Assembly (NCBI GenBank): GCA_951406725.2
Contig: OX597814.1
Coordinates: 177,196,001-177,260,000, forward strand
Length of the DNA stretch: 64,000 bases
Origin: Octopus vulgaris
Taxonomy: Eukaryota
Direction: 5' to 3'
Positions within the stretch are counted from its first letter, which is position 1. The number at the start of each line of letters is the position of its first letter. Positions 1 through 64,000 of the stretch are shown piece by piece. A model generated the notes under the pieces. That model was not told the DNA's origin and made no database searches. It was given only the letters and a program-made list of their open reading frames with translations. The translations under genes were made by a program, and so were the position numbers.

Positions 1-947
1 CCGGGGCCTTGCAGGTATTTATAAAAATACTCCTATCCTTTTACCCAAAATTCGAGTTTAGGTCAAACCCATAACAACTACCTACAGCTTATAGTTATCA
101 AGCAATTCCTCCTTAAAATAACTAACTAACCTCTTTTACAAATGCCAGATATTTCAATCACGAACTTAATTGAGAATACAGAATACATAGTTATTCAATC
201 ACAATGCTATGACCCCCAATCACTAATTCTAATTTTGAATTTTAAATTTTAACTTTATTTTGTTTTAATATTATTTTATTTTCCTGTACCTTTTATATAC
301 ATGGATGTGCTTGTCGGCACTTGTAATCTGGACTTAATTTCCTACCAGCATACTGGTCTACCTCCACTTAAAATAGACCCTAATAGTCTTGCCCACTTAG
401 GAAAACATTACCCTCCTGTAGAATTTGTTTTATTTCATTGAACTCAACGTTATCTTTCCCCACTATAGATTGTATAGGTCTGTACTTGGACACTACAGTA
501 GCTGAGTTCCCAGGAGATATTAGTAAACATGGGTTTATTATGCAGGATAAAAAGTGTAATTTGGCGGTGGACTTAGTGTGGCTGCATCCACCTAAGGTTT
601 AATATAATTATTAAATTTATTGATATGGACAATCTAACTTTTAGGATAATGTAATACATATTTAGTAATATTTAGTAAACTGTGTTGGAACATGGAAATT
701 ATAACCATGGTATTAGTTGACATGTGATTTGGTTTTAAATTTTAATCGCTTAAATGTTTGTGGGTTTGTGCTTTTGCCCTTTCGTGTACCTATAGGGTGG
801 AATTCTCTTAGGTACATGTGTACATTTACTTATTTGTCCATTATTACCACCACTTGGAATTTTATTTGCTATCTAAGATGTAAAATCTAGCATTATTTTA
901 GTAGCTTATTATAGTTATATGCACCTCCAGTACTAGTTGGTACTATT

Positions 948-1097
<150 letters not shown>

Positions 1098-1238
1098 ACG
1101 ACGAACTCCTTTCAGTTTCTGTCTACCAAATCCACTCACAAGACTTTGGTCGGCCCGAGGCTATAGTAGAAGACACTTGCCCAGGTGCAATGCAGGGGGA
1201 CTGTACCCGAAATTATGCGGTTGGTAAGAAGCTACTTA
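1098..1238 (-). mobile_element. SINE family A, 5' fragment (tRNA-derived head)
   Basis: Reverse complement of the 5' ~140 bp of the full copy at 53001-53418. Confidence 0.85.
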
Positions 1239-1273
1239 TATATTTATATATATTTGTATAAATATATAAATAT

Positions 1274-1345
<72 letters not shown>

Positions 1346-2607
1346 TTATACATACATACACAGATACACACATATATCTATACATACATACACAGATATA
1401 CACACACATATTTATACATACATACGTGCATACATAGATACACGCGCGCACACATTTACACACACTTATTCAATGTAACTATTCAGTGAATAGTATTGAT
1501 GTTTATTTTTTGTTTTTTTCCGAATCCGTATTTGTTAGTTAGCCATCCTCTCGATCTGTTAACAATAAACGCTATTACAATTGAAGCTATTTTCCTTAAC
1601 TTACATTACTAACGACTCCAAGAAAATACTAAGCGTAAAGAAGCGTTTTTCCGGTTTTTTTTTCCATTAAATCTAAGTATTGTGTCTGAATGATGATGAT
1701 ATATATATATATATATCCAATGAAAAGACGAAGAAAAAATTCATTAACACATTTTTAATTGTAATTTACAAATATTACCGTACCATCTCCACCAGCAACT
1801 TCAGTTTACGCGAGAATTCTAAATAGAAAAACACGTAATATTTGCGGTTTTAGACATTGGAGAAGCATGTATGTATGTATGTGTACGCATGTTGGTGATG
1901 TTATGCAGTAGAGATTTTAGCTAATACTTCCTTTAACTTCTTTTATGCTATGAAAAATTATAAGGAGCAGAACATATCCATCCTTCAATTACGTGATAGA
2001 AAGTCAACACAATGGTAACTGAAGAGATTTTACCTATATCTACATGATTGATGGTAGCTGGAAAATTGTTTACAATGCATGAGTTGAATAATTTTCATAA
2101 GAAACAACCGCATAGATCTCGAAAGAAAGAGCTGTGAGCTGAATTGAATATATATTTTATAGTAGCTTTAAACTTATTTAATTGTGTAGGAGATTTTAAC
2201 ATAAAATAAATATTAGAAAATCATCACATTGTTTAGAAACTTTTCTTCGAAAAATAGCTGGCACAGCTGTGAGATTACGAAATTCGTTTCACAACAGCAT
2301 GTTATGGGGTTTAATCCCACCGCACTGCACCTTGGGTAAATAACTTTTGTTATAGCTCTCCGAACCGATTAATACCATGCGAATGAATTTGGTTTACGGA
2401 AGCCCGGTATATGTATGTGTTTACATACCCATAGACATACACATACAAACACACGTATATATGTATCTCTTTCTTTCTTTCTTCCTTGCTCGGGGTAATT
2501 TATACCCGGAGTAATAGCGGATATTCTTATCCTTTAGACGGTTATTCCAACCGCTGACTCTACTTACCTATATATATAAGCATATGCATACAAGCACACA
2601 CACATAC

Positions 2608-2689
<82 letters not shown>

Positions 2690-2759
2690 ATGTATATGTA
2701 TACACACACACACATATATATATATATATACATTCATACATACATATATATAATATTAA

Positions 2760-3270
2760 CCCCAATTATTCAAATAGCTCTGTATCTTCTACCAACGATT
2801 CCAATACTCACACAAACTCTATCTCTAACAGTACATACACACATTACAATAGTACGTCTAATATTAGTAAGAATTGTAACTGTAGAAACCCTGACACCTG
2901 TGAGCATAAAGGTAATTGTAAGATGAAAAATGTTGCATATAAAACTACTATTACAAGACATGATCTCTAGGTTTCATTATATAGGTTGCACGTAGACCTC
3001 TTTTAAATTACGTTTGGATAATCATGAATCATCTTTTAATGATCGGTGTAGAAACTTAAAAGCGATAACATAAATTTCTCAATTTCTTGGAATATTGTTT
3101 CTTCTATCCCTTCTTATAGGATTCGAAATAGAACTTGACATTTATGCCTAGAAGAGTCTTATATAATTATGAAAATGAATGGTTCTATCTTAAATTCGAG
3201 AGATGAAAGAGTTTTTTCTTGTAAACAGATGTCCAAATTTCTCTTCATTAACCTTAAATAGTTTTATTGA
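2760..3270 (+). pseudogene. Penelope-like element GIY-YIG endonuclease remnant
   Basis: [22 protein letters not shown], then (frame-broken) YIGCT*TSFKLRLDNHESSF, WNIV...HLCLEESYII...LNSRDE...SCKQMSKF. This is the Cys-rich linker plus GIY-YIG pattern of Penelope ORFs, with stops and frameshifts. Confidence 0.8.
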
Positions 3271-3644
3271 TTACTTTATTTTCATTTTTTATTAGTTCTT
3301 ATTATATTCTTAGGTATATGTGTATGTATGTCTTCTCTGTATGTGCATGTATGTATGTGTGCCTGTGTGGGTATGTTTATGCATTTGTGTCCATGTTTAT
3401 ATGTGTGTGTGTATATGTGTGTATGCGTTTATGTGTATGTATGTGTATGCATACCTATATATATTTGCATGTAGGTATGTATGTACGTGTATACTTGTGT
3501 TTGCACATGAATGTATTTTATGTTTATGCCTATACGTGTATATGCTTGTATATGTATGTATACTTGTATGTCTGTGTGTGCATATTTTTGTGTATGGATA
3601 CATTAATACGCACGCATATATATATGTACATCTGTGTATATATA

Positions 3645-4024
3645 CACTTGCGTCAGAAATTAATTAGCACTTCTCAAATTTCTACATTAAATAGGTTAAA
3701 TCAATTAACCTATGAGCTGTTCAAAACGTCTTACGCGATGAGAAAACTTAGTATGGTGTGATTTCGGTCCTTGCGAGGCGCTACCTATATCTATTAAACA
3801 AAGGAAGATTTGTCTGCATCCGCACTCCAAGTTGTTGTTGCACTGCTATGTCAACATCATAAGGCTGTAGACTCTCAAACTGCTCTGCAAACAAAGTTAC
3901 GTCATCGTTCTGCGCAACAGTGAACTCGCAACAAAGCAATAGTTCGAGATATGGCCACTAGGTGACAGCACATACCTTGAGTGAAGAGCAAATCAAGGGT
4001 GCTAATTAATTTCTGACAGTAGTG
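3645..4024. mobile_element. Tc1/mariner-type MITE (~380 bp)
   Basis: TIRs CACTTGCGTCAGAAATTAATTAGCAC and GTGCTAATTAATTTCTGACAGTAGTG, each flanked by TA; no transposase ORF. Confidence 0.8.
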
Positions 4025-4304
4025 TATGTGTATATTTTTGTTTTTTCTACCTCTCCCTCTTCTCTCCCCACGTGACAGGTGTTCGGCCAGGCCTGACCTT
4101 TCATTCTTGGTTGGACTACTGTCCGTGCAATATCTATATTCTTTCTTGTGCTTGTTAAATCATATGTCCCTGCCGTAAGGTTTTACTTCCACACTCGCCA
4201 GCTTAATTTAATTCGTTCTTAGTCGATAGACACCTGTTATTTGTATTTGTATAACATTTCTGTTTTTATCCTTCCTTGTTTTCGTATACATTCACTTCTT
4301 TCTT

Positions 4305-4590
4305 AGCCAGGCGAAATACTTAGCGGTATTTCGTCTGCCGTTACGTTCTGAGTTCAAATTCCGCCGAGGTCGACTTTGCCTTTCATCCTTTCGATGAAGT
4401 ACCAGTACCATCGCACTGAGGTCGATGTAATCAACTTAATCCGTTTGTCTATCCTTATTTGTCCTCTCTGTGTGTAGCCCCTTGTGGGTAGTAAAGAAAT
4501 AGGCATTTCGTCTGTCTTTATGTTCTGAGTTCAAATTCCTACGAATTAAGTACCAAATTCCTTCAAATTAAGTACCAGTTGTGCACTACA
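4305..4590 (+). mobile_element. SINE family B (Meta-domain-like), partly duplicated, interrupted by mariner
   Basis: Matches copy at 61676-61910 (gagttcaaattccgccgaggtcgactttgcctttcatcctttcg); SINE-like sequence resumes at ~5882-5965 after the mariner. Confidence 0.8.
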
Positions 4591-4597
4591 CAAGTGG

Positions 4598-5881
4598 TAC
4601 TCAATAAGTAATGCCCTGACCCACTTTCCATAGCAGTAGAGCAACGAAACTTGGCACAGTTATTAGTCTTTTTCTACATAGAAACCATCCAGAGTTACGC
4701 ATTTCTCCCATCATTTGATGCAGCTCTGGAGACCGTTTTTTAGAAGACCCCAGCTTGGTCCTCCAACCACAACAAATGACTTCAGAAATCAAGGCTGCAT
4801 CATCTGGGAAACGTTTTCCTTTCAAAAACAACTTCATGGCTGGGAAGAGGTGAAAATCAGAGGGTGCAAGGTCAGGAGAGTAGGGGGGATAGGGAGGAGT
4901 TAATAGCCGCACGCCTGTGCTTCTGATCTGGCGACAAGCGAGTTGTGGACCGGAGCGTTGTCCTGCAGGAGGATGATGCCTTTGCTGATCTTGCGCCGCC
5001 TCTTGATTTTGATAGCTTCTCTTAATTTCCTCAAAAGTGAAGCTTAATAGGCTCCTGTAATTGTGGTACCCTTTGCCAGGAAATCTGTCATCACCACTCC
5101 GTCCTGGTCCCAGAAGACTGAGCATGACCTTGCCAGCGGAGGGCTGTACCCTTGCCTTCTTTGGAGGAGGTGAGTCACGGTGCTTCCACTACATTGACTA
5201 GGCTTTGGTCTCTGGATCATAGTGATGGACCCATGTTTCATCCTGTGTAATCAGTCTTTTGAAAACTTTTTAACTCATCTTCTTGGCGCATCTCCAAGTT
5301 CATCCTCGAGCACTCGACGCGTTCTTGCTTCTGGAAAGGTGTGAGCAACCTGGGAATCCATCTGGCAGACACCTTTTGCATATGCAAATGATCATGAATG
5401 ATAGTTTCCACAGACCCCCCGGTACTAATCTTGACCTCATGGGCTATTTGGTGAATAGTTATGCATCGATCTTCCAAAATGGCAGCCTCAACTTGATGGA
5501 CAGATGCCTCATCAATGGCAGAAGGGGGCGACCAGATCTGGGAGCTGTTTCCACAGAGTTCCGACCATGTTTGAATTCACGATGCCAGCGTTTTACAAGG
5601 TCATATGATGGGGCATCATCACCATAAGTTACTTTCATTTCATCAAAAGTCTCCCGTGGTGTGCGTCCTTTCAAATACAAAAACCGGATCACTCTCGACA
5701 CTCAACAGGCTCCATTTCACACTTGACTCAGTTCAAACACCTGTAAATCAGAAACCACGATTAGTTCAGAGCTGTAATTTGCCACTTAATCTATAGAGAT
5801 ATAAATAATTGCACATGCAATTCAGCTAGATCAAACAACTGCAAGTGGGTCAGAGGCATTACTTATTGAACGTCCCTCGTA
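4598..5881 (-). mobile_element. mariner (DD34D) DNA transposon, irritans/Hsmar2-like, near full length
   Basis: Right TIR reads TACGAGGGACGTTCAATAAGTAATGCCTCTGACCCAC on the minus strand; left TIR partly retained (TCAATAAGTAATGCCCTGACCCAC); ~1.28 kb. Confidence 0.93.
4663..5715 (-). pseudogene. mariner transposase pseudogene
   Basis: Motifs across frames: VIRFLYLKG..HTH, SARWIPRLLT, DETWVHHYDPETK, VFWDQDGVV, LLQDNAPVH, PPYSPDLAPSDFHLFP, YVEKD*; several frameshifts. Confidence 0.93.
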
Positions 5882-5976
5882 CACAACGGGTACTTAATTT
5901 GATCTAATCCACTGGCCCTCTTCCCCCAATTTTCGGAGCTTGTGCCTAGAGTAGAAAAGAATATCATTTCAGGAAG

Positions 5977-6960
5977 TTCTCATACAGATCACTACGTGTT
6001 AATATTCATTTCCTTCTGGTTTTAACAAGTTTGCAGAGACGGCCGGTTAATAAAAGCGGTTGGTGGTAGGTCCGTTAGTAGTGAGAGGAAGGACAGTAAT
6101 ATTAGCCTCAACAGCTAGGGTTCTCAACAGCTTAGGGATGCCTTTCGTGTGCGTAGTAGTAGTGGTGTTGACTTTTGTGACCTGTTGATCTATAACTTAT
6201 CGGTAGTTTTAGTGGTGGCCACAGTAAAGGTTATAGTACTGTCGGTGGTGGCTTTCCAAAGAAATTTAAACATGATTGATATTTGGTAATGAATGGCATT
6301 TATTTTTTAAGGCGTTGGCGTTGAGTTGTACTATCACCAAATTTATAAGGAGGAAAAATCCTAAAGTTTGGTTTTTTTCTTTTCTGCGCATGTAGCTTTT
6401 TGCTATGTTCACCGAGTCATATTTGTCTGCTTTCCCGTGTTTTAATTTACAATATATTCAACATTACTGAAACCTTTACTCTGACCACCGCCACGACTAC
6501 TGTTAGATTATAGATGAACGACTCTTGTAAGCCAACACCACGACTATTAGCTTGATGCAATACGCCACTGGAAACCTTAGCTGTTGCAGCTACGACTATT
6601 GTTCCTCCTCACACAACTAACAGATCTACCTTCCGCTAACTCTATTAACCGGCCATTCCGGCAAACTAGCAACAATCAGAAGAAGGAAACGACTATGCAG
6701 TACCATGTGATCTCTATGAGAAAACGTATGAACTTTCAGAACTGATGTTATGAGTTTAATTGAATTTAATTTAATGAGTTAAATTTAATTCAATTTATTT
6801 TTTCCATTTTATACCAAGATGAAGAGACTGTCTTAAAATGACCGAAACCGGTAGCTGCTTAGTTAAAAATGTACATATTGTCTTTCTGTTTTCTATGAGA
6901 AAGTTCTCTAAGCATTTTCTTTTTCTCATTTTTTGTCGTTATTATATATGGTATATGTGT
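5977..6960. mobile_element. Penelope-like remnant with inverted pseudo-LTR arms
   Basis: 5977-6240 is a diverged reverse complement of 6470-6723. The spacer read on minus gives FPPYKFGDSTTQRQRLKK*MPFITKYQSCLN (GIY-YIG C-terminus-like). Hammerhead-like motif at 6815-6858. Confidence 0.6.
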
Positions 6961-9424
6961 ATTGTGTGTGTATTCATACACACAGAGATATATTTTTATT
7001 AATTAAATTGGTCAATAAAATAAATTTCAATAATTTTCATCGGTATGTGTTTTGGATACTAATTCTAAATTTATCTTCAGGTTTTTCTTTAGCACACCTA
7101 CTTTGTGAAAGAAATTTTTGAAATAAGTTTTTGTTTTTCTTAATTTTGTCAATGCACAAAATATTAAACTCTGTATAATACTTTATGCAGAGCATGGACT
7201 CGATTAATGCATACAATATTTTAACCCCATTTTTATATTAAATATTCAGTTAGAAACACATGTAACTGAAAAGTATGTTTTATATAATTTTAAATATATC
7301 GTGAATATGATTTTTCCTTATATAAATGACCTAGTTTGCAGCGATGTATAGACAAAAAAAAAAACAGTCATGATACCTTCATTCCAAAATCCCTGATCTT
7401 ATATGCATGAATATCTTTTCTTTCCAGATTCAACTTTTGCTTTCCTCAGATGAGAATGTAGGAAGCGTATATTTAATTACTTCTAAACAACCCAGTTCCT
7501 TACAGATATCAGCTAACTCCATCAGGAGTCTTTTTATTTCCTTGTAAGTTTTCCTATAAGCATTTCAAAACTTGGTAAGCTTTTAATCTCAGTGTATAAA
7601 ACTCAGTATATCAAACAGTTTTAATACATTTTATCATTTGCACTCCCATAAAAGTTCTCTCCTTTAACTTTGTCGTCCTGACATTTGGGAACATACTTTT
7701 AGAAATGTGTGCTTAAATTCCCTTAAATTGATTTTATCGGTTTTACAATTGCTTCAACAAAAAATTTCATTAAACTAAGTTTAATAAGGTGTGGTAGAAA
7801 TATCTTCGTGGGACTAAACTAAAGGACGGAGTAGACATTGCAGAGTAAGCATATGGTGAGCGTAATAGTCAGCCACATTGAATATGGCGATTCTTAGAAG
7901 CGCAAATGCTTCAGAGGTATAATAATCAACAGCATTTTATGAATTGTAGTTCTGTGCCTCATTGCAGGCAAATGACTTTGAGATCTTCACAAACTTTTCA
8001 TTGGAGAATGCGGTACTGAATGGCATTTAGCAGTATGCCCGTATTACCATATAAACAGAGTCAGCTATAAGGATGCATGTCGTTACATTATGAGAAGAAC
8101 TTTCATTCAAGCTTCTTTGTAATGAACCAAAGATGTGACAGTCAGATACTACATAAGTCTGAGACAAGGCTTTGAAAAGTCTTCTGACGTTGTTACAATA
8201 GCAAAATAGACCACCTACTGAAAAGCATGTTACAAAATTAAAATTTTGCTGTCAATAGTATTTTAGTCATGTAAAGTTTCTTTTGTTAGTATTAAAGTTG
8301 GGAAATCTATCTTCTCCTAAAACAACAAAGCATCTCTACCAAGACCATTCAAACACTCTGTAGTTCTGCATTTTCTTCGGGGAATTATTCATGATATGTA
8401 GACAGTCTAAAATTTCCACCAATTGTACTTTTATCACTGTTATGGAGGCTAGGCCTTCATTTGCAGGAAAATGGATAGGTAGTGCTTCATCGTGTTGGGT
8501 TGGTCTTTGTGTTAAATATAGGTATGGCTAGAAAACCTTGCGTTTAATCTTCGCAATAAACTAAACTCAATTATTAGTTATATGCCTATATAACAAGGGA
8601 GAGAATCACCGTGCCAAAATCTAAATCATTTATTTTTTATAACTGAAAAAAAATATTAGAATCTTTAATCTCATGTAACTGCTATTTCAATCTCATTGAA
8701 CTTCTTCCGTACGATCTAGTTAGGAATCTAAAGTCTATTAAGCATTGCATGAAATTAACTTATTTATTTTAAAGAAGGATAAGAAAGTATAGAGTGGTAT
8801 AAATGAGACTCACTAGCATTCGGTTAGAATTTTTGCATTAAAGATTGGAATTTTTGCATCAATCTCAATTGACTGGTTATTCACCTCTATGGCAAGGGAG
8901 AATTTCGTCTCGTCAAAATCCAATCTATATTACTAATATACATTTTGATAGTTTCTTAGAGAAAAGAATAAATAAAATATGCTTATGCATTTATTTGATT
9001 AAATTTTCTGTGATTTAATTTTCTATTTACATAATGTCCTTAACATTCATATTTAAATCTCGTTGGATTTGTTTTAGCACGAAGGAGTCAAGAATACAGG
9101 ACCTATCAAACATTAAATAATTAGTTTTATCAGGTGGCTTGTGAGCATTACTAGTAACATGTTATCTAGTGCAACCTGTTGCATGGTCGGGTCATCGACG
9201 ACAAAACTGACTACTCCACCAAGCTCACTTGGTGAAGAGGGTAACTTTGGATATCCTGCAGGGTTAAGTATAAGACTTGTGAAAGAGAGGATGAATTCAG
9301 GATAATCGACAGCCTTACGATACAATGAAACACCTTGATCCATTATGTAAATGCTCAACCTCACAAAGTTAATGAATTTATTATTTGCAATAACTTTATG
9401 CACACACACGCACACATGCATAAA

Positions 9425-9615
9425 TATTTTTACGATGGGTTTGCACACAGTTTCTACCTACCAAATTCACTACGCACAAATTCACTTTGTGCTGGTTGGC
9501 TAGATTGACCCGGGAGTGTAGCAGATGAAACTTACCCACAGTGTCACACAGTGGGACTGAACTTGAAACCACATACGTGTGCCACGAACTTTTTAACTCC
9601 ACAGCTACGCCTGCT
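9425..9615 (-). mobile_element. SINE family A, degenerate 5' part
   Basis: Similar to the reverse complement of 53001-53160. Confidence 0.65.
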
Positions 9616-9654
9616 CATTAACGGCGAAGAGTTACTAACACTACCATTTAAAAT

Positions 9655-10083
9655 TGGTTTCAAATTTTGGCAACAACAATTTCGGAGGAGGGAGTAAGTC
9701 GATTACAACGACCCCAGTGCTTAATTGGTACTTATTTTATCAACCCGGAAAGAATGGAAGGTAAAGTCAACCTCGGCAGAGTTTGAACTCAGAACGTAAA
9801 GACGGACGAACTTCCTGCTAAGTATTTTGTTCAGCGTGCTAACGATTCTTATTTCTTTATTACCCACAAGGGCCTAAACACAGAGAGGACAAACAAGGAC
9901 AGACAAAGGGATTAAGTCGATTATATTGACCCTAGTGCGTAACTAGTACTTATTTCATCGACCCCGAAAGGATGAATGGCAAAGTCGAGCTCGGCGGAAT
10001 TTGAACTCAGAACGTAACGGCAGACGAAATACCGCTAAGCATTTCGCCCGGTGTGCTAACGTTTCTGCCAGCTCATTGCCTTA
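9655..10083 (-). mobile_element. SINE family B, nested/tandem copies
   Basis: 9848-10083 is a near-complete reverse complement of 61676-61910; 9655-9847 is a second, older copy. Confidence 0.85.
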
Positions 10084-11049
10084 CACTAATATTTAATATT
10101 ACAATGAATTCTGTATCCTTTTCGGGATCGATAAAATTACTACCAGATGAATAGTGAGGATGATGTAATCCATTTACCCCACCCCATCTCAACGAAGTTG
10201 CTGACCAGTCAAAAATTATGAAACCAATATTACAATGGTCTCAACATGCTGTTTTAGTCTAGCCGTCTGAAGTTGGCGGTCTTGTTATCTTCACAAGTGT
10301 GTAGGAATATCAAACGTATCTGTAGCATATACTGGAATAGAATCCATAGACTTGTGCTTAATATCAAACAAAGCTAATAGTTAAGAGTTTGAAATCTTTT
10401 GCCGACTATTTTACCGAACATAGAATTTATGAATAACTAAATATACATTCGCTAGCTTTCAAGAATAAAACTATTTGTGTAGTTGGAATCCAAGGGCGAA
10501 ATCCATTTAGAATATCGATTTTTAGGTACAGAAACTCCACAATATATACCATATAAGGGAACAAGTTCCTTATCCATCCTTTTTCACCAAATAACCCCCT
10601 ACCCACTGCCTAATTGCCCATTCATTGTTGCTATTCGTCATGTCTCCACATCACCGATCATTGCTGTTCAGTTCTCCTGCAACCACTTCTGTCCCTCATC
10701 TGCCCATTTTACTTTTCGCTGACCATCCACCCATTAATCTATCTGCTCATTCATACACTTGACAGCCTATTTTCCCATCTACCCACCAAATCAACTGTTC
10801 AAACCATTATTTCATTCGCCGTCTCTCTCTTTTTATCTCCACGCCAACCCTTCGCATTCTTTTGTCTTTTTTTTTATCTCTCAACTTCCATTCATTTATT
10901 GACTCATCCATTTGTACATCCACATATCCACACATCAATCAGCCCCCACACCCCTTCGACAGCCAATCTTCCTCCCACACACTCATGTATACATCTACTG
11001 ATTCACCAAACCCATCAATTCAATTTATTCATTCATTCTTCCCAACCAC

Positions 11050-12070
<1,021 letters not shown>

Positions 12071-12411
12071 ATCCATGCGTGTGTCCATTCATCTAGTTAG
12101 CCCGTCAATCCAATGGTATGATCAACTGCCTCATATCTCATACCTCTCGGTGTTTCCTATGCACTATTACTCTATCGATAACGTCTCCACATATACTCAC
12201 CTAACACTCATCTACCATACTATTGTAGCCAGTCATTTAACATGAATGAAGATTCTTCTTCATGTCTGTTAAATGAAGAAAAATCTTCATTCCTTTTCCT
12301 TATTTCATCTTCTTTTTCCCTATTCATCTTACAACATGAAACTTAAGATGAAGACCCAATAGGAAAAATTACTGCAAAAAAGGGAGTAATATTAACAGCC
12401 TTAATATTTTT

Positions 12412-12412
12412 C

Positions 12413-12445
<33 letters not shown>

Positions 12446-13017
12446 TTATTATTATTATTATTATCCTCCTCTTCCTCCTCCTCCTCCTCCTCCTCCTCCT
12501 CCTTCTTCTTCTTCTTCTTCTTCTTCTTCTTCTTCTTCTTCTTCTTCTCCTCCTTCTTCTTAGCAGTAGTAGTAGTAGTAGTAGTAGTTGTAGCAGTGGT
12601 AGTTGTGAAAATGGAAGGAAGAATAAAGAATAAAACAAGCAAGAAAATAAAGTAAAAATAATTAGAAGAATTAACTGAAGAAAGGAAAAAAAAGTAGCTG
12701 TAGTCATAGTAGTAGAGGTAGTAGTAGTGGTAGTGGTAGGGATGATGGTAGTTGTGGCAATGGTAGTGGTAGTAAATATAGAGAAAGTAAAAATAATATA
12801 ACGGACAATAAACACAAAAAAGAAATAATTAGAAGGATTATCCGAAAAAATAGTAGTAGTTGTAGTAGAAGTAGTAGTAGTAGTAGTGGTAGTAATATTA
12901 GTAGTAGTAGTAATAGTAGTAGTAGTAGTAGCAGCAATAATAGTAGTAGTGGTGGTGGTGGGGGTGGTAGTAGCAGCAGGAACAATGGAAGTAGTAGTAG
13001 CAGTTGTAGTAACAGTG

Positions 13018-13049
<32 letters not shown>

Positions 13050-13190
13050 TTTAGTAGTAGTAGAAGCAGCAGTGGCAACAGCAGCAGCGGCAGCGGCAGT
13101 AGTAGTGGAAGTGCTAATAGCAATGGTAGTAGCAACAGTGATAGCAGTAGTGGCAGTGGAAGGAAAAGGAGAAGAAAGAAGATGATGATG
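12412..13190. repeat. compound trinucleotide repeats (TTG, TTA, TCC, TTC, GTA, GCA)
   Basis: Directly visible. Confidence 0.95.
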
Positions 13191-13581
13191 TGGGGGAAGA
13201 AGAGGAGAAAAAATAGAATGAATGAAGAATGAAACGTTCCTGATGAGGAGGAACGAAATAAGAATAATTGTGAAAAATAAGCGAATAAAGAAGAAAGTAA
13301 AATAAAATAAGAAATAATCGTTGTCACAAGAAAATAGATATAATAATGATATAGAAGACTCTGGAGAACGTATACTAGTACACTGATGATGATGTAGTGG
13401 TGATGGTGGTGGGTGTGGTGGTGGTGGTGGTGGTGGTTGTGGTGATAGTGATAGTAGTGGTGGATAATATGAAATAGTATAAGGAGAGGACGGGTAAGCA
13501 GAGATGCTGGAATAGCAAAATAGAAGTAGAGGAAAGATGGAGCCGAAGCAGAGGAAATTGGAGTATAGCTAGAGGAAAAAA

Positions 13582-13970
13582 ACGGTGGAGTAGAGGCAGG
13601 CAAAAGTGAAAGTAGAGATATATAGGAAAGGATAGAGTAGAGGCATGCGAAAGTGAAAGTAGAGATATATAGGAAAGGTGGAGTAGAGGCAGGCGAAAGT
13701 GAAAGTAGAGATATATAGGAAAGGTGGAGTAGAGGCAGGCGAAAGTGAAAGTTGAGATATATAGGAAAGGTGGAGTAGAGGCAGGCGAAAGTGAAAGTAG
13801 AGATATATAGGAAAGGTGAAGTAGAGGCAGGCGAAAGGGAAAGTAGAGATATATAGGAAAGGTGGAATAGAGGCAGGCGAAAGTGAAAGTAGAGATATAT
13901 AGGAAAGGTGGAGTAGAGGCAGGCGAAAGGGAAAGTAGATATATATATATAGGAAAGGTGGAGTAGAGGT
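13582..13970. repeat. 46-bp purine-rich minisatellite, ~8 copies
   Basis: Unit GAAAGGTGGAGTAGAGGCAGGCGAAAGTGAAAGTAGAGATATATAG; period 46 (equivalent positions 13672, 13718, 13764). Confidence 0.95.
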
Positions 13971-14663
13971 AGAGAAAGGGAATAAAAGTAGGTGAAGGAG
14001 GGAGCAGAGGTAGAGGAAAGGTGGAGGTGAAAACGAGAAGCTGGAGTTGAGGTAGGGAAATGGGTCGGGATTAGAGATTAGGCAGGTGAGAACAGAGGTA
14101 GGTGAAAGGAGGAGTAGAGGAAAGATGGAATAAAAGCTACCGAAAAGCCGAGCAGAGGTAGAGGAAAAGTGGGACAGAAGTAGAGGAAAGATGGATTAGA
14201 AGAGAGCTATGGTGGAGGTGAAGTTGAGGAAGGTGCAGTAGATGTATACAAAAGGGAAAGTGGAGGCAGAGGCAATGTGGAATAGAGGTAGGTTACCTGT
14301 CGAGTAGAGCCACAGGAAATGTTGAAGAGAAATAGCAGAGAGAAGTTGAAAAGGATGTCGGAGTAAAGGTAGAGAAGGTGAGAAAGGGAAGAGGCAAAGG
14401 TAAAGTGAGGTAGAGCAGAGGTAAAAGAAAGTGAAGAAGAAGTAAAAGGAAGGTGGGTAGAGAGAAAAGAATAAGAAAGATGAAAGAATAAAACAAAAGA
14501 ATACTAGAAAAGATGGAAGAAGGATAACTTTAAGTAAAAGTTGACAGAAGAAGCGAAAATAAAAGATGTAAGGGGAGAGAAAAGAACACGGCAAGAGAAA
14601 AAAAAAAAGACGGGAAAAGGTTAGGTCTAAAGTAAAATTGGGGGGAAAAGGAGGAAGAGGAAG

Positions 14664-14712
<49 letters not shown>

Positions 14713-14770
14713 GAATAAGAAGAAGAAGAAGAAGAAGAAGTAGTAGGAGTAGAAGAAGAAGAAGAGGAAA

Positions 14771-14865
<95 letters not shown>

Positions 14866-14906
14866 GGAGTTGAAGTAGAAGAAGAAGAAGAGGAAAAAGA
14901 ATAATG

Positions 14907-14962
<56 letters not shown>
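14664..14962. repeat. (AAT)n/(GAA)n compound array; continues 15587-15903
   Basis: Directly visible; interrupted by the ~600-bp element. Confidence 0.95.
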
Positions 14963-14966
<4 letters not shown>

Positions 14967-15586
14967 GCCCTGATGCAGTACCATGCCCTGATGCAGTAAA
15001 TGCCCTGATGCAGTACCAGGTAGTGGCTAAATGCCCTGATGCAGTACCAGGCAGTGGCTCTCATGGCTTCTGATCTTAACTGATTGGAAGTGTTATCATG
15101 TACATTGTTTTGTCTTGGTATAAAAGATGGGCTACAGCAAATATTCTGCTCAATACCACAGATTTGCTTGTCAGTTGTTTGACCTTAACCAGTTGAGCAT
15201 GTCCCTTAGTGGCTGACGATATGTGCATCTCTGATCACGAGCAGAAGTAGTGGGGGAACATCATAGCCATGTGTTGAGAAGGATTCTTTGGGGTTTGAAT
15301 AATTCACCTCTGGAAACATGGGTGTTTTGTTCAATGTCCTTAAACAACCCTTATTCAGGGACCTTTTGAGCGGGATGGGTTACTCGATCTGAAGAAAATT
15401 CTAACTGGGTTCCACCTGCAAGGTCATGTGCTGTTTATCTTGATATGAGATCACCATGTCGCGCACATATGGTTGTGATGCATGTGCCTGGTGTACCCTT
15501 ATCAGACGGGTAGTCATGATGGGTATACTGGGCTTCGTATATTTTACCCCAGTGTCACTTTGATGGCATGCTCTGCTCGCTCACTC
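14963..15586 (+). mobile_element. ~600-bp non-coding (AAT)n-associated retroposon, longest copy
   Basis: Same sequence at 16688-16855 (+), 60270-60813 (-) and 62604-62972 (-). All keep the ...CTC(T/G)CTCACTC-AAT end and are variably truncated at the other end. Confidence 0.85.
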
Positions 15587-15725
15587 AATAATAATAATAA
15601 TAATAATAATAATAAGAAGAAGAAGAAGAGGAAGAAGGAGTAGAGGTTGAAGTAGAAAAAGTAGAAGAAGAAGTAGTAGAAGTAGAATAAGTAGAAGAAG
15701 AAGAAGAAGAAGAGGAAAAAGAATA

Positions 15726-15759
<34 letters not shown>

Positions 15760-15857
15760 GAAGAAGTAAAAGAAGAAGTAGGAGTTGAAGTAGAAGTAGA
15801 AGTAGAAGAAGTAGAAGAAGTAGAAGAAGAGGAAAAAGAAGAAGAAAAAGAATAATG

Positions 15858-15891
<34 letters not shown>

Positions 15892-16248
15892 GAAGAAGAA
15901 GAAGCGGTACAAGAAAGCTTTGGGGAAAAATTTGAAATAAACATAAGAAAATTATGAAACGAAAGAAGCCGAAGAAAAAAATAAATCTGGCGTCAGTGAG
16001 GTAAAAACGAATGCTAAAAATTAGAAAATACAAACGAAAATCAGAGGATACAAGTAAGAAAAAAAAAATGAATAAATAAAATGTAGATGGGAAGAAAAAA
16101 GAAGAGAGGAAGGAGAATATGAAGGAGTTGAGAAAGAAGAAGTAAGGATGAAGGAGGAGACAAATTGTAGGAAGAATAAGAAGAAATTAATAGGCAGAAA
16201 TGCGTCAATGATAATGATATTAACCAGCCTCAGTAGCAGCAGCAGTAG

Positions 16249-16281
<33 letters not shown>

Positions 16282-16358
16282 AAATATCATCAGCAGCACG
16301 ACTTTTTCTTCTTCTTTTTCTTCTTCTTCTTCTTCTCCTCCTCCTCCACCTTCTTCTT

Positions 16359-16445
<87 letters not shown>

Positions 16446-16605
16446 GTTATTATTAATAATTATTATTATTATCATTATCATTACTATTATCATCATAGTT
16501 ATCATGATGATGTGGATGAGGGTATGTTGATGATGAGGATGGTGATGATGATGATGAGAGTGATGACGTTGACAATGTGGACGATGGTGACGACGACGAT
16601 GATGC

Positions 16606-16656
<51 letters not shown>

Positions 16657-16687
16657 TAATAATAATAATGATAATAATAATAATAAT

Positions 16688-16855
16688 GAGGTCATGTGCA
16701 GTTTGTCTTGATATGAAATCACCATGTAGCGCACATATGGTTGTGATGCATGTGCCTAGTGTACGCTTATTAGACAGGTAATCATGATGGGCATATTGGG
16801 CTTCGTATATTTGTACCCCAGTGTCACTTTGATGGAATGCGAAGCTTTCTCACTC
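16688..16855 (+). mobile_element. 5'-truncated copy of the ~600-bp (AAT)n retroposon
   Basis: Matches 15421-15586; (AAT)n on both sides. Confidence 0.85.
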
Positions 16856-16859
16856 AATG

Positions 16860-16942
<83 letters not shown>

Positions 16943-19322
16943 CGTTTCTTTATTGGTCACAAGGGCCGGACACAAAACAAATAGGATCAATATAAAACTG
17001 GGGACACGTGGGGTTTAACATAAAAATCGAGTAAACAATATAATAACAATGACAGTTACCTATACAACTAAACAATAAAATTCTCCAAAAGTGCGAAGTT
17101 CTTCACAGGGACAACCGAGGAACCCCACACATTTTGGTTATTCCGCCAGATGCACCTCAGCAGGCGGCTCTCCCCTCAACTCCTCCGGTTTACAAACGAA
17201 AGTTCAGAGTAGGCCCGTACACACAAGCCATCCTCACAAAACGCACCCACCTTTCAACAAATTTACTCAGGTTGGGGAGCAGAAGTTCCCTCTCTACTCT
17301 GTCTTTCCTTTAAAAGTGGAACTTGAAAAAGTCGTGGAGGGCTTGGCCGAAGAGGAAAGTACCTCTCTTCAGTCCTTTCAATCTCGTCCACCATACTACC
17401 TCCTTCGCCATAGCCACCAGTATGAGGAAAACTACCTTTTTTTCCCGGCGGGGCTATCTTCACAATGGACTCGGTTGATAACCGGATCCGTCCTAGATGT
17501 GATAACAGGTGTCCGACAAAGCTCCACAAGTCAGTAATGCACGGGCACTGGGCGGGTGCGTGCAGGGCGGTTTTGTCGCTCTACGTACACCTCGGACAGG
17601 TCCGTCTGACAGTATTTCTATGTCTGTAGAGCTTGTTCGAACCGACAGAGCTCCTCGGTGGGACTGCCAAGCCAGGGATTTCTTGAAGTTATCCATAAGC
17701 TCCGGCCCGAAAGTCCTCCGGAAAAGACCAGTTAATTGATCCATTTCTGATCCCTCCCGCCGCTCAAAGTTTCCCCGAGGACGTCGTCACTCTTGCCCGC
17801 CACTAATCCCTTATAGAACTCCATGGTGGAACTTACACCGACCGCGTTGCTCGACTAGCAGAAAGCTGTCAGCGCTTGACGAAACTCCAGATGTCAAGCA
17901 CCCTTTCTTGGTCTACGCTTGATCCAGGACTGTAGCTCTGTCAATGAGACGAGCTGCAGAAAATCCTGCTTGACAAAACGGTGACCAGACTTGTTCAGCG
18001 TTAGTAAAATGCTGGAGATACTGCAACCTTAGCGCATGTCTGCGCATCACTAGCCAAGGCATGCCCAATCCTGCACTCAGCGGCTGTTGATAGTAGTGGA
18101 CCGTCTGACGAGTGGAACACATCCATTCCACAGAAAGTGGAATAGCAAGTGCTTCAGCTTGGTCAGCCATGAAGTAGGGCAAGGGACGACGGTCAGGTGG
18201 TAGTAGATAACGGAAGCGATGTACTCATTCGCCATCTCCACCCGACCTTTTAGGGACAGCTTCCACTCTGCACATTTCTGGGTGAGATTGGCTACCCTGC
18301 TCATCATGGGTGAGATTGGCTACCCTGCTCGTCATGGGTGAGATTGGCTACCCTGCTCGTCCTGGTGAGATTGGCTACCCTGCTCGTCCAGGTGAGATTG
18401 GCTACCCTGCTCGTCCTGGTGAGATTGGCTACCCTCCCTCCAGTTCTTGTCCACCTGGAGGTTCGGACCAAACCAGACCGCGAGCAATTTGACTCTTCAT
18501 TCCGTCCAGCGCCCTACCGCGCTGTCGGTTGGTATGGACCTGCCTCTCCAGGTGCCGAGCTACAGGCTCACTAACGTATCCTGACTAATTTTTGCTCCTG
18601 TTCCCGCTCCGTACTCTCTTAAAGTAGTGCTGATCACCTCGATTTCCGAGCTGTCCGATACTATTACGGTGATGTCGTCCACATAAACTAACACGAACCT
18701 TCAGCATCCTAGGTTACGTGTGATAACCCTCGAAATATCCAACTTCCTCAGTAATAGCTCGAGAGCCAGCACGTACAGAAAGGGCGAGAGTAGGCATCCT
18801 TGACTGACCGAGCGAGCGAGCGATGCTAAACGTTTCCGAAATATGGTTGTTTACTTTAACCATCGAACAGATACCGCTATACATCTCGCCTCTGAAAACG
18901 GGACCGAAGCCGGCCGCTGTGAGGACAGCCTCCAAATTTGATGATCGACCTGGTCAAAAGATTTTGATTGATCCAAATTGATCAGAGCCCTACCCATGCA
19001 AGGTTTCTTCCCAACCCTCTCTATGATGTAGCGAGTGAGGTGGAAGTTGTGGATAGATCTGTTCCGGATAGCGCATGTCTGCGCGTTACCGACCAGCTTA
19101 CCGACAAGTGCCAACCTCTTGGCTGACACCTTGGTCAAAATCTTATAATCTGCATTTAGCAGAGTTATAGGCCTAAAACGATCTAATTGGTCCCCATTGT
19201 TCGGGTTCTTTCTCAGAAGCATCACAAAACTGGGCATTCTCTCGCTCTGCTGCCAGTTGTGGTAGACATCCGCCTAGAGATCACCGAAAACGTCTGGCAT
19301 ATGAAGTTAAGGCTCGAAGGGC
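16943..19322 (-). mobile_element. Tx1/L1-clade LINE, 5'-truncated ORF2 (RT plus C-terminus) pseudogene
   Basis: FRPITLLNADYKILTK, LINLDQSKSFDQVDH, VRQGC-type segment, YVDDITV, LSLKGRVEMAN, LFHFLW, GLGMP, FVERW. 3' UTR ends AATAAAGAAACG-(ATT)n. Many frameshifts. Confidence 0.9.
18281..18437. repeat. 27-28 bp tandem repeat, 6 copies, inside the Tx1 RT
   Basis: GGTGAGATTGGCTACCCTGCTCGTCCT units start at 18281, 18309, 18337, 18364, 18391, 18418. Confidence 0.95.
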
Positions 19323-19329
19323 AAAGAAA

Positions 19330-19520
19330 CGTCTGACCAGGATGAAGCGCATGCTGTTCCATTTCTTATGGAGGACACAAATTTCACTGATCAAGAAACG
19401 CGTACTTCATGGTGGCTTCGATATACCGTCACTAGTGATGCACAGGCAGGAACTGAGGTTGACGTACTTGCAGAAATATCTGGACCTCTGCGATGACAAC
19501 AAAAAAGGATGACCAAAATG
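19330..19520 (+). pseudogene. second, diverged Tx1-like ORF2 fragment in opposite orientation
   Basis: TRMKRMLFHFLWRTQISLIKKRVLHGGFDIPSLVMHRQELRLTYLQKYL aligns with TKLKHLLFHFLW...GLGMPWLVMRRHALRLQYLQHF of the adjacent element. Confidence 0.75.
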
Positions 19521-19637
19521 AATGCAAATTATTATTCGCGTCTTTTGTGTGACGCTTTTTTCTGAGTCTGCCTTTTTGTCACGGAGGTCACCTTTGCCTG
19601 TCATCCTTCAGACCTTCTACTTATAGAAGAATTATCA

Positions 19638-20013
19638 TTATTACCTCCGCCTTAGCGAAGGCGGAGATATTGTTTCAGTCATGTTTGTTTGTTTGTTTGT
19701 CTGTTTGTCCGTAGACAAGATATCTCAGGTACCGCTGGATGGATTCGGATGAAATTTTCAGGGATGTTTGGCCTCGTGACAGGCACGAAGTGATTAGACT
19801 TTGGGATCGATCCAGTACCAGACAGAGATTTTGGATCACTTTTCCTGTTTTCTTAATTTTTGAGAGCGGTCGGCTTAATTTTTAGTATTCTCGTTTGTGA
19901 AAGCAGTCGAGTTTATTTCGGATATTCTCTTTTTGAAAATCCTCTCTGGCTAATCGTTGAGAGGACGTTGGTGTTGCCTTGGCGGAGGTTTGCGCTCTCT
20001 GAGTGCTCTTGTT
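19638..20013 (+). mobile_element. Helentron/Helitron2-type non-autonomous element (HINE/DINE-1-like)
   Basis: 5' TTATTACCTCCGCC with local hairpin, (GTTT/GTCT)n tract, subterminal inverted GGCGGAGGT, 3' hairpin GCGCTC-TCT-GAGTGC, T-rich ends. Confidence 0.75.
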
Positions 20014-20109
20014 GTTTTTATCATCCGCTATTATCACTATCGGAATAGCAATACCAACCTGGTCACAATCATCACAATCAGTAACAACGTCATAATAATT
20101 TCTAGTATA

Positions 20110-20288
20110 TGCAGAAGGCGCGAAATTTTTGGGGACGGCACTAGTCTAATATATAGAACCCAGTGCACAGTTCTTTTATCGACCCCGAAAGGATGAAAGG
20201 CAAAATCGACCCTGGTGGCATTCAAACTCAGAACTGCCGCTAAGCCATTTGTCCCGAGGGTTAACGATTCTGCCAGCTCGCCGCCTTA
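20110..20288 (-). mobile_element. SINE family B, degenerate
   Basis: ttttatcgaccccgaaaggatgaaaggcaaa ... tctgccagctcgccgcctt. Confidence 0.8.
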
Positions 20289-20319
20289 TATCAATACCAT
20301 AATAGTAATGATGATGTAG

Positions 20320-21020
20320 ATCCGCTTCCTCCTTCTCCTTCTCCTACTTATCGTAGTCATCATCATCGTTGTCCTATTCTTCTTTCTCCTAGTCGTCCGC
20401 ATTATCGTCCTATTCCTCCTCATCATCATGGCCGTTGTCCTATTCCTCCTCCTCCTCCTCTTCCTCCCCCTCCCCCTCCCCCTCCCCCTCCCCTCCCCCT
20501 CCATCCTACCTCCTCCCCTCTCTCCCCTCTCTCCCCTCTCTCCCCTCTACACCCCTCCCCTCCTCTCCTCCGCTATTCCTCTCCTCCCTTCCTCTCTCTT
20601 CTTCCTCCCCATCATTTCCTCCTTTCTTCTTCCTCCTCCCCCTCGTCCCCTCTTTCCCCCTCCCCTCTTTCCCCCTCCATCTCCCCTCAAAACTACAACC
20701 TTCCTCTTCTTCCACGCCGTCCCCTTCCTCTTCCTCCCTCTCATCTTCCTCTCCTCCTTATCTTCCTCCTCCTCTTTCTCTCCACCACTTTCTTCTTTTT
20801 CTTCTTCTTCTCGTCCCATTCCCCTCCTCCTCCTACTTCCACTCCTCCTCCTCCTCCTCCTTCTACACCTCCTCCTTCTACATCTCCTCCTCCTCCTTCT
20901 TCTCCTCATCCCCTCCCCCTCTTTCCCCCTCCTCCTTCTTCTACATCTCCTCCTCAACCTTTCCTTCCCTCTTCTCGTCCTTTTCCTTCTCCTCTTCTTC
21001 CTCCTCTTCCTCCTTTCATT
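20320..21020. repeat. polypyrimidine (CT-rich) low-complexity tract
   Basis: ~700 bp almost entirely C/T. Confidence 0.9.
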
Positions 21021-21711
21021 ATCGACACTTTAAACGATCAGCATCAGCATCAGCATCACCATCACCGTCACCATTACGATAGAATAAGAATATCTTTATT
21101 TACCTAGTCATGACCTCCTGTGTAAAGCAATGTCGAGAGACGACAAGAGATGAAAGCATGGTTTCATATCAAAAGAGGAACTCAACTGTTCTGTTTACTT
21201 CACTGACGAACAGTAAGTTGGCCTAAACAACAAATATGTTTTCCTATTTCCTCTTTGCTCTTCTTGTTCAATACAAACAGCCACGATCATACATGTACCT
21301 CATCCACACCTCCATACACATTCGAACACACGTACGCGCTCACACTAGAACACACGCACATACATACGCACAGACACACATAGATACACGTAGACACACA
21401 CATTTTCTTTCTCTACTGCATAGACATACTCGTTCTTGTACATGAGTATTTGCATTGATATACATAGAAACATATACAAACTTGCACACACACACGAATA
21501 CGTACACGCACGCACACACATATACCACGTATATACAGGCACAAATACAAAAATGGAAACACCTACATTCACCCATACACAATTCTCAGTGCACAATTTA
21601 ATGGTTTTTGTGCTTTTATTTTGCCCACGACCTCTTGTGGTTTTGTCTGCTTATAACCCCTCCATTTATTGTTCCCTTCGCACTATTTGGCCGATATTCC
21701 TCTTATATATG

Positions 21712-21753
<42 letters not shown>

Positions 21754-21758
21754 CATAC

Positions 21759-21824
<66 letters not shown>

Positions 21825-22001
21825 ATGTATATATACATATATGTATATATATATACATATATAAGAGGAATAACCAACGGGAAACTCAGAGTAACAGGTT
21901 TTGTTGAATTTTCTGCTGCTTTAAATAAAGCATATTACTCTACCACTGGTATTTGAGTACTCTTTTGTCCACCTTGTTTCACATTTATGTGTTTACTCCG
22001 G

Positions 22002-22062
<61 letters not shown>

Positions 22063-22495
22063 TATATGTGTGTGTGTGTGTTTGTGTTTGTATGTGGGGG
22101 TGTATGTATGTATATGTGTATTAAACAAATGATAGAGACAGAAAATCGAATACACATGAAACTTTAACGCGTGCGTATATCCGTGAATGACAGTTGTATT
22201 AACGTTAACATCCACTGCCACTCAACGCTGTTCTCCCCTTCCCTGATATCAGCCACACTTACTATGCTACCACATTTTCTTCACACCCTTCTTATTTTGC
22301 ACCCTTCTTATTTTACCAAATAATAGTCTCCTCCACCTAGGGAGCCCATTACAGATTTTTATTGAAATCCAATTAGCCTATAATTGAACTGGATGTTAGT
22401 TTAACAAGTATGCAAAGTTTTGCGAAGATTGGTTCTCTGGTGTAGGCAGCAAGATGGTGAGAGAAATCGACAGAAATTGCCATTTCTGTATAAGA

Positions 22496-22616
<121 letters not shown>

Positions 22617-22855
22617 ATGTATGTATGTATGTATGTATATATGTATATGTGTATGTATTCCCTTACATTTTTCATCTATTTCACTGCACCCAAGCTGAAG
22701 TACAGCCTTAAAGGGGTTTTAGTCGAAGAAATCGACCCCAAGACTTATTTTTTGTAAGCCTAGTATTTATTCTATCGGTAGTTTTTGCCGAACTGCTAAT
22801 ACATACATACATCCATCCATACATACATACAAGATCAGTGTATACATATATCTAC

Positions 22856-22940
<85 letters not shown>

Positions 22941-23499
22941 AATATGTATCTACCTATCTATTTTTCTTTATAGATTGGTATATGATAGTTATTCGCTTGT
23001 GACCTAGGTAGCCTATTAAGAACATTATGTACTCAGACAAATTTAAACTTTACACTTGTTGCTCCCGTGGTAACTACTGAGCCCAGCTCTTGATAAACAT
23101 ACACATATGCAGGTATTGCAGATCAAGCTTCCCCCATTCACTGCATTGGCGGTTTGTTTTCGAACAGCTCACTTCAATTCTAAATGGAAAATGCATGTTC
23201 TAAATGGAAAATGCACTTCTTCACTTGTTTCTGTTATTGGTGGCGATAACAAGCGTTGCATTCATAACTGACCTCCACTATTCACATGCCTTCAACTTTA
23301 CACATGCCTTCAACTTTACACCATCCATAAATCGTAGTGGGTGTGCTTTTCACAAACAAATTCGCTATGGGGATTCTCCGATCATTTATTCAAGTGATAT
23401 GTTAGTCTAGCATAAATGGCGCTTATGCACCATCGCCTCAATGGGTTAAGTTTAGGGTCAGGGTTAGGACCTCGGATCTTCTCAAGACCTTTGAGCAGT

Positions 23500-23656
23500 G
23501 GAGTCCTTGGATATGTAACTCATTGCCTAAATACAAATCTTGAGAAATTAAGCTTCTCAAAACCGGAAAGGAGAAAACTAATTTGAAGACTACAGATCCA
23601 ATCCATCACCGGAACTGTAAAAATCTGTAAAACTTTCCAGACGTTTATCATTTAAA
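23500..23656 (+). mobile_element. 3' fragment of an RLE-type LINE (same family as 37925-38405)
   Basis: Reverse complement of ~38168-38320; family tail seen again at ~24055-24093 beyond the CR1 fragment. Confidence 0.7.
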
Positions 23657-23696
23657 TATAATAATAATAATAATAATAATAATATATAATAATAAT

Positions 23697-24040
23697 GAAA
23701 TTATTGTATACAGTGCTCAGGTGCACCACAACTTGTCAGAAAGTGCATATAAAGTACATGCAGTAATGTAAAAATGTCTGGAAAGCGAACAATGTATGAG
23801 TCAGATACATGCCTGTGTGTGTATGGAGGGGAGAAAATCAGGTGTAGTGTTGGCGAATCTCAGAAAGCATGGAAGTTTTGAAGGATGCAGTGCTCCGACA
23901 ACTAACAACTGATGCCGGCAGTTTGTTCCATGCCTCATCAACTCTCAGCGTGAAAAAATGTTTCCTGAAGTCATAGGAGCTGTGTTGTTTTCTGACTTTG
24001 TAAATATGTCCACGGGTGTTCTTTGTAAATATGTCTACGA
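23697..24040 (-). mobile_element. CR1-clade LINE 3' end
   Basis: NTRGHIYKVRKQHSSYDFRKHFFTLRVDEAWNKLPASVVSCRSTASFK, the typical CR1 C-terminus, then 3' UTR and (ATT)n tail. Confidence 0.88.
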
Positions 24041-24164
24041 GCATGGCTAGGTTGTTTTTCTATTGACAAGAAATCTTGAAATAAAACTGAACAATGACAT
24101 GCATACGTACATACATACACACATACATATATATGCACATATAATGCTTATATGCATACATACA

Positions 24165-24196
<32 letters not shown>

Positions 24197-24993
24197 CATA
24201 CCATACATATACACGCATACACACTAGCACACATAGATTTAGAAAAATGAAAACCGTTAAAGCGCTTATACAAACGCTTTCTTCCACCAGGCCTGTGTTA
24301 ATTTGTTTCATTTAAGATTTATTTTAATATAATTAATGTTTTTATAATTTCAGAAAATCTCTTTTCAAACAAAACTCACGTGCGCGCGCACACACACATA
24401 TGAATGTAAATTTATACATATATTATATATTATATATATATATATATATCTATATGAGTGTCTGTATGTATTTGTATAAATTTCTTGTTTATCGATAACA
24501 TGAAAGGCTTATTTTTAAAAACATGGTGTATACTGACAGCTATTTAAATTTGTCAAACACCATACTCATGTTATTTTCTTCATTAAAACACATACATTAA
24601 TGTTAAGTCTAGATTCTAAAAGGTCAAAGCAAATTTATGCAATTTGCTTTGGAAGAAAAACTGTGCATAACCTATTAGTAATACGGCTGATCATATAAAT
24701 TGGTTACTAATGTAGTCTTCAAGTATTTCTAGACACATGGTAGTAGACTGTATATAAACACTTCTATATAAGTTTCCTAATGGAACACTGTTTTTACTGT
24801 TGTTATCTAATTATATCATTTATAGTTGTCTGCGTGAATATGTTGGAATATATTTTATAGATAGATAGCTAGCTAGCTAGATAGATAGATACACACATAC
24901 ATACATACATACATACATAGATATGCATATGTAGTTTTATATATACATGTGTATATATATATATATGTATATATAAGTATATGTATATATAAG

Positions 24994-25030
<37 letters not shown>

Positions 25031-25298
25031 ATGTATATTTCCATACATATATACGCACACATGAATATATGTAATGTATACGATATGGTGCACATATACA
25101 AACATGATGCATATAACACAGGCATACATGAATAAATACACACACATTAACACTCACACACACATACACACACACACGCGCGTACGCACAATACACACAT
25201 ATATTTATATACAAGCATAATACATATATACACACGCGCGCACATACATTCATACAAACATATATATGTATGTGTGTTTATAAATACACAAATGTATA

Positions 25299-25346
<48 letters not shown>

Positions 25347-25429
25347 AATATATATATATATATATGTATATATATTCATACGTTCACATACGCATGCTTA
25401 CATACATGATTCAATACATAACTTTTGAT

Positions 25430-26880
25430 TAAGAAAGCTACACTGTCTCAAGTGAAAAAACATCAGTATGGCTTGATTATAGGAAGATATTCGACTCTAT
25501 TCCCCACTCATGGCTGTTTGAAGTGTCTAGATTTGGCGAAAGCTCTTGTTACCTTAATTGCCGTTCTTGAGAGGCCTACAAAGTGCTAGACAACAATTCT
25601 TACACTTAGAACTGAGACTGGAACGATCATCTCAAATATTATAATAAAAGGTATATTCCAAGGTGATAGTCTTTCTGTAATTCTGTTCATTTTGGCATTA
25701 AACTCATTATCATTCCTTCTACAAAAATCAAATGGCTACATGCTAGGGCTTGGAACTGCTAAAGATATGAATTTCACTGATAATATCTTAGTGGATGAGC
25801 TCGAGATTGATGTAAAACATGTTAACAATGTCAAACAATACAACTGGAATTAATAACATTTTTAGCTGTCATAGGAAAGGAATTTGGCCAAAAGAAATGT
25901 GTTCCGTTGATTGTTGAACAGGGGAAAATTAGCCCTCAGAACCCTAACCTGCACATAAATGATCTTCCTATCTCTCATGTCCCTCACAAAGAATGCTACA
26001 AGTACCTAGGCATTGATGAAACTATATAACCGTAGAGTGATCCGTAAGTATTATACCAAACTTAGAAAAATATGGCAGTCAGAACTCTCTTCATACCACA
26101 TAAAGAATATTACACAATGCATTTGCAGTACCAGTGCTGATTCCAACATTTGGGATACTTGACTGGACTGTGGAGGAAATCAAATCCATAAACATTAAAA
26201 TCCGAAAAGTACTGACATTAACTGGAAAACTCCTCAGAAATGATGATATCGACAAATTCTACCTAAGAAGAGATGAAGGAGTTAGTGGCTTGGAATCTGT
26301 GCAAATAACCTTCGGATATCATATAGTCTCTCTCAGACAGTATTTGCTAAACAACGGCAGCAAGCATAAATACATTAACTTATTGCTGAAAAGTAAAGAG
26401 AACAATATCCTATGTGTCGACAGGGAGCTCTTTATGAAGCACCCTCTTTTGGATGATATCCCACAAAACCTCAAAACAGCCACATTAACATTCCTCAAAA
26501 GACTACGCAGTGATATCAATATGACGCGCAGCTTCTCTTGGACTCGTGATTGCTGTATTACATCACATTTCGAACGTTATGCATTTGTAATCCCAGAATA
26601 GGAGATTGCTACGAAATAGTTAATAAACAGAAGAGATAATGAAGTCCTTGGTGCTCCAAGATGCAACCAAAAATACAGATCGTGTCATATTTTTGCGGAA
26701 GTCCTCACATGTGATTAGCAGCCGCCAAAAAATATCGCAAAAACAATATACAATGTCATTCGGGGGGGAGAAAAACTGTCGAATAACTATAAAGACACCC
26801 ATCCCTGTTTTTGAAAACATACTCAAACAACAACACAAGGTATACTGGTGGAACATTCCCATCTAAGCATCCATCAAGTT
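25430..26880 (+). pseudogene. R4/Dong-like (RLE) LINE reverse transcriptase remnant
   Basis: WLDYRKIFDSIPHSWL, KGIFQGDSLSVILFILALNSLSFLL, YKYLGI, AFAVPVLIPTFGILDWT..EI..I..KIRK.LT, FYLRRDEG; heavily decayed. Confidence 0.85.
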
Positions 26881-27607
26881 ACTTGCTTCCTCGGAAACTT
26901 CATGGACAGACCAGTGCCACGTTTTACAGATTATAGCATACACCTCAGTAATGTGTCTGCCGTATTATAGAAAGTTGTCCTGATTTGGGCTAGTCATTAG
27001 CAGACGTTCTCAGCGAGTCGAAACACATACTACTTATGACATTGCGTCCTGCCCAAACAATCTTCTTTGTAATCGGTTGTGGTGTTAGTAAAGACGCCAT
27101 GAAAGTTTTTCTCTATTTGCAGAAGAATTTCACAAAAACCTGTTGCTCTCTCAAGTTCTTAACTGATTTTGATATTTCTTTTGTACGAATTTACATTTTG
27201 ACTTGTTAAAATTTTCACTAATGTTTGTTGGGTACAAATGGTTTGGTACAAATCTGGTTTTGCCGCATACTTTTCATTTTCGCATGCATCAATTTCACTT
27301 TAGAATAGCAGACTAGTGATTAAATTTTGTTACTATTTAGCATGGAATTGGGTTGCATTTATTGCTTATTAACCACTTCTATCATATCATATCCGACCAT
27401 ATCATCGGAAATCTAATGAAATTAAAAGGTGGTGAATTAATAACCCTATACAAATTCACTTTCATGTAAATTGTAAAGAATACTTTACATAATTTAAAGT
27501 CGGTTTTAGTTCCTGTCTGAGAAAAAAAAGAAGAAATTCTACACACATATACTCACTCAGTATATTTGCAAATATACAAATATACACAAGCACTCAAAAT
27601 TTCACTC

Positions 27608-27671
<64 letters not shown>

Positions 27672-27673
<2 letters not shown>

Positions 27674-27955
27674 AGGTGCAATGGCTCAGTGGTTAGGGCA
27701 CCGGACTCGCGGTTTCGATTCCCAGACCGGGCGTTGTGAGTGTTTATTGAGCGAAAACACCTAAAAAGTTCCACGAGGCTCCGGCAGGGGGTGGTGATCC
27801 CTGCTGTACTCTTTCACCACTCTTTCTCCTACTCTTTCTTCTGTTGGCCTGCTCGCTTAGCCAGCGGGGTGGCGTCATTCGAAGGCTAAAACAATGCGAA
27901 CGCATTGTGACCAGCGATGTGTAACAACATCTGATGGTCTGGTCGGTCGCGTGAC
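27672..27955 (+). mobile_element. SINE family C (tRNA-derived head)
   Basis: Box A TGGCTCAGTGG and box B-like GTTTCGATTCC, followed by a non-tRNA body; lies between (GT)n and (TA)n. Confidence 0.7.
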
Positions 27956-28088
27956 ATATATATATATATAAAGTAAACTGATAATAACAAAGGGCACCAA
28001 AAGAACACACACCCAGTGGTAATCTATTAATTTGTATTCATTTGCCTATCTATAAATAAGTATCTGTCTAAGCCCATATATATATATA

Positions 28089-28222
28089 CAGGGTGTCCCG
28101 GAAGTCGCGCACTATTCTGGTTTCCACTTAAAATAATAAAAGCATTTTATTTTATAATATTTTTTTCTGCATGTTTTATTGTAGAGGGTGCCCAATTTGA
28201 GCGAAACTTCTGGGACACCCTA
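28089..28222. mobile_element. tiny Tc1/mariner MITE (~134 bp) in (TA)n
   Basis: TA-CAGGGTGTCCCGGAAGT ... ACTTCTGGGACACCCTA-TA inverted termini. Confidence 0.85.
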
Positions 28223-28409
28223 TATATATATATATATATATATGTATATGTTATACAAATATATGTATGTTTATATACGAATGCGCGTGTTTGTGTGTGT
28301 GTGTGCGTGAGTGTATGTGTGTGCATGTATGTGTGTGTATGTATCGTGAGGATGAAAACACTAAAATCAAAACAATGATGTGTATAGTTCCGACAGACTT
28401 GGACCTCTT

Positions 28410-28652
28410 TTGCAGTAGATTTCATCTTCGGAAAGCAGCCTCTCCTCTTTAAGACGATGAAAGTTGACAACAAGCAAAGTGGGAGACTTTGAGACATCGG
28501 TTTTCGGCATGATTATACCTCCTCTGTGAGAAACATCTGCTGTAAATTTCTTCATCGGAGAATAGTCTCTTTTTTTAGACAATGGAAGTTGGCAACAAAT
28601 AATGTAGAGGATTCTGAGACATCGATTCTCGGCGTGATTGCGCCGCCTCTGA
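28410..28652. repeat. two diverged ~127-bp tandem units
   Basis: tgcagtagatttcatcttcgga...gagacatcggttttcggcatgattatacctcctctg versus tgctgtaaatttcttcatcgga...gagacatcgattctcggcgtgattgcgccgcctctg. Confidence 0.8.
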
Positions 28653-28784
28653 ACTCTGAAACTAAACAAAAGCGATCGTTCTTGCTTATAGAATTTTTCA
28701 AGCAATATATTTCTTGATGAATGCTCAGGTCTACCAAACTGACATTAAATTTACGTTAACACACATCAGCAATTCACACAGACA

Positions 28785-28853
<69 letters not shown>

Positions 28854-29034
28854 ACACACATATGCGTGTTAGTAATAACGAACAGGACAAAAAATATTCA
28901 ACACCAAGTTGTGGTTGCAGACGATTCTTCCATAACTTTGCATATATATCTGCTGTTCTTTCGTTGTGTGTCACAACCACTATTTGACAAAGCGATTAAA
29001 CGGAGAAATTTAATAAAAATGAGTTATGACCTAA

Positions 29035-29158
<124 letters not shown>

Positions 29159-29169
29159 TATATATATTC

Positions 29170-29380
29170 TTTACTCTTTACTCTTTTACTATTTTACTTG
29201 TTTCAGTCATTTGACTGTGGCCATGATGGCGCACCGCCTTTAGTCGAGCAAATCGATCCCAGGACTTATACTTAGTAAACGTAGAACTTATTCTATCAGT
29301 CTCCTTTGCCGAACCATTAAGTTACGGGGTCGTAAACACACCTGCATCGGTTGTCAAGCGATGTTGGAGGGACAAACACA

Positions 29381-29470
<90 letters not shown>

Positions 29471-29626
29471 CATATATACGAAGGGCTTCTTTCAGTTTCC
29501 GTCTACCAGGCTTTGGTAGGCCCGAGGCTATAGTAGAAGACACTTGCCCAAGGAGTCACGCAGTGGGACTGAACCCGGAACCATGTGGTTGGTAAGCAAG
29601 CTACTTACCAAACAGCCACTCCTACA

Positions 29627-29628
<2 letters not shown>
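29170..29628 (-). mobile_element. SINE family A, near full length with internal (CA)n
   Basis: Reverse complement of 53001-53418. Confidence 0.9.
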
Positions 29629-29696
<68 letters not shown>

Positions 29697-30159
29697 GTTT
29701 CTAATGGAAAGAGCCTGCTCTTTTACAGGAATGTATTTCATCCAAGCGTGTACCGGTTTAGCTCCATATCGATTAATTTTCCTGGAATTTGATAATTAGT
29801 GTTGGTATTAGTGTTTATTGACATTGGTGCTTAACACTTATATAGTTCCAGTTGTCGTTATATATGTTTTTATCTATCCGATATAGGAGAACAGAATTTA
29901 ATAATATAATACAAATATAATTAATAAATAAATTAAATATGCATTATGTGAATAAATCAATATCTAGAATTAAATGATTCTATAATATTAATCAAATAGA
30001 GGAATACATACTGAAACTCTGACTATCAGCTGATGTATCTAAATAAATAGATTAACAGTTAAATAAATGAGGGATAGAGAGCTTACTACATTCATAAGGA
30101 AAAGGAATATATGTATGTATATAGATATATGTATGTATATATATATGTATGTATATAGA

Positions 30160-30196
<37 letters not shown>

Positions 30197-30226
30197 CATT
30201 TTCCTTTTCCTTATGAATGTAGTAAG

Positions 30227-30327
<101 letters not shown>

Positions 30328-31537
30328 TATACATATATTCCTTTTCCTTATGAATGTAGTAACCTCTCTCTCTATATATATATGTAGAAGGTTGAAAAGT
30401 AACATACGACTTGATATATATGGAAAAAAGTCAAGGTAGAAAATGCTAAAATAATTTTATAAAAAACATTTCAGTACCGGTTTCAATCATTGAGACCTTT
30501 TCAACTGTATATATGGAGAACAATTATATTTTGGAAAACTTAAAATAAAAGTTAAAAAAAAAAATATTTGCATAGTATTCAAATACAAGGGGCAATTTCC
30601 TTGTTTCTGCCTGTCTCTTTCTCTCTTGTTTACTCTTGTGGGTTCGAGGTCGCTGTGAATTCTTGTTAGGGAAGAAGAAGAAGAAGAAGAAGCTAGTTGT
30701 TTTTGGAGCCATGTAATCTCAAGTAGACATTGACATCTTCTGGTATCTTCCTATCTTGAACTAACTGAAGACCTTGCTATATTTTTCAAGTGTTTAGTGT
30801 ATTTCTCTTATGGGCATTGCAGAGATCATCACAAGCAATTCTGATGATTTGTTACTAACAACTTACTACTTGCAGTGTACACAGGAAAAAGCAACCAACT
30901 AATCGCTCTCATACATTTTGTTTCAAAGACAGCTTCTATAAAAGTGTAGTAAAAATAACATGAAATAAAATATAAATAGCTACAGTAATCATTTAATCTC
31001 TCTTACTCAATAATTTCACGTTTAACCTAACATCGTCTGAATTATAGAACCGTTATATCCTTGAATTTGATTTAATCACAGAAAAAACTAGATTTGTCGC
31101 CTTCAATGGTTAGTTGATTTCTATCAATAGAAGAGATTTCATTGTCTTTGACGGCGAATGAACAAATAAAGCTAGAATGGAGACAGTCAGTTACAAGAAT
31201 CAAAGGTAAATGAACGAAAGAAAAAACATGAAAGGTAAAACAATAACAAAAATAGCCCCCAAAGGTTCTGAAGAACAATGTTTGCTTTTGTTTCTATAAA
31301 AATAGGTAGTTTGCTGCATTAATTCCACTAGGAGAACCGCTGCGCTCTTTCGACGGCCGACTGGTGGGCGGTGATATTTTTAGCACAAGCGCGCGCTCAC
31401 ACACGTATGTGTATATCATACTTAACTTCATTTTAAGAATATGTATATATATATATATAAACAACTTAACCTTTAAAGGTATTTTTTAATATGCTGGCCA
31501 TTGATAAAATTTTTTTCGAAAAAATTTTATCCTACAT

Positions 31538-31588
<51 letters not shown>

Positions 31589-32491
31589 GTATATTTATAT
31601 ATGTATATATATATACATACACACACATATACATACATATATATATATATATGCATACATAGACACACACAAACACACACACATATATATGAGTCCATGT
31701 ACATGAATGTGTGTATAGATGTGTATATATGCATACGCTTTCTATTGCTCTCAATATTTGTGTGTGTGTGTGTTTATGTATGTGTTTGCTTGTTGTCCAA
31801 TCAAGGCAGAAGTAGTAGAACTGACTACTTTCACAAAGCAGTAAGTTCATGTTATTGCTAGCAAAAGCGGAAGAAATGCGACAAAGTTTAAAATAGGTAG
31901 ATAAAGGAAGTAGATGAGGACGTGATCGCAGTGAATGAGAGACGTCCAATATGTTGAAGGAAGGCCCAGTGATATACCGTGTAGTATGAGTTACCTAAAG
32001 AGAGAGGTGACTTTTGTGATCGGTAATAGCATTGAGAACTAGTAGTGTTGTGTGTGTCTAGAATTGTGGTTACATAATACATACGTACATACATACATAC
32101 ATACATACATACATACATACATACATACATACATACATACATACATACATACATACATACATACATGTGAAAACATACACGCTCTTCATCTTCACGCACG
32201 AATTCAATTCTTAGTTCCATGATAAGTATACATTATGGAAATTGCATCCGTGTTTTAGAATAGAATCGGTTTTTTTTTCATGAACGATAAGGCCAATTTT
32301 TACTGGGAATGAAGAGTAAAATGCAACCAATTTACCCCCAGAATATTATGAAACTTATTTCATAGATTGCATTTATATAATTGTTTTGCAAGGTTCTTAA
32401 CGTGTAAACGTGTGTTGAAACAGATATTGTTATGTTTGATGATGGTCATGTCTTGTCAATTAAACACACGCACTATTTATTTGATTTTCAC

Positions 32492-32492
<1 letters not shown>

Positions 32493-32545
<53 letters not shown>

Positions 32546-32566
32546 ATTCTTCTTCTTCTTCTTCTT

Positions 32567-32597
<31 letters not shown>

Positions 32598-32617
32598 TTA
32601 TTATTATTATTATTATT

Positions 32618-32716
<99 letters not shown>

Positions 32717-32747
32717 AATAATAATATTACTATCATTATTATTATTA

Positions 32748-32787
<40 letters not shown>
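32493..32787. repeat. (ATT)n/(CTT)n/(ATC)n compound microsatellite
   Basis: Directly visible. Confidence 0.95.
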
Positions 32788-32788
<1 letters not shown>

Positions 32789-32834
32789 TTTGTTTATTTG
32801 TCTGCCAAAATTCTTTCGTCACACGTTCTTTGAA

Positions 32835-33103
32835 TTTTGAGAGAGAAACAAACTAAACATGTGATACCAATAGTAATTGGTGCTCTTAGAAGTATCAGCA
32901 CTCAGCTACCAGCATGGCTGAAAAAGATCGGTCCAAGTGTGAAGGTAGAACACCTACAAAAAAATCAGCATTGCTTGGAACTGCAAGAATTCTTCACAAG
33001 GTTCTTGAAGCATGATTAGCAAACAAGTGTCACCTTAGTCTACTGGCCGTGGACAGCTGACACTTTCCATCATACCTAGCATAATAAGCTTTGAGTTTTC
33101 ACA
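32835..33103 (+). mobile_element. R4/Dong-like LINE 3' end (family shared with 63068-64000)
   Basis: VIPIVIGALRSIS..L..WLKKIG...HLQK.ALLGTARILHKVL; 3' UTR matches 63068-63150; followed by (AAT)n. Confidence 0.85.
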
Positions 33104-33117
33104 TAATAATAATAATC

Positions 33118-33165
<48 letters not shown>

Positions 33166-33176
33166 TAATAATAATA

Positions 33177-33911
33177 TGCAGCACAAGACCAAAGCCTCCC
33201 CACCAGAAATTACCAAAAACATGTAATGAAAAGAAATATAACAAGTAACTGCAGAATATGTGGAGATGGACAAGAATCAATAAATCATATTATCTCTAGC
33301 TGCCCAGTCCTGGCTAAGAAGGAATATATTCACAGACATGACAGAGTTGGAACCTACATACATTGGAAGCTATGCCAACATTATGGAATAACAACAGAAA
33401 AAAGATGGTATAGGCACACACCAGAAAAGGTCACAGAAAACGAGAAAGCAACCATACTCTGGGATATGCCGATACACACAGATAGAGAAATTAAGGCCAA
33501 CAGACCAGATATAGTTGCCAAAGATCATTAAGAAAAAAATGCTTTCTAATTGATGTATCAATACTGGCTGATGACAACGTGTCTTAAAAGAAATGGAGAA
33601 ACTCTCAAAATACAAAGACCTGGAAGTAGAGGTAACCAGAATGTGGAATCTAAAAACAGAAACAATTCCTATCATAGTAGGTGCATGAGGCATGATAAAA
33701 AAATATTAAGACAAATACATAACAAAAACACCAGGACTTACAAACACATATAACATACAGAAAATTTCACTACTAGGCACTGCACACATCCTACGCAGAA
33801 CACTTTCCATACAATAACCATCAGAGCATCACAACAAATCACAGCACATACCCAAGGCACACAGAGCTACGCTCGGTAGTGAAGTGAAAGTACGCTATAA
33901 AAATAAAACTA

Positions 33912-33915
<4 letters not shown>
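33177..33915 (+). mobile_element. R4/Dong-like LINE 3' fragment (CCHC knuckle plus RLE)
   Basis: CRICGDGQESINHIISSC...YIHRHDRV...IHWKLC...ILWD...ANRPDIV...LIDV...KYKDL...IPIIVGA; (AAT)n on both sides. Confidence 0.92.
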
Positions 33916-33985
<70 letters not shown>

Positions 33986-35327
33986 CTAAAGTGAATATCA
34001 AGTAAATGCTGCATATATTTAAATTGCAAAAGACGACCATCCCCATTCATAACAATAGTTCATAGATGCCATCCTTCAATATCTAAGAGAACGAAATTAG
34101 TTACTGTTAGGTAGAATTTCATCAGTTCATCTTTTCTATATGTTGATCACCCGTTTAAAATGGAAATATAATCTCTCTCTTATAGACACACAATGTCACA
34201 TATTTTTAAAGGTGTGAAATTGTTTTATAATTCTAAGTTGAGGTAACGAGAAGTGTAAATGAAATTATTTGGTAGAAAGTAGGAATTGAAACCAAGTAAT
34301 TGAATCAGCTTGATTGGAACTATTTCTTCTCGTATTAGGATTATTATAACTTTTTCTTTTAATTAGGTACAAAACTCTAAAGTGGCAGGAGAGAAAAATG
34401 ACACAATTTTTCGAAGAATATTAGGAATTCAGAGAAGTGAAATTACGTCCACGGACCATGCACTCTTCTGTTAGCAGGACGGCCGACATCTCTTCCTTCA
34501 TGTCTCACTCTTTCATTGTTGGGAGGGTTGGCCTAGTGAGTTTTTGAAGGATCGGAGAGGACAATCACTTCTTAGGCTACCACGTGGTCTGTTATTTGTC
34601 TTATGGATATATATCTGCGCCAATTTAGTATCGCCATCTCTAGTATAGACTATGAGCACTGCATTTCAAAAACTTCTAGTTTGCGCGTGCCATCATATAT
34701 TTTTGGGGTCTATCTATCAACCAGTGCCTCAAGTTAGGCTGTACAAAACACTATATTTTCCCAACAACAATCTACACCACGGATAGATAGAAAGAAAGAC
34801 ACAATGTATAATGAAGTTCATCGCATTTAAATATATGATGCTTGGAAAGAAAGAAAATATTGTCCGTAAGACCTGAATTGAAGATAAGCAACAACCATCA
34901 CCGCCAACAATTATCACCACCATTACCATCACCAACAACAATCACTTGTCTATGTAAGTCTATGACCTAATGTGTTGACCACTAATACTGCAGTGTTCAC
35001 TGTTTTGCTGAAATATATTGGTTATCTCACATAAACCTAATCGTTTCACACGCGTGTCTTCCTTACATTATCCCATTAGTGAATTTCTAGAACTAGATTA
35101 CTTTCCAGCTCTTTATTCAATTCCTACTTCCCAAAACTGAGTCTGGTACTTCTAGGCCAATTACGTTTCATCTCAGTCATAAATCTTCGAAACAATACTT
35201 CCCAAACTAAATTTTAATCGTGTTAACCATAACGAGATATCCCTATTATCCAATATAGAACCACTGAGAATGGCAAAAGAAGCCTTTTCTTCTCCGTATC
35301 AGCTGATATAGCTCTTTTTGACTATGC

Positions 35328-36056
35328 TACCCCTTCACAAAGCGGTAGAGTGGTGTAAACGGGCAGTGTCAGAGCTATGCCGTCGGGAACTTCGATCCCT
35401 GGTAGGGCCACCCAAGGCAGATTGGTCTGGCACCGAGCGGTATTAGGGACGCATGATGAAAATTCCAAGAGGCGCCTGATCGGCAACCGGCGGCTTCGAC
35501 GTCGTTCTGTCCCTGCGTCTGTGGAGACTTCGCGGCAAACAGGGCGTCCCGTCACTCGGGATATGCATGCGGGATGTCGGGGACCGCTTGTGAATTCAAT
35601 ATTCCCACGAAACTTCTATGAATCCTACTACTACCATGGCAATAAATACGAATACGAATACGAATTATCTACCTACTGCAAACTTGCAACCAATCAACAA
35701 CCCTCAAACTGCTATGGCTCTTCAAGCAACTCCTGGAGTTGGTTCGGTCATGCGGCCCGGTTGTCAGAGGGTGAGCTGATTCGCGATGTCCTCCTCCCAC
35801 CTCCACTTCCCAACTGGCGCAAACGTACGGGCGGGCAGCTGAAGACATGGGCAACGGCGATGAAGGAGGACCTCTCCGAACTTTCAGGTCCGCAGGTGGT
35901 CAGTCTGCGCAGATGGTACCGCGAATGGCTCGCTATCTCTAGTGACCTCGCACAGGACCGTCGAGCGTGGGCCGCCATGGTTCGTGATGCCGTCAGGACC
36001 AGAGAAGAAGCTGGTTCAACCCGCCCTGGGTGAACGCCGTCACAAGTACAAGTAAG
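35328..36056 (+). mobile_element. internally deleted RTE-clade LINE (5' UTR plus 3' end)
   Basis: GC-rich 5' UTR, short ORF start, then WFGHAAR...RKRTGGQLKTW...LAQDRRAW...V; CAAGTA-repeat tail; TSD TTTTGACTATGC/TTTTGACTGTGC. Confidence 0.85.
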
Positions 36057-37502
36057 TTTTGACTGTGCATTTTCCAGATTTTCAAAACTACAATTTCGCA
36101 ATCTCAAGAAATACAGAGGTTTATTGAATCAGCGATCGATCAAAAAATATGTTTTATAAACATAATTTACTAATTCCTCTCATGTATGATGTATTACAAT
36201 CTTCATCGCTTGAACATTGTAAAGTTTGTAGCTTTAGTCAATCTTGAAAAATTCTGTAAGCTGATTACAAATAGGCGAGAGAATATATTATCCCAGCTAC
36301 ACATATAGATACTAATGAAAATATCAACAATAACTAAACAGTCCTTCTTACTGTTGCCAAGCATGTGATCTCCGTTTTTGTTAATGTAACTGTCTGACTC
36401 ATTGCCTGTATATCTTTGTATCGGTTTTCGTTTGTCAGCCTTTTAGTTGCTTCAACTGCAAAGTTGATCTTACAGCAACCCCGAATGAGTTTTAATATGT
36501 AGAATTTATTGCTTTATTTACTTCTCATGCTGAGTGGTATAATACGTGATTCTCAGTTTACGTCCATCCATGTCTAAATTAATAGACTTATCGGAACCCA
36601 TTTTCAGTCAGAAAATGGACTCACTTCAATACCCGCGAATCTAATCGCGGTTATAGACTGATCTGTAATCGATTTATATTTTAATCATTCGAGCCACTTC
36701 CTTACGAAGAATGATATTCCAACTAAAAAAATAAACGAAAAGAACGTGTATTTGAAACTGTAATATCTATCTCTCAGTATATACAGTACCAATATGGTGA
36801 GATTCGTTAGAACAAACTGTTGGCAGCTAGCAATCTGAGACTGTGACGCAGATTTAGCTCTCGGCTGAAGCTGTGTCGTTTTCTTCACATCATAAATGAT
36901 CTCAGGAAAGAGAAAAGCATAAAAGTATCTCACAAGAAGAAAACTCTTTCTTCGTAATCGATCTGCGTGTTAGAAATAGTAGCTAATTCTCCTTGAAATA
37001 CCTCGCAACTGTCTTAAAAAACGGAAGGAGACATTATATAATACTGTCCTCGATATACTATGCCTGTAAAAAGAACTCAGTATCCATGGTAGGGTTGTCT
37101 TTGATCACAAAAACATAACCTAGAGCCGAACACTAATAATAGGAATTTTGTAACCAGTAAAAGGAAACCAATATATGATTGTTTTTCAAAGACTTTCTGT
37201 GTGTAGGAAGAATTAAAGAATGCAACATTTCTTAGGGAAAATATATTTCTGATATGGATGTACAGTAAATAAGTTCGTTTCGTTAGTATGTGATTTCGGT
37301 TCGGTCCCAATGCATAGCATCATGGGAAAGTGTTTTCCGCCATAGCCTCACGTTGATCAATGTCTGCCAAGTGGAATTTAGACACTGAAACTGTGGCGAA
37401 AACCAGTCATATACATGTATGCATTTATGTATGTATGTATGTATGTATGTATGTATGTATGTATGTATGTATGTATGTATGTATGTATGTATGTATGTAT
37501 GT

Positions 37503-37853
37503 ATGCAAGACCCTGCCCCAGTAAAGCTGGACTCAAGAGGTATCTTCGTAGTCATGAAGCGAGACAGATGAGTGACAACCTGGCCACTGGTGGTGGTGTT
37601 ACCCACCATACTAATCATATCTGTCAGGCATGTGGAAGAGAAGGTAATTCGGCAGGAGGTCTTAGACGACATGCAAAGACACATGAAGCCCAGTTACAAC
37701 TACAGCCGGTTAATGCCAGTAAAGGTTTTAGCTATCAATTCTGTACAAGACATTGTAGATCTTTAGCTGGGCTAAAAAGTCACATTCGATCATGGCACCA
37801 ATAACAGTTAAGGTTCGTGCAATGGCCATACTCGATAACGAGGGGCAGCCATC
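37503..37853 (+). mobile_element. RTE-type LINE 3' end with three C2H2-like fingers, in (TATG)n
   Basis: RPCPSKAGLKRYLRSH, CQACGREGNSAGGLRRHAKTH, FCTRHCRSLAGLKSHIRSWH*, then a short 3' UTR; flanked by (TATG)n. Confidence 0.7.
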
Positions 37854-37924
37854 ATGTATGTATGTATGTATGTATGTATGTATGTATGTATGTATGTATG
37901 TATGTATGTATGTATGTATGTCAT

Positions 37925-38405
37925 TATTCAGTTTTATTTCCAGATTTCTTGCCAGTACAGAAAGAGCCGGTTTCTAATCTAGATCCAAGGCTCCATCATT
38001 TGAATTTCAACATCAACAGGATATTTTTGTATATATGTATGTATATATGCAGATTTGTATGTTTCGTTTTATGTATCTATTCTCATGCATATACTTGCAT
38101 ATCTATGTTTCGTTTTATGTATGTATTCTCATGAATATACTTGCAATCTAGATAAACTCATATATACTTAAATGATAAACTTCTGGAAAGTTTTACAGAT
38201 TTTTACAGTTCCAGTGATGGCTCGGATCTGTAGTCTTCAAATCAGCTTTCTCTTTTCTGGTTTTGAGAAGCCTGATTTCTCAATATTGGTATTTAGGCAG
38301 TATGTTACATACTCAAGGACCCCAATAATTACAGGTATAAACCTGAACTTGCAATCTGGATAGAGTAGCTGTTGATTCCTCAGTAGTTTGGCGTAGGTAT
38401 TTTCT
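37925..38405 (-). mobile_element. RLE-type LINE 3' end
   Basis: Minus translation ENTYAKLLRNQQLLYPDCKFRFIPVIIGVLEYV...RLQIRAITGTVKICKTFQKF*, an RLE C-terminal pattern. Confidence 0.75.
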
Positions 38406-38424
38406 CTTTCACTGTATGTACGGA

Positions 38425-38713
38425 TAAATGTTGGAGCACCGTATTTAGTCGAACAAATTCATTTTGTAAACCTAGTACTTATTCTATCGATCTTTTCTGC
38501 CGAACCGCTGAGTTACGGGAACATAAACACACAACTATCTGTTGCCAAGTGATGGTGGGGGGGACAAACACACACACATATATATATATACGACGGGCTT
38601 ATTTCAGTTTCTGTCTACCAACTCCACTCACAAGACTTTGGTCGGCCGGAGGCTATAGTAGAAGATACTTGCCCAAGGTACCAGGCAGTGGGGCTGAACC
38701 CGTAACCATGTGG
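38425..38713 (-). mobile_element. SINE family A, truncated
   Basis: Reverse complement of ~53043-53370. Confidence 0.85.
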
Positions 38714-39991
38714 ATGAAACACTTCGTTTCTATCCACCGAGATGGATGAAACACTGCTTTTCCATCCATCTGTGCGGAAATTCTAGTCGAAACACGGGAA
38801 TTTTGATTGGGACATGAACTGGGATAGAATTATTCAAAATATCTTAAGTTCCATATCAGGGAAATATGTTTGATTTGGTGGTCACACACAAACTACCTGT
38901 CTGTGTGCGTGTGTGTGTGTGTGTCTGTCTGTATATATACAACTAAAAGCAGTCCATAAAATCTTGTAATTTCTAACTAAGCTGAAATAAAAAAGTAAGA
39001 CAATTTGAATTACCCAATGATATAAAAAAAAAAACTACCTTTGATACAGTTCTTCTGGGGTCGTTTCTGAGTTGTACTTGTTTAAATCAGTGACCAGGTA
39101 GCAGGCATTGCGACGAAAATTTTGACACCAAGTAATAAATAATTAAATGAAGTTAAAAGCTTTGCTTTTGTGTGATTTATTAAATGACTTTTACGAGTTT
39201 TCTCTGACAATTACTCCATGTTTTGCAAAATTTTGGAATAATTTCTTACTAATTTCTTAATTTTGAATGCGATGATTGTTATTTAAAAAAAATATGTAAA
39301 AAATATATTTTTTTAAACAATTGGTGAACATTTCATGCAAACGGATGTCCGCAAGGGAAGGAATAAACGCAGAACATTAAAAAAATATTGACTTATATGA
39401 GGAAAGTAGAATTTATTTCACACATTGGTCTTCAGTCTTCAGTAACAAAGATTTCTTAGCATTCATTGTAAATCATTGGCACTGGACTATAAGATATTTA
39501 TATATTTAGGAGCCTAGAGGCGAAAACCATTGGAGATATTGATTTTGCTTTGGGTAGGGGCAGAGAAATACGAAATGTACTCCTTATATGGCATTAGATT
39601 CTCATTCATTCGATCATTTTACCATTCATCAAGTCGAGCTTGTATTCACCTTTTCGATGATTCATTCGTCATACAGTCTCTCAATTTCTTTTTATATTTT
39701 TAATAAAAATTTTTATGTACCTTCTTATATATTTTCTCAAAAAATGGTCACACGTGGGTTTGCATAGAGATACATACATTTGCATAAGTTTCTTAGCATT
39801 TTGGACGAACATTTTGGTATGCATATTTGTAGTGTTCTCCATAAGTGTGAACTACTACTGCTGCTGCTTCTGCTGCTGCTACTACTACAACTACTACTAC
39901 TACTACTACTACTACTTTTCTTCATCTTCTGCTTCTGGAGCTGCTGCTTCTGTTGCTGTTGCTCCTGAAGCTACTTCTGCTGCTGCTGCTG

Positions 39992-40030
<39 letters not shown>

Positions 40031-40521
40031 GTTTAATAATTATTATCCGTTTATTCGACACAAGGGCAAATACAAACCATTTTGTATATACACATATACT
40101 TTTATATGTACACATTATTATATAATGGGAGGATGTTAGAAGGACCGGTAACATCTATCTCCATTATCGATGGTACCTTTAGGTCAAATGCCTTAGGATA
40201 TTTTCCATATTCCGCCACGGAGAAATCTTTCGAAAGAAAAAATATTCACTACATCCTCATCGATATCAAAATATCTCCAAGAATATCATCATTCACATGA
40301 TCATTCACTGACCGTTTATTGAATATAACCTTAACCTTTTCAGCCACTGTGTTGATAGACTGGTAAAGGGCTGTGAACATCGGAAATACGGAAATACTCT
40401 AGATGCAAAACGTTAATCCTTGGTCTACTTTTGATTAAAACTACAGCTCCGTTAAAGAGACGAGTTGGAGTGCCAGACACGTTTGACAAAAGATGAACGC
40501 AACAGCTCACTTTCCAGGAAT

Positions 40522-40574
40522 TCTTTTACTCTTTTAGCTGTTTCAATCATTTGACTGTGGCCATGATGGAGCAC

Positions 40575-40609
<35 letters not shown>

Positions 40610-40879
40610 CAGCAGCAGCAGCAGAAGTAGCTTCAGGAGCAACAGCAACAGCAGCAGCAGTAGTAGCAGCAGCTTCAGAAGCAGAAGATGAAGAAAATCG
40701 ACCCCAGGACTTATTCTTTGTAAGCCTAGTACTTATTCTATCGGTCTCTTTTGCCGAACCGCTAAGTTACGGAGACGTAAACACACCAGCATCAGTTGTC
40801 AAATGATGTTGGGGGGGGACAAATACAGACACACAAACATACACACACATACACACACACGCACACACATACACACACA

Positions 40880-40943
<64 letters not shown>

Positions 40944-41092
40944 CATATATACGACGGGCTTCTTTCAGTTTCCGCCTACCAAATCTACTCACAAGGCTTT
41001 GGTCGACCCGAGGCTATAGTAGAAGACACTTGTCCAAGGTGCCACACAGTGGGACTGAACCCGGAACCATGTGGTTCGTTAGCAAGCTACTT
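40522..41092 (-). mobile_element. SINE family A split by the ORF1-only element; its 5' end is at 43335-43371
   Basis: Continuous SINE sequence up to GTTAGCAAGCTACTT, resuming after the TSD with ACCACACAGCCACTCATGCGCC. Confidence 0.9.
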
Positions 41093-41265
41093 TATTTCAA
41101 AACATTTGCCATAAAGGCAGTACACAGATTAAGTTAGCTTTGCGGGCTGGACGAGGACATTAATGAGGTGAATGATAATGAAAGAAAGATGATAAGGATG
41201 GGAGAAGACAGAAAGCGCCCGCCGACTTTTGCTTCTCTAAAACATTGTTCTTTTTAAAAAAGATT

Positions 41266-41390
41266 AACACAAAACGAGGTATTAAACCTCTTACAATTTT
41301 TCCAATTTTGGGCTTAGCAGTCCATTATTAATACAAAACGAGGTATTAATCCTCTTACAATTTTTCAATTTTTGGACTTAAGTCCATTAC
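41266..41390. repeat. two ~63-bp tandem units in the element 3' UTR
   Basis: acaaaacgaggtattaa.cctcttacaattttt.caattttgg.ctta..gtccatta occurs twice. Confidence 0.85.
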
Positions 41391-42632
41391 TAATAATACA
41401 TATCGTCCTCGAAATAGCTTGTGCCCGCGCCCTCCACCATCAACCACGCCTCCCTCAGAACGTAGTCAAGTTCCGAGTTCGCGTCGCCCGGGACCAAGTT
41501 ATAGTCTTCATTGAGCTCCTTTAGCCCTAGCGTCACGTCGAACGCCACGGCCTCCACAGGTACCTGCGGAGGCCATTCGGGGTCCTGTGTGAAGGCTAAA
41601 GGTGCTCCCTTGTAGTGCTCTTCCATCACTTTTTCAATTTCTCCTCCTCTATAGAAGAGGACCAATACATTCAGTTCTTTCGTTGGCGGCACAGTTTCCG
41701 CCAACGGTATTCCTTCTCTTGTCGGTGGCACAACCCCAACCGACGTAGTTCCGCGACATTCCGGTGCCACACTGACAGCCGGCAACGTCCCGTTTTTCTT
41801 CCTCTTTTTCTTTTTTTTCCCTTTTCAACTGAGGGAGGGTGCGTCTCCTCCGTGGCTGGAAGATTCGCCCTCCTCTCCTCATCCCTATTATCCTTTGGTG
41901 AGCACCCATTGTTGCTCACCTTCCTCTTTCGGCCTCTGCTTGAGGAGTCCTCTGCTTTCTCGGCCGTTATCGTTCCCTCTTCTAGAGGGGTTTTACTTAA
42001 CTGTTCCGGGATCCTATTTTGTTCCCGAGGACAGTTCTTCTTTATGTGGCCGGACTCCAAGCACCGATGACACTTAGGGGGGCGACCCTCAAGCATCACC
42101 GGGTACCTGCACCCGGCCATTTTCAAAAAATCTGGAAAAACCAGATTGGCTGATTGGGTCCACAGGGTCAAAACTGCTTTCGAGCCAACCCAAGCAGCCG
42201 CAGGAAGAACTTTTACATTGAGGAGCTTAGTTTCGCTGTCACCCAGACCCCGGCGGATAGTCTCCTCTATCCACTCGGGTTCTATGTCGGGTGGCAGTCC
42301 GCAGATCCAAGCTTTCATCAATTTCTTTTTTTGTAAGTGGGCAGGAATAAGATTTCCTTACCCTCCAAGGGTTCGCTAGCAAATTTGCAAGCCTCTTCAG
42401 GGGTGTCAAACAGCAACCACACCGTTCCATATTTGACACCCCTGGAAATGAATTTAATTGTTGGCAAATACTCCTCCAACTCCTCCTCAATTGCCGTCTT
42501 TTCGAATAGGGCGATGGTGTCAAGTGCCTTGGAGTAGGTTCTCAACACCACCGTCCTATCTTCACGGTCCTTCAACCACTTTTTGGGTGGTATGATTTCC
42601 CACTCCAAAACTTTGTTATTTTTCATTGCCAT
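41390..42632 (-). CDS. Tx1/L1-type ORF1p (RRM-like region plus CCHC zinc knuckle), two single-base frameshifts in A-runs
   Basis: ORFs 42318-42632, 41671-42321 and 41390-41785 join into ~414 aa if one A is added in each of two poly-A runs; contains GLPPDI and GRPPKCHRCLESGHIKKNCP. Confidence 0.75.
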
Positions 42633-43568
42633 GTTTTTTAAAAAATATATTCAAATTAGACTCAAAAGCAGGAAGAAAAAAGTTCAAAAGTCTAAATAAA
42701 TTTGATAGATTTTTGAAAAAACAAAAAGGAGAAAGCACAACAGAAGGGAAGAAATTAACGGAAAGTCGCAATAAAGAAAAAACAAAAGGGGGGGGTAAAT
42801 GAAGTTCAAAAGAAAGTTAATAAACAGAAAAAACACAGCAAAAATATTCTGGCCTTGCGGTACTCCCGGCCTGGGTTGAACCTGGAACACCGCAACTGCA
42901 ACACAACCTCCACAAAAAGGTCCGAAAGGTAATCCAATAGTGGCTTATTTTTATACTTTTCTTGCGAAGTACTCTGACAAGGGAATAAATTCAACAAATC
43001 CAAACACAGCACTGGCTACCGCCAACGGTGATTTTAACAGTAACTGTATTGAATTCTGAGGATACGCCCCTCCACTGTTTTTTCTTTTTTTTTTTTTTTT
43101 TTTCAATGAACACAAAAACGGCAGCCGCCTAGCGCAGGCGAAATTGTCTCAGAGTTGGACACAACCTACTGAAATAATAATTGGCACGCAATAAATTATG
43201 CCCAACTCACAATAAACAAAATCACTTACCTCGACAACTTTCCGTTTTTGGTCTTTTTTCTTTAGTTGGAAGGAGCTTGTTACTCACGTCCACTCTAGCT
43301 CAACAGGAAGCAACCGACTAACTGCGCATGTGTGGTTAGCAAGCTACTTACCACACAGCCACTCATGCGCCCGATGAAGATGTTGCAGCATCTGTACAAT
43401 GATGAGCATCAAAAGCTATTCAACATCTTGGTGACATTGGAAACTATTTAGTATTCTGAAAGTTTTTACTGTCAGATCTTAAACTGTTGTTGCAACCACC
43501 CTCTGTTAGGTAAGCTTTTCTATCATTCATACTATACGCTTCGTATAATATAGTGACAGCCTACACTC

Positions 43569-43600
<32 letters not shown>

Positions 43601-43604
<4 letters not shown>

Positions 43605-43840
43605 ATAAGAAAAGGGAGAAATACATCTAAATCAAATATCAATTACCAGATAATACTCAATCACATACTTTATTAAACCACGACATAAGAGAATGTAGGG
43701 TTATATAATACAATAAATGAATTGATTGCATCGCAATCATTAACATTTATGTATTAACTTTGTTGGGTACTTCACTAGCAGTATTTTGGATATATGTTAT
43801 CCCATGGAGGGTTGCATTTACAACCCCTATCTCAATTTGT
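43601..43840. repeat. (TA)n-embedded dispersed repeat; longer version of the 58107-58328 arms
   Basis: Shares gaaatacatctaaatcaaatatcaattaccagataatactcaatcacatactttatt and acaacccctatctcaatttg with 58107-58203. Confidence 0.85.
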
Positions 43841-46800
43841 ATATATATATATATGAGAGTGTAGGCAGAAATAGGCTTCTCAATTTGTTTTGCAGACATT
43901 TACCCGATAGTTTGCAACTATCTGATCAGTGTATGAGGACTTATAAATGTTATGAGAACTGCCTATCCTCTTTTGATTAAATTATATAAACAAGAAAAAA
44001 AAAACTAGAAATTGTTGGAAGTAGTTAGGTCATTGAGCTTCACAAAATATAACTGCAATGCAAAAATACTTTATATTGGTAAGGACAGATTATTGAACCA
44101 AGAGCTTTTATTGAAAGCAATATGGCACATATAAATTGACAAGTTGGTGCCATATGCAATTCAATACATTTTTACCGTTGATTAACAAACCTCATGGAAC
44201 AGATCATGAACTCCTGAAGGCAGAATATTTATTTTAAAACGTTTAGTATTAATTTCTTCCACTGGTACAAGGACACCAGTTTATAAGAAAGGATATAGTC
44301 TATTGAATCGATGTTAACAGATTCTTGGCACTAATTATGTCTGGGAGACATTCCGTTTGACACTTTATGGTCTTTATATTTTACCAGTCTTGCTCTATGT
44401 CCTGTTAAATTGTTAAAGGAAGCGGAGTTGCGAAAACTGCAAGAAATCAATAATATGTCTTAGTACTTAACTTTATTGCTGTATGTTCAATACCTGTATG
44501 TTATAAAATAAATAAAAACAAGTACCAAGCATATCCAGAGTCTGATGCATTCCACTACATAGTCCAATACAAAATTTACGCCATGTTCCAATGGAAGATT
44601 GATTGTCAAATAATTAAAACATTTCAGTGGTTTCAAATCTGTTTTATTTAAAAGCTATACAAATGATACATTTATTTGGAAAAAGATTAACAAAAAAACA
44701 CAAAACAATCCTTTTTTAATGAAGATAACATTCAGCTTCATTTCAACGATGTTGCAATCCAGTGGCTACACTATAGAGGAGAAATAAGTTCCTGGCGAAC
44801 CGTGACAACAACATGGTTTTGATTCCCATATCTAGCATTTCTCTTCACTTAATTTAATTCTGATCCAGAAGAAGGGCATGAAACAACTCAAGATTTCTAA
44901 TCCTCTTTAAATCTGAACTCTCATGTAAGCCTCTGTCTATCACCAACGACTATAGATTTCTGTTCTTGAGGGATTTTCAAGGTGCAGAACCCTTGGGTAC
45001 TGTATGTGTGTGGGTGTGAATTCTAGAGTGTCTAAGAATCAGAGTTCCTATCTCGATATCACTAATGTCGACCAAGGGTCGATCTAACGAATAAACAAAG
45101 TTATAATCCGTTAATTATTCCAATTCTATCAATAAATATGCATCTCTAGCGTTTTTCATTTACATTCAACTGTAATAATTTGACAAGAAACATATCAAGA
45201 CAATTATCAGAGGGAAATATACCAAACTCTTTTGACTTAGAAATATTTCTTAGTCCGAATGCATTATTAATATAAACGAGTAGGAATCAAAACCAGGCAA
45301 GGGCACAATTAGCCGAAAACTTAACCCAGCAATACGGTGTCTGTGATCCAAACAACAGCAAAATAACATATTGTTTGCAGTGATGGTTGTTAAGGGGGTA
45401 ATGAGGATATTTAATTACTATAAGATGAAATAGTGCTCGGTGTACAATTAGATGGTGTTCCTTAACAAGAAATCTTCCAAGTTATATAGTGTAATGCTTT
45501 ATTGAAACTGAGCAACGTGACCGTTGAGAAACCCATTTCAGATATAAGCAGGCCTCTATAATAAGCAATTTTAGAGAACTAAGGCTTCCATAAGTTTGTA
45601 GAATGTATTAAGCATCCCCACCACTTACCTTGAGATATTTTCAATATCCCTCAAATATCAAGGGACAAGTTAGTCATCAGCCAACTAATCAATGAAATAA
45701 ATTTTTAGTACGACATACTGGTTGGCATCAAATCATCAAATTAATAGATGATCTAGTCATTTCTTTATTACCAGATGGAGGTTGGTGACGATTAAAAGTA
45801 TTGATTCTACGATAACATATGGGGAAGCTATATGGAAAGGGAGAAAAGAAAGAGTGAGAGAAAGAGTTAAGAAGCCATAGAACTCACTCTTTTTATTAAT
45901 TTGAGAAATGACTGAATATATATATATATATAAAAAAGCTTCTCATTTGGAATGCGGCTGTTTATTTGGATACATAATATATTTTATTTTGATTTTATCA
46001 TGTATTGGCTATATATATAATCGTGAAAAAGTGTATATTTGTAGTTTTATGCCTTCAGCTTATAATAATTTTTTTCTTGCAAGTCATTTTAGATCGTTTT
46101 ATATTTGCTAAAAAATTAATTCAACACATTTTAATGTAAAAAAGTATCAAAATAAGGAAATCACCTTTTCCAATTTTTAAAAAATCTTCGCTATTCTACA
46201 CTATATAGAATTCAAATAGGAAAAATGAAGAAAAGGAAAGGAAACTTATTTTTGTCCCTAATAAGTAAATTTCTGGATCTCTTCATTACCAAGATTGTTC
46301 GAGGAAAAGTTCAAATTCGGAAAGAAAAAGAATTCTCTTATATGTATTTACAAAGTTGAAAAGAACACTTAAGCTTTGGGTATGATGCTATGTACAGAAT
46401 GGCTTGTTGGCTTTCTATTCAGTTACTTCGGTGACAGTTTGTCTCTTTTTATATAATCCATTCTGTATAATATTTTCCGTTTACTCTTTGATTGTCATGT
46501 AGCAAAGCCAACGGATTTCAGGTACACAGTCTCACCGGCAAAAAAAGAAAGAAAAAGAAAACAAAATAGCAAACAAAAACAAGAATATAAAGAATATCAA
46601 AAGCAAAACGGCATTTCTTTAGTTTTCTATTTGTAACTTTCTATTTCTAACAGAGGATAATATTTTGAAAGTTTTAAAATCCTTTCATCTCGCAGAAATC
46701 AATTATTTTACTGACAGTAAAGTATGATAAAAATAGCTGTATTTTCTAATATCAGTTACGTTAATAAACTGCACTAGATCTTCCTAGGCAGGACAGTTAA

Positions 46801-49264
46801 CTCACAAAATACATGATTACCAGATAACCAAATGCAAGTTCACCAGAGTAAATACAAAAATGGTCTTGATTCCAAGTTTCACAGTTTCTCATCTTGCCGA
46901 TTCACCATTGGTTCATAGGAATGCGTTGCTATAAGATCTGTTGCGTATAAGTGACTATTATAAGGTGATGCAATTAGTAAAAAATAATATCCCAGTAGAG
47001 TAGGAAATGGAATGAAATGTGTCTATCACCGTGTATTACTACCAGTTTCTGCTAATAAAAGCAATTCATCATTCCATTTAAAGAGTGTCTTTTTTTTTAT
47101 TTAGTTTTGAGACATTATCTTTCATCACCACCTTTTTGTTTGTTGTTTTTTTTTTATATCTTTTAACATATAAAAAACATGCAAGAGAAAAAAAATTTTA
47201 TTAGTCTGAAAATGTTGATTCAATTTTTTAAATAATAATATCATAAATATATTTATTGTTAGTGATGTGTTTTTATCAAGTCTTTTATGTCTTCTCTCTC
47301 GTCAGTGTTTAGTGACAGCTATTAGAAGGTTAAATTGATGTTAAATTATAGCCAATTGACACTGAAAACATTGTTTCCACCAGATCGTATAGTTTTTTTG
47401 CTCTGTCAAGCGGAACTTTTGTTCAGACAGTGAATCATTTTGGAAAGCTATTTGAGTTGCTGATTAGTGATCGGTTGGCACTCAAATTCGGCAATAATCT
47501 TCCAAAAAGATTGGCTCTTGTGTATAATTTGTTTCAAAGGGAAGCATGTGAGTTTATAACTCTACTGAGACTCATTTTACAGCAGTTTCTTTTTATCGTG
47601 CAATTAACACAAATGTTGTGGTATTCCAAGTCAAGCCCTTTTCAGATGTGACCAGATATAAAACATTTTAGTTTAAAACTTTTTTTTTGCCACTCTTCAC
47701 TGTGTTTCGTAGTTCGACACGGGCTATTGAACTGCTCCGTAAAAATAACAAAACAAAAACAAATAATAAATAGAAAATCAATTAGGAAAAGTTTCCAAGC
47801 CGTATACTGTAATTGGGAGAGTTCGAACAAGCTTGGTTTGACGGAAGTTAGTTCAATTTTATCACATTTTAATAAGAAATTTCATTTCAAATGTTTCCCT
47901 TTGTTAAGCCGCTGTTATTCATCGAAATCTGAGGTGACACATACACATACATGCGCGTGTGTACGTGTGTGTGTATGTATGTATGTATGTGTGTATGTGT
48001 GTGTGTATTGTTGATTACAATGTATAGTTTCCAATTCAAAGTCTTGAATTAGAAATTACAAGGATGAACGGAAATGAATTTCTTTTTAGATTTTTATCAG
48101 CATTTTTTTTTCATACTTTAAAAAGAAATTAGGTAAAGAATTAATAACATAAAAAGCGGAAAAGAACATAAAGTCTAACATACGGAGAAAAGCAAATGGT
48201 TTTAACATAAAATATTCACAAGGAACGTAAGTGCAAATTTTTGTCTTTGGAAGATTTTCTACGCTTTTTTTTTCAACGTTTTTAGAGGGTGGGTGGTTGG
48301 GGAAAAGAATTTGAATAACAATAAACTCCAGGTCAAGCAAAAAGTAAATAAAGGCACATTGTGATAGTTGTGAGAAGATTAAAGCTCAGTTTATTATTGT
48401 CTCTTTTGGACAGAATCGTACTCATGAAATAAACTTAACCCCCAAATCCAGAAGTATTCATTCTCAAATATCCCATTCAGCAAATGGTTTCAAATCCATT
48501 CGAACTATGAACAGGAATAGAATGAATTGTTCTGCTTCTACTGGGTACGTTTTGGTTTTGTTTTGAGAGAGGATGTTTATTAAAAAGAGAGAGCAGAAAG
48601 TTAGTGTTGTAAATTACTTCTTCGTGTTGTTAGTCCTTTTTTTTTGTTTTTAAATATATTTTTTTCCTTTTTCATTTTCTTTTCTTTTTCTTTTATTACA
48701 CGGCTTGGTAATTAAAGGTGAAGTGAGAGTGGTCTATGTAGTGTTGTGAGAAATAAGAAAACAAATTGTTTTGATATAGTTTAAAAATCTAAGATTCTAA
48801 TATCGATAAGGAGAGAGGTGTGATGTATATGTATTTTTGAATGTAAGTCAATACGCGTGCAACAGCCAGTACTATCCCCGAAAAGGGAAATAAACGATAA
48901 AGTTGTTACAATATATACCTTGATGTATAACAACAATGATATCAATAACAATAACAATTATGATGATATTAATAACAATAATGATGGCAGTAGTAGCAAC
49001 TATAACAGGAATATCAGCAGTAGCATTTGTAATAGATATAATAATAATCGTAATCATAATAATGATAATGTATTTCTCTAATATAGATACAAAGCCAGCA
49101 ATTTTTGCGGAAGATGAAGTTAGTCAATTACATCAACCCGGTATTTGCTGGTAATTTTATTTTATCGACCCTCGAGGGATGAAAAGCGAAAGATTTGAAC
49201 TGTTACTATATGCCATTAGGCATGCTGTCCAATGCTGTAAAGATCCTGCTAATCTATCACTCTA

Positions 49265-49320
<56 letters not shown>

Positions 49321-49507
49321 TAATAATAATAATAATAATACTTTCTGATCATAAAAAATATTGAATTTTAGTGGACAGAAACTGGAAGGCGTAGTGTTTA
49401 GTTTATTCCTTTACCAAGGTCATTAATAATGAAAATGAAGGAAGTAGTTCTAGAGGAAAGTAATATCCATCTACGGAATTTCCTTACTGAGAGCTACAGT
49501 ATCCAGT

Positions 49508-49565
<58 letters not shown>

Positions 49566-49573
49566 TAATAATG

Positions 49574-49640
<67 letters not shown>

Positions 49641-51355
49641 TTTCTTTTTATGGCGAAAGAGATAGTTGAAGAAACAGACTCCTAGTATATCACGGGTACT
49701 TGAGGAATTCAAAGCGCTCTAACGTTTCTGTTAATGCACCAACTTGTTACAGGTCTTATGTTGTCTGATGGAAATACGATCTATTAGCACATCAGTCATC
49801 ATTCTTCAGTCTTTATTGATATGAAATGTTTACACAAATCTTCTGGCTAACTATAAGTTATTGGCGTAGGAGTAGAAATTATTTCAACATTGTGGAGCCT
49901 AGAGGTGAAAACCATTCAAAGCATTCAAATCGGCCATAATCGATTAAGTTTATAATGAAATGTTTAAGAAATATGGAAATCCCGTCTTTGTACATATCCA
50001 ATATGTCCACCACTTTATAATATAATAGTGTATGATAGAAAGTGAAGATTTGGTATATTTAGAAAGTTGAGCGACAACATATGCCGCTTCAGAGAGGTGA
50101 AGTTAAATACAAAATTCATGTAATTAAGTCATTTTAATCACTCAGTAAAACTCACTCAAAAAACTAATTTTCTGAGTGAGTTTTACTAATTTTCACTCAG
50201 AAAACTAAATTTGTACAATATTTAATACGACGCTCTACAATTCCTGCTACATCACCGCCTTCCTCCAACATGAAAACAAAAATACAAGCAGGAAAGCAAC
50301 AACAAAAGCTGCAACAAATGGGAAGATATTTCCATTCTGGTAATCGGGGTGTTATATCTTTTATGCTTCAGACTATGGAGACATTTTCAACTCTTCTATC
50401 TTTTAGGCTCAGACATATTGTGATAGCAAGGTGGTTTTGATTTTATCTCTGGATTTGAAAGTGTATATATGCTAGTTAAATCTGCTTTTAAATATATGTT
50501 GTGTAAGTGCAGTATATTTTCTTCTTGACAACATCATTTAATTTTATAGTAGCTTGGCATGTCACTACCTAATGACGGTGTGACTCATGTAGTAGGTAGT
50601 TCTAAGCTGATCTGTAATTTTAAGTTGGTGTTGGGATGGCAACTAGAAGGTTGGGCATTAGCTGTGTTACGAAATATACAGGGCAATACTGTTTAGCTGC
50701 CATAGCTGGTTTTGATATTGTTTCCATTGAAATGTGTATGGAATTTATGTGTCTGGAAAATGCTTACGCCAAGAAGGTTCTGTCTATGTGGTTTACATTC
50801 TTACCAGGTACTGAATTGAACTATCTAGTATTCTCATTCTGAACTTGCTATTTTACAAGGGGATATTCTGTTATATACGAACTGTTTAAATACTCACAGT
50901 AAATATCAAGAATTTATCCTGGATTTCCAACAACGCCAATACAGTGCATCGAAGCACACTATAAGACTTTTAATGATTAAAAGAGGGAAAGCCAGTAATA
51001 ATTCTATCCACTGCATTTACTTAAAAAAAAAATTAAATAAAAATGAAAAAAAATAGGCTGAATGAACAGCTCGCTCGGGAAACTATGATGTGAATTATCG
51101 ACTTAGCAAAAATAATTAAACTGTACTACATGTATTTGGCACACGTTCTTTCTTTCGTATTTGCAAAGACACACGTATACACACGCAGTTGCATATATAC
51201 ATATATGTGTGAGTGACTGTGTGAGCGTATATGTATGTAAGTCTGTATGTGAACATGTATGTTATGTTTGAATGTATGTATGTATGCGTTCATATTTATA
51301 TAGTTGAAATTTACAGAAAAACAAAAGAAAGACAAAGACAGGTGTATAAACAACA

Positions 51356-51675
51356 AGTAAGTCACTGCAGGAGTGGCGAATACAGAGTCTCGAGTGGAGC
51401 TTTTTGAAGAACAAACCGTTCAACTTTCACATAATTCAAGTATAATCTTTTGCAAAATTTATGCAATTTGAATTACGTATTTCCGTATTTAAGCCTACCA
51501 AGCATCATACTAACATCACCCAAAACAACTGGAGTTGCATACATGCACCGCTGTATTCCACACTTCACTGTAAACTATCACTCAGTCTACTAACGCCGAG
51601 TACTATTCTCACTCACTTAATTTCCTCGACTCGACTATCAAACCTGTGTATTCGCCACTCCTGCAGTGTCTTACT
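51356..51675. mobile_element. MITE-like element with ~29-bp TIRs
   Basis: AGTAAGTCACTGCAGGAGTGGCGAATACA versus TGTATTCGCCACTCCTGCAGTGTCTTACT (1 mismatch); no TSD evident. Confidence 0.7.
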
Positions 51676-52480
51676 CCACTAAAGAGAAGAAAAGAAAAAA
51701 ACAGACAGAGAGAAAGAAAAAACTCGAGCTCTAAGTATTCTGCTTATGCTTTATATTTATGAAGTCATTCCCCTTCTTTGCTTGCATTTCATTTTTGTTT
51801 CAATTTACCCATGTTCAAGCCGATCCTCATTTGTATCGAACATCAACTTACCAATCGGTGGGATGGGTGTGTGGTAACCCACAAACAACACCATAGATAC
51901 AGGTCCTACTTTCACTTTCCCTCTTTCTCTTCCTCTGGTTAAATTATAATATTAACAAAAAGTATAAGCTGTGCTAGTACCTTTGAATCGAAATTTTCCT
52001 TTCAATTTTTTTTTAAATAACACCATAGGGCTTGACACAACTAGCAACAGACGTTAGTTGAAGACAATCAATAATTACACGTTTTAATCGATTATGTTAA
52101 TGGATACTTAGTTTAAAACTACGCACGAAACGCAGTTTTAAACTAATGTATTCATTCTTTGATTAGATTGAAACATTAACAAAAAACATAGAGGTGATGG
52201 CGGAGGAGTGTGTACTGTTCATCTTCAATGGAATTTGTTGCTGTCAGAAATAATCAGGAGTAACCCCTGCAGTAACTGGTCAATATAGAAAATAAATAGA
52301 AAATAAGAAAAGATTTAAACAAGGACTAAAAGGATGATAAATGATTATATAGAGGACACATCGATAAATAGACTCCATATCTAAATACATATATATATAT
52401 ACAGTCATGCATACATACATAATACATATATATACATACGCACACACATATATACATATAATATATAATATATACATATA

Positions 52481-52529
<49 letters not shown>

Positions 52530-52594
52530 ATATACAGCCCATGTAGTCATGTTGACATATACATACATGTATATATAAGATATGTGTATGTATA

Positions 52595-52677
<83 letters not shown>

Positions 52678-53000
52678 AAATAGACGTATATGTGTGTGTA
52701 TATATATATATATATATGTTAATATATCTATCTATCTATTCATTTGTCTGTCTGTCTGTCTATCTATATGTTTGTATATTAATTAGAAAAAGTACCTGAG
52801 AGAGTACAGTGAAATTACTTTGATGAGTGGAATATCCAGCGTTTCGGGCAAAGCCTTTCTTCCCGGTAAAAATGGAAGAAGGGATATAACGAAATACAGC
52901 AGACCGCCACTATTCTCCTTGAATTCATATGAAATATATATTGTTATGTATGCGGTCAACTAATGCACTCATTCCTAATGACAAAATACGTAGACATATA

Positions 53001-53418
53001 GGCGCAGGAGTGGCTGTGTGGTAAGTAGCTTGCTAACCAACCACATGGTTCCGGGTTCAGTCCCACTGCGTGGCATCTTGGGCAAGTGTCTTCTGCTATA
53101 GCCCCGGGCCAACCAATGCCTTGTGAGTGGATTTGGTAGACGGAAACTGATCGAAGCCTGTCGTATATATGTATATATATATGTATGTGTGTGTATGTGT
53201 TTGTGTGTCTGTGTTTATCCCCTCCAACATCGCTTGACAACCGATGCTGGTGTGTTTACGTCCCCGTCACTTAGCGGTTCGGCAAAAGAGACCGATAGAA
53301 TAAGTATTGGGCTTACAAAGAATAAGTCCCGGGGTCGATTTGCTCGACTAAAGGCGGTTCTCCAGCATGGCCGCAGTCAAATGACTGAAACAAGTAAAAG
53401 AGTAAAAGAGTAAGAGTA
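53001..53418 (+). mobile_element. SINE family A, full length (tRNA head, internal microsatellite, AAGAGTA-type tail)
   Basis: Box A TGGCTGTGTGG, box B GGTTCAGTCCC; at least 8 related copies in the window; resembles known octopus tRNA-derived SINEs (family not assigned). Confidence 0.9.
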
Positions 53419-53478
53419 TGATGCAACCACAGAGAAGCCCACCACAATCTTACATCTATATATTTACTGTATCTATTT

Positions 53479-53695
53479 GTCTTTCAATAATACAAATGAG
53501 ATTTTCTGATTAATTGACGCCATCTTAAATTGAAATTATTTATTTAAAAACGTATAACTTTATAAAACTCTAATCGAACGGTATGTTTGATGAAACGTGT
53601 CATTAATCTAAATTTTGTGACATTTTTAATAGTGATTTTCACAAATAATTATTTGTGAAAAACTTATTAATGTATTTCCGAGAAATACAGAAGAG
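53479..53695 (+). repeat. ~200-bp dispersed repeat, second copy at 56400-56591
   Basis: Both begin tctttcaataa.acaaatgagattttctgattaa.tgacgccatcttaaattg.aattatt and end cgagaaata.agaaga. Confidence 0.85.
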
Positions 53696-54022
53696 ATTTT
53701 TACACATTAAAATTTAGAAGATGTATGATATTGTGATTCGTTATACTTAGTTTTCAAGAGAACGGCAATATTTATCGCTATGATAGAGACGTCTGGAAGT
53801 TAGACAGAAAGGAGAAGAGAGAAAGAGAGAAAGACAGAGAGGAACAGAGAGTCATATACACTTCGAGATGGCTAGAAGACACAACTGGGAGACGTATGTC
53901 ATAAACATTTACGGATCAGAAGCGAAAGTGATATGTTTTTCATATCTAGATATTAACAACGCAAATCATACCAACATGTCAATGTAGTTGTCAATACGAA
54001 TGATTATTTGACACTGTGTGTC

Positions 54023-54062
<40 letters not shown>

Positions 54063-54737
54063 TGTGTGTGTATGTGTATTTATATATATTCGTGTGACGG
54101 CATATGAGTGTGCGTGTGTGTGTTTATATATATATTTTCATCTTTCAATATCTATCTATCTATCTATCTGTCTATCTATCTATCTCCTCCTCCTTCTCTC
54201 TCTCTATCTATCTATTTGTGTACATCTGCATGTCCGTAACAATAGGTATCTTGAGAATGCATTGCATATGTAGATTATACATTTTCGTTGCGACTGTTCA
54301 ATGTACAATTCCTTAAATTGTTGTATTAGTTTCATCTCAACAGAATATATTATATAGTGTCAGAAGATTCTGTATTGAGATGAAACTGTTGATTCCTTGA
54401 GAGAAACTGTACTTTCGCTTCCCTTATATAAAACATACGTGTAAGCATATATATGTAGAAATTACACACAAACGGTCAGAAACACACACAAACTGGGATA
54501 AGGGTATTACGTTTGAATTGTTAATTGTACCAATTTGGAAAAGAAGACAAAACACAACATAAATTCTTGTTTTACTGAAACCATCTTCACTTCGAGCGAA
54601 TGAAAGCAAACACCTGGTGGCAACTCTGATCGAATCTGAATAAGAAAGGGAGATAATTTCGAGAGACAAGTATTAAGAATGAATATATATATATATATTA
54701 TTGGCTAAACTGGCAAAATGACCATTCCGAAATACAA

Positions 54738-54795
<58 letters not shown>

Positions 54796-54800
54796 ATTTA

Positions 54801-54834
<34 letters not shown>

Positions 54835-55519
54835 TGTGTGTGTGTGTGTGAGTGTGTGTGTGTGTGTGTGTGTACAAGTTTATTTACATAAATATACGTA
54901 TATAGATATCTATAAAAACATTTATATTCCAACCCCAACTTCATACATAAGTCAATGCATGAAGCCCAAGCAATGAAATTCCTGCATGCCTAAATAAATA
55001 CTGACATACGAACAGATACATATGTACGTACATACAAACATGCATGCCCACATACGTACATGCGTACACGTACATACATGCGTACATACATCATTCATCC
55101 ATCCAGCCATCCAGCCTGCCAGTCAACGAGCTAACCAGCAAGCCATACATACATCATGCACAACTGCTTAGTTGTTATTGTCTAAATGTCAAAAATGTCA
55201 AAGGAAGAGCCTTAGGTCTGTGTTGGAACCCTGCGTTATTTTCTTCAGGCAAGAAATTTCAAAAATAAAATCACAGGAACATGCATGGCATTTAAAAATA
55301 GACATAGCTTTACTAAGGAACAACATGTAGCTCTTCTCCATTGCTGTTATGTAAATTTCTTTGATAGATTTGTTCCTTTGTCAAGAAAAAGGAAGCCGAC
55401 GAAGTCGACTCTGCCTTTTATGGTTTCGGGGTCGATGTAATTGACTTACCCTGTCCCTCAAAATTACTGGCCTTGTGGCAAAACTTGAAATCAGTATATA
55501 AACTATTTATCTATATATA

Positions 55520-55585
<66 letters not shown>

Positions 55586-55719
55586 TGTGAAGGTGTGTGA
55601 CTTAGTGGTAAGGGTGTTCAGCTCATGATCGCAAGGGCACTCATGTCTGTGGAGTCGTCAGTCACTTGCATATTAATTTCACGAGCAGGCTGGAAACCTC
55701 GTCGTTGGAACCGACGGTG

Positions 55720-55768
<49 letters not shown>

Positions 55769-55774
55769 ACTGGC

Positions 55775-55817
<43 letters not shown>

Positions 55818-56083
55818 TATACATATGTTAAAATAACCATTATCGGTAAACTTGTACAAACATTCTTTAATTTTGAGCATAATTATAAATAGGGTCCAGC
55901 AGAATTTGCTTCACCACATACTGAAATTTAGAAATAGCAGTTAAAATTCTATTTTATTAACATAAGATGTCTCCCATTCAGCAATACTCTACAGTCCACG
56001 AAGGTAAAGAGAAAACAATAACGAATCCACCCTGCTTTGATTAGTTATATACACGTTATGCTCATAATTCTGGAATTTTTTTT

Positions 56084-56118
<35 letters not shown>

Positions 56119-56609
56119 CTGGCATTCCGTCAGTTACGTGCTAGACAAAATGTTTGGTGGCACTTTCCTGCACATTACATTTCTGAATTCAAATGCTTCC
56201 ACAGTCAACTTTTGCCTTTGATCCTTTCGAGGGTGAAGAGAGGGGGGTGCGATAAAATAATGTATTAGTGGAGCACTCGCCTTGATGTAATCGATTTACC
56301 CCTACACTGAAACTTAATGGCCGTGTGTAAAAGCCAGAAATTATAAATAAATAAATATATATATATATATACATATATATATGAATAAGTATATATTCGT
56401 CTTTCAATAACACAAATGAGATTTTCTGATTAAGTGACGCCATCTTAAATTGGAATTATTTACCTAAAATTGTATAACTTTATAAAACTTTAATCCAACA
56501 TCTCATTAATCTAAAGTCTGTGACATTTTCAATGGTGAATTTTTACAAATTACTTGTGAAATGCTTATATATTTTCGAGAAATAGAGAAGACATGTTTAT
56601 CTATAATCG

Positions 56610-56692
<83 letters not shown>

Positions 56693-57399
56693 ACACACGC
56701 ACGCACACACACATATGTATATATATATGCAACACAAATATGTATCTTTACATGCATTATACACACACACATGTAATTGAAAGCTACACCTAAAGGCGCG
56801 GTGTGCTAGCAAATGCGGCGATTGTGGTAGAACAGTTTCATACTCAACTTTTTTATTTCCGACGTGGTAAGACAATCTTCAGAACTCCAGGTGGGCCAGA
56901 ATGCCGAGTTAACGTACTTTATGTAGAAAAGAAACAGGAAATATAGACGGTATCCGTGCTTTGTGCATTAATACCGACAATATTTCGTGTGTTCCTTGCA
57001 TACATAATTTCCGTTTAATACAGTTGATGTATCAGAGAAATACTAATCATATATTTATTATTTACCAAATAACTACGCGTTTGTTAGTCATAGTGGCAGA
57101 TATACATGTAAACTTGATCATCTAGTAAATTATACCAATCTGTTGTGTAGGCTTGAATCTTGACTAGTTTTAAATCTGTTAACTAGCCTTATATCTGTTG
57201 ACTAGCTATGCTAAAAAATAGAAAAACCTGACAAAACTGTTTTCCCTAGCTCTGCAAAGGACCAGACTTTCTGAAAAGAACTCTCAATAATCTGCTTTCA
57301 TCGATTCGAGTGAATCCGTAGTCTCTTGCCATGCAATTTGAACTAGATTATACCGTGTAATACTATTTTTCTCCTTGGATAGCAGCTGTTATTTGTGTT

Positions 57400-57592
57400 T
57401 GAACCCCACGTCCACTTGACAACCGATGTTGGTGTCCTTACATCCACGTAACCTAGTGGTTCAACAAAATATTCCGATCGAATAAGTACCAGGCTTTACA
57501 AAATTAAGTTCCGAGGTCGTTTCATTCAATTAGAATTCTTCAGTGCGGTACCCCAGCATGGCCGCAATATAGTTACTGAAACAGGTAAAAGT
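57400..57592 (+). mobile_element. SINE family A, 3' part, degenerate
   Basis: cttgacaaccgatgttggtgt...ccagcatggccgca...actgaaaca. Confidence 0.7.
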
Positions 57593-58075
57593 TAGCAGAT
57601 ATACGTTGTAGCCTCTGGAATATACAATTTTACCTGAATTGGAAATATGTGATAATGTGAACAGATCCAGGTTATGCTTGAAAGTAATAAGAAATGGATT
57701 TCGAATTAGGTACAGGTAACTTGAAATTTAAGTAGCTTGAAGTCTTTACTCCGGGTGTTTCCCCTTAAACTATGGCAATCCAGGCAGTGAAAACTATATT
57801 CCTTGTTTTTCGCATATTCACCAAACTGACACATCTATACTAATGAGATTCTCCGAAAATTGAGGGTTGTAAAAATTCGCCAAAGATAACCCCAAAATAT
57901 CCGTGCAACACGTGCGTAAAACTACAAATGGCAGTGGAGCGAATTCTGAACTTATCTTTTACACTTCCACAACACACACTAATACAGACATGCATATATA
58001 CATACATAAATACATATATATATATACACATACATACATACATACATACATACATACATACATACATACATACAT

Positions 58076-58106
<31 letters not shown>

Positions 58107-58200
58107 CAAAATAAGAAAATGGAGAAATACATCTAAATCAAATATCAATTACCAGATAATACTCAATCACATACTTTATTACAACCCCTATCTCAATTTG

Positions 58201-58250
<50 letters not shown>

Positions 58251-58321
58251 AATTGAGATAGGGGTTGTATAAAGTATATAATTATCTGGTAATTGATATT
58301 TGATTTAGATGTATTCTTTTC

Positions 58322-58398
<77 letters not shown>

Positions 58399-58616
58399 AG
58401 ATAAAAATGGTAAGATAACAAAAGAATGAATGAGACCTCGATATTATGTAAATAGAGGAATTTATCCATAAATGTAATATGTGACAATTATTCGGTAGCC
58501 ATGATAAAACTCCGACTTTCGGGGCATCCGAGACTCGGAGTATTATCATGGCTACCGAATAATTGTTACATGTTATATATATATATATATATCTGCATTT
58601 ATATCTTTATCTGTAT

Positions 58617-58822
58617 AGCTGGCAGAATCGTTAGCACGCCGGGCGAAATGCTCAGCGCTATTTCGTCTGTCTTTACATTCTGAATTCAAAGTCCGCCGAG
58701 GTCAACTTTGCCTTTCATCCTTTCAGGATCGATAAATTAATTACCAGTTGCGTACTGGAGTCGATCTAATCGACTGACACCTTACCTTAAAACTTCTGAC
58801 CTTGTGCCTAGAGTAGAAAAGA
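58617..58822 (+). mobile_element. SINE family B
   Basis: agctggcagaatcgttagcacgccgggcgaaatg...gcctttcatcctttcaggatcgataaatt. Confidence 0.85.
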
Positions 58823-59459
58823 CTATCTATAATTGTATGTGTGCGCAGTGCATATTATTGTTCATACACACACACACACACACACAAAAAACATCAACAA
58901 TTGCGATGGCACGAGACAATACCTGACTGGTTCCTATTTCCTCGATGCCGAGATCCCGAAAGGATCATAGGCAAAGTCAACTTAGGCCAAATTTGAACTA
59001 AGAACGTTAAGGGTCATTAGAGTCATAAGAAATACTCTGCTAATGATTCAGCAAGTTTACCGCCATAATAATAGTCTCTCTCGTGGAAGACGACGTATGA
59101 GCATTCAGCTTTTTGCCGAACGAGCTGTATCATGATTTGTTTATAGTCATCAAAGATATGTGCAGCACATTAGCTCGCCCTCTCCATGAAATCGACGTTG
59201 TTTGAACAGGTGTACGGTGTACCACGCGTCAGGTATCCAAGTAATCGTACAGAGCAACGCGAGATGAAGTGTCTTTGTTTAAGAATACAACACACCACTA
59301 GGTGTAAAGACTGAAATCACGATCGCTAGATCATGGGTGCATCGCCCTAACCGCTAGGCCATGCGCCCTTAATAACATCATCATCATCATCATCATCATC
59401 ATCAACAACAACAATAACAACAAACAACAGCACAACAACAACAACAACAACAATAGTTG

Positions 59460-59670
59460 TTAAAGATTTTTGCCACAAGGGCAGCAATTTTCGGGGAGGG
59501 GATGCGTCAATTACATCGACCCCAGTGTTCAACTGGTACTTATTTTATCGACCCCGAAAGGATGAAAGGTAAAGTCGACCTCGGCGGAATTTGCACTCAG
59601 AGAGTGGCGACGGGCGAAATATCGCTAAGTATTTCGCCCGGCGTGCTAACCATTCTGCCACATCGCCGCC

Positions 59671-59673
<3 letters not shown>
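59460..59673 (-). mobile_element. SINE family B
   Basis: Reverse complement of the family B head and Meta-like core; head abuts (AAT)n. Confidence 0.85.
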
Positions 59674-59728
<55 letters not shown>

Positions 59729-60269
59729 AAATAATAATAATAATAGCCATCACTGCAACAGCAACTCACATGGGTCTTCAATAATTGTTTACTCAGAGTT
59801 TTGCGTAGCCGCTCTTCAAAAGAACATAATACTTTTTTTTTATTTAATACTTTTAAGTTAAAAGTCGTGTTTTAAGAGGCGGCAAGACAGTAAACAACAT
59901 ATGAAAAGCCACTAATTCTAATGTTCTCATCGTCGTTATTGTTGTTGTTGTTGTTGCTCTTCTTCTTCTTCTTCTTCTTCTTCTTCTCCTCCTCCCCCTC
60001 CTCCTCCTCCCCCTCCTCATCCTCAATATTAAAGTGACAGCCGGCAGAATCGTTAGCATGCTGCACAAAAAGTTTAGCGGCATTTCGTTCATCTTAACTT
60101 TCTGAGTTTAAATGCTGCTGAGGTCGATCTTCCATTTCAACTTTTCGGCATCAATAATATAAATCCCAGGTGAGCACTAGGACCATGTTATCATCTTGCT
60201 TCCTTCCCCATGTGCTTTTTGAGCTTTAGCAGAAGGGATTACGATCATTATTATTATTATCATTGTTAT

Positions 60270-60813
60270 TGAGTGAGAGAGCAGTACATCCCATCAAAGT
60301 GAAAATGGGGTAAAATATACGAAGTCCAGTATACCCATCATGATTACCTATCTGATAAGGGTACACCAGGCACATGCATCACAACCATATGTGCGTGACA
60401 TGGTGATCTCATATCAAGATAAACAGCACATGACCTTGCAGGTGGGGCCCAATTAGAATTTTCTTCTGGTCGAGTAACCCATCCCGCTCAAAATGTCCCT
60501 GAATAAGGGTTGCTTAAGGATGTTGAACGAAACACTCATGTTTCCAGAGGTGAATTATTCAAACCCCGAAGAATCCCTCTCAACACATGGCCATGATGCT
60601 CCCCCACTACTTCTGCTCGTGATCAGAGATGCACATATCGTCAGCCACTAAGGGACATAGTCAACTGGTTAAGGTCAAACAAATGACAAGCAACTCTGTA
60701 ATATTGAGCAGAATATTTGCTGCAGCCCATCTTTTATAGCAAGACAAAACAATATACATGATAACACTTCCAATCAGTTAAGATGAGAAGCCATGAAAGC
60801 CACTGCCTGGTAC
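60270..60813 (-). mobile_element. ~600-bp (AAT)n retroposon copy
   Basis: Reverse complement of ~15043-15586. Confidence 0.88.
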
Positions 60814-60868
<55 letters not shown>

Positions 60869-60871
60869 GTT

Positions 60872-61528
60872 GTAGACATCGCACGGTATACAATATCGTG
60901 AGGTTGTTGATTGAAGACATTGTGTCTACTGAGGGTTTGTACTGTTTGTCAAGTCGCAACAAGAACATCAGACAGATAGTACTTTACGCAATATGTGTAC
61001 AGTTCCAAGTAATGCCGACTTTTGGATACACCTAGATTGTAGGGTATTTCTAATGTTTTCAGATGTTTTTTCAGATTGGGTGATATTGAACCCAATGCTC
61101 CGATGACAATAGGGATAACCTTCATGTTTGACTCTCGTATCAGATACATCTTAGTGATCTTAATTCTCAGGTTTTCATATTTATCAACCTTTTCTTTTTT
61201 CATGATGATATGTTGATCTCCTGGCACTGCCACGTCAATTACTAGGCACTCTTGTTTGCTCCACATAAAGGTTACTATATCCAACCTTCGGTGCTCTAAT
61301 ATCTGTCTGTCTGTCTGGAAGCCAAAGTTCCAGAGGATTTTTGTCTTCCCCATTTCGTTTATTATCTTTTCCTGTGTTTGTTGGTACAAAACACCCGTAG
61401 CCTCACATTCATACTTACTGCATTGTAGCCAGTGGAGGTCCTGGGATACCTTGTCGTGTCTACGCTTGTACTCTTTCTGCGCAAGACTTTCAGAAGGACT
61501 AACAATATGAGTCATGCTTTCGACATCT
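60872..61528 (-). mobile_element. R4/Dong-like LINE 3' fragment (RLE)
   Basis: LAQKEYKRRHDKV...LHW...KILWNF.FQTDR...HRRLDIV...CLVIDVAVPGD...EKVDKYENL...VIPIVIGALG; (AAT)n on both sides. Confidence 0.9.
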
Positions 61529-61529
61529 G

Positions 61530-61642
<113 letters not shown>

Positions 61643-61675
61643 GTTGTTGTTGTTGTTGTTGTTGTTGTTATTATT

Positions 61676-62050
61676 AAGGCGGCGAGCTGGCAGAAACGTT
61701 AGCGCGCCGGGTGAAATGCGTAGCCGTATTTCGTCTGCCGTTACGTTCTGAGTTCAAATTCCGCCGAGGTCGACTTTGCCTTTCATCCTTTCGGGGTCGA
61801 TTAAATAAGTACGAGTTACGCACTGGGGGTGATATAATCGACTTAATCCATTTGTCTGTCCTTGTTTGTCCTCTCTGTGTTTAGCCCCTTGTGGGTAGTA
61901 AAGAAATAGGTATTTCGTCTACCGCTACGTTCTGAATTATAATTCCGTCGGGGTCGACCTTATATCTCACCTTTACGGAATCGATAAAATAAATAACAAC
62001 CGAGTACTGGGCTCAATGTAATCGATTTAATCTGCAACCAAAAAATTTCT
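61676..62050 (+). mobile_element. SINE family B, full copy plus partial second copy
   Basis: AAGGCGGCGAGCTGGCAGAAACG head, box B-like GAGTTCAAATTCC, core GCCTTTCATCCTTTCGGGGTCGATTAAATAAGTAC similar to the MetaSINE domain. Confidence 0.88.
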
Positions 62051-62069
62051 GGCCTTTACCAAAATTCGA

Positions 62070-62972
<903 letters not shown>

Positions 62973-62978
62973 TATTAA

Positions 62979-63067
<89 letters not shown>

Positions 63068-63068
<1 letters not shown>

Positions 63069-64000
63069 GTGATGAAAACTCACAACTTATTTTGCTAGGT
63101 ATGGTGATAAGTGTCAGCTGTCCACAGCCAGCAGAGTAAGGTGACACTTGTTTACCGGTCTTGCTTCAAGAACTCTGCTAAGAATTCTTGCATTTCCAAG
63201 CAATACTGATTTTCTTAGGTGTTCTACCTTCACACTTGCACCAAACTTTTTTAGTCATGTTGGTAGTCGACTGCTGATATTTACAAGTGCATCAAGTACC
63301 TATTGGTATCATGTCTATTCTCCTCATTCACCACAAACTTCGTATTTCCCATTTCAAATCGTCATAGTTGTTTATTTTCTCTTTTTCACGTTGATCCTGT
63401 TGTCACCGGAGCATGCTATGTCTATTATCATGCATGTTCTCTTTTATTCACCACAACAAATATCCGGTTTCCGATGTCTGGTCAGGTGATCGCGCTGTAT
63501 CATTGTATTCCACAGGATTTTGCAATTCTCATTCTCAGTGATTCCTTCTGAGATTTTCTCATACCACGTCTTTGTTCTTTGTAGGCCGTGATTTCTACAG
63601 AGCTCCCAATGGATCATCCTTACCACATTATGATGGCGTCTTTTATATTCGCGTTGTGTCAATTTCGGGCACTCACTAAGGATGTGCCATACTATTTTAC
63701 CACTCTCACCACACATTGGTCCTTAATGTTTGTACTTGAGCTGCGTATAAGAGTACTTCTGTCTCTATCTTCAGGTCACTCTTCTTCATCCATAGCCAGC
63801 GGTCCTCTGTATCTGCCTTCACGTTCACATCTCTTGCAATCTGACCGTGCTTTTTACCCCTTCCATGCTTTTTCTTTTTTTGTGCTCATTTCTTGCTCAT
63901 ATTTTTCTTTCATTACACAATTCTCAGTTTTGGTGACGCTGGCCTTCGTATGTTTCAACAGTGACTCCACGGCATTTGTTATATACCACCCTAAGCTGTT
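63068..64000 (-). mobile_element. R4/Dong-like LINE 3' portion (runs off the window)
   Basis: CGESGKIVWHILSECPKLTQREYKRRHHNV...IHWELC...WY...ENENCKILWN.IQ.DH...HRKPDI; 3' UTR shared with 33025-33103; (AAT)n tail. Confidence 0.9.

Follow-up and report, generated by a model that had tools for sequence, protein, structure and literature searches.

At positions 41078–43349 of the window (the whole stretch of 64,000 nt of Octopus vulgaris DNA that was analysed), a retroelement with a single open reading frame interrupts the head of a SINE. This raises the question of how an element without enzymes of its own moves, and whether its landing site is fixed. In our reading, to which we assign a probability of roughly 0.7, it belongs to a young ORF1-only family whose fixed insertion point is a single base in a tRNA-like SINE head, and it likely borrows the endonuclease and reverse transcriptase (RT) of an L1/Tx1-group LINE using the same site, by the cycle proposed below.

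Structure of the insert and its host SINE

The direct repeat GTTAGCAAGCTACTT, at 41078–41092 and 43335–43349, encloses 2,242 nt, and the insert, like all features given below, is read on the minus strand. A 5′ UTR of ~700 nt (42633–43334) is followed by ORF1 (41390–42632), a single ORF in three pieces, and by a 3′ UTR of ~300 nt (41093–41389) with a 64-nt tandem duplication (41263–41395) and an end that lacks a poly(A) tail. The layout given in the original prediction, a 2.24-kb insertion with 5′ UTR, ORF1 and 3′ UTR, was thus confirmed. The predicted lack of endonuclease and RT also agrees with a Pfam scan of the three ORF pieces, which returned no match to either.

Upstream of the insertion lies the 5′ part of the host SINE head (43350–43371) with an A-box-like motif at 43351–43361; this head sequence is also found upstream of most family copies. 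The remainder of the SINE (40520–41092) comprises the 3′ target copy (41078–41092), a B-box-like motif (41052–41061) and a microsatellite-rich body and tail. Removing the insert in silico yielded a SINE head that resembles an uninterrupted copy at ~53000 in the window. The A- and B-box-like motifs stand at tRNA spacing, and the head aligned to the genome's tRNAs of eight anticodon types with z-scores of 5–6 compared with shuffles, in keeping with the tRNA-like SINE head that had been proposed as host; neither ARAGORN nor Rfam reported a tRNA match for it. An intact copy of the host-type SINE measures ~430 nt. The SINE is short, dispersed and very abundant, with 78,641 uninterrupted heads of one variant (T-type; exact 30-mer count, whole genome) and 4,516 exact heads of another (A-type). 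Named octopus SINEs are OK, OR1 and OR2. The name OR2 occurs in the accessible part of PMC4758252. A LINE-type tail is not present on the host SINE in the window. Elsewhere in the window there are two minisatellites, one of 8 copies of a 46-nt unit (13584–13969) and one of 6 copies of a 27-nt unit (18281–18435).

A young family at a single base of the SINE

We searched the genome with the element and scored 40 of 3,297 candidates. Among these 40, 28 were near-full-length matches at 92–100% identity, and 11 more shared all but the first 363 nt, starting at nt 364 behind another 5′ UTR. The element had been taken for a member of a young family, and these matches show that it is not a one-off; we call the family A. 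Its exact 3′ end (31-mer) occurs 213 times in the genome, and 200 of these ends run straight into the same base of the SINE target. All of 30 ends fetched regardless of their flank lay at the SINE site. The flanks are hence non-random, as expected from the suggested targeting of SINE heads. Both ends were recovered for 49 distinct 2-kb copies; copies of 2.06–2.27 kb carry ORF1 only. Over their last 600 nt eleven of the youngest copies are 99.5% alike, compared with 93.6% for their host SINE bodies (55 pairs), so the insertions occurred independently, into pre-existing SINEs. Occupancy of the exact T-type heads is ~0.8% (624 filled, 78,641 empty).

The 5′ UTR of family A begins in one of two unrelated ways, with the switch at ~nt 363: the segment at 42972–43334 in the window is replaced by unrelated sequence in a sister subfamily (L029, L030, L038–L044, L180). 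The switch point adjoins a splice-acceptor-like sequence; despite such splice-like signals in the 5′ UTR, none of 50 copies was spliced. Three loci (L095, L153, L186) are chimeras of a family-B-like ORF1 start and a family-A 3′ end, and in the neighbourhood of two family-A copies there are further, more remote relatives of ORF1 (L019:4393–5001, L022:4447–4938). The first bases of many families (43300–43334 in the window; starts of L032, L087, L131, L251 and L262) resemble promoter motifs, presumably of NRF1, ETS and CRE type, which suggests that the element starts are candidate internal Pol II promoters.

ORF1 and its product

The original prediction described an ORF1 of ~414 aa, open apart from two breaks in A-runs. 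A naturally intact version exists elsewhere in the genome: the copy L085 has an unbroken ORF1 of 414 codons. Aligned with it, the window's ORF1 shows 4 substitutions and, in A-runs at ~42332 and ~41818, two gaps of one base each, which may be assembly errors in this copy. The second of these runs varies between 25 and 28 among copies and is 27 long in intact L085. In short-read contigs from four sequencing runs, which mix all copies, the A-run at 42325 is one base longer. Unbroken family-A ORF1s were found at only 2 distinct loci among L001–L187. Contigs from four sequencing runs that we guessed to be RNA cover the element and not its unique flank, a picture that low-coverage DNA would also give; the same holds for the single contig of 2,083 nt that spans the element in one of these four runs.

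Pfam detected a single weak zf-CCHC match in ORF1 (PF00098, E 0.003–0.008, below the curated cut-off), corresponding to a zinc knuckle at aa 187–202 (42028–42075). Transposase_22 had no match in ORF1 of the element or of the ORF2-bearing partner described below. An AlphaFold model of ORF1 reached pLDDT values of 75–93 over aa 11–160, and the top Foldseek matches of this model were all tandem-RRM proteins (E 1e-4 to 6e-4), placing predicted tandem RRM domains at aa ~14–180 (42093–42593). From the model, ORF1 is predicted to comprise two RRMs and the CCHC knuckle, then a linker modelled with low confidence, then a C-terminal domain.

The latter, an alpha/beta domain of ~85 aa (41423–41677) of the main ORF1-only lineage, is conserved in an alignment of 35 divergent copies and was modelled with pLDDT 81 and pTM 0.67. 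It is indeed the segment that could not be placed from the sequence at first sight: no match was obtained in Pfam, in the PDB or by fold comparison (Foldseek best E 0.19, VIA best Z 4.9), and it was not detected in the ORF1 of the partner (hhalign 0.1%). Longer proteins that contain this domain were searched for and not found, which is weak evidence. With a homologue as query, the ESM Atlas returned CCHC/RRM clusters and, weakly, ZCCHC3 RNA-binding domains (0.89–0.90). A ZCCHC3-type domain was not confirmed by Pfam in 20 homologues; our literature search found no paper linking ZCCHC3, Tx1 and ORF1. The nearest named proteins to the insert are from Octopus and Argonauta.

Among ten ORF1-only copies from different families, dN/dS was 0.08–0.30 in 43 of 45 pairs, the other two being saturated. 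Judged by these ratios, ORF1 of the ORF1-only elements is under purifying selection.

An ORF2-bearing LINE at the same site

It had been supposed that the element borrows its enzymes from an ORF2-bearing LINE with a shared 3′ end. Such a partner was identified: it occupies the same target base and has a terminus of ~37 nt in common with family A. Full-length copies (L078, L079) are ~5.45 kb long and contain ORF1 and ORF2, with a zf-CCHC match in ORF1, here above the cut-off, and Exo_endo_phos (PF03372), RVT_1 (PF00078) and zf-RVT (PF13966) domains. The closest solved structure to its ORF2 is human L1 ORF2p (E 4e-64), with R2 at E 2e-19. We counted 103 exact 3′ ends of the partner, and all 30 that were checked lie at the same SINE base as family A; older ORF2-bearing relatives are also found there. 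Copy identity is 98.7% for the partner and 98.0% for family A, indicating similar youth. In a DNA comparison of the two, the last 37 nt are ~78% identical, and no other part matches more strongly.

Because it uses the same base, is of similar age and shares the last 37 nt, the partner is the likely enzyme donor, and its ORF2p was likely supplied in trans to family A. Kinship does not single out this partner, since the two ORF1s are only 29% identical, over aa 14–207 only, where the region modelled as tandem RRMs has a homologous counterpart in the partner (E 6e-24); this low identity also marks the element as an old, independent lineage. None of 10 full-length partner copies has an unbroken ORF2, the longest open frame being 882 aa.

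The partner combines an APE endonuclease and an L1-group RT with a type I ORF1 and sequence-specific insertion into a repeat; type I ORF1s (RRM and zf-CCHC) are defined in the part of PMC5203782 that we used, and the targeting habit of Tx1 elements is described in that of PMC4494074. Domain layout and targeting habit fit the Tx1 clade, to which it may belong rather than to another L1-group lineage. The best database matches of its RT are unnamed proteins at 27–28% identity, and one plant protein carrying a TX1 name matches at 24%. At one locus (L134:5720–6032; G000:C1:202250178) the 5′ part of a SINE is joined to a partner-type 3′ end and precedes another SINE body.

Further lineages at the same base

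We classified 60 consecutive junctions from the T-type junction matches, skipping two known family-A loci. This sample contained 33 ORF1-only elements, 8 full elements with ORF1 and ORF2, 5 with a 5′-truncated ORF2 and 14 without protein match. In a phylogenetic tree of ORF1, the main ORF1-only lineage forms one long-stemmed clade (support 100/100), and the ORF1s of the examined ORF2-bearing elements fall outside it. A second ORF1-only group stands apart from this lineage and nearer to the partner. These separate lineages, together with the dN/dS values, indicate that the ORF1-only design arose at least twice and that a working ORF1 was kept for long.

Members of the second lineage (L160, L205, L211, L217, L249, L251, L254, L286, L296) are ~1.4–1.9 kb long where both ends were seen, and their ORF1 is 35–41% identical to that of the partner and 24–33% to that of family A. 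There is also an ORF-less family of ~490 nt (L202, L206, L276, L277, L279, L288, L290), consisting of a remnant of the ORF1 C-terminus and the 3′ UTR. It has a single fixed 5′ start and is located in A-type heads though its 3′ UTR motif is of the T-type (TAC). This family is a third tier of passenger.

The fixed site could in principle go back to one ancient insertion, with SINE head, insert and body moving as a unit or by duplication, given that the same SINE flanks every copy and is itself a retroposon. The host bodies, however, differ from one another far more than the inserts do and represent different variants, 5′-truncated copies of many lengths end in the same 3′ joint, and many unrelated families as well as tandem stacks occur at the same base, which makes such joint movement very improbable. 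That the element is a full-length LINE which lost ORF2 after its insertion, for which internally deleted partner copies such as L083 provide a precedent, is hardly credible in view of dozens of dispersed copies with an identical ORF1-to-3′ UTR structure and of the single, well-supported ORF1-only clade on its long stem.

Leader, target-site duplication and 3′ joint

The perfect 15-bp target-site duplication (TSD) described at the outset is exact as a direct repeat, but only ~9–11 nt of it are duplicated target; the rest is a leader carried by the element. In copies whose target does not match the family leader, agreement between the 5′ and 3′ repeat copies stops at 9–12 nt. In the window, the TSD core thus corresponds to 43341–43349, and the target-like leader (43335–43340) stretches the apparent TSD to 15 bp. 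Among 16 informative copies, the family version of the leader was kept in 14; one had the target-type and one another sequence. Because the leader is carried by the element, the landing site is rebuilt with each insertion, resulting in head-to-tail stacks of different families. A single SINE can contain as many as four elements, drawn from different families (L032 at G000:C1:29271000–29279300, L083, L084, L085). In one stack, family A lies directly before an internally deleted partner.

The 3′ end has no poly(A), and an AATAAA signal arises only across the joint with the target (624 and 93 such junctions); in the window it lies at 41091–41096 and is made of four element bases and two target bases. 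A small terminal hairpin (41107–41119) is common to the families and the ORF2-bearing partner.

SINE variants and an antisense motif in the 3′ UTR

The SINE heads occur in the two variants introduced above, and filled sites exist for both (624 T-type, 93 A-type). At 40–120 nt before their 3′ end the elements have a motif that is antisense to the target's top strand (41131–41143 in the window), and its central base tracks the head variant across families. We sampled 166 junctions (86 T-type, 80 of the 93 A-type), of which 107 could be scored and 59 could not; at least one locus, L284, is probably mis-scored. The motif read TAC at 70 T-type junctions and TTC at 1, and TTC at 28 A-type junctions and TAC at 8. 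On a tree built with the central base masked, 7 independent pairs on starred branches gave 5.7 going the same way and 0 the opposite way (median p 0.031, range 0.016–0.125); a first, smaller sample with 4 pairs was not significant (p 0.125).

Duplex energies point in the same direction. Elements at T-type junctions favoured the T target in 63 cases versus 3, and those at the 80 A-type junctions favoured the A target in 38 versus 17. An energy of −9 kcal/mol was reached by 75% of the real 3′ UTRs versus 17% of shuffles. A stem of modest stability between motif and target was predicted in most natural ends tried; across nine natural ends folded with target bases its z-score ranged from −0.3 to −2.8, with one at +0.3 and the window at −0.72. 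Family A was not seen in A-type heads among its 213 ends, where ~11 would be expected from the exact-match counts of empty heads. The 30 ends of a TTC family that were fetched regardless of flank comprised 20 A-type, 1 T-type and 2 other sites and 7 unscored ones. Copies of this TTC family are 93% identical and their host SINEs 81%, against 98% and 92% for family A; the TTC family is the older of the two, so age and variant are confounded. Nor is the motif a strict guide, since the ~490-nt family with TAC sits in A-type heads and duplex energy favours the T-type target at 17 of the 80 A-type junctions. Rewriting of the motif at each insertion was ruled out, as TAC elements keep TAC in A-type heads. 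The pairing between motif and target is probably real, and a short tail motif that changes with the landing site suggests that RNA pairing helps insertion.

Two other explanations accept these elements and differ in what selects the site. In one, the SINE variant is selected by the motif, which would serve as an internal guide by base-pairing with the top strand of the target DNA once this is displaced; priming by the bottom strand frees the top strand, to which the motif is complementary, and the covariation of motif and variant, including the distribution of the TTC ends, would fit. The presence of the ~490-nt TAC family in A-type heads, with none seen among the T-type junctions sampled, speaks against such a guide, and T-type heads may postdate the movement of the TTC families. 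We therefore regard it as quite improbable. It is also unlikely, if somewhat less so, that with the same family and partner the endonuclease alone sets site and variant, motif and read-through sequence having no role in choosing or priming and the motif having tracked the dominant SINE variant as an RNA structure. Target choice by Tx1 elements is attributed mainly to the endonuclease in the portion of PMC4494074 used here, variant and motif sort by age as well because of the older TTC family, and elements with a TAC motif are present in A-type heads. Yet parallel one-base switches in ORF2-bearing and ORF1-only lineages would still need selection for pairing, and base-exact 3′ joints without a tail suit annealing better than priming from poly(A).

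Proposed insertion cycle

Family structure, site specificity, partner, shared 3′ end, ORF1 selection, leader, stacks and motif covariation were observed; the cycle that we propose to connect them, including trans-mobilisation and read-through priming, was derived from genome sequence alone. Pol II transcription would start in the 5′ leader, and the RNA would continue past the AATAAA created at the junction, extend for a short distance into the SINE and be coated by the element's own ORF1p. The partner's ORF2p would nick the bottom strand in the interval that separates the A and B boxes, and the freed DNA end could anneal to the read-through sequence, so that copying starts at the last base of the element and leaves no tail. 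A requirement for downstream target sequence is known for R1Bm, as cited in the part of PMC7265360 we consulted. The top strand would then be cut ~9–11 nt downstream, where the leader may anneal and rebuild the site, allowing head-to-tail stacking of later elements. A stem around the terminal hairpin and the poly(A) signal would be closed by pairing between the antisense motif and the read-through bases; this stem is probably the structure recognised by ORF2p.

More tentatively, target choice may be inherited through the RNA: SINE bases at both ends would lead to insertion into the matching variant, the motif would have been re-tuned independently in several lineages as the SINE master changed, and a long-lived ORF1-only radiation with a new domain would outnumber its LINE and disable SINE promoters on landing. 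We consider this extended scenario possible, though doubtful as a whole.

Comparison with known systems

HAL1 (half-L1) elements derive from mammalian L1, with an ORF1p of the Transposase_22 type, and are mobilised in trans by the ORF2p of their parent LINE; they have a poly(A) tail and are dispersed by insertion into AT-rich sequence. In mammals they are non-autonomous, encode ORF1p only and arose more than once, according to the consulted part of PMC5753468. Family A likewise codes only for ORF1 and amplifies in that form, here with at least two separate ORF1-only lineages. Its ORF1 is of type I (RRM and CCHC) and not of the Transposase_22 type, its host is a cephalopod, it has strict site specificity and an extra C-terminal domain, and it lacks a poly(A) tail. 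The proposed HAL1-like nature therefore holds for the ORF1-only design, but in ORF1 type, missing tail and fixed site the element is not a HAL1.

Tx1-type LINEs that target transposons include Tx1 in Tx1D, Tx1-Mar in Mariner-N4_AMi and Tx1-9_AMi in Harbinger, with SINEU passengers (PMC4494074, in part). As in the octopus, an APE-type LINE enters a mobile element, non-autonomous passengers use the same target and insertions occur in tandem. Unlike in these cases, the octopus target is a SINE head, hit at one base in 94–100% of copies, and the passengers are protein-coding, 2 kb long and more numerous than the LINE, with a 3′ UTR motif that tracks the target variant. Small-RNA genes serve as targets for Keno (U2), Mutsu (5S), Dewa (tRNA-Leu spacer) and Dada (tRNA, U1, U6), as described in sections of PMC4494074 and PMC3706591. 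A multicopy sequence of small-RNA type as a safe landing site is common to these and to the octopus elements; in the octopus, however, it is a selfish, putatively tRNA-derived repeat with ~80,000 exact heads instead of a host gene, and its A and B boxes are separated by the insertion.

HeT-A with TART/TAHRE (PMC5537684, in part) is similar in that an ORF1/Gag-only element under selection is commoner than its RT partner, is site-restricted and forms head-to-tail arrays. The octopus element differs in using a dispersed internal target with a TSD rather than chromosome ends, and it has no known host function. In R1Bm and SART1Bm, annealing of RNA 3′ sequence to the nicked target sets the RT start (PMC7265360, in part), as we infer here from genomes; the octopus element has in addition an antisense motif inside the 3′ UTR. 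In its accessible portion, a 2026 octopus repeat annotation (PMC13282606) names 13 L1-Tx1 families with recent activity and gives neither their targets nor their structure. In the literature searched, whose coverage excluded Repbase and some key papers, we found no SINE-head-targeting or ORF1-only Tx1-type family from cephalopods. ORF1-only passengers and transposon-targeting Tx1-type LINEs are both known strategies; their combination was not found in that literature.

The two SINE variants with matching elements offer a direct test of RNA–DNA pairing versus endonuclease alone in the target choice of LINEs, a question that bears on site-specific gene insertion tools. Since ORF1 is selected though it is only 29% identical to that of the partner, these elements also allow the question of why a passenger retains an ORF1p of its own to be tested in nature. 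SINEs usually exploit LINEs, and this relation is reversed here: for a LINE and its passengers, a SINE serves as a renewable landing site of a single base.
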